In this document: positions 1-17,079 of the stretch, one piece after another | Layout of the letters: each line of letters begins with the position of its first letter | How positions within the stretch are numbered: position 1 is the first letter of the stretch | Source of the DNA: Promethearchaeota archaeon | GTDB lineage: Archaea > Asgardarchaeota > Lokiarchaeia > Sigyniarchaeales > SOKP01 | NCBI GenBank assembly: GCA_019894975.1 | Contig: JAGXNO010000060.1 | Coordinates: 1 to 17,079 of the forward strand | Reading direction: 5' to 3' | Length of the DNA: 17,079 nucleotides | Program-made: the position numbers and the translations under genes | The notes under the pieces: generated by a model | What the model saw: only the letters and a program-made list of their open reading frames with translations | Databases searched by the model: none | Told to the model about the DNA's origin: nothing

Positions 1-795
1 ATTTACTATTGCTCCTAATCCATCCTTATCAAATCCATATTTAATGTCTTTTGCTTGAGCTCCTTGAGCACCATACCCGGGAATCAAAATAAATGAAGTT
101 TTTACTATTTCTCTTATCTTCTTAAGTTCTTTTGGGTAAGTTGCACCTACAACAACTCCAAGATTTGTAAAATTTGAAAACTTATCGACGTCATTAGACC
201 ACTTCTGTACTAACTCTGCCATTATTATGTAGTTTCTTTTAAGTTCTTGTTCTTGGACCCTAAATTCAAAGGTTTCGTCAGATACATCTTTTAAATTAGC
301 ACTAAAAAGATTTTGAAAGTCACTACTACTTGGATTTGAAGTTTTTACAAGGATAAACGCGCCCTTCTCCTTATAATCAATAAAGGGTTTAACCCCATCA
401 ATTCCAAAGTAACCATTTATAGTACATGCATCTGCATTAAAATTTTTGAATATGGAATAAGCATACGCTTCAGAAGTGGATCCTATATCATTCCGTTTTG
501 CATCTAATATTACCAATAAATCATGCTTATGTGCATATTTTATTGTTTCTTTTAAAGCATCTAAAGCTTCATATTTTTCGTAAAAAGCAATTTGGGGTTT
601 AACCACAGGAATTAATTCAGAGTTGGTTTCTATTAAGCTTTTATTAAATTCTAGAATGATCTTACTCGGATTTTCTAACTCCTTAATAAGATATTGAGGA
701 ATTTCCCCTTCTTTATCCATTCTGGGATCTAAACCCATTGATACAACACTTTTTTTCTCTTTAATTTGCTGAATTAGGTTTTCAATAAAATTCAT
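1..795 (-). CDS. pyrF: Orotidine-5'-phosphate decarboxylase (subfamily 2), 3' end truncated by the window edge
   Basis: Not in the ORF track; translated by hand from ATG at 795: MNFIENLIQQIKEKKSVVSMGLDPR...VKPQIAFYE...ILDAKRNDIGSTSEAYA...LVKTSNPSS...VVGATYP...LIPGYGAQGA. Has the DxKxxDIxxT catalytic motif and PGxGAQG. Confidence 0.96.
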   Translation of the reverse strand, partial: MNFIENLIQQIKEKKSVVSMGLDPRMDKEGEIPQYLIKELENPSKIILEFNKSLIETNSELIPVVKPQIAFYEKYEALDALKETIKYAHKHDLLVILDAKRNDIGSTSEAYAYSIFKNFNADACTINGYFGIDGVKPFIDYKEKGAFILVKTSNPSSSDFQNLFSANLKDVSDETFEFRVQEQELKRNYIIMAELVQKWSNDVDKFSNFTNLGVVVGATYPKELKKIREIVKTSFILIPGYGAQGAQAKDIKYGFDKDGLGAIVN

Positions 796-842
796 AATTA
801 CTTTTACTAATTTTCTGATTTTTTTAAATAAAATTGATAATA

Positions 843-859
843 CCATTAATAATTAATGG
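843..859. promoter_or_regulatory. Palindrome CCATTAAT-A-ATTAATGG in the divergent pyrF/profilin intergenic region; possible transcription factor site
   Basis: Perfect 8-bp arms with a 1-nt centre, upstream of a TATA-like TTTTAAAA at 876-883. Confidence 0.35.
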
Positions 860-916
860 CTGTGAGCAACATAACTTTTAAAAAACTCTAAAATCGATAA
901 ATCATATAAAACCCTA

Positions 917-1297
917 ATGGATGAAATAAAAAATATTATTGAGGAATTAGGAATTGCTGCTTTAGAGAATAACATTAAAATTGCGGGAGTTGCTGTTGTC
1001 TCTGATTCTGGAAATTTAATTTTTCAAACAAGTAATTGGGATTTAACAAATAAGACGCACTTTATTTTTGAAGTGATTAAAGGAGCCACATCATTTGTCT
1101 TTAACGATATCGAATTTTCGGTAGTTAAAACTGCTGCCGAAGGAATTATTGGAACCAATGAAAGTGGGATGGGACATATACTAATAACAACTTTTCAGGG
1201 TGGTGTGCTCGTATCATACGCAATGCCTCAGGCAGATCCCCCCAAAGGATTGTTGTTTCTTAAAAGTTTTGCAGCAAAATTGAATGGGAAATTGTAG
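917..1297 (+). CDS. Asgard-type profilin (actin-monomer-binding eukaryotic signature protein)
   Basis: 126 aa. The pattern GVAVVSDSG..IFQTSNWDL...GATSF...F.VV...IIGTNESGMGHILI...GVLVSY..PQADP...FAAKL matches my recollection of Loki profilins (G.AI...G..I.QT.NW...GITS...IGTN..G.GH.LI...L..Y.NP..GP...YAKKL). Confidence 0.85.
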   Translation: MDEIKNIIEELGIAALENNIKIAGVAVVSDSGNLIFQTSNWDLTNKTHFIFEVIKGATSFVFNDIEFSVVKTAAEGIIGTNESGMGHILITTFQGGVLVSYAMPQADPPKGLLFLKSFAAKLNGKL

Positions 1298-1342
1298 TTA
1301 GTCCATTTTAAAAGAATTTATTATGAGGTGATTTAGGATTCT

Positions 1343-2692
1343 TTACTCCTCAAATTCATCAAGAATTGTATAAATTTCTTCAACAATATCTTCAGAATTC
1401 ACAGATTTTTGTTCCTCAGAAACCATATTTCTAATAGTAACTTTATTCCTTTCTATTTCTTCTGGTCCAATAATTAATACAATCAGAATACCTAGTTCAT
1501 TAGCTTTCTTCAGTTGACTTTTTAAATTTTTGAATTTATAATCAATTATACAAGGAAAATCTTCATCTCTGATTGTTCGAGCGAGTTCAATAGCATAAGT
1601 AGATCCCTTTTCGTTTACTGATGCTATGTAAATAGTATCTGTATAATCTTTTTTGTAGACTTCTTTTGGAATCAAATCATAAGTCTTCAAAAACAATGTT
1701 AACATCAAAACACCTAAACCAAAACCAATACCAGAAATTTTCTCATCAGAATAGAGAGATAGTAAATCATCATATCGACCTCCTCCAAATATCGATCTAA
1801 TATTTTCTTTCCCTGTATCAAAAACTTCAAAAACAATACCAGTATAATAATCTAATCCTCTTACTACACTTGAAGAGTAAGTACAATAATCTGAAAGACC
1901 TGATTCCTTTAGTAATTTTTGAAAATTAACTAATTCTAAATATCCCTCAGTATTATAAAATTCTTGAGGAACAGTTTCAAAAAAACTCAATGTCTCTTCA
2001 ACACTCTTGGCATCTTTCAGTTTCAATATTCCTTTTATTATAAACTCCTCTTCAAATGTATCACTAACAAATTTCTCAAATTCCCCTTCTTCTATTTTAT
2101 CTGCTTTATCTAATACCTTGTAAACCATTGGTATTTTTTCCTGAGGGATCTTAAGAAGATTTTTACACATTTCATCAATAAAACGCCGGCTATTATAAAA
2201 AATCTGAAATTGGTCCCCAGTTGCTCCCATCTCATTAAAAATATCCACAATTATATTAAAGATCTCAAGTTCAGCATATAGGCTGTTTTCTCCCAAGATA
2301 TCAAAATTAATTTGATTAAACATTCTACGTCTTCCTCTCTGAGGACGTTCATATCTAAAACAAGTAGGATTCGAATACCATCTAATAGGTTTCTTGAGTT
2401 CTTGGCTTCTTCTTGCGATCATTCGAGCTAAAGAAGGAGTTAATTCGGGAATTAAAATTAGTCTTTCTCCTTCTTTTTTCTCAATGATAAATGATTGTTC
2501 ATTTACCAGTTCGTCTGAGGACTTAGCTGCAAAAATCTCAATAGGTTCTAACTGCGGGCTTTTGAATTCTTCATAACTATATATTTCAGCAATATCTTTT
2601 ATATTTTCAACAATCCAATTGAATTCTCTCAAATCTTCAGGATAGAAGTCTTTAAATCCTCTAAGTGGGTCCTTTGAAAATTTCTTTGACAT
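1343..2692 (-). CDS. hisS: Histidine--tRNA ligase
   Basis: RGFKDFYP, PELTPSLAR, FRYERPQRGR (motif 2), VRGLDYYTG, GGGRYD, GIGFGLG, and a C-terminal anticodon-binding domain. Confidence 0.97.
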   Translation of the reverse strand: MSKKFSKDPLRGFKDFYPEDLREFNWIVENIKDIAEIYSYEEFKSPQLEPIEIFAAKSSDELVNEQSFIIEKKEGERLILIPELTPSLARMIARRSQELKKPIRWYSNPTCFRYERPQRGRRRMFNQINFDILGENSLYAELEIFNIIVDIFNEMGATGDQFQIFYNSRRFIDEMCKNLLKIPQEKIPMVYKVLDKADKIEEGEFEKFVSDTFEEEFIIKGILKLKDAKSVEETLSFFETVPQEFYNTEGYLELVNFQKLLKESGLSDYCTYSSSVVRGLDYYTGIVFEVFDTGKENIRSIFGGGRYDDLLSLYSDEKISGIGFGLGVLMLTLFLKTYDLIPKEVYKKDYTDTIYIASVNEKGSTYAIELARTIRDEDFPCIIDYKFKNLKSQLKKANELGILIVLIIGPEEIERNKVTIRNMVSEEQKSVNSEDIVEEIYTILDEFEE

Positions 2693-2858
2693 TATTTCGT
2701 AAGTTATATTGTTTTAATTAAAAAATAAAAAGAAGGGTACCAAATATTTTTTTCTGTTAACAATAAGCTTTTTCTTTTTTTCAATATGAAAATAATTATC
2801 AAATTTGTTTTGAAAATATAATAATAATATACCGATTTAACTATTTGGAGAGATTGAG

Positions 2859-3506
2859 TTGTCTCAGGAAGTAATTTTTAAAAATATGGTTGATTCCATT
2901 GTTAATTTAGACGAAGAAAAAGCTTTAGAATTGGCAAACAAAGCAATTAAAGATGGTATGAACTTAATGGATGTTGTTGAAAGAGGATATGCCGCAGGTA
3001 TTCGGGAAGTTGGAGAGTTATGGGAAGAAGGTGAATTTTTTCTCCCAGAATTAATGAGAGGAGCAGAAATTATGCAAAAATGTTTGGATTTAATTATTCC
3101 TCACCTGAAGAAGGGATCAGAAGACATTTCGAAGGGAAAAGTAGTAATTGCGACAATTGAAGGGGATATCCATTCCATAGGGAAAACTATTGTTGGGACT
3201 ATGTTAAGAGCCTATGGTTTTGAAGTTCATGACTTAGGGGCTGATGTCCCTGCTGAAAAAATTGTTGATGTAGCTGTAGAAATAAATGCAGATATAATTG
3301 GAGTTTCTGCACTTCTAACAACCACAATGTTTGGTCAGAAAAAAATAATTGAAATCCTAAAAGAACGTAATTTACTGGATAGATTCAAAGTTATTCTCGG
3401 CGGTGCTCCAGTGACAGGTTCCTGGGTAACTGAATGTAATGCTGATGGGTTTGCGGAGAATGCTATTGATGCTGTAAAATTAGTTAAATCTTTACTAAAT
3501 AAATAG
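2859..3506 (+). CDS. Corrinoid (cobalamin-binding) methyl-carrier protein, MttC/MtbC/MetH-cap+B12 type
   Basis: Cap domain FFLPEL; B12-binding motifs DIHSIG (DxHxxG), SALLTTT and GGAP. TTG start preceded by a GGAG RBS. Confidence 0.93.
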   Translation: MSQEVIFKNMVDSIVNLDEEKALELANKAIKDGMNLMDVVERGYAAGIREVGELWEEGEFFLPELMRGAEIMQKCLDLIIPHLKKGSEDISKGKVVIATIEGDIHSIGKTIVGTMLRAYGFEVHDLGADVPAEKIVDVAVEINADIIGVSALLTTTMFGQKKIIEILKERNLLDRFKVILGGAPVTGSWVTECNADGFAENAIDAVKLVKSLLNK

Positions 3507-3534
3507 ATATCAAAATTATTGAGGTAAAGAAAGA

Positions 3535-4419
3535 TTGTTGTTTCATAATTGGCTAAAGGATGACTCGAAGATCATTCTTTTCGATGGGGCCTTTGGAACC
3601 GAACTGATTAAAAGGGGATTAAAGCCAGGAAAAGTCCCAGATCTATTAAATATTGAAAATCCAGAAATCATAACTGAAATTCATAAATCTTATTATGATG
3701 CTGGTTCAGATATGTGTCAATCAAATACGTTCGGCTCAACCCCAATAAACTTAAAACGTCATAATATTGAGGGAAAGATCACTAATATCATTGAAAAAGC
3801 ATTAGATAATATTAAGAAAGCCTATCGTCCAGGACATTTAATTGTTGGTGACATTGGCCCAACTGGAGAATTCAGACCCCCAGTAGGGAATGCTTCAAGT
3901 GAAGAATGGTACTCAAGTTTTAAGACTCAAACTGAACTATTAGAAGGTGGAGTTGATTTATTTCATATCGAAACAATTTCAGATTTAGAAGAAATGTTAG
4001 CTGCTATTCATGCTGTAAAAGACGTTTCAAATAAACCACTAATAGCTTCAATTACTTATAAAAAAACAAAACGAGGTTATTTTACTATTATGGGAGACTC
4101 GTTAGAAAAATGTATAAAAACCTTAGAAAACGAAAAAGTTGATGTTGTTGGGGCAAATTGCACTCTTGGGTCATATGACATGCTTGATTTAGTAAAGCAA
4201 ACAACTGAGCTTACAGATCTACCAATTTCTATAAAACCTAATGCAGGAAAGCCAAGAATTGAAGGGACTAAAACTCTTTATGATCAACCAATTTCAGAAT
4301 TTGTAAGCGATATTCAGAAAATGATAGATTTAGGAGTAAAAATAGTTGGTGGTTGTTGTGGCACAACACCCGAGACTATAAAGGAAATCCGTAAAATTAT
4401 TGATTCAAACAAATATTAA
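3535..4419 (+). CDS. Stand-alone homocysteine S-methyltransferase domain protein (MetH N-terminal domain type)
   Basis: DGAFGTEL, H.SY..AG.D...SNTFG, GDIGPTG, IETISD, GANC, PNAG.P and GGCCGTTP, i.e. three Zn-ligand cysteines. TTG start with a GAGGT RBS. Confidence 0.93.
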   Translation: MLFHNWLKDDSKIILFDGAFGTELIKRGLKPGKVPDLLNIENPEIITEIHKSYYDAGSDMCQSNTFGSTPINLKRHNIEGKITNIIEKALDNIKKAYRPGHLIVGDIGPTGEFRPPVGNASSEEWYSSFKTQTELLEGGVDLFHIETISDLEEMLAAIHAVKDVSNKPLIASITYKKTKRGYFTIMGDSLEKCIKTLENEKVDVVGANCTLGSYDMLDLVKQTTELTDLPISIKPNAGKPRIEGTKTLYDQPISEFVSDIQKMIDLGVKIVGGCCGTTPETIKEIRKIIDSNKY

Positions 4420-4438
4420 ATGAAATGAAAGAAAAATT

Positions 4439-5872
4439 ATGACAATACTTAGACCAAAAATAAATGTCTTAGATGAGAACCATAAAAATGAGATTTTCCA
4501 AGAAGCAAAATTAATATTGGAAACTCAGGGAATTTTCATTGAAAATCAAGAAGCAATTGAAATGTTTGAAAAAAAAGGATTGAACCATGATGGTGCAAAG
4601 TACTTCATTCCTTCAGACTTAGTTGAGAAATCGTTAGATTCAGTTCCTCGTCAAATCACTCTTTTTGATAGAGAGGGAGAGGAACATTTAACCCTAAAAG
4701 AGGATCAAGTTCATTTTGATCCGGGTTCGGCAGCTATTTTTATATTAGACGAAAACACTGGAGAGATAAGAGAGGGAAAATCTAAAGATTTTATTAGATT
4801 TTCTAAGATTGTAGAACAGTTAGATTATATTGATGCTCAAAGCACTGCTCTTATTTATCAAGATGTTCCAAATGATGCACAAGATTGGCATCGTTTATAT
4901 TTGGCATTATCAAATTGTTTTAAACCAATAGTAACAGGAACATTTCGAAAAGAGAGTTTCTCGATAATGAGGGAGATCTTATTAGCATGTAGAACTTCTG
5001 AGGACGATTTAGCTCGAAAACCATTAGCAATATTTGATGCTTGCCCTAGTCCTCCACTAAAATGGTCTGATCTGACCACACAATCATTAATTGATGCTGC
5101 CAAAAGCATGATACCTTCTGAATTTGTGTCAATGCCTTTATCAGGAGCGAGTGCTCCGATTACACTAATTGGTTCAATTACACAGCATTGCGCTGAGTGT
5201 TTAGCAGGAGTTGTAATAGTTCAACTAGCTAACAAAGGTGCTCCATTAATTTGGGGTGGTTCTCCGGCTGTTTTTGATATGAAACATGGAACAACCCCGA
5301 TGGGTGCTATTGAAACAATGATGATTAACCTTGGAGATGTTGAAATGGGCAAATTTCTGCATCTACCTACTCATGCTTATATGAGTCTAACCGATGCTAA
5401 GATCCCTGATGGACAGGCTGGCTTCGAAGCAGGAATGGGAGCATTACTTGGAGGTCTTGGGGGAGTTAATATGATTTCTGGTCCTGGAATGATGGATTTT
5501 GAATCTACTCAAAGTGTTGAAAAACTTATAATTGACAATGAAATAATAGGAATGGTTAAAAGATTACTTCGTGGTATTGATGATTATGGTACACCCTATG
5601 CTTCAGAAATTTTAAAAGACTATGAAGATAAAGAAGAATTATTATCACACCCCTCAACTCTCAAATACTTTAGAAAGGAATTATTTCTACCAAGCCCAAT
5701 TATAGATAGAATGACAAGGGATTCATGGAAACAAGATGGTTCGAAATCAGTAAGAAAACGAGCAAAAGAAAGAGCTTTAAGACTTGCTGAAAAGCCCTCA
5801 ATTAAACCTATAGATGAAAGTTTAGTAAAAGAATTAGATCGTATCACTGAGCAATCAATGAAAGGTACATAG
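4439..5872 (+). CDS. Trimethylamine methyltransferase (MttB) superfamily protein, non-pyrrolysine
   Basis: SPPLKW, MPLSGASAPITLIG, Q....GAP, DMK.G....GA.E and DAKIPDGQAGFE. Uninterrupted ORF with no in-frame TAG. Confidence 0.92.
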   Translation: MTILRPKINVLDENHKNEIFQEAKLILETQGIFIENQEAIEMFEKKGLNHDGAKYFIPSDLVEKSLDSVPRQITLFDREGEEHLTLKEDQVHFDPGSAAIFILDENTGEIREGKSKDFIRFSKIVEQLDYIDAQSTALIYQDVPNDAQDWHRLYLALSNCFKPIVTGTFRKESFSIMREILLACRTSEDDLARKPLAIFDACPSPPLKWSDLTTQSLIDAAKSMIPSEFVSMPLSGASAPITLIGSITQHCAECLAGVVIVQLANKGAPLIWGGSPAVFDMKHGTTPMGAIETMMINLGDVEMGKFLHLPTHAYMSLTDAKIPDGQAGFEAGMGALLGGLGGVNMISGPGMMDFESTQSVEKLIIDNEIIGMVKRLLRGIDDYGTPYASEILKDYEDKEELLSHPSTLKYFRKELFLPSPIIDRMTRDSWKQDGSKSVRKRAKERALRLAEKPSIKPIDESLVKELDRITEQSMKGT

Positions 5873-5883
5873 AAATCATATTT

Positions 5884-6600
5884 TTAATAAATTTTAGCTA
5901 AGAAATCCCCATTTTTCTCTTCTTTTACAATCTCACATTCAAAATCATTTTTACTTGCGATGTTTCTAAGAGTTTGGGGATCAATGAATAATAGTTGAAA
6001 CCTTTCCCCAAGAAGCCCTTTATATTCCATATATAACCTTATTTCCCCAAAATAATGTCCTAAATGACGATTTCTCTCATGATAGGAGAGGTGATCAGAA
6101 TTAGTTGTAATTCGAACATCTAACGAATCTAATAAGATAAAGCCTTCTGGATTTAACAATGTTTTACAGTACCTAAAAAATTTCTTTAATCCTTGAAGAT
6201 CTTCAACAAATCCAATAGATCTCCCCATTAGAAGTATTGTATCAAATTTTTCTTCTTTTAGATCATAAACCGAACCATGCCTAACATTCGATATCCCTCG
6301 TTTTTTCATAATATCACATGCATGAGTTGATATATCAATTGCCAATACCACAAATCCTAAATTTTGAAGTGCTAGAGCATGAGGGCCTACACCAGCCCCA
6401 ATATCTAAAATATTCCCTCGGCATTTTGAAATCGCATATTTTTCAAGAGAAGAAAATTCTTTTTCAGTTCGAAAATAATTCGAAACGTAAAGATCTTCTT
6501 TAAATCCATCATCTCGATAAAAAATTACTTTTGCTTCCTTATTTCCGTTGTAAAATTCTTTTAGAGCTAAACCAAATGGTTCCATTGATTTAAGAGGCAT
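5884..6600 (-). CDS. Class I SAM-dependent methyltransferase
   Basis: Motif I ILDIGAGVG, acidic AIDIS, FDTILLMG, LLNPEG.ILLD. Confidence 0.9.
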   Translation of the reverse strand: MPLKSMEPFGLALKEFYNGNKEAKVIFYRDDGFKEDLYVSNYFRTEKEFSSLEKYAISKCRGNILDIGAGVGPHALALQNLGFVVLAIDISTHACDIMKKRGISNVRHGSVYDLKEEKFDTILLMGRSIGFVEDLQGLKKFFRYCKTLLNPEGFILLDSLDVRITTNSDHLSYHERNRHLGHYFGEIRLYMEYKGLLGERFQLLFIDPQTLRNIASKNDFECEIVKEEKNGDFLAKIY

Positions 6601-6705
6601 AAGATAACTCCATTAATATAAATCTAAATATATTATCTAGACTTTTTTTCTTTTTTATAATATTTGCCATATCAATGAAAAACTTAATACAAAATTGATT
6701 GAAAT

Positions 6706-6736
6706 TTATAATTAGTAGAATATTTTCTAATTATAA
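6706..6736. promoter_or_regulatory. Inverted repeat TTATAATTAG-N11-CTAATTATAA between the divergent methyltransferase gene and OFOR operon
   Basis: Perfect 10-bp arms at 6706-6715 and 6727-6736, 35 nt upstream of the ferredoxin start. The region is very AT-rich. Confidence 0.35.
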
Positions 6737-6771
6737 TTTATAAAATAGGAAGTTGACTAAAAATTCCAAAA

Positions 6772-7035
6772 TTGATTGAAAAAAATGAAAAAGGCTTCTC
6801 ACTGTTTTTAAATAAAGGTAGATGTGGTGGCTGTAGAGCTTGTATCGCAGTTTGTCCAACAGGCATCTTAGAGCTTAGTGATGAATTGAATTATAGAATT
6901 GCCTATATACCAAAAATCAAAGAAGGTAAAGCAAAATATTGTACTGGATGTCGTCGATGCGAATATGCATGTCCTGATTGGTGTATTTACGTTTTGGACG
7001 AAGAAGAATCACCTAATGAGAAAGCAAAAACTTAA
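6772..7035 (+). CDS. 2x[4Fe-4S] ferredoxin, delta subunit of 2-oxoacid:ferredoxin oxidoreductase (KorD-like)
   Basis: Two CxxCxxCxxxCP motifs (CGGCRACIAVCP, CTGCRRCEYACP); first gene of the OFOR operon. Confidence 0.92.
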   Translation: MIEKNEKGFSLFLNKGRCGGCRACIAVCPTGILELSDELNYRIAYIPKIKEGKAKYCTGCRRCEYACPDWCIYVLDEEESPNEKAKT

Positions 7036-7048
7036 TGAGGTTAAATAA

Positions 7049-8221
7049 ATGGAAAAAATAAATGATAAGAGATATTTACCTGAAGGAAAGCATGTTATGA
7101 TGGGTAACATTGCAATGTCTGAGGGTGCGCTCGCCGCAGGTCTTGAATTCTTTGGAGGATACCCAATTACTCCAAGCACAGAAGTGATCGAGCATTTAGC
7201 CCGAAGGATGCCTGAAGTCGGAGGGGTATGCATGCAGATGGAAGATGAATTAGCATCCATAAATTCTGTAATGGGCGCTTCTCTTGTAGGTGCTAAAGCA
7301 ATGACCGCAACATCGGGACCGGGATTTTCATTGATGGTGGAAACAATTAGCATGGCTGCTTGCTTAGAAATCCCTTTTGTGTTTTGTGATGTTCAAAGAA
7401 ACGGTCCGGGTACTGGATTTGTGACCCAACCTCACCACAATGATTTAGGTTTGATGCGATTTGCAGGTAATGGAGAATTTGGGGTTATCGCACTAGCACC
7501 AATGAATTGTCAAGAACTCTTCGATTTAACCATTACAGCATTTAATTTTGCTGAGATTTACCGTTGTCCCGTTTTTCTTGTGTCGGATGCATATTTGGGA
7601 CATCTTCATGAACCATTGTTTATACCATCAAAGGAGGAGATTATTGAGAAAGTAATTCCTCGTGAATTACCCAATGATTTTACACATAAATTCACATATT
7701 ATGATAATAAAACGAACTCATATATAATCCCAAAACCACCAATTATGGGAACAGATTATGTACCATTGATGTTTCTTCATCAAGCACATAATTCAAGTGG
7801 TTTATCTTCACAAAGAGAGGCACTTCCGTTTACAAAGATGCTGACTGATAAACTTAAGACCAATATAGATAAAATTTCTTTGACTGAAGAATATAAATTG
7901 GACGATGCCGAAATAATTATTATTTCTTATGGGTTGCCAGTTAGAACTAGTTATCGCGCAGTTGATATCGCACGCAAGGAGGGAATTAAAGTTGGGATTT
8001 TTAGACTAATTACTTTGTGGCCATTTCCGGATGAGAAAGTAAAGAAAATAGTAAAAAACGCAAAAGCGGTAATTGTACCTGAACTGAATTATACTGGTGT
8101 AATGGCAGAACAAGTTGAACGGGTGACAAAATTAGAAATTCCTATAATAAAAATTCCTAAGATATGCGATTTTCATCACCCAGATGATATTCTAAAAGTT
8201 ATAAGGGAGGTGGCAAAGTAA
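7049..8221 (+). CDS. 2-oxoacid:ferredoxin oxidoreductase alpha subunit (KorA-like)
   Basis: GYPITPSTE, QMEDE, TATSGPGFSLM, DVQR.GP.TG, LWPFP, VPELN. GAGGT RBS. Confidence 0.94.
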   Translation: MEKINDKRYLPEGKHVMMGNIAMSEGALAAGLEFFGGYPITPSTEVIEHLARRMPEVGGVCMQMEDELASINSVMGASLVGAKAMTATSGPGFSLMVETISMAACLEIPFVFCDVQRNGPGTGFVTQPHHNDLGLMRFAGNGEFGVIALAPMNCQELFDLTITAFNFAEIYRCPVFLVSDAYLGHLHEPLFIPSKEEIIEKVIPRELPNDFTHKFTYYDNKTNSYIIPKPPIMGTDYVPLMFLHQAHNSSGLSSQREALPFTKMLTDKLKTNIDKISLTEEYKLDDAEIIIISYGLPVRTSYRAVDIARKEGIKVGIFRLITLWPFPDEKVKKIVKNAKAVIVPELNYTGVMAEQVERVTKLEIPIIKIPKICDFHHPDDILKVIREVAK

Positions 8222-9126
8222 TGTCGTCATATCCCAGTGAACAACCAGAACATCCATACTTCTCTATTTCAATGCCAGGAAAGTTTTTCAAAAGATACTT
8301 CTCTCTTTTCTGTGCAGGATGTGGTTATGGAATAATAGGTCATCTTTTCAACCGTGTATTTGAAGATGAAAAACTAGATCCTAAATTGTATCCAGTAGTT
8401 ATTGGAATCGGGTGTTATAGTCAGATTTTGTTAACTTTACATCATGCTACACAGAGAATATTGACATTACATGGTCGAGCACCAGCATTAGCTACAGGAA
8501 TGAAAATGGCAAACCCAAAAATGAAACCCATTATTTTTACAGGAGATGGTGATAGTCTAGGAATAGGGGGAAATCATTTTATGCATATTTGCCGAAGAAA
8601 TCTTGATTGTGTTATCCTTATTTTTAATAATAGTATTTATGCTATGACTGGTGGACAAGGCGCACCCACAACTTTATTTGGTGCTATGAGTTCAACTACA
8701 CCGTATAAAATGTTCGAAAATAGGGCCGATGGTGTTAAACTTGCACTCACTGCAGGAGCTACTTATGTTGCACGAACAACAGTTGCTCACCCCCGAACTT
8801 TAATGAAATATTTTAGAAAGGGATTAAAACATAAAGGTACTGCTGTAATAGAAATAATTACTCCTTGTGTTACATACTTTGGAAGAAAAAATCTTGATAG
8901 TTTAGGATCAGAAACTTTAGGTATAAAAGGACAGAAAATGGATAATACTGGAATTATGATTGACTGGATTAAAAGAAATAGTTTACGAATTAATCAAGCG
9001 AAATTCATGACAGAAGAAGAACTGATGAATAAATATATCATTGGAGAATTTAGATTTGATCCTAATAGACCAGAATATTCTGAAGAATATGAGAAAATAA
9101 AGCAAATTGCAATGGGGGAGAAGTAA
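8221..9126 (+). CDS. 2-oxoacid:ferredoxin oxidoreductase beta subunit (TPP-binding, KorB-like)
   Basis: CAGCG, GIGC, HGRA, GDGD...NN..YAMTGGQ and TPC. Overlaps the alpha stop as TAATG. Confidence 0.94.
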   Translation: MSSYPSEQPEHPYFSISMPGKFFKRYFSLFCAGCGYGIIGHLFNRVFEDEKLDPKLYPVVIGIGCYSQILLTLHHATQRILTLHGRAPALATGMKMANPKMKPIIFTGDGDSLGIGGNHFMHICRRNLDCVILIFNNSIYAMTGGQGAPTTLFGAMSSTTPYKMFENRADGVKLALTAGATYVARTTVAHPRTLMKYFRKGLKHKGTAVIEIITPCVTYFGRKNLDSLGSETLGIKGQKMDNTGIMIDWIKRNSLRINQAKFMTEEELMNKYIIGEFRFDPNRPEYSEEYEKIKQIAMGEK

Positions 9127-9129
9127 AAA

Positions 9130-9726
9130 TTGGCACGTTATGAAATACGTATTGCTGGATTTGGAGGACAGGGTGTAATTACCCTATCAAAAATGATAAT
9201 AACTGCTGCTTCGCTTTATGAAAACTTAGCAGCTACTCAAACTGAAGCTTATAGTGCTTCTGCTCGTGGAGGTGCTTGTTGGGCAGAAGTTGTTGTGGAA
9301 TTAGATAAAAGTATAGAAGTTATTGATTATCCTCAAGCCTTAAAGCCATACGATTTTTTAATTGTACTTTCTGGAGAGTCAGCAGCCCGTGTTACTCCCG
9401 ATCAGTTTAAGACTGACGAAAACACAGGATATCTTATTTGGGATCCATCAACGATCAAAGATTTTAAAACAGCAAAACAAATTCGAAAATCATTAAGTAT
9501 TCCTGTTCAAAAAATAGCGGTTGAAAATTTTGGGAATATTGTGTTTGGGAACTCGATACTTTTTGGTGCCTTTACATTCCTCTCAGGAATAATATCAGAA
9601 GAATCTGCGATTGAAACCTTAAAGAAATTTGTACCAAATTCTACATTAGAAAAAAATTTAGAAGCATTTGAATTAGGAAAAAAAGAAGCGCAAGAATTTA
9701 TGAAAATGTTAAAGGAGGATAATTAG
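9130..9726 (+). CDS. 2-oxoacid:ferredoxin oxidoreductase gamma subunit (KorC/G-like)
   Basis: IRIAGFGGQG, Y...ARGG, N...GA, N..AF..G. TTG start 3 nt after the beta stop. Confidence 0.93.
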   Translation: MARYEIRIAGFGGQGVITLSKMIITAASLYENLAATQTEAYSASARGGACWAEVVVELDKSIEVIDYPQALKPYDFLIVLSGESAARVTPDQFKTDENTGYLIWDPSTIKDFKTAKQIRKSLSIPVQKIAVENFGNIVFGNSILFGAFTFLSGIISEESAIETLKKFVPNSTLEKNLEAFELGKKEAQEFMKMLKEDN

Positions 9727-9730
9727 AGAT

Positions 9731-11548
9731 ATGTATATTAACAAAATAAAAAAGGGATGGCAAGAATTAGATTCTGAGATAATTAGAACAGGCAAATGTG
9801 TATATTGTGGTGCATGTGGGGCGTTTTGTGCAAATATAAAGTTTGATACCTCTAAAGAAATTCCAATCGAGGATGGTTCGTGCCAAGATAGTAATACTTG
9901 TAGAGATGGATTCGGATTATGTTACAATTTATGCCCAAAAACGGGAAATGATCAAATACCTTTATCTCTGTTAGATAAATGGGTATTTGGAAAGGAGCAG
10001 GATAGAATATTAGGTCATTACATAAATATTTTAACTGTGAGATTAACGGATACTGCAAAACAAAGACTTCCTATTGAAGCGGGTCCTATTACTGCCTTAT
10101 TATATACTGCTATGGAGGTAGGAAAAATCGATTGTGCAATACTTACAGATAAGGATGAGAATTTTATACCCCATCCCATAATGGCAACAAATCAAGAGCA
10201 GATTTTTAGCAGTGTGGGATATAAACCAAGTCAAAGTCCAACCTTGTCATTAATAGGAGATGCGATAAATAAAGAATATACTAATACCGCTGTTGTTGGT
10301 ACCCCCTGCCAAATTCAAGCATTAAGAAAATTACAAAATCATCCCATATTTGATTATGAAGCATATGATTTGATTTCACTAGCAATAGGGACTTTTTGCT
10401 TTGGAACGTATTATAACCAACTGCTAGCTCAATGTCTTGAGGATTTTAATATAGATCACAAGGAAATTAAGAAATTTGACTCAAATAAAAGTGATTTTAA
10501 ACTAAAAATTTTTACAACCTCAGGTACTAAGGAGATTCCACTAAATTATATTTATGATAAATCAATTCGCAATGCCTGTTTTTCATGCTCAGATTATACT
10601 GCTGAATTTGCGGATATATCTGTTGGTAATGTTGGAAGTGAGAAAGACTGGAAGACTCTGATTGTTAGAACTGAAAGAGGGAAGGAAATTATTGATATTT
10701 GCATTGAGAAAGGTTTTCTTGAAATTAAGAATCTTCCGAATGAAGACGAGGAATTGGTATTAGATATTACAAGAAAGAAAACAGATCTTGCTAAAATAGA
10801 ATCTATAGAAGAACTATCACCTGAAATTAAAAGCTTTAAGATCCGAAATGAAAGAATTGCTAAAGCATATAAACCCGGCATGTTTGTGGTTTTATGGCTT
10901 CCCGATACAGATTTCTTACCTATGTCTATTTCCCAAATAGAGGGTAATTTAATTGAAATAACCGTACAGAAAATCGGTGAGGGTACGGGAAAATTATTTG
11001 AACTGAATGAAGGTGATAGACTTGGTATTAAAGGTCCTTTTGGTAACTCATGGAATTACGAAGATGCGTCTAACATTTTAATTGTTGGAGGAGGAATGGG
11101 GATTGCCGCTCTAACGTCATTAATTGAGCCATTAAAAAAAAATAAAAAGAACCTCTACTTAACTATTGGAGCTAAAGACAAAGCCTCATTAATATATGCT
11201 GATCGACTAACAAATATTATCCCAAATACAATGTGTTCCACCGATGATGGTTCTTTTGGTAAGAAGTGTTATGTAACCGACACTATTGAGGATATTATGA
11301 CTAAGAACAACATCGATATGGTTATTACTTGTGGTCCTGAAATAATGATGAAAAAAGTCTTAAATCTTGCTGAATCAAAGAAAATCCAAATCCAAGCTTC
11401 CCTTGAAAGAAAAATGAAATGTGGTGTTGGAGTATGTGGTTCCTGTTGTATTGGTGAAAATAATGATGTTTCTGTTTGTAATGAGGGACCAATCTTTACT
11501 TCTGAACAACTGAAGAAAATTCCTCAGTTTGGAAGCTATGAAAAATGA
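9731..11548 (+). CDS. Fusion of an Fe-S/FrhB-FdhB (F420-binding beta subunit family) domain and a PyrK-like FAD/NAD(P)/[2Fe-2S] electron-transfer domain
   Basis: N-terminal CVYCGAC...C and CYNLCP; FrhB motifs VGTPCQ, IGTFC, CFSC.D, ADISVG, IVRT..G. From ~aa 353, PyrK motifs PGMFV, PMS, GPFGN, GGGMGIA, TDDGS.G, CGPEIMM, SLE..M.CGVG.CG.C and C.EGP. AAGGAGG RBS inside the gamma gene. Confidence 0.9.
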   Translation: MYINKIKKGWQELDSEIIRTGKCVYCGACGAFCANIKFDTSKEIPIEDGSCQDSNTCRDGFGLCYNLCPKTGNDQIPLSLLDKWVFGKEQDRILGHYINILTVRLTDTAKQRLPIEAGPITALLYTAMEVGKIDCAILTDKDENFIPHPIMATNQEQIFSSVGYKPSQSPTLSLIGDAINKEYTNTAVVGTPCQIQALRKLQNHPIFDYEAYDLISLAIGTFCFGTYYNQLLAQCLEDFNIDHKEIKKFDSNKSDFKLKIFTTSGTKEIPLNYIYDKSIRNACFSCSDYTAEFADISVGNVGSEKDWKTLIVRTERGKEIIDICIEKGFLEIKNLPNEDEELVLDITRKKTDLAKIESIEELSPEIKSFKIRNERIAKAYKPGMFVVLWLPDTDFLPMSISQIEGNLIEITVQKIGEGTGKLFELNEGDRLGIKGPFGNSWNYEDASNILIVGGGMGIAALTSLIEPLKKNKKNLYLTIGAKDKASLIYADRLTNIIPNTMCSTDDGSFGKKCYVTDTIEDIMTKNNIDMVITCGPEIMMKKVLNLAESKKIQIQASLERKMKCGVGVCGSCCIGENNDVSVCNEGPIFTSEQLKKIPQFGSYEK

Positions 11549-11570
11549 AATATTATTTGAAAAATTCTTA

Positions 11571-11577
11571 TTTTTTT
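11571..11577 (+). terminator. Putative archaeal oligo(T) terminator of the OFOR operon
   Basis: T7 run 22 nt after the stop at 11548, in the convergent gap. Confidence 0.35.
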
Positions 11578-11587
11578 ACTTCCTGTT

Positions 11588-13189
11588 TTATTCAATTTTG
11601 CTTAAATGCTTAATTCCCAAAAATAATAGAGGAATTGCAATTACTCCTGAAATTAATATCATAGGACTTAAATAAAATAGTTGTGCAAGATGTGGTGACG
11701 TTGGTGGACTAAAAAAGAGTAAAAGAGCCGTAAAAATTATCTGAAATGGAATCATTTGTAATACCATTAGTATTAAATTATTTGTAGTCATAGCCCGTCC
11801 TTTTTCTTCAAATGAAGGGCTGAAACATTGGATACCAACTGCTTGAAACATAACTAATTGATTATAGATTAAATAAAAAGTAAAGAAAAAGATAATTGTA
11901 AAGACATCAAATTTAAAGAAGATAGCAAAGAAAATAGTTAAACCTAAGGTCATAATTACATTCATCAAAAACATTGCTAAAATATAAGAGTAAACCAAAG
12001 CTCTTACATTTCTAGGACTCCTTTTATAAACCCAAATTAAATCTTTAGATCCTACAAAAATATAACTTCCAAAAAGTAAACCATACATCATGCCCCCCAT
12101 GATAATTACCATTACAATAATTAGTGATTGGACTATAGATACTTCTGTACCCATTGTAAAAGAAAAAATTACTCCCAATACTCCAACAATCCCACACACA
12201 TAAACGATTTTCATTATTGTTTCTCTTTTTCTTAAAAATTCCTTTAATTGTGTAATGATTAATCCTTCCCACTTATGTCCGGTAATTTTTCGGGTCATTA
12301 AGTAGAATTTATTCTCAGACTCAATTACCATAGTAATTTTTTCAATTCCTCCCTCAACGGTAAAGAAACTCTCTGCCTTTTTATATGCAATATATAGAAA
12401 TAAAACTGGAATAATTATAGCAATCAAACTACTATACCAAATATTTAAAAAATAATTGCTTATCAAACTAGGTTCTATAAAATATAAAATTATATTCGAA
12501 AACCATATTGAAGGATAAAAACTTACCCAATTTCTCAGTTCGGGGTTATTAATAAGATAATTAAACAAAAATTGGAGAGAATAAATTACGGCTATTATCG
12601 CTATTGAAAGAAGAAACATTAGGACCTTACCTATATCTCGAGCACGTTCACTTTTCGCAATTTTATGCTCAAGCCAAGATGAAATAATCGATCCTAGTAA
12701 AGCTGCGAATAGAACCAGACCAAAAATGCATGAATAAATGATAACATAATGCATTACAATAAGATTAATAATAGGATTTAACATTCCAATTATAAGGGGC
12801 GTTGCAATTAAAATAATTGCTGTATAGATTGGGAATTTACCTATGAATTCCCCTAAAAAAATATCCCCTGAAGTAGCTGGAGATGCTAATAAAATTTCTT
12901 TAAAGCCTATTTCAGTCTTCCTATAAACAGTGTTTAATGGGTATATCAAGATGAAAAGAAATAAAGTCATCATACCAAATTCAATTAAAAGTGACACCAC
13001 CAGTAAGATTTCAGGACCCACTATATCTATTATAGTGGGCATAAAAATGTCAAAAATAGCGGGACATAGAAAAAATGCCCATATCAACAACACACTATAT
13101 AAAATGATTAAAAAAAGTACTCTGTTTTTGCGAAAAAGGCTAGTTCTTAACCGTATCTCATTTTTAGCTATTGATTTCCAGAGAGCCAT
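11588..13189 (-). CDS. Multi-pass ABC exporter-type permease
   Basis: Many hydrophobic segments in two similar halves (KNEIRL / LKEFLR), directly downstream of an ABC ATPase. ATG at 13189 (MALWKS) is preferred over the track's TTG at 13270, which would overlap the ATPase by 65 nt. Confidence 0.8.
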   Translation of the reverse strand: MALWKSIAKNEIRLRTSLFRKNRVLFLIILYSVLLIWAFFLCPAIFDIFMPTIIDIVGPEILLVVSLLIEFGMMTLFLFILIYPLNTVYRKTEIGFKEILLASPATSGDIFLGEFIGKFPIYTAIILIATPLIIGMLNPIINLIVMHYVIIYSCIFGLVLFAALLGSIISSWLEHKIAKSERARDIGKVLMFLLSIAIIAVIYSLQFLFNYLINNPELRNWVSFYPSIWFSNIILYFIEPSLISNYFLNIWYSSLIAIIIPVLFLYIAYKKAESFFTVEGGIEKITMVIESENKFYLMTRKITGHKWEGLIITQLKEFLRKRETIMKIVYVCGIVGVLGVIFSFTMGTEVSIVQSLIIVMVIIMGGMMYGLLFGSYIFVGSKDLIWVYKRSPRNVRALVYSYILAMFLMNVIMTLGLTIFFAIFFKFDVFTIIFFFTFYLIYNQLVMFQAVGIQCFSPSFEEKGRAMTTNNLILMVLQMIPFQIIFTALLLFFSPPTSPHLAQLFYLSPMILISGVIAIPLLFLGIKHLSKIE

Positions 13190-13205
13190 TCTATGTTTAT
13201 CATCT

Positions 13206-14048
13206 TTATTTCTTTTTTTTAATTTTCTTATCTTTTTCAAGTTTTTGAGGAACTGCTTCCCTCCATACAAGTAAATCCTCTATACGCTTGGCACCCATTA
13301 TTTTAAGATAGGCTTCTTCTAGATCTTTAGTTTCCGCTGACTCAATTATTTCTTTTGGTGTTCCCTCTACTTTTATTTTCCCATTATCAATTATTCCGAT
13401 TAAATCGCATAGTTCTTCTGCTGCATCAAGAAGATGAGTACATATAAAAACGGTTTTATCCGCTTTCTTAGTGAGATCAGATATTAAATCTTTTACCATT
13501 CTGGCAGCTGCAGGATCTAGATTCGATGTCGGTTCATCTAGAAAAAGAATTTTTGGATCCTGAATTAAAGCGGCACATAAACAAACCTTTTGCTTCATTC
13601 CTCTACTATATCCTTCTAAGAGATCATTTTCACGTCCCCCTAAATCAAATATACCAATTAATTCCTCAATACGATTAAAAATAATATCTTTTGGAAGATA
13701 ATATAATTCCCCTACAAACTCTAAAAATTCTTTTGCTGTTAATTTTTGATATAAGCCCGGTGTTTCAGGTAGGAAGCCAGAATTAATTTTAACTTGTTGA
13801 CTCTGATTAATAATATCATATCCTACCACTTTCGCATTTCCTGAAGTTGGTGAAATAATAGAATTAAGCATTCGTACGGTAGTAGTTTTTCCGGCTCCGT
13901 TGGGACCAAGTAATCCAAATGTTGATCCATAAGGAATTTTTAGGTTTAAATTATCAACAGCTATAACGTTTCCGAAATTCTTAGTAAGGTTGTTTGTTAT
14001 TATTGCATATTTTTCAGAAATATTAATACACACCCAAATTTGAAACAA
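13206..14048 (-). CDS. ABC transporter ATP-binding protein (multidrug/ABC-2 type)
   Basis: Walker A GPNGAGKT, signature YSRGMKQK, Walker B LFLDEPT, H-loop CTH. Start uncertain: TTG at 14048, GTG at 14033 or ATT at 14021. Confidence 0.93.
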   Translation of the reverse strand: MFQIWVCINISEKYAIITNNLTKNFGNVIAVDNLNLKIPYGSTFGLLGPNGAGKTTTVRMLNSIISPTSGNAKVVGYDIINQSQQVKINSGFLPETPGLYQKLTAKEFLEFVGELYYLPKDIIFNRIEELIGIFDLGGRENDLLEGYSRGMKQKVCLCAALIQDPKILFLDEPTSNLDPAAARMVKDLISDLTKKADKTVFICTHLLDAAEELCDLIGIIDNGKIKVEGTPKEIIESAETKDLEEAYLKIMGAKRIEDLLVWREAVPQKLEKDKKIKKKK

Positions 14049-14204
14049 AATTTCAATTTTCTTAATTAATTTTTCTTTAAATGTTCTTAATAAAAAAAGT
14101 TTTATGAGTAGTAAGTATATTGATTGAATATTTCATCTAAACATAACGATATTTGGAAATAATTATTTTCGGAATCATAAGATTGAAATAAATAAAACTA
14201 TCTT

Positions 14205-14215
14205 AAAAAAAAAAA
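14205..14215 (-). terminator. Putative oligo(T) terminator after dppC
   Basis: T11 run on the minus strand immediately after the TAA stop (14216-14218). Confidence 0.5.
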
Positions 14216-15353
14216 TTAGATATTTTTTAATCTTGGATCTAGAGCATCTCTTAGTCCATCCCCTACTAGCATAAATCCTAATACTGTTAAAAATATCATA
14301 ACTCCAGGCCATAACCCAGCCCAAGGTGCTTCGTATGGATTTTCTCGAGCAATATTTATATCATTACCCCATTCAATTGTTACAGATTGATTTACACCTA
14401 AAAAGGAAAGCCCTGCTAATCCCAAGATTACCGTTCCCAAATTAAAAGTGACAGATATGATAATTGGTTGTATTACATTTGGAAGTATATGTTTAAACAT
14501 GATTCTCCAATTTCCCGCTCCAGACGTTACTGCTGCGTTTATATAAGGGAGATTTCTCGTTAATAATACATTTCCTCTGATCAAACGAGCATAAAATGGG
14601 ATGCCTAAAAATCCATAAATCAACAGGATCATTTCTAAAAATGGTCCATAAATTGCGATAAATACTAAAGCAAGGATTAGTGCTGGGAAAGCAAGAAAGA
14701 TATCACAGATCCTCATTATTAATAAATCTACCCATCCCCCATAATAAGCAGCCAGTACACCAAGTAAAACACCCCCAATAACACTAAGAGTGAGTGAAGG
14801 TAAAGCAATTGTTAAAGAAGTTCTTGCACCCCAGATTAATCTTGACAAAACATCCCCTCCCATGGCAGTTTGACTTGTTATGTTAAATAAGCAAGATCTT
14901 ACAGAAGTCATAGGAGAAGAAGATTTTAAGCAAGTTTTAAAAGATGAGAAGCTATGGTATGAACCTGAAGATGAATTATATAGATGGAATCTAATAATTT
15001 ATAAATGGATGTTCAGGAAAAGGAGGATTCCAAGAACCAACTTGAGGTATCATTGCTTGTCGCATTGATTGGGTAGACAACCATGGAGCAAAAACCGCGA
15101 GGGAGACGATTAGAAAAATAATGCAAAAACCCAAAACAGTTAGTGGATTTTTTAATCTCTTAATAAAATGCCTCTTAGTTGCAGCTTTTTCAAATTCTAG
15201 TTCTCTAAAAGTTAATTCTTCAAGCCTAGATCCTGGGAGAAGTAAAAATTTGATATTCTTAAAAATCCAAGTAAGCAGTTATTTTGGGATTTCTCCTGTT
15301 TCTTCAGAATCTTTTAGCTCTTCTTTTTCTACTATTACATAAGATTTTTCCAT
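14216..15353 (-). pseudogene. dppC: DppC/OppC-type peptide ABC permease, disrupted by an in-frame TAA and a frameshifting insertion
   Basis: From ATG 15353: MEKSYV...GEIPK*LLTWIFK...LKNPLTVLGFCIIFLIVSLAVFAPWL...PPFPEHPF, then ~127-128 bp of foreign DNA, then in another frame QTAMGGDVLSRLIWGARTSL...HILPN...GDGLRDALDPRLKNI. Confidence 0.88.
14875..15002 (+). other. Inserted fragment resembling part of a small GTPase gene (G4 region), antisense to dppC
   Basis: Plus frame reads LVMLNKQDLTEVIGEEDFKQVLKDEKLWYEPEDELYRWNLIIY(K): a hydrophobic strand followed by NKQD (14886-14897). Confidence 0.65.
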
Positions 15354-15371
15354 AACTAATTCACATTAAGA

Positions 15372-16403
15372 TTAGGAATATCTTATTCTCGGATCTAAAA
15401 TCGCATAAAGTACATCAGTCATTAAATTTGCGATAATGAAAATCACTGTAATGAGAAATACCAGCGCAGCTAAAACCCAATAATCGTATAATAGAATGGC
15501 ATCAATAAATAATTTTCCTATTCCGTTTAAGCCAAAAGTTGTTTCAGTAAGAACCGCACCTCCCAATAAGCCAGCAATATTTAAACCTATTATTGTTACC
15601 GTTGGAATTAGAGCATTTCTCAAAGCGTGGGAGTGTATCACTTCTTTTTCTTTACATCCCTTAGCTCTTGCTGTTCTCACAAAATCTTGCTCTAACACTT
15701 CTAGCATGCTTGATCTCGTTTGTCTTGTAATAGATGCAAGGGTAATAAATGATAGACAAAAAACGGGTAACGCTAAATGCCATAAATAATCCCCAATCAA
15801 GTACCAGTGCCCTGACAAAAATGAGTCAATTAAGATAAATCCTGTTACATAAGGAGGATCAACATATGCTGCTGTTAAATGCCCCGTTGGTTCGAAAAGT
15901 TTTAATTGATACCCTAGAGTGAATTGAAGCAACATACCTAAAAAGAATACTGGTAAAGCAACTCCTACTAAAGCAAATCCTCTTACAATTGTATCAGGAG
16001 AATCATTTCTATGAGTGGCAGAGACAATACCAGCTTTAATACCCAGATAGGCGGAAATCGCCATTGAATAGATTGTAAGATCAATAGTTAATGGTATTCT
16101 TTCCATGACTAAATCCCAAACAGGTTGATTTCGAACTATGGATACAGAAACACCCCAATGTCCTGTAAATAATTCACCTAAATATCGTAAATACTGGATA
16201 ATTATTGGATCACATAATCCTAGTTGACATTTCATTTGAGTGTACATTTCAGCTGAGGGGTTACGAACTCCCGAAGCAGCTAATCTTGCGGCGATAGGGT
16301 CTCCAGGCATCATTCTAGAAAGAATGAATGTTAAAGTTAATACCCCGAATAACACAGGGATCATTACAACTAATCTCCTGATTATGTATTTAATTAAACT
16401 CAT
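15372..16403 (-). CDS. dppB: DppB/OppB-type peptide ABC permease
   Basis: YIIRRL..IPVL.GV, PGDP, QY..Y, HL.LP, RSSMLEVL.QDFVRTARAKG, H.LRNA, E..F...GIG, D..YA.LDPRIRY. Confidence 0.95.
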   Translation of the reverse strand: MSLIKYIIRRLVVMIPVLFGVLTLTFILSRMMPGDPIAARLAASGVRNPSAEMYTQMKCQLGLCDPIIIQYLRYLGELFTGHWGVSVSIVRNQPVWDLVMERIPLTIDLTIYSMAISAYLGIKAGIVSATHRNDSPDTIVRGFALVGVALPVFFLGMLLQFTLGYQLKLFEPTGHLTAAYVDPPYVTGFILIDSFLSGHWYLIGDYLWHLALPVFCLSFITLASITRQTRSSMLEVLEQDFVRTARAKGCKEKEVIHSHALRNALIPTVTIIGLNIAGLLGGAVLTETTFGLNGIGKLFIDAILLYDYWVLAALVFLITVIFIIANLMTDVLYAILDPRIRYS

Positions 16404-16670
16404 ATGTTACAAAACCCACCATATTTAATATTTTTAATTACTGATTAATTATTATTAAATTACGATTTCAGATCTTGAGAATAATTTTTTTATTTTAATA
16501 TTTATATATACAACTGTTTTGCATTTCTTTTTAATTCAAAATACAATTAAATACCCAAACCACTCGCAGTAATATTTTCAAAATATTTTGACAATGAATT
16601 TCGATTCTCACCTTCCAAAAAAAATCGTGACTAAAAATTTTTTAATCCCTGTTTTTTTTCTATATTTAAC

Positions 16671-17079
16671 TTGGTTAATTACACGAAAAAAGGACTGATT
16701 TTAGGTATCATTGGAGTAATTTTTGTAGGATTTCAACCTATTGTTGCCATCTCAAAACCTTCAATGTTAAACGCACATATTTCTGCGGCCATGACATGCT
16801 TAGTGGAAGCCATGATTTTCTTTCCTTTAATGTTAATTGAATTAAAAAAGATTAAAAAGGATAATCTTATTCATGAGGTTAATCCAAAATCGGTATTGAA
16901 AGGGTGGAAAAATAATATAGGACTATTAATATTCATTGGGTTTATTTTCGCTATTAATCAAATATTTTTCTTCATAGGATATGACATGGCCGGTGCAATA
17001 AATGGCTCCTTAACCCAAAAGACAACGGTTTTCTTCTCTATGATATTTGGATATTGGATACTTAAAGAAAAGATAACAA
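16671..17079 (+). CDS. EamA/DMT-family transporter, 3' end truncated by the window edge
   Basis: Not in the ORF track; translated by hand from TTG at 16671: MVNYTKKGLILGIIGVIFVGFQPIVA...FFFIGYDMAGAINGSLTQKTTVFFSMIFGYWILKEKIT. Hydrophobic helices ending in the typical 'ILKEKIT' of an EamA repeat. Confidence 0.85.
   Translation, partial: MVNYTKKGLILGIIGVIFVGFQPIVAISKPSMLNAHISAAMTCLVEAMIFFPLMLIELKKIKKDNLIHEVNPKSVLKGWKNNIGLLIFIGFIFAINQIFFFIGYDMAGAINGSLTQKTTVFFSMIFGYWILKEKIT

Follow-up and report, generated by a model that had tools for sequence, protein, structure and literature searches.

The window, by which we mean the whole stretch of 17,079 nt from an Asgard archaeal genome that was analysed, contains three genes on one strand for a corrinoid protein, a homocysteine methyltransferase (HcyMT) and a methyltransferase of the MttB superfamily. 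Together with the region in front of them they are arranged as follows:

2693..2858, + strand: AT-rich intergenic region with TATA-like runs, presumed promoter region of the trio
2859..3506, + strand: corrinoid (B12-binding) carrier protein of the MttC/MtgC type, 215 aa (PF02607 + PF02310)
3535..4419, + strand: stand-alone MetH-type homocysteine S-methyltransferase, a zinc thiol methyltransferase (HcyMT), 294 aa (PF02574)
4439..5872, + strand: non-pyrrolysine methyltransferase of the MttB superfamily, 477 aa (PF06253)

According to the ORF list, the corrinoid gene and the HcyMT gene are separated by 28 nt and the HcyMT gene and the MttB gene by 19 nt; ORFs and Pfam matches agree exactly with the three co-oriented genes, their kinds and their gaps as given in the original prediction. 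The corrinoid gene has a TTG start, which is preceded at a distance of 7 nt by the RBS-like sequence GGAGAG. It is separated from the divergent hisS gene by 166 nt, and in this gap TATA-like runs are located 30 to 60 nt ahead of the gene start. The window had also been said to be devoid of a pterin-binding domain, an MtaA/MtbA-type methyltransferase and a MetH reactivation domain. In line with this, a Pfam search of all ORFs revealed no PF00809, URO-D (MtaA/MtbA) or PF02965 domain in the other ORFs of the window. A gene for a SAM-dependent methyltransferase (5884-6600) is in convergent orientation to the trio. It was considered as a member of the system and rejected, since it was found with the trio in just 9 of 80 loci.

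Properties of the three proteins

The corrinoid protein matches PF02607 (E 3e-19) and PF02310 (E 5e-27), reaches 217 bits against NCBIfam TIGR02370 (cut-off 215) and contains the DxHxxG motif (D103, H105 and G108). It is nearer to MttC/MtgC than to the B12 domain of MetH: among solved relatives the MttC corrinoid protein 7xcn_M comes first (E 7e-50), while the MetH B12 domain was matched with an E-value of approximately 1e-29.

The HcyMT matches PF02574 with E 2.5e-64 over profile positions 2-282 of 283, and its orthologues are 70-91% identical across Asgard MAGs. It contains the MetH motifs and is approximately 45% identical to the homocysteine module of canonical MetH (1q7m, and the fused 820-aa MetH at locus L040 of the Asgard family f2). 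The zinc ligands are the same, with C209, C274 and C275 aligning with C207, C272 and C273 of T. maritima MetH. Since PF02574 also takes in enzymes of the MmuM and BHMT types, we considered the possibility that the HcyMT acts alone on S-methylmethionine, SAM or betaine, and that its corrinoid and MttB neighbours are incidental. Indeed, NCBIfam lists the BHMT model PRK07534 for this protein, with 192 bits at a cut-off of 338; PRK09485 is likewise below its cut-off (118 versus 215 bits). However, the N-terminal module of T. maritima MetH (1q7m, E 3e-59) is the top solved relative and much nearer than the MmuM-type structure (HMT, 5dml, E 1e-16) or BHMT (1umy, E 2e-12), and its gene stays linked to those for the corrinoid protein and MttB across Asgard families and bacteria (see below). 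We therefore regard an HcyMT working on its own as highly improbable.

For the pair of HcyMT and corrinoid protein, complex prediction gave a score of 0.50 (best control 0.00), a weak pass which may reflect likeness to solved MetH, because MetH structures have already been solved, and to which we give no weight. Between runs, at least 62% of the contacts agreed, with a partner pLDDT of 78 or higher. Of 80 solved complexes 58 pass this mark, as do 2 of 110 mismatched pairs; the passes at 0.60 or below belong to just 7 of the 80 solved complexes and to both of these mismatched pairs.

The MttB-family protein matches PF06253 (E 6.5e-75) without an in-frame stop and reaches 369 bits against TIGR02369, which is under the cut-off of 525. 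Its Leu317 aligns with the pyrrolysine of 7xcl, and an in-frame UAG is missing. We propose that this protein loads the methyl group onto the corrinoid protein. Betaine or a methylamine was the donor in the original prediction. In MtgB, glycine betaine is bound by Y97, R312, H348 and F356 (PMC13080624). In an alignment to 9yce/2qne, with a +2 numbering offset that was verified on all four residues, these ligands correspond to S97, H312, S347 and E355 (0 of 4 kept), so that betaine as a donor is not borne out. The likeliest kind of donor is a methylated amine without a carboxylate. A pocket signature is common to every HcyMT-linked MttB in Asgard archaea and bacteria and differs in the unlinked paralogues; this conserved signature is a concrete handle for a substrate screen. 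There is also an outside chance that, instead of an environmental quaternary amine, a C1 carrier of the cell itself or some other, so far unrecognised compound donates the methyl group. Many Asgard lineages that have neither MetE nor a MetH module of the pterin type, as well as several bacterial phyla without cultured members, would then depend mainly on the trio for making methionine de novo, and methyl groups would enter this synthesis by a fourth kind of route.

Conservation of the gene cluster

Orthologues of the MttB gene (68-88% identity at the protein level) were found in 80 species-level Asgard genomes, in 74 of which the order corrinoid-HcyMT-MttB is present on a single strand, mostly with gaps of 20-30 nt. 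This arrangement is far beyond chance. Other orders exist in at least four further Asgard families; at locus L042 the order is MttB-corrinoid-HcyMT, and in the families f7, f29 and f16 it is corrinoid-HcyMT-activation-like-...-MttB. A gene for a PF02965-like MetH activation domain is thus located inside the cluster in these three families, and also in two Hodarchaeota loci. The ORFs of 219-226 aa which follow MttB at L080, L081 and L084 were considered too, and are not activation-like.

While a search of genome contigs with the MttB alignment returned close Asgard orthologues only, bacterial contexts were found by a search of protein representatives followed by inspection of the encoding contigs, which for three bacterial representatives are too short to show neighbours. 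Bacterial contigs carry the order corrinoid-HcyMT-(activation-like)-MttB, with MttB proteins 41-46% identical to that of the window. Thus, the gene-neighbourhood survey finds the trio conserved across Asgard families and bacteria, as the original prediction would have it. Taken together, the genes of the cluster represent three of the four MetH modules. Genes of the pterin, MtrH, URO-D, MetF or RamA types were not found near the trio (up to 6 kb on each side at approximately 95 loci).

Other methionine synthases and methyl carriers

Within the window's own family (f1, 68 genomes), the trio and a core-MetE-like gene alternate: 32 genomes have the trio only, 17 the core-MetE-like gene only, 17 have both and 2 have neither, and of the latter two, one genome is 83% complete and one has part of an MttB gene at the end of a contig. 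In family f2, no match to this MttB was obtained in the genomes that encode MTHFR, an activation-like protein and a MetH with fused Hcy, pterin and B12 modules, and in the genomes searched the fused folate-type MetH and this MttB were never found together, although such phyletic patterns overstate the support because related genomes are not independent observations. No PF01717 protein was detected in five 100%-complete, trio-bearing sister genomes, and their PF00809 proteins are of the DHPS and DUF4346 types only. Accordingly, the trio is the sole recognisable methionine synthase in whole Asgard genera. In two genomes the MttB orthologue adjoins the core-MetE-like gene, and there is no HcyMT match at E <= 1e-20; this fits the idea that MttB feeds homocysteine methylation whichever thiol methylase is used.

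In the genome analysed here, which is 95% complete, the HcyMT gene of the trio is the sole PF02574 gene. A core-MetE-like gene with its zinc motif kept is present on contig C131; therefore, the trio need not be essential in this genome. Neither PF02965 nor phmmer with Asgard activation-like proteins revealed a MetH-type activation domain, and a RamA/AcsV-type ATP-dependent activase of 652 aa is encoded at C142:23918-25876. Classification of the PF00809 matches by NCBIfam and PDB relatives yielded one DHPS, one protein of the DUF4346 type and no MetH-type pterin module. The stand-alone PF00809 protein on C66 was considered as the missing pterin module and rejected as a dihydropteroate synthase (TIGR01496, 190 bits at a cut-off of 162.6; PDB relatives all DHPS); its type occurs in 252 of 301 Asgard genomes independently of the trio. 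For the original prediction the rest of the genome is thus favourable with respect to the pterin module, and unfavourable with respect to the core-MetE-like gene and to two homologues of the MtrH family of methyl-pterin:corrinoid methyltransferases on C118 and C112.

The MtrH-family genes and two MetF/MetV pairs, which are located away from the trio, imply that the same corrinoid protein could be methylated in trans, with methyl-H4MPT or methyl-THF as the source. For this reason the folate independence claimed in the original prediction goes too far, and we consider independence from methyl-pterins in vivo to be plausible. One alternative is a shared hub as in the bacterial MtgBCDE system, in which the methyl group from MttB would pass from the corrinoid protein via an MtrH-family protein to H4MPT or THF and into the Wood-Ljungdahl pathway, and methyl-pterin would in reverse be used for methionine, which would then not be made independently of folate. 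In R. pomeroyi, both routes are served by one corrinoid protein together with a pterin module that works in either direction, and the genes are dispersed (PMC12478193); here, the two MtrH homologues, the activase and MetF/MetV with an HdrA-MvhD-like gene would provide the parts in the Asgard genome. On the other hand, 70 of 71 genomes of the family encode MtrH homologues, with or without the trio, none was found near it (up to 6 kb on each side at approximately 95 loci), the putative operon retains MttB alone with the MetH modules, and the genomes with a pterin-containing MetH are without a match to this MttB. Such a hub is therefore rather unlikely.

It is also conceivable that the trio serves catabolic methylotrophy. 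The methyl acceptor of the PF02574 protein would then be a thiol different from homocysteine (CoM-like or another cofactor), or the protein would run in reverse, and the product would not be methionine. To our knowledge, all characterised enzymes and systems of the MttB superfamily are catabolic, and the genome harbours other corrinoid modules with URO-D (MtaA-like) proteins on C88, C103 and C109. Against this speak the similarity of the HcyMT to the homocysteine module of MetH including motifs and zinc ligands, its alternation with the core-MetE-like gene and the fused MetH, and the MetH activation-domain genes in the clusters of other lineages, which together make a catabolic module very unlikely.

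Proposed function and related systems

Based on its sequences, the trio is probably a cobalamin-dependent methionine synthase built of separate proteins. The MttB-family enzyme would take the methyl group from the donor and hand it to the small corrinoid protein in its Co(I) state. The methyl-Co(III) protein would then dock on the MetH-type zinc enzyme, where homocysteine would be converted to methionine and Co(I) regenerated; we infer this direction of the methyl flow. Oxidised Co(II) would presumably be repaired by the RamA/AcsV-type activase encoded on C142. The idea of a split MetH with MttB in the slot of the folate domain is thus retained from the original prediction in view of the linkage, the activation-domain genes, the exclusion of the fused MetH and the alternation with core MetE. 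What had to be given up are betaine as the donor and folate independence as a firm claim. Further, the trio is not the sole candidate methionine synthase of this genome, and the idea is not new.

Methionine synthase is a core enzyme, and Asgard archaea are the closest known prokaryotic relatives of eukaryotes. If the model is true, methionine and SAM would be regenerated from a donor bypassing the folate/methanopterin pool, and Asgard one-carbon metabolism and B12 demand would be tied to methylated compounds in sediments. Further, the MttB superfamily would extend from catabolism to biosynthesis.

The idea of a split MetH with MttB has already been published for bacteria: Williams et al. 2022 (Environ Microbiol, PMC9324843) proposed a corrinoid-dependent methionine synthase for Electryoneota and diverse bacteria. 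Its three core genes and the hypothesis behind it, with another methyl donor taking the place of methyl-THF, are those described here. The bacterial clusters described above are of this type and share the pocket signature with the window's MttB. By this signature, its identity to the bacterial MttB proteins and the lack of an in-frame stop, the latter would fall into the non-pyrrolysine clade, distinct from MtgB and MttB, that characterises this type of cassette. The cassette described here differs by its Asgard archaeal host and by the absence of an activation-domain gene from the window and the genome, while other Asgard families have one. In addition, the Electryoneota MAGs also encode a full MetH (PMC9324843), but the Asgard genome does not.

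A tested relative is MtgBCDE of Ruegeria pomeroyi, Phaeobacter inhibens and S. meliloti (Mausz et al. 2025, PNAS, PMC12478193), for which genetic data support a connection of methyl-amine demethylation with methionine synthesis. Both systems comprise a PF06253 enzyme, a small corrinoid protein and a stand-alone PF02574 module around one B12 carrier, with reactivation of the RamA type. However, MtgBCDE requires the pterin module MtgD, takes its methyl group from glycine betaine and is found in aerobic bacteria (PMC12478193), whereas the Asgard genome is without a MetH-type pterin module (MtgD) and its MttB homologue without the betaine-binding residues. The mtgBCDE genes are dispersed in R. pomeroyi and P. 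inhibens and colocalised in S. meliloti; in the Asgard genome the trio forms a tight putative operon.

With canonical MetH the trio shares, in addition to the homocysteine module, the B12 cap and B12-binding domains with the DxHxxG motif, but it is without the pterin-binding and activation domains. MttB was also discussed together with HgcA, and not in the context of methionine synthesis (Nat Commun 2025, PMC12484752). Finally, the core methionine synthases MesA, MesB and MesC (Price et al. 2021, PMC7857596) resemble the trio in that they lack a folate-binding domain and use a methyl-corrinoid protein to make methionine. They have a MetE-type fold, in contrast to the MetH-type HcyMT of the trio, and their predicted donors are MtrA or CoFeSP instead of a carrier loaded by MttB.

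Organization of the trio and its surroundings

The window spans the entire contig C132 (17,079 bp) of an Asgard MAG (genome G000; 3.9 Mb, 95% complete, 8.6% contaminated), and close homologues of the window genes are labelled Promethearchaeota, Loki-, Thor-, Hod- and Hermodarchaeota. ORF and Pfam analysis confirmed three co-oriented genes (the trio) with gaps of 28 nt and 19 nt:

2859-3506, + strand: corrinoid protein (Pfam B12-binding_2 and B12-binding)
3535-4419, + strand: stand-alone MetH-type homocysteine S-methyltransferase, HcyMT (Pfam S-methyl_trans, E 2.5e-64, full profile)
4439-5872, + strand: MttB-family protein (Pfam MTTB, E 6.5e-75; in-frame stop absent)

The HcyMT and the MetH N-terminal module of T. 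maritima (1q7m, E 3e-59) share approximately 45% identity, and the HcyMT retains the zinc ligands C209, C274 and C275 and the MetH motifs, while the scores of MmuM-type and BHMT structures are far below that of 1q7m. The corrinoid protein contains DxHxxG, and its nearest relatives are the MttC, MtmC and MtgC carriers, not the B12 domain of MetH. The MttB homologue does not reach the equivalog cut-off for trimethylamine MttB, and a Leu takes the place of pyrrolysine.

Upstream of the trio are hisS, a small ORF and pyrF, and downstream a convergent SAM-dependent methyltransferase gene, a ferredoxin/OFOR operon and an FrhB-FNR fusion. In line with the original observation of no pterin-binding or MtaA/MtbA-type second methyltransferase and no MetH reactivation domain in the window, a Pfam search of its other ORFs revealed no pterin-binding, URO-D or MetH-activation domain. 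The operon (ferredoxin and OFOR alpha/beta/gamma, 6772-9726) is directly followed by the 605-aa fusion (9731-11548), which combines FrhB/FdhB-like domains, an FNR/PyrK-like NAD-binding module and a [2Fe-2S] domain; this arrangement is also found 3' of the trio in locus L028. Further, a 560-aa ORF without Pfam match (11588-13270, - strand) overlaps the end of an ABC ATPase gene (13206-14048), and a comparable pair (a 531-aa Pfam-less protein and ABC_tran) adjoins the trio in loci L030 and L031.

Pterin modules and corrinoid reactivation

The proposed folate independence is plausible in so far as no MetH-type pterin module exists in G000, where both PF00809 matches are accounted for. The strong match on contig C66 was rejected as the missing module, since it is a dihydropteroate synthase of a type found in 252 of 301 Asgard genomes, with or without the trio; the second is a DUF4346-type protein. 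In its strict form, however, the claim is unproven, because G000 encodes two MtrH-family genes (contigs C118 and C112) and two MetF/MetV pairs elsewhere, and a pterin route in trans could load the corrinoid protein of the trio. MtrH homologues are present in 70 of 71 genomes of the family, and neither MtrH-family nor MetF/MetV genes were found within up to 6 kb on each side of the trio in approximately 95 loci.

No PF02965 (MetH activation domain) protein was detected in the 95% complete G000. The search for a RamA-type activator yielded one RamA/AcsV-type activase, which is likely the reactivation route of the trio's corrinoid protein. Three more small corrinoid proteins each adjoin URO-D-family (MtaA/MtbA-like) genes (C88:37051-38770, C103:12845-14652 and C109:6870-10028), which suggests several further corrinoid methyl-transfer modules in this genome.

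Conservation of the cassette and its proposed methionine-synthase role

Across the phylum, the 301 sampled Asgard genomes included 110 with a stand-alone HcyMT and 181 with close relatives of MttB. The HcyMT and MttB genes are adjacent in the window's own family f1 and in f24, separated by one gene in f29, f16 and part of f7, and 2-8 kb apart in the remaining f7 genomes. In the loci read from f29, f16 and f7, the corrinoid and HcyMT genes are followed by a gene for a 216-248-aa protein matching PF02965 (E 3e-6 to 2e-9) and then by MttB. The trio is conserved: among 80 genomes at species level that encode an MttB orthologue (68-88% identity), 74 keep the order corrinoid-HcyMT-MttB with short gaps; two of the 80 loci are interrupted by contig ends and two, both from Hodarchaeota, have an activation-like gene added after MttB. 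Bacterial-looking contigs also carry corrinoid-HcyMT-(activation-like)-MttB clusters, whose MttB representatives share 41-46% identity with that of the window. Small stand-alone in-cluster proteins of other Asgard families (L034:5892-6638, L035:5202-5852, L126:7457-8110) match the C-terminal half of PF02965 only; such proteins were lost from, or never present in, the window's genus. Extra stand-alone HcyMT paralogues (36-56% identical) in f7 and f29 (L044:6184-7077, L045:6198-7091, L046:5565-6458) are remote from any corrinoid or MttB gene, the one in L045 adjoining two Acyl_transf_3 genes.

The proposed methionine-synthase role of the trio is supported by three phyletic observations. In some genomes of family f2, MetH is a fused protein of 820 aa with Hcy, pterin, B12 cap and B12 domains, and its gene precedes an activation-like gene and MTHFR; these genomes lack any match to the window's MttB. 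In a tally of 68 f1 genomes, which like our other phyletic counts is descriptive only because related genomes are not independent, 32 have the trio only, 17 a core-MetE-like gene (candidate MetE-type methionine synthase) only, 17 both and two neither; of the last two, one is only 83% complete, and in the other a fragment of MttB lies at the end of a contig. In five trio-bearing sister genomes of 100% completeness, PF01717 proteins are absent and PF00809 proteins are limited to the DHPS and DUF4346 types. In two f2 genomes, an MttB orthologue (68-71% identical to that of the window) directly adjoins a convergent core-MetE-like gene (L039:3279-5731 in G165; L128:172-2627), and no HcyMT match at E <= 1e-20 exists there. 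Upstream of the pair in L039 is a gene for an 812-aa Type ISP restriction-methylase-like protein.

The interpretation of the trio as a methionine synthase is for the most part correct in outline, but the trio is not the only candidate in the genome: the search for metH/metE revealed no MetH-type pterin module but a core-MetE-like gene on contig C131 (101125-102144, = L026:5126-6145). The 339-aa product retains the His-x-Cys...Cys zinc motif and matches PF01717 weakly; with NCBIfam PRK00957 it scores 86 bits, under the cut-off. Since this gene alternates with the trio within the family, it probably encodes a further methionine synthase, one of the MesB/MesC kind that is fed by a corrinoid.

Published systems and the methyl donor

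The reading as a split methionine synthase is already known. The same cluster was reported in Ca. Electryoneota and "diverse bacteria", with the hypothesis of a novel corrinoid-dependent methyl transfer from an unidentified donor for methionine synthesis (Williams et al. 2022, PMC9324843), and for core methionine synthases, corrinoid proteins were predicted to be the source of the methyl groups (Price et al. 2021, PMC7857596). In Ruegeria, genetics revealed that methionine synthesis (MtgE) shares one corrinoid protein with glycine betaine demethylation (MtgB); there the pterin module MtgD is essential (Mausz et al. 2025, PMC12478193), whereas G000 lacks a MetH-type pterin module. We found no report testing the cassette or describing it in Asgard archaea. 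The present analysis adds that the trio alternates with core-MetE-like genes and with fused MetH, that dihydropteroate synthase is excluded as the missing pterin module, and that a clade-wide MttB pocket signature speaks against glycine betaine.

Betaine, originally proposed as donor, was not borne out. MtgB binds glycine betaine by Y97, R312, H348 and F356 (Picking et al. 2026, PMC13080624), but in the window's MttB these are Ser, His, Ser and Glu; since all four are replaced, glycine betaine is an unlikely donor. All HcyMT-linked MttBs, archaeal and bacterial, have one motif set in common at positions lining the MtgB substrate site:

Pocket motifs of HcyMT-linked MttBs
Motif 1, 93-99: FxPGSAA
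Motif 2, 310-314: PxH/Q/NxY
Motif 3, 344-350: NxI/VSGxG
Motif 4, 353-356: D/N-F/Y-E-S

Unlinked paralogues, including the second MttB of G000 (contig C20), deviate at these positions, and the signature therefore points to a single conserved substrate for the linked enzymes.

An EamA-family transporter gene is located directly 3' of MttB on a bacterial contig (L138:6558-7454), and EamA-family genes lie a few kb to 11 kb from the trio in Asgard loci (window 16671-17078; L030:13014-13961). This proximity may reflect a transported substrate, or else coincidence.

Follow-up and report, generated by a model that had tools for sequence, protein, structure and literature searches.

A ferredoxin-FrhB-PyrK fusion encoded within a 2-oxoacid:ferredoxin oxidoreductase operon of Loki-type Asgard archaea, a candidate NAD(P)-directed output subunit

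The window, i.e. the whole 17,079-nucleotide stretch of DNA analysed here, contains a five-gene operon (6772-11548) of the OorDABC type, in which genes for all four subunits of a delta-alpha-beta-gamma 2-oxoacid:ferredoxin oxidoreductase (OFOR), each recognised by Pfam, are followed by a fifth and last gene encoding an FrhB-PyrK fusion protein (Table 1). The order D-A-B-C is that of oorDABC, and the successive intergenic gaps along the operon measure 13, -1, 3 and 4 nt, the last of these separating gamma from the fusion. A GGAGG lies 12 nt ahead of the ATG of the fusion, and an oligo-T run follows its stop codon. The closest solved chains of the alpha subunit are 1yd7_A, 8ys5_A and 6n2n_A, while that of beta is 8ys5_C, the beta subunit of a 2-oxoglutarate:ferredoxin oxidoreductase; judged from these chains, the enzyme would be of the 2-oxoglutarate/2-ketoacid type. 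At least four paralogues of alpha, with 28-42% identity, are encoded elsewhere in the genome.

Table 1. Position of the operon genes and of the modules of the fusion protein in the window.
Feature	Position	Strand	Basis
OFOR delta, 87-aa ferredoxin with two [4Fe-4S] motifs, OorD-like	6772..7035	+	Fer4 families (Pfam); 62 bits against a cut-off of 93 for OorD (NCBIfam)
OFOR alpha, 2-oxoglutarate/2-ketoacid type	7049..8221	+	POR_N and PFOR_II; NF006412 398 bits against a cut-off of 411
OFOR beta, TPP-binding	8221..9126	+	TPP_enzyme_C; 1-nt overlap between its start and the stop of alpha
OFOR gamma	9130..9726	+	Pfam POR
Fusion residues 1-90, ferredoxin domain with 2x[4Fe-4S] (C23/26/29/33, C51/57/64/68)	9731..10000	+	Aligns to the ferredoxin domain (1-83) of CODH zeta 8riu_B
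Fusion residues 91-350, FrhB fold with one [4Fe-4S] (C193/223/283/286)	10001..10780	+	PF04422 and PF04432; Foldseek 8riu_B
Fusion residues 351-605 plus stop, PyrK-type FAD/NAD(P) module with all-Cys [2Fe-2S]	10781..11548	+	NF000796; fold matches

The fusion ORF (9731-11548) is open throughout, as an earlier note on this DNA had described it, and its 605-residue product combines three modules, namely a ferredoxin domain with two [4Fe-4S] clusters, an FrhB-fold domain with one [4Fe-4S] cluster and a complete PyrK module. Pfam detects both the FrhB and the PyrK sets of domains (FrhB_FdhB_N at residues 118-175, FrhB_FdhB_C at 185-336, NAD_binding_1 at 452-543 and DHODB_Fe-S_bind at 559-594), and the boundary between them lies at about residue 350 (nucleotide ~10780), close to the position near 10790 given in the same note. 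This junction is genuine, as it recurs in more than 120 protein clusters of about 605 residues with 67-95% identity, in 27 loci of named MAGs, all but one at full length, and in 87 of 400 genomes of the phylum. All 16 cysteine ligands of the Fe-S clusters are invariant, including the eight of the ferredoxin domain, which is also better conserved than any other module (close relatives, 76-92%; distant relatives, 49-56%) and presumably serves for docking and as a bridge; the FrhB core is the least conserved. The AlphaFold model of the protein (pLDDT 91, pTM 0.89) suggests a rigid three-module body of fixed geometry.

Membership of the N-terminal half in the FrhB family is clear from PF04422 (40.5 bits) and PF04432 (133.5 bits), both above their cut-offs, and from the invariant four-cysteine [4Fe-4S] site, while the scores remain below the equivalog-level FrhB/FpoF thresholds (TIGR03289, 163 against 331.5 bits; FpoF, 109 against 475 bits). 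The best-matching solved structures are all F420 enzymes, with 8riu_B matching over ~350 residues (E 3e-58) and superposing in Foldseek at a TM-score of 0.83 and 2.5 Å. In such proteins, three hot spots that hold FAD and F420 have been defined from solved structures: the helix N-terminus Q-x-G-G-V-V-T, the Lys-Tyr loop G-S-K-Y and a small Ser-Val pair beside F420 (PMC3591093). At these positions the fusion of the window, a member of family f1, reads IEAGPIT (for QxGGVVT), GYKP (for GSKY) and GNVG (for GSVG), and the fusions of family f4 have GGAExG and G(V/R)xD and are without a K-Y loop. The hot spots are changed in 16 of 16 fusions, and differently in the two families, whereas the canonical residues are kept by 20 of 20 stand-alone relatives, by 8riu_B and 8rja_E and by the FrhB of a metagenome contig (L120); four paralogues of the same genome keep them too, one of them with Ala replacing the loop Ser. 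Hence, the fusion lacks the conserved FAD/F420 motifs of its family, and the idea that its FrhB half is an intact F420 reductase was dropped. With the pocket remodelled in this way, F420 reduction is possible yet not expected, and coupling of the fusion to F420 appears doubtful from its motifs. Inside family f1 the altered motifs (GYKPSQSP and AGPxT) are invariant, so that the f1 pocket may be working with a changed specificity rather than being dead, and may bind a flavin and even F420. The entry on the fusion in the earlier note mentions neither this non-canonical site nor the OFOR operon.

In the C-terminal half (residues 351-605), the motifs for FAD, NAD and the [2Fe-2S] cluster are all kept. 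It exceeds the curated cut-off of the PyrK equivalog model (NF000796, 259 against 224 bits) and has the FNR-like FAD/NAD fold with a C-terminal four-cysteine [2Fe-2S] site (C564/569/572/583) that is shared by the PyrK subunit of dihydroorotate dehydrogenase (DHOD) B (1EP3, 5KSW) and by NfnA (4YLF, 5JCA), at TM-scores of 0.81-0.84 (5ksw_B 0.84, 5jca_S 0.81). The motifs common to archaeal PyrKs, i.e. GGGxGxA, TDDGS, CGPExMM and C-x4-C-x2-C...C, are invariant. As proposed earlier, the [2Fe-2S] site is all-Cys and thus PyrK-like; alignment to NfnA places an Asp at the first ligand position of the latter, and a GltD-like domain as in NfnAB is found neither in the fusion nor in the operon. Compared to PyrK and NfnA, the [2Fe-2S] loop of the fusion is longer (CCIGENNDVSVC), and DFLP replaces DE-x-P ahead of the PMSIS motif. 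Loss of the arginine of an FNR-type flavin motif ('R-x-Y-S') was also considered for this half and rejected, as genuine archaeal PyrKs, including that of the same genome, lack it too and read DE-x-P. The nearest relatives of the module are genuine PyrKs, 37 of 52 adjoining pyrD, which shows that it derives from pyrD-linked PyrKs. In the fusion, however, it is joined to FrhB rather than paired with PyrD or NfnB. No pyrD occurs in the window or at any fusion locus, and a domain search around the ORF agreed with the earlier observation that its neighbours include neither pyrD nor a gene for a hydrogenase or formate dehydrogenase.

The five-gene operon is confined to the Asgard (Loki-type) order of the window. 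Gamma lies immediately 5' of the fusion wherever a locus extends upstream, delta precedes alpha in 21 of 27 loci (L015-L041), and the complete delta-alpha-beta-gamma-fusion synteny is seen in 21 of these 27 as well as in three distant genomes at 36-52% identity, the five genes still being together at 36-39%. The exceptions comprise a locus cut by a contig end (G282), a frameshift (G130), a 100-N gap (G187), two loci split across two contigs (G227 and G196) and two loci with beta or alpha missing upstream (L021 and L031), which are left without explanation. Among the assessable ones of ~30 loci, the fusion was never found apart from delta-alpha-beta-gamma. In the genus of the window, the alpha orthologue and the fusion are each present in 26 of 53 genomes, and the two sets are identical bar two genomes, where a contig end or a 100-N gap accounts for the difference; the five genes are gained and lost as one unit. 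The 27 genomes of the genus that lack the fusion include some that are 100% complete.

Elsewhere in the genome, contig C94 encodes a genuine PyrK (274 bits) whose gene overlaps that of PyrD (356 bits), so the fusion is not the partner of PyrD, a role that the earlier note had named as a possible objection. A canonical NfnA-NfnB pair is located on contig C175, and the three PyrK-type modules of the genome are partnered by PyrD, NfnB and FrhB, respectively. The search for F420 genes suggested in that note detected CofD, CofE, CofG and Mtd, and neither Fno nor FrhA above curated cut-offs. As the genome uses F420 (Mtd, CofDEG) without canonical Fno and FrhA, an F420 link would be physiologically sensible. 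Co-occurrence of the fusion with F420 biosynthesis carries no information, since 383 of 400 genomes from the phylum encode CofE.

Observed directly here are the structure of the gene, its linkage to the operon and joint inheritance with it, the conservation of the cofactor ligands, the fold, and the way in which the F420/FAD motifs diverge. On this basis we propose, with a probability of roughly 0.55, that the fusion is an output subunit that wires electrons from the OFOR to NAD(P)+. The 605-residue protein would then be a fifth, epsilon-like subunit of a four-subunit, 2-oxoglutarate-type OFOR, docking with its ferredoxin domain on the Fe-S chain of the enzyme, i.e. the beta cluster followed by the two delta clusters. 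Electrons would flow through the three [4Fe-4S] clusters of the fusion to the [2Fe-2S] cluster, the FAD of PyrK and finally NAD(P)+, with the FrhB-derived domain acting mainly as an iron-sulfur wire and scaffold. In conjunction, oxidation of a 2-oxoacid, most likely 2-oxoglutarate or another one derived from amino acids, would have NAD(P)+ as acceptor and bypass free ferredoxin. The OFOR is taken as the electron partner because the gene is locked to its operon in every assessable locus; co-transcription alone is no proof of a stable complex, and we infer the physical binding, the direction of electron flow, the use of NAD or NADP and the substrate.

The CODH zeta and FwdI adaptors of Ca. Ethanoperedens thermophilum (8RIU_B, 8RJA_E) likewise consist of an N-terminal ferredoxin domain with two [4Fe-4S] clusters and an FrhB fold with one, and are likewise encoded within the operon of a host enzyme that normally uses ferredoxin; their ferredoxin domain is anchor and electron bridge, and diversion of electrons from the ferredoxin-type enzymes to F420 has been proven biochemically (PMC11493965). 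The fusion has the same architecture and placement in a host operon, but its host is an OFOR rather than CODH or Fwd, it adds the complete C-terminal PyrK module, it is altered at the hot spots that the adaptors keep, and its lineage is Asgard and not Methanosarcinales-related. The motifs argue against a CODH zeta/FwdI-like coupling of the bound host to F420 reduction. A FrhB-family gene directly downstream of OFOR genes is also found in ANME-1, where PFOR-FrhB (FrhB6) and CODH-FrhB clusters have been hypothesised to form F420-reducing complexes (PMC9012536), and in the alpha-beta-FrhB operon of L120; as for the fusion, diversion of 2-oxoacid electrons from ferredoxin is proposed. Unlike the fusion, both of these FrhB proteins are stand-alone and without PyrK, that of L120 (371 aa) has canonical FAD/F420 motifs, and the L120 OFOR is of a distant type with 26-27% identity to alpha and beta of the window. 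No OFOR linkage was detected for the closest stand-alone FrhB relatives (the Archaeoglobus-type P0127 group) within their short contigs, and of the FrhB relatives checked for it, only the more distant L120 is linked.

Direct reduction of NAD(P)+ by a flavoprotein attached to a TPP/Fe-S 2-oxoacid core, the function proposed here for the operon, is known from PadEFGHI, the NADH-dependent phenylglyoxylate dehydrogenase, and from pyruvate:NADP+ oxidoreductase (PNO) of Euglena and Cryptosporidium (cited in PMC13768988). Their output modules are not homologous to the fusion, which no Pad model matched when homology to the flavin subunit of phenylglyoxylate dehydrogenase was sought, and alpha, beta and gamma of the window score far below the Pad cut-offs. 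In PNO, the output domain is of the cytochrome-P450-reductase type. The joining of modules itself has a counterpart in Fsr, the F420-dependent sulfite reductase (7NP8, 7NPA), a proven F420H2 oxidase whose single chain starts with the same ferredoxin and FrhB-fold unit and continues with a second redox module, a siroheme sulfite reductase and not PyrK (PMC10229431). In the literature accessible without subscription, no paper was found that contains both 'FrhB' and 'PyrK', and a 2026 review of OFORs makes no mention of F420, FrhB or Asgard.

Alternatively, the FrhB domain may still bind FAD and F420, yielding an F420-reducing OFOR or one with dual F420 and NAD(P) output, in which 2-oxoacid oxidation supplies F420H2 to the F420 enzymes of the Wood-Ljungdahl electron sink, Mtd among them, and PyrK provides a second outlet. 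We regard this as unlikely, albeit with several observations in its favour: among solved structures, the F420-reducing adaptors 8riu_B and 8rja_E come closest, the proven CODH and Fwd cases (PMC11493965) and the ANME-1 proposals (PMC9012536) are of this kind, the genome has Cof genes and Mtd without FrhA or Fno above cut-offs, fermentation yields no F420H2 according to the literature (PMC10667645), and the altered motifs do not vary within f1. Yet the three hot spots are unlike those of every stand-alone relative and of both proven F420 adaptors, they differ again between f1 and f4, they lie in a protein whose FrhB core is the least conserved module, and the co-occurrence with CofE is uninformative. 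The interpretation of the earlier note, a free-standing F420:NAD(P) transhydrogenase or a three-way electron hub, holds in so far as the fusion is conserved, is not the partner of PyrD and is hidden by annotation; the transhydrogenase is not upheld, given the locked OFOR linkage and the altered FAD/F420 hot spots, and the hub survives solely as a minority reading. More generally, we give little credence to a soluble ferredoxin/F420/NAD(P) oxidoreductase that is merely co-expressed with the OFOR and fed by free ferredoxin. The ferredoxin domain of the fusion could take electrons from soluble ferredoxin, FpoF of Methanosarcina alone is a ferredoxin:F420 oxidoreductase, and the genome has no detected canonical Fno, but in ~30 loci the fusion is never found apart from its four companion genes, with which it is gained and lost, it follows gamma by only 4 nt, its F420 site is non-canonical, and its ferredoxin domain is the most conserved module, as for a fixed interface.

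A flavin-based bifurcation or confurcation is likewise improbable in our view. The remodelled f1 pocket would in that case still hold a flavin, placed between a low-potential [4Fe-4S]-OFOR branch and a high-potential branch through [2Fe-2S] and the PyrK FAD to NAD(P), and the operon would represent a new class of bifurcating/confurcating 2-oxoacid oxidoreductases. Its topology might be Nfn-like, with FrhB replacing NfnB, the TPP enzyme replacing ferredoxin and F420 or another hydride carrier as third partner, so that one hydride carrier could drive reductive carboxylation, or a third carrier could be reduced jointly by NADH and electrons from the 2-oxoacid. The [2Fe-2S] cluster of a PyrK-type module normally passes electrons to a flavin of its partner, which is FMN in PyrD and the bifurcating FAD in NfnB, in agreement with the pairing of the three modules in this genome, and the fixed geometry suggested by the predicted structure would be compatible. 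Moreover, F420H2 alone cannot drive carboxylation (-340 vs -500 mV; PMC9012536), and running the reaction in reverse would therefore require a second module. However, the would-be bifurcating flavin site is the very part that the family as a whole does not conserve, the [2Fe-2S] cluster has four Cys ligands and not the Asp/Cys3 set of NfnA, and a canonical NfnAB is already encoded in the genome. The name given in databases, according to which the fusion is simply PyrK, the electron-transfer subunit of DHOD B, reflects the equivalog score and the true PyrK relatives of the C-terminal half. For practical purposes this reading is refuted: the better-scoring stand-alone PyrK overlaps PyrD on C94, pyrD is missing from the surroundings of all fusion loci, and absence of the fusion from half of the genus, including 100% complete genomes, fits ill with an essential pyrimidine gene.

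Loki-type Asgard archaea are the closest prokaryotic relatives of eukaryotes, and the lifestyle proposed for them is amino-acid-fermenting and syntrophic, with 2-oxoacid oxidation as the main source of low-potential electrons. The public name of the fusion, 'dihydroorotate dehydrogenase electron transfer subunit', hides the protein under automated annotation as the earlier note had anticipated, and hundreds of database entries name it PyrK, so that reconstructions may miscount pyrimidine synthesis and redox modules. FrhB-type adaptors on ferredoxin-type enzymes were already known; the OFOR host and the fused PyrK module are added here, and, if our proposal is correct, they would extend the recently proven principle that adaptor subunits can re-target such enzymes. 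If NAD(P) reduction is built into the OFOR, its electrons would go to NAD(P)H and not to ferredoxin, H2 or formate, which would affect metabolic models of Loki-type archaea and of eukaryogenesis; the enzyme would also give prokaryotes a functional counterpart of the pyruvate:NADP+ oxidoreductase of eukaryotes and of the NAD-linked 2-oxoacid dehydrogenase complexes.

Combining domain matches, gene order and structure prediction, we propose as the best-supported mechanism that the fusion protein, in which a ferredoxin-type (Fd) domain (residues 1-90) and an FrhB-fold domain (91-350) precede a PyrK module (351-605), functions as an epsilon-type output subunit of the 2-oxoacid:ferredoxin oxidoreductase (OFOR) encoded directly upstream; we infer its binding to the core, the direction of electron flow, the substrate and the choice between NAD and NADP. 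Electrons would start at the OFOR core, moving from TPP through the beta cluster to both delta clusters, would then be taken over by the three [4Fe-4S] clusters of the fusion, and would finally pass via the [2Fe-2S] cluster and the PyrK FAD to NAD(P)+.

The 605-aa open frame, in a window of ~32% G+C, has a GGAGG 12 nt upstream of its ATG and an oligo-T run after its stop, and the neighbouring gene downstream is convergent. Residues 352-604 pass the curated cut-off of the NCBIfam PyrK equivalog (256-259 vs 224 bits), while the FrhB and FpoF models score far under theirs. Four cysteine sets are invariant in an alignment of 12 close homologues, and the first [2Fe-2S] ligand is a cysteine as in PyrK, unlike the aspartate of NfnA; GGGxGxA, TDDGS, CGPExMM and the cluster motif are likewise retained in the PyrK half. 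Since domain matches and ligands agree with it, the earlier note's description of an FrhB-PyrK fusion with a PyrK-like, all-cysteine [2Fe-2S] site was correct. The junction is also real, as more than 120 protein clusters of ~605 aa (67-95% identity) carry both halves. Both the D-A-B-C gene order and the closest solved structures (1yd7, 8ys5, 6n2n) assign the OFOR core to the 2-oxoglutarate/2-ketoacid type. OFOR alpha has at least four more paralogues in the genome (28-42% identity).

Features of the window and of the fusion protein (window positions in nt; fusion positions in residues)
Feature	Position	Strand	Remark
Methyltransferase cluster	2859-5872		just upstream of the OFOR genes
delta, 2x[4Fe-4S] ferredoxin	6772-7035		13 nt to alpha
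alpha	7049-8221		-1 nt to beta (overlap)
beta, TPP-binding	8221-9126		3 nt to gamma
gamma	9130-9726		4 nt to fusion
fusion	9731-11548	+	last gene of tight cluster
560-aa ORF	11588-13270	-	overlaps start of ATPase gene
ABC-transporter ATPase	13206-14048
Region of DppC-like permease ORF	14216-16403	-
FrhB_FdhB_N	fusion 118-175		Pfam
FrhB_FdhB_C	fusion 185-336		Pfam
NAD_binding_1	fusion 452-543		Pfam
DHODB_Fe-S_bind	fusion 559-594		Pfam
Ferredoxin-type [4Fe-4S] site 1	fusion C23/26/29/33		invariant
Ferredoxin-type [4Fe-4S] site 2	fusion C51/57/64/68		invariant
FrhB [4Fe-4S] site	fusion C193/223/283/286		invariant
[2Fe-2S] site	fusion C564/569/572/583		invariant

The association with the OFOR is maintained across relatives. 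Complete delta-alpha-beta-gamma genes lie directly upstream of the fusion in 21 of 27 loci (L015-L041, tblastn), two of them at 42% identity and one of these from Sigynarchaeum, and three more distant genomes (36-52% identity) have the same order; the outer flanks differ from locus to locus. Contig ends cut three further loci, with gamma still seen in both that keep upstream DNA, and beta or alpha is missing in L021 and L031. The remaining exception, L017, is explained by a 1036-aa ORF between beta and gamma, delta-alpha-beta being found on another contig. Within the window's genus, alpha orthologues of at least 75% identity occur in 26 of 53 genomes, and the fusion likewise in 26; both sets comprise the same genomes, with two exceptions: a fusion truncated at a contig end and a 100-N scaffold gap. 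Given this matching presence, the five genes travel as one unit. The inserted ORF of L017 (L017:13-3123, i.e. G196:C25, with G196:C139, L114, from a same-genus genome) has a LAGLIDADG homing-endonuclease domain, and in G227 and G187, too, the assembly is interrupted within or between beta and gamma; the region may therefore be an insertion hot spot.

The fusion family is narrow. A search of 1.84 billion cluster representatives gave just two full-length proteins with both halves (67% and 43% identity), besides fragments; the remaining matches cover one half only. In a sample of 400 phylum genomes (E <= 1e-60), 87 gave matches, 86 of which come from the order to which the window belongs (family f1, 80/134 plus the window's own genome; family f4, 4/4; family f2, 1/1); the 87th, from family f11, comprises the PyrK half only, and no fusion was found in the ~260 sampled genomes of other families. 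Several genomes without it among the 53 of the genus are 97-100% complete, and hence the fusion is an accessory gene. For some MAGs (within L015-L041, P0012, P0014, P0035 and P0125) the NCBI labels Thorarchaeota, Hodarchaeota, Hermodarchaeota or Bathyarchaeota, and for L042 Brocadiia bacterium, conflict with GTDB, which places them in the window's genus or order; distribution statements resting on those names would be wrong.

An AlphaFold2 model of the fusion (61-sequence alignment) reached a mean pLDDT of 91.0 and a pTM of 0.89. Using Foldseek, residues 1-350 superpose on 8riu_B (TM 0.83, 2.5 A) and 8rja_E (0.79). The former comes from Ca. Ethanoperedens, where it forms the zeta subunit of an F420-reducing CODH; its Fd domain (1-83) provides the anchor to the enzyme and is followed by an F420-reductase domain (84-349); the CODH and Fwd complexes of this organism reduce F420, and ferredoxin only ~eightfold more slowly (PMC11493965). 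FrhB paralogues within PFOR and CODH clusters of ANME-1 were proposed by Chadwick et al. to form F420-reducing complexes, oxidative-only because carboxylation, at -500 mV, is out of reach of F420H2, at -340 mV (PMC9012536). One compact operon of this kind, alpha-beta-FrhB without PyrK, is present on the metagenome contig L120; the same contig encodes a 599-aa protein (L120:1181-2980) with tubulin/FtsZ GTPase and SIR2-like domains.

The earlier note had suggested a possible ferredoxin/F420/NAD(P) oxidoreductase. Of the F420 genes sought in the genome, CofD, CofE, CofG and Mtd score above cut-offs, with CofE present twice and CofG adjoining a CofH-like gene; Mer, FrhA and Fno have no match above theirs. 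CofE presence does not discriminate, since it is found in 383/400 phylum genomes. One CofE copy (G000:C98:137224-137997, L103) lies, as in many relatives, in a ~472-aa open frame (~250-270 aa in other Asgard families), in agreement with a published report that Lokiarchaeota have an FbiB-like, bifunctional F420 glutamyl ligase (PMC8498797). The FrhB structure paper describes three hot spots, one being the conserved helix GIVTGLL, whose N-terminus lies at the FAD pyrophosphate (PMC3591093). Of 62 columns conserved in at least 80% of 20 diverse stand-alone relatives, the fusion retains 51, including all cysteine ligands, and loses Q115, G117 and Y166 (each 20/20 in the stand-alone set), with S300 replaced by N/D/E/R/V. 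Helix N-terminus, Lys-Tyr loop and F420 loop read Q-[DN]-G-G-x-V-T, G-[ST]-K-Y and V-G-S-[VI]-G in stand-alone relatives, [IS]-[EN]-A-G-P-[IL]-T, G-Y-K-P-S-Q-S-P and G-N-[VIF]-G in f1, and G-G-A-E-x-G, absent and G-[VR]-x-D in f4. The canonical residues altered in the fusion are retained in the proven F420 adaptors 8riu_B and 8rja_E, in the OFOR-linked FrhB of L120 and in four own-genome paralogues (one with Ala for the loop Ser). Judged by sequence, the F420 site is non-canonical, and coupling to F420 is rather doubtful. As the altered motifs are invariant within f1, the pocket may still work there with changed specificity. Conservation is lowest in the FrhB core (58-77% in close, 32-36% in distant relatives), intermediate in PyrK (69-80%, 43-47%) and highest in the Fd domain (76-92%, 49-56%); together with the sub-family-specific hot spots, this indicates that the family as a whole preserves its docking domain, iron-sulfur wire and PyrK module, and not the F420/FAD pocket.

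For the C-terminal half, Foldseek matches are PyrK 5ksw_B (TM 0.84), NfnA 5jca_S (0.81) and SHI gamma 9nf0_C (0.79), and its nearest outside relatives are genuine PyrKs (pyrD within 300 nt in 37/52). Wherever fusion-type clusters are named, they are labelled 'dihydroorotate dehydrogenase electron transfer subunit', an annotation that is almost certainly wrong: on contig C94 the genome has a stand-alone PyrK of its own (274 bits), whose gene overlaps that of PyrD (356 bits), and the fusion is not PyrD's partner. An Nfn-like bifurcating arrangement is improbable; contig C175 carries the third PyrK-type gene, which encodes a canonical NfnA (344 bits) and adjoins one of NfnB/GltD type (616 bits).

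Besides the fusion, the genome has at least seven FrhB paralogues, none fused to PyrK. Three (L004:291-1505, L007:1363-2526, L008:1411-2553) form a second non-canonical group, with T-D-G-G, G-x-x-L or Y-Y, and F-G-G-L-G-S replacing Q-D-G-G, G-S-K-Y and V-G-S-V-G, and for this reason several of the archaeon's proteins with an FrhB fold may not be F420 enzymes. Directly downstream of a 506-aa paralogue lies a gene for a RagA/Gtr1-type small GTPase, a eukaryote-signature protein (L006:2982-3893, contig C109). Within the window, the methyltransferase cluster, which adjoins the OFOR operon in close relatives only, comprises a B12-binding corrinoid protein, a homocysteine S-methyltransferase-type (PF02574) gene and a 477-aa MttB-superfamily methyltransferase without in-frame stop. 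The 560-aa ORF has no Pfam or NCBIfam match, shares 64-80% identity with relatives and may be an uncharacterised permease partner of the ABC-transporter ATPase. The DppC-like ORF (231 aa) matches family profiles only from position ~50-90 on and is separated by 460 nt from a DppB-like gene, compatible with a split dppC.

NAD(P)-linked OFOR-type enzymes exist already. Re-targeting of a ferredoxin-type enzyme by an adaptor subunit is also a known principle (2022 hypothesis, 2024 proof). What is new, and was not found in the searchable literature, is that FrhB and PyrK are fused, that the fusion is strictly tied to a 2-oxoglutarate-type OFOR, that it is confined to one Asgard order and that its FrhB pocket is remodelled.
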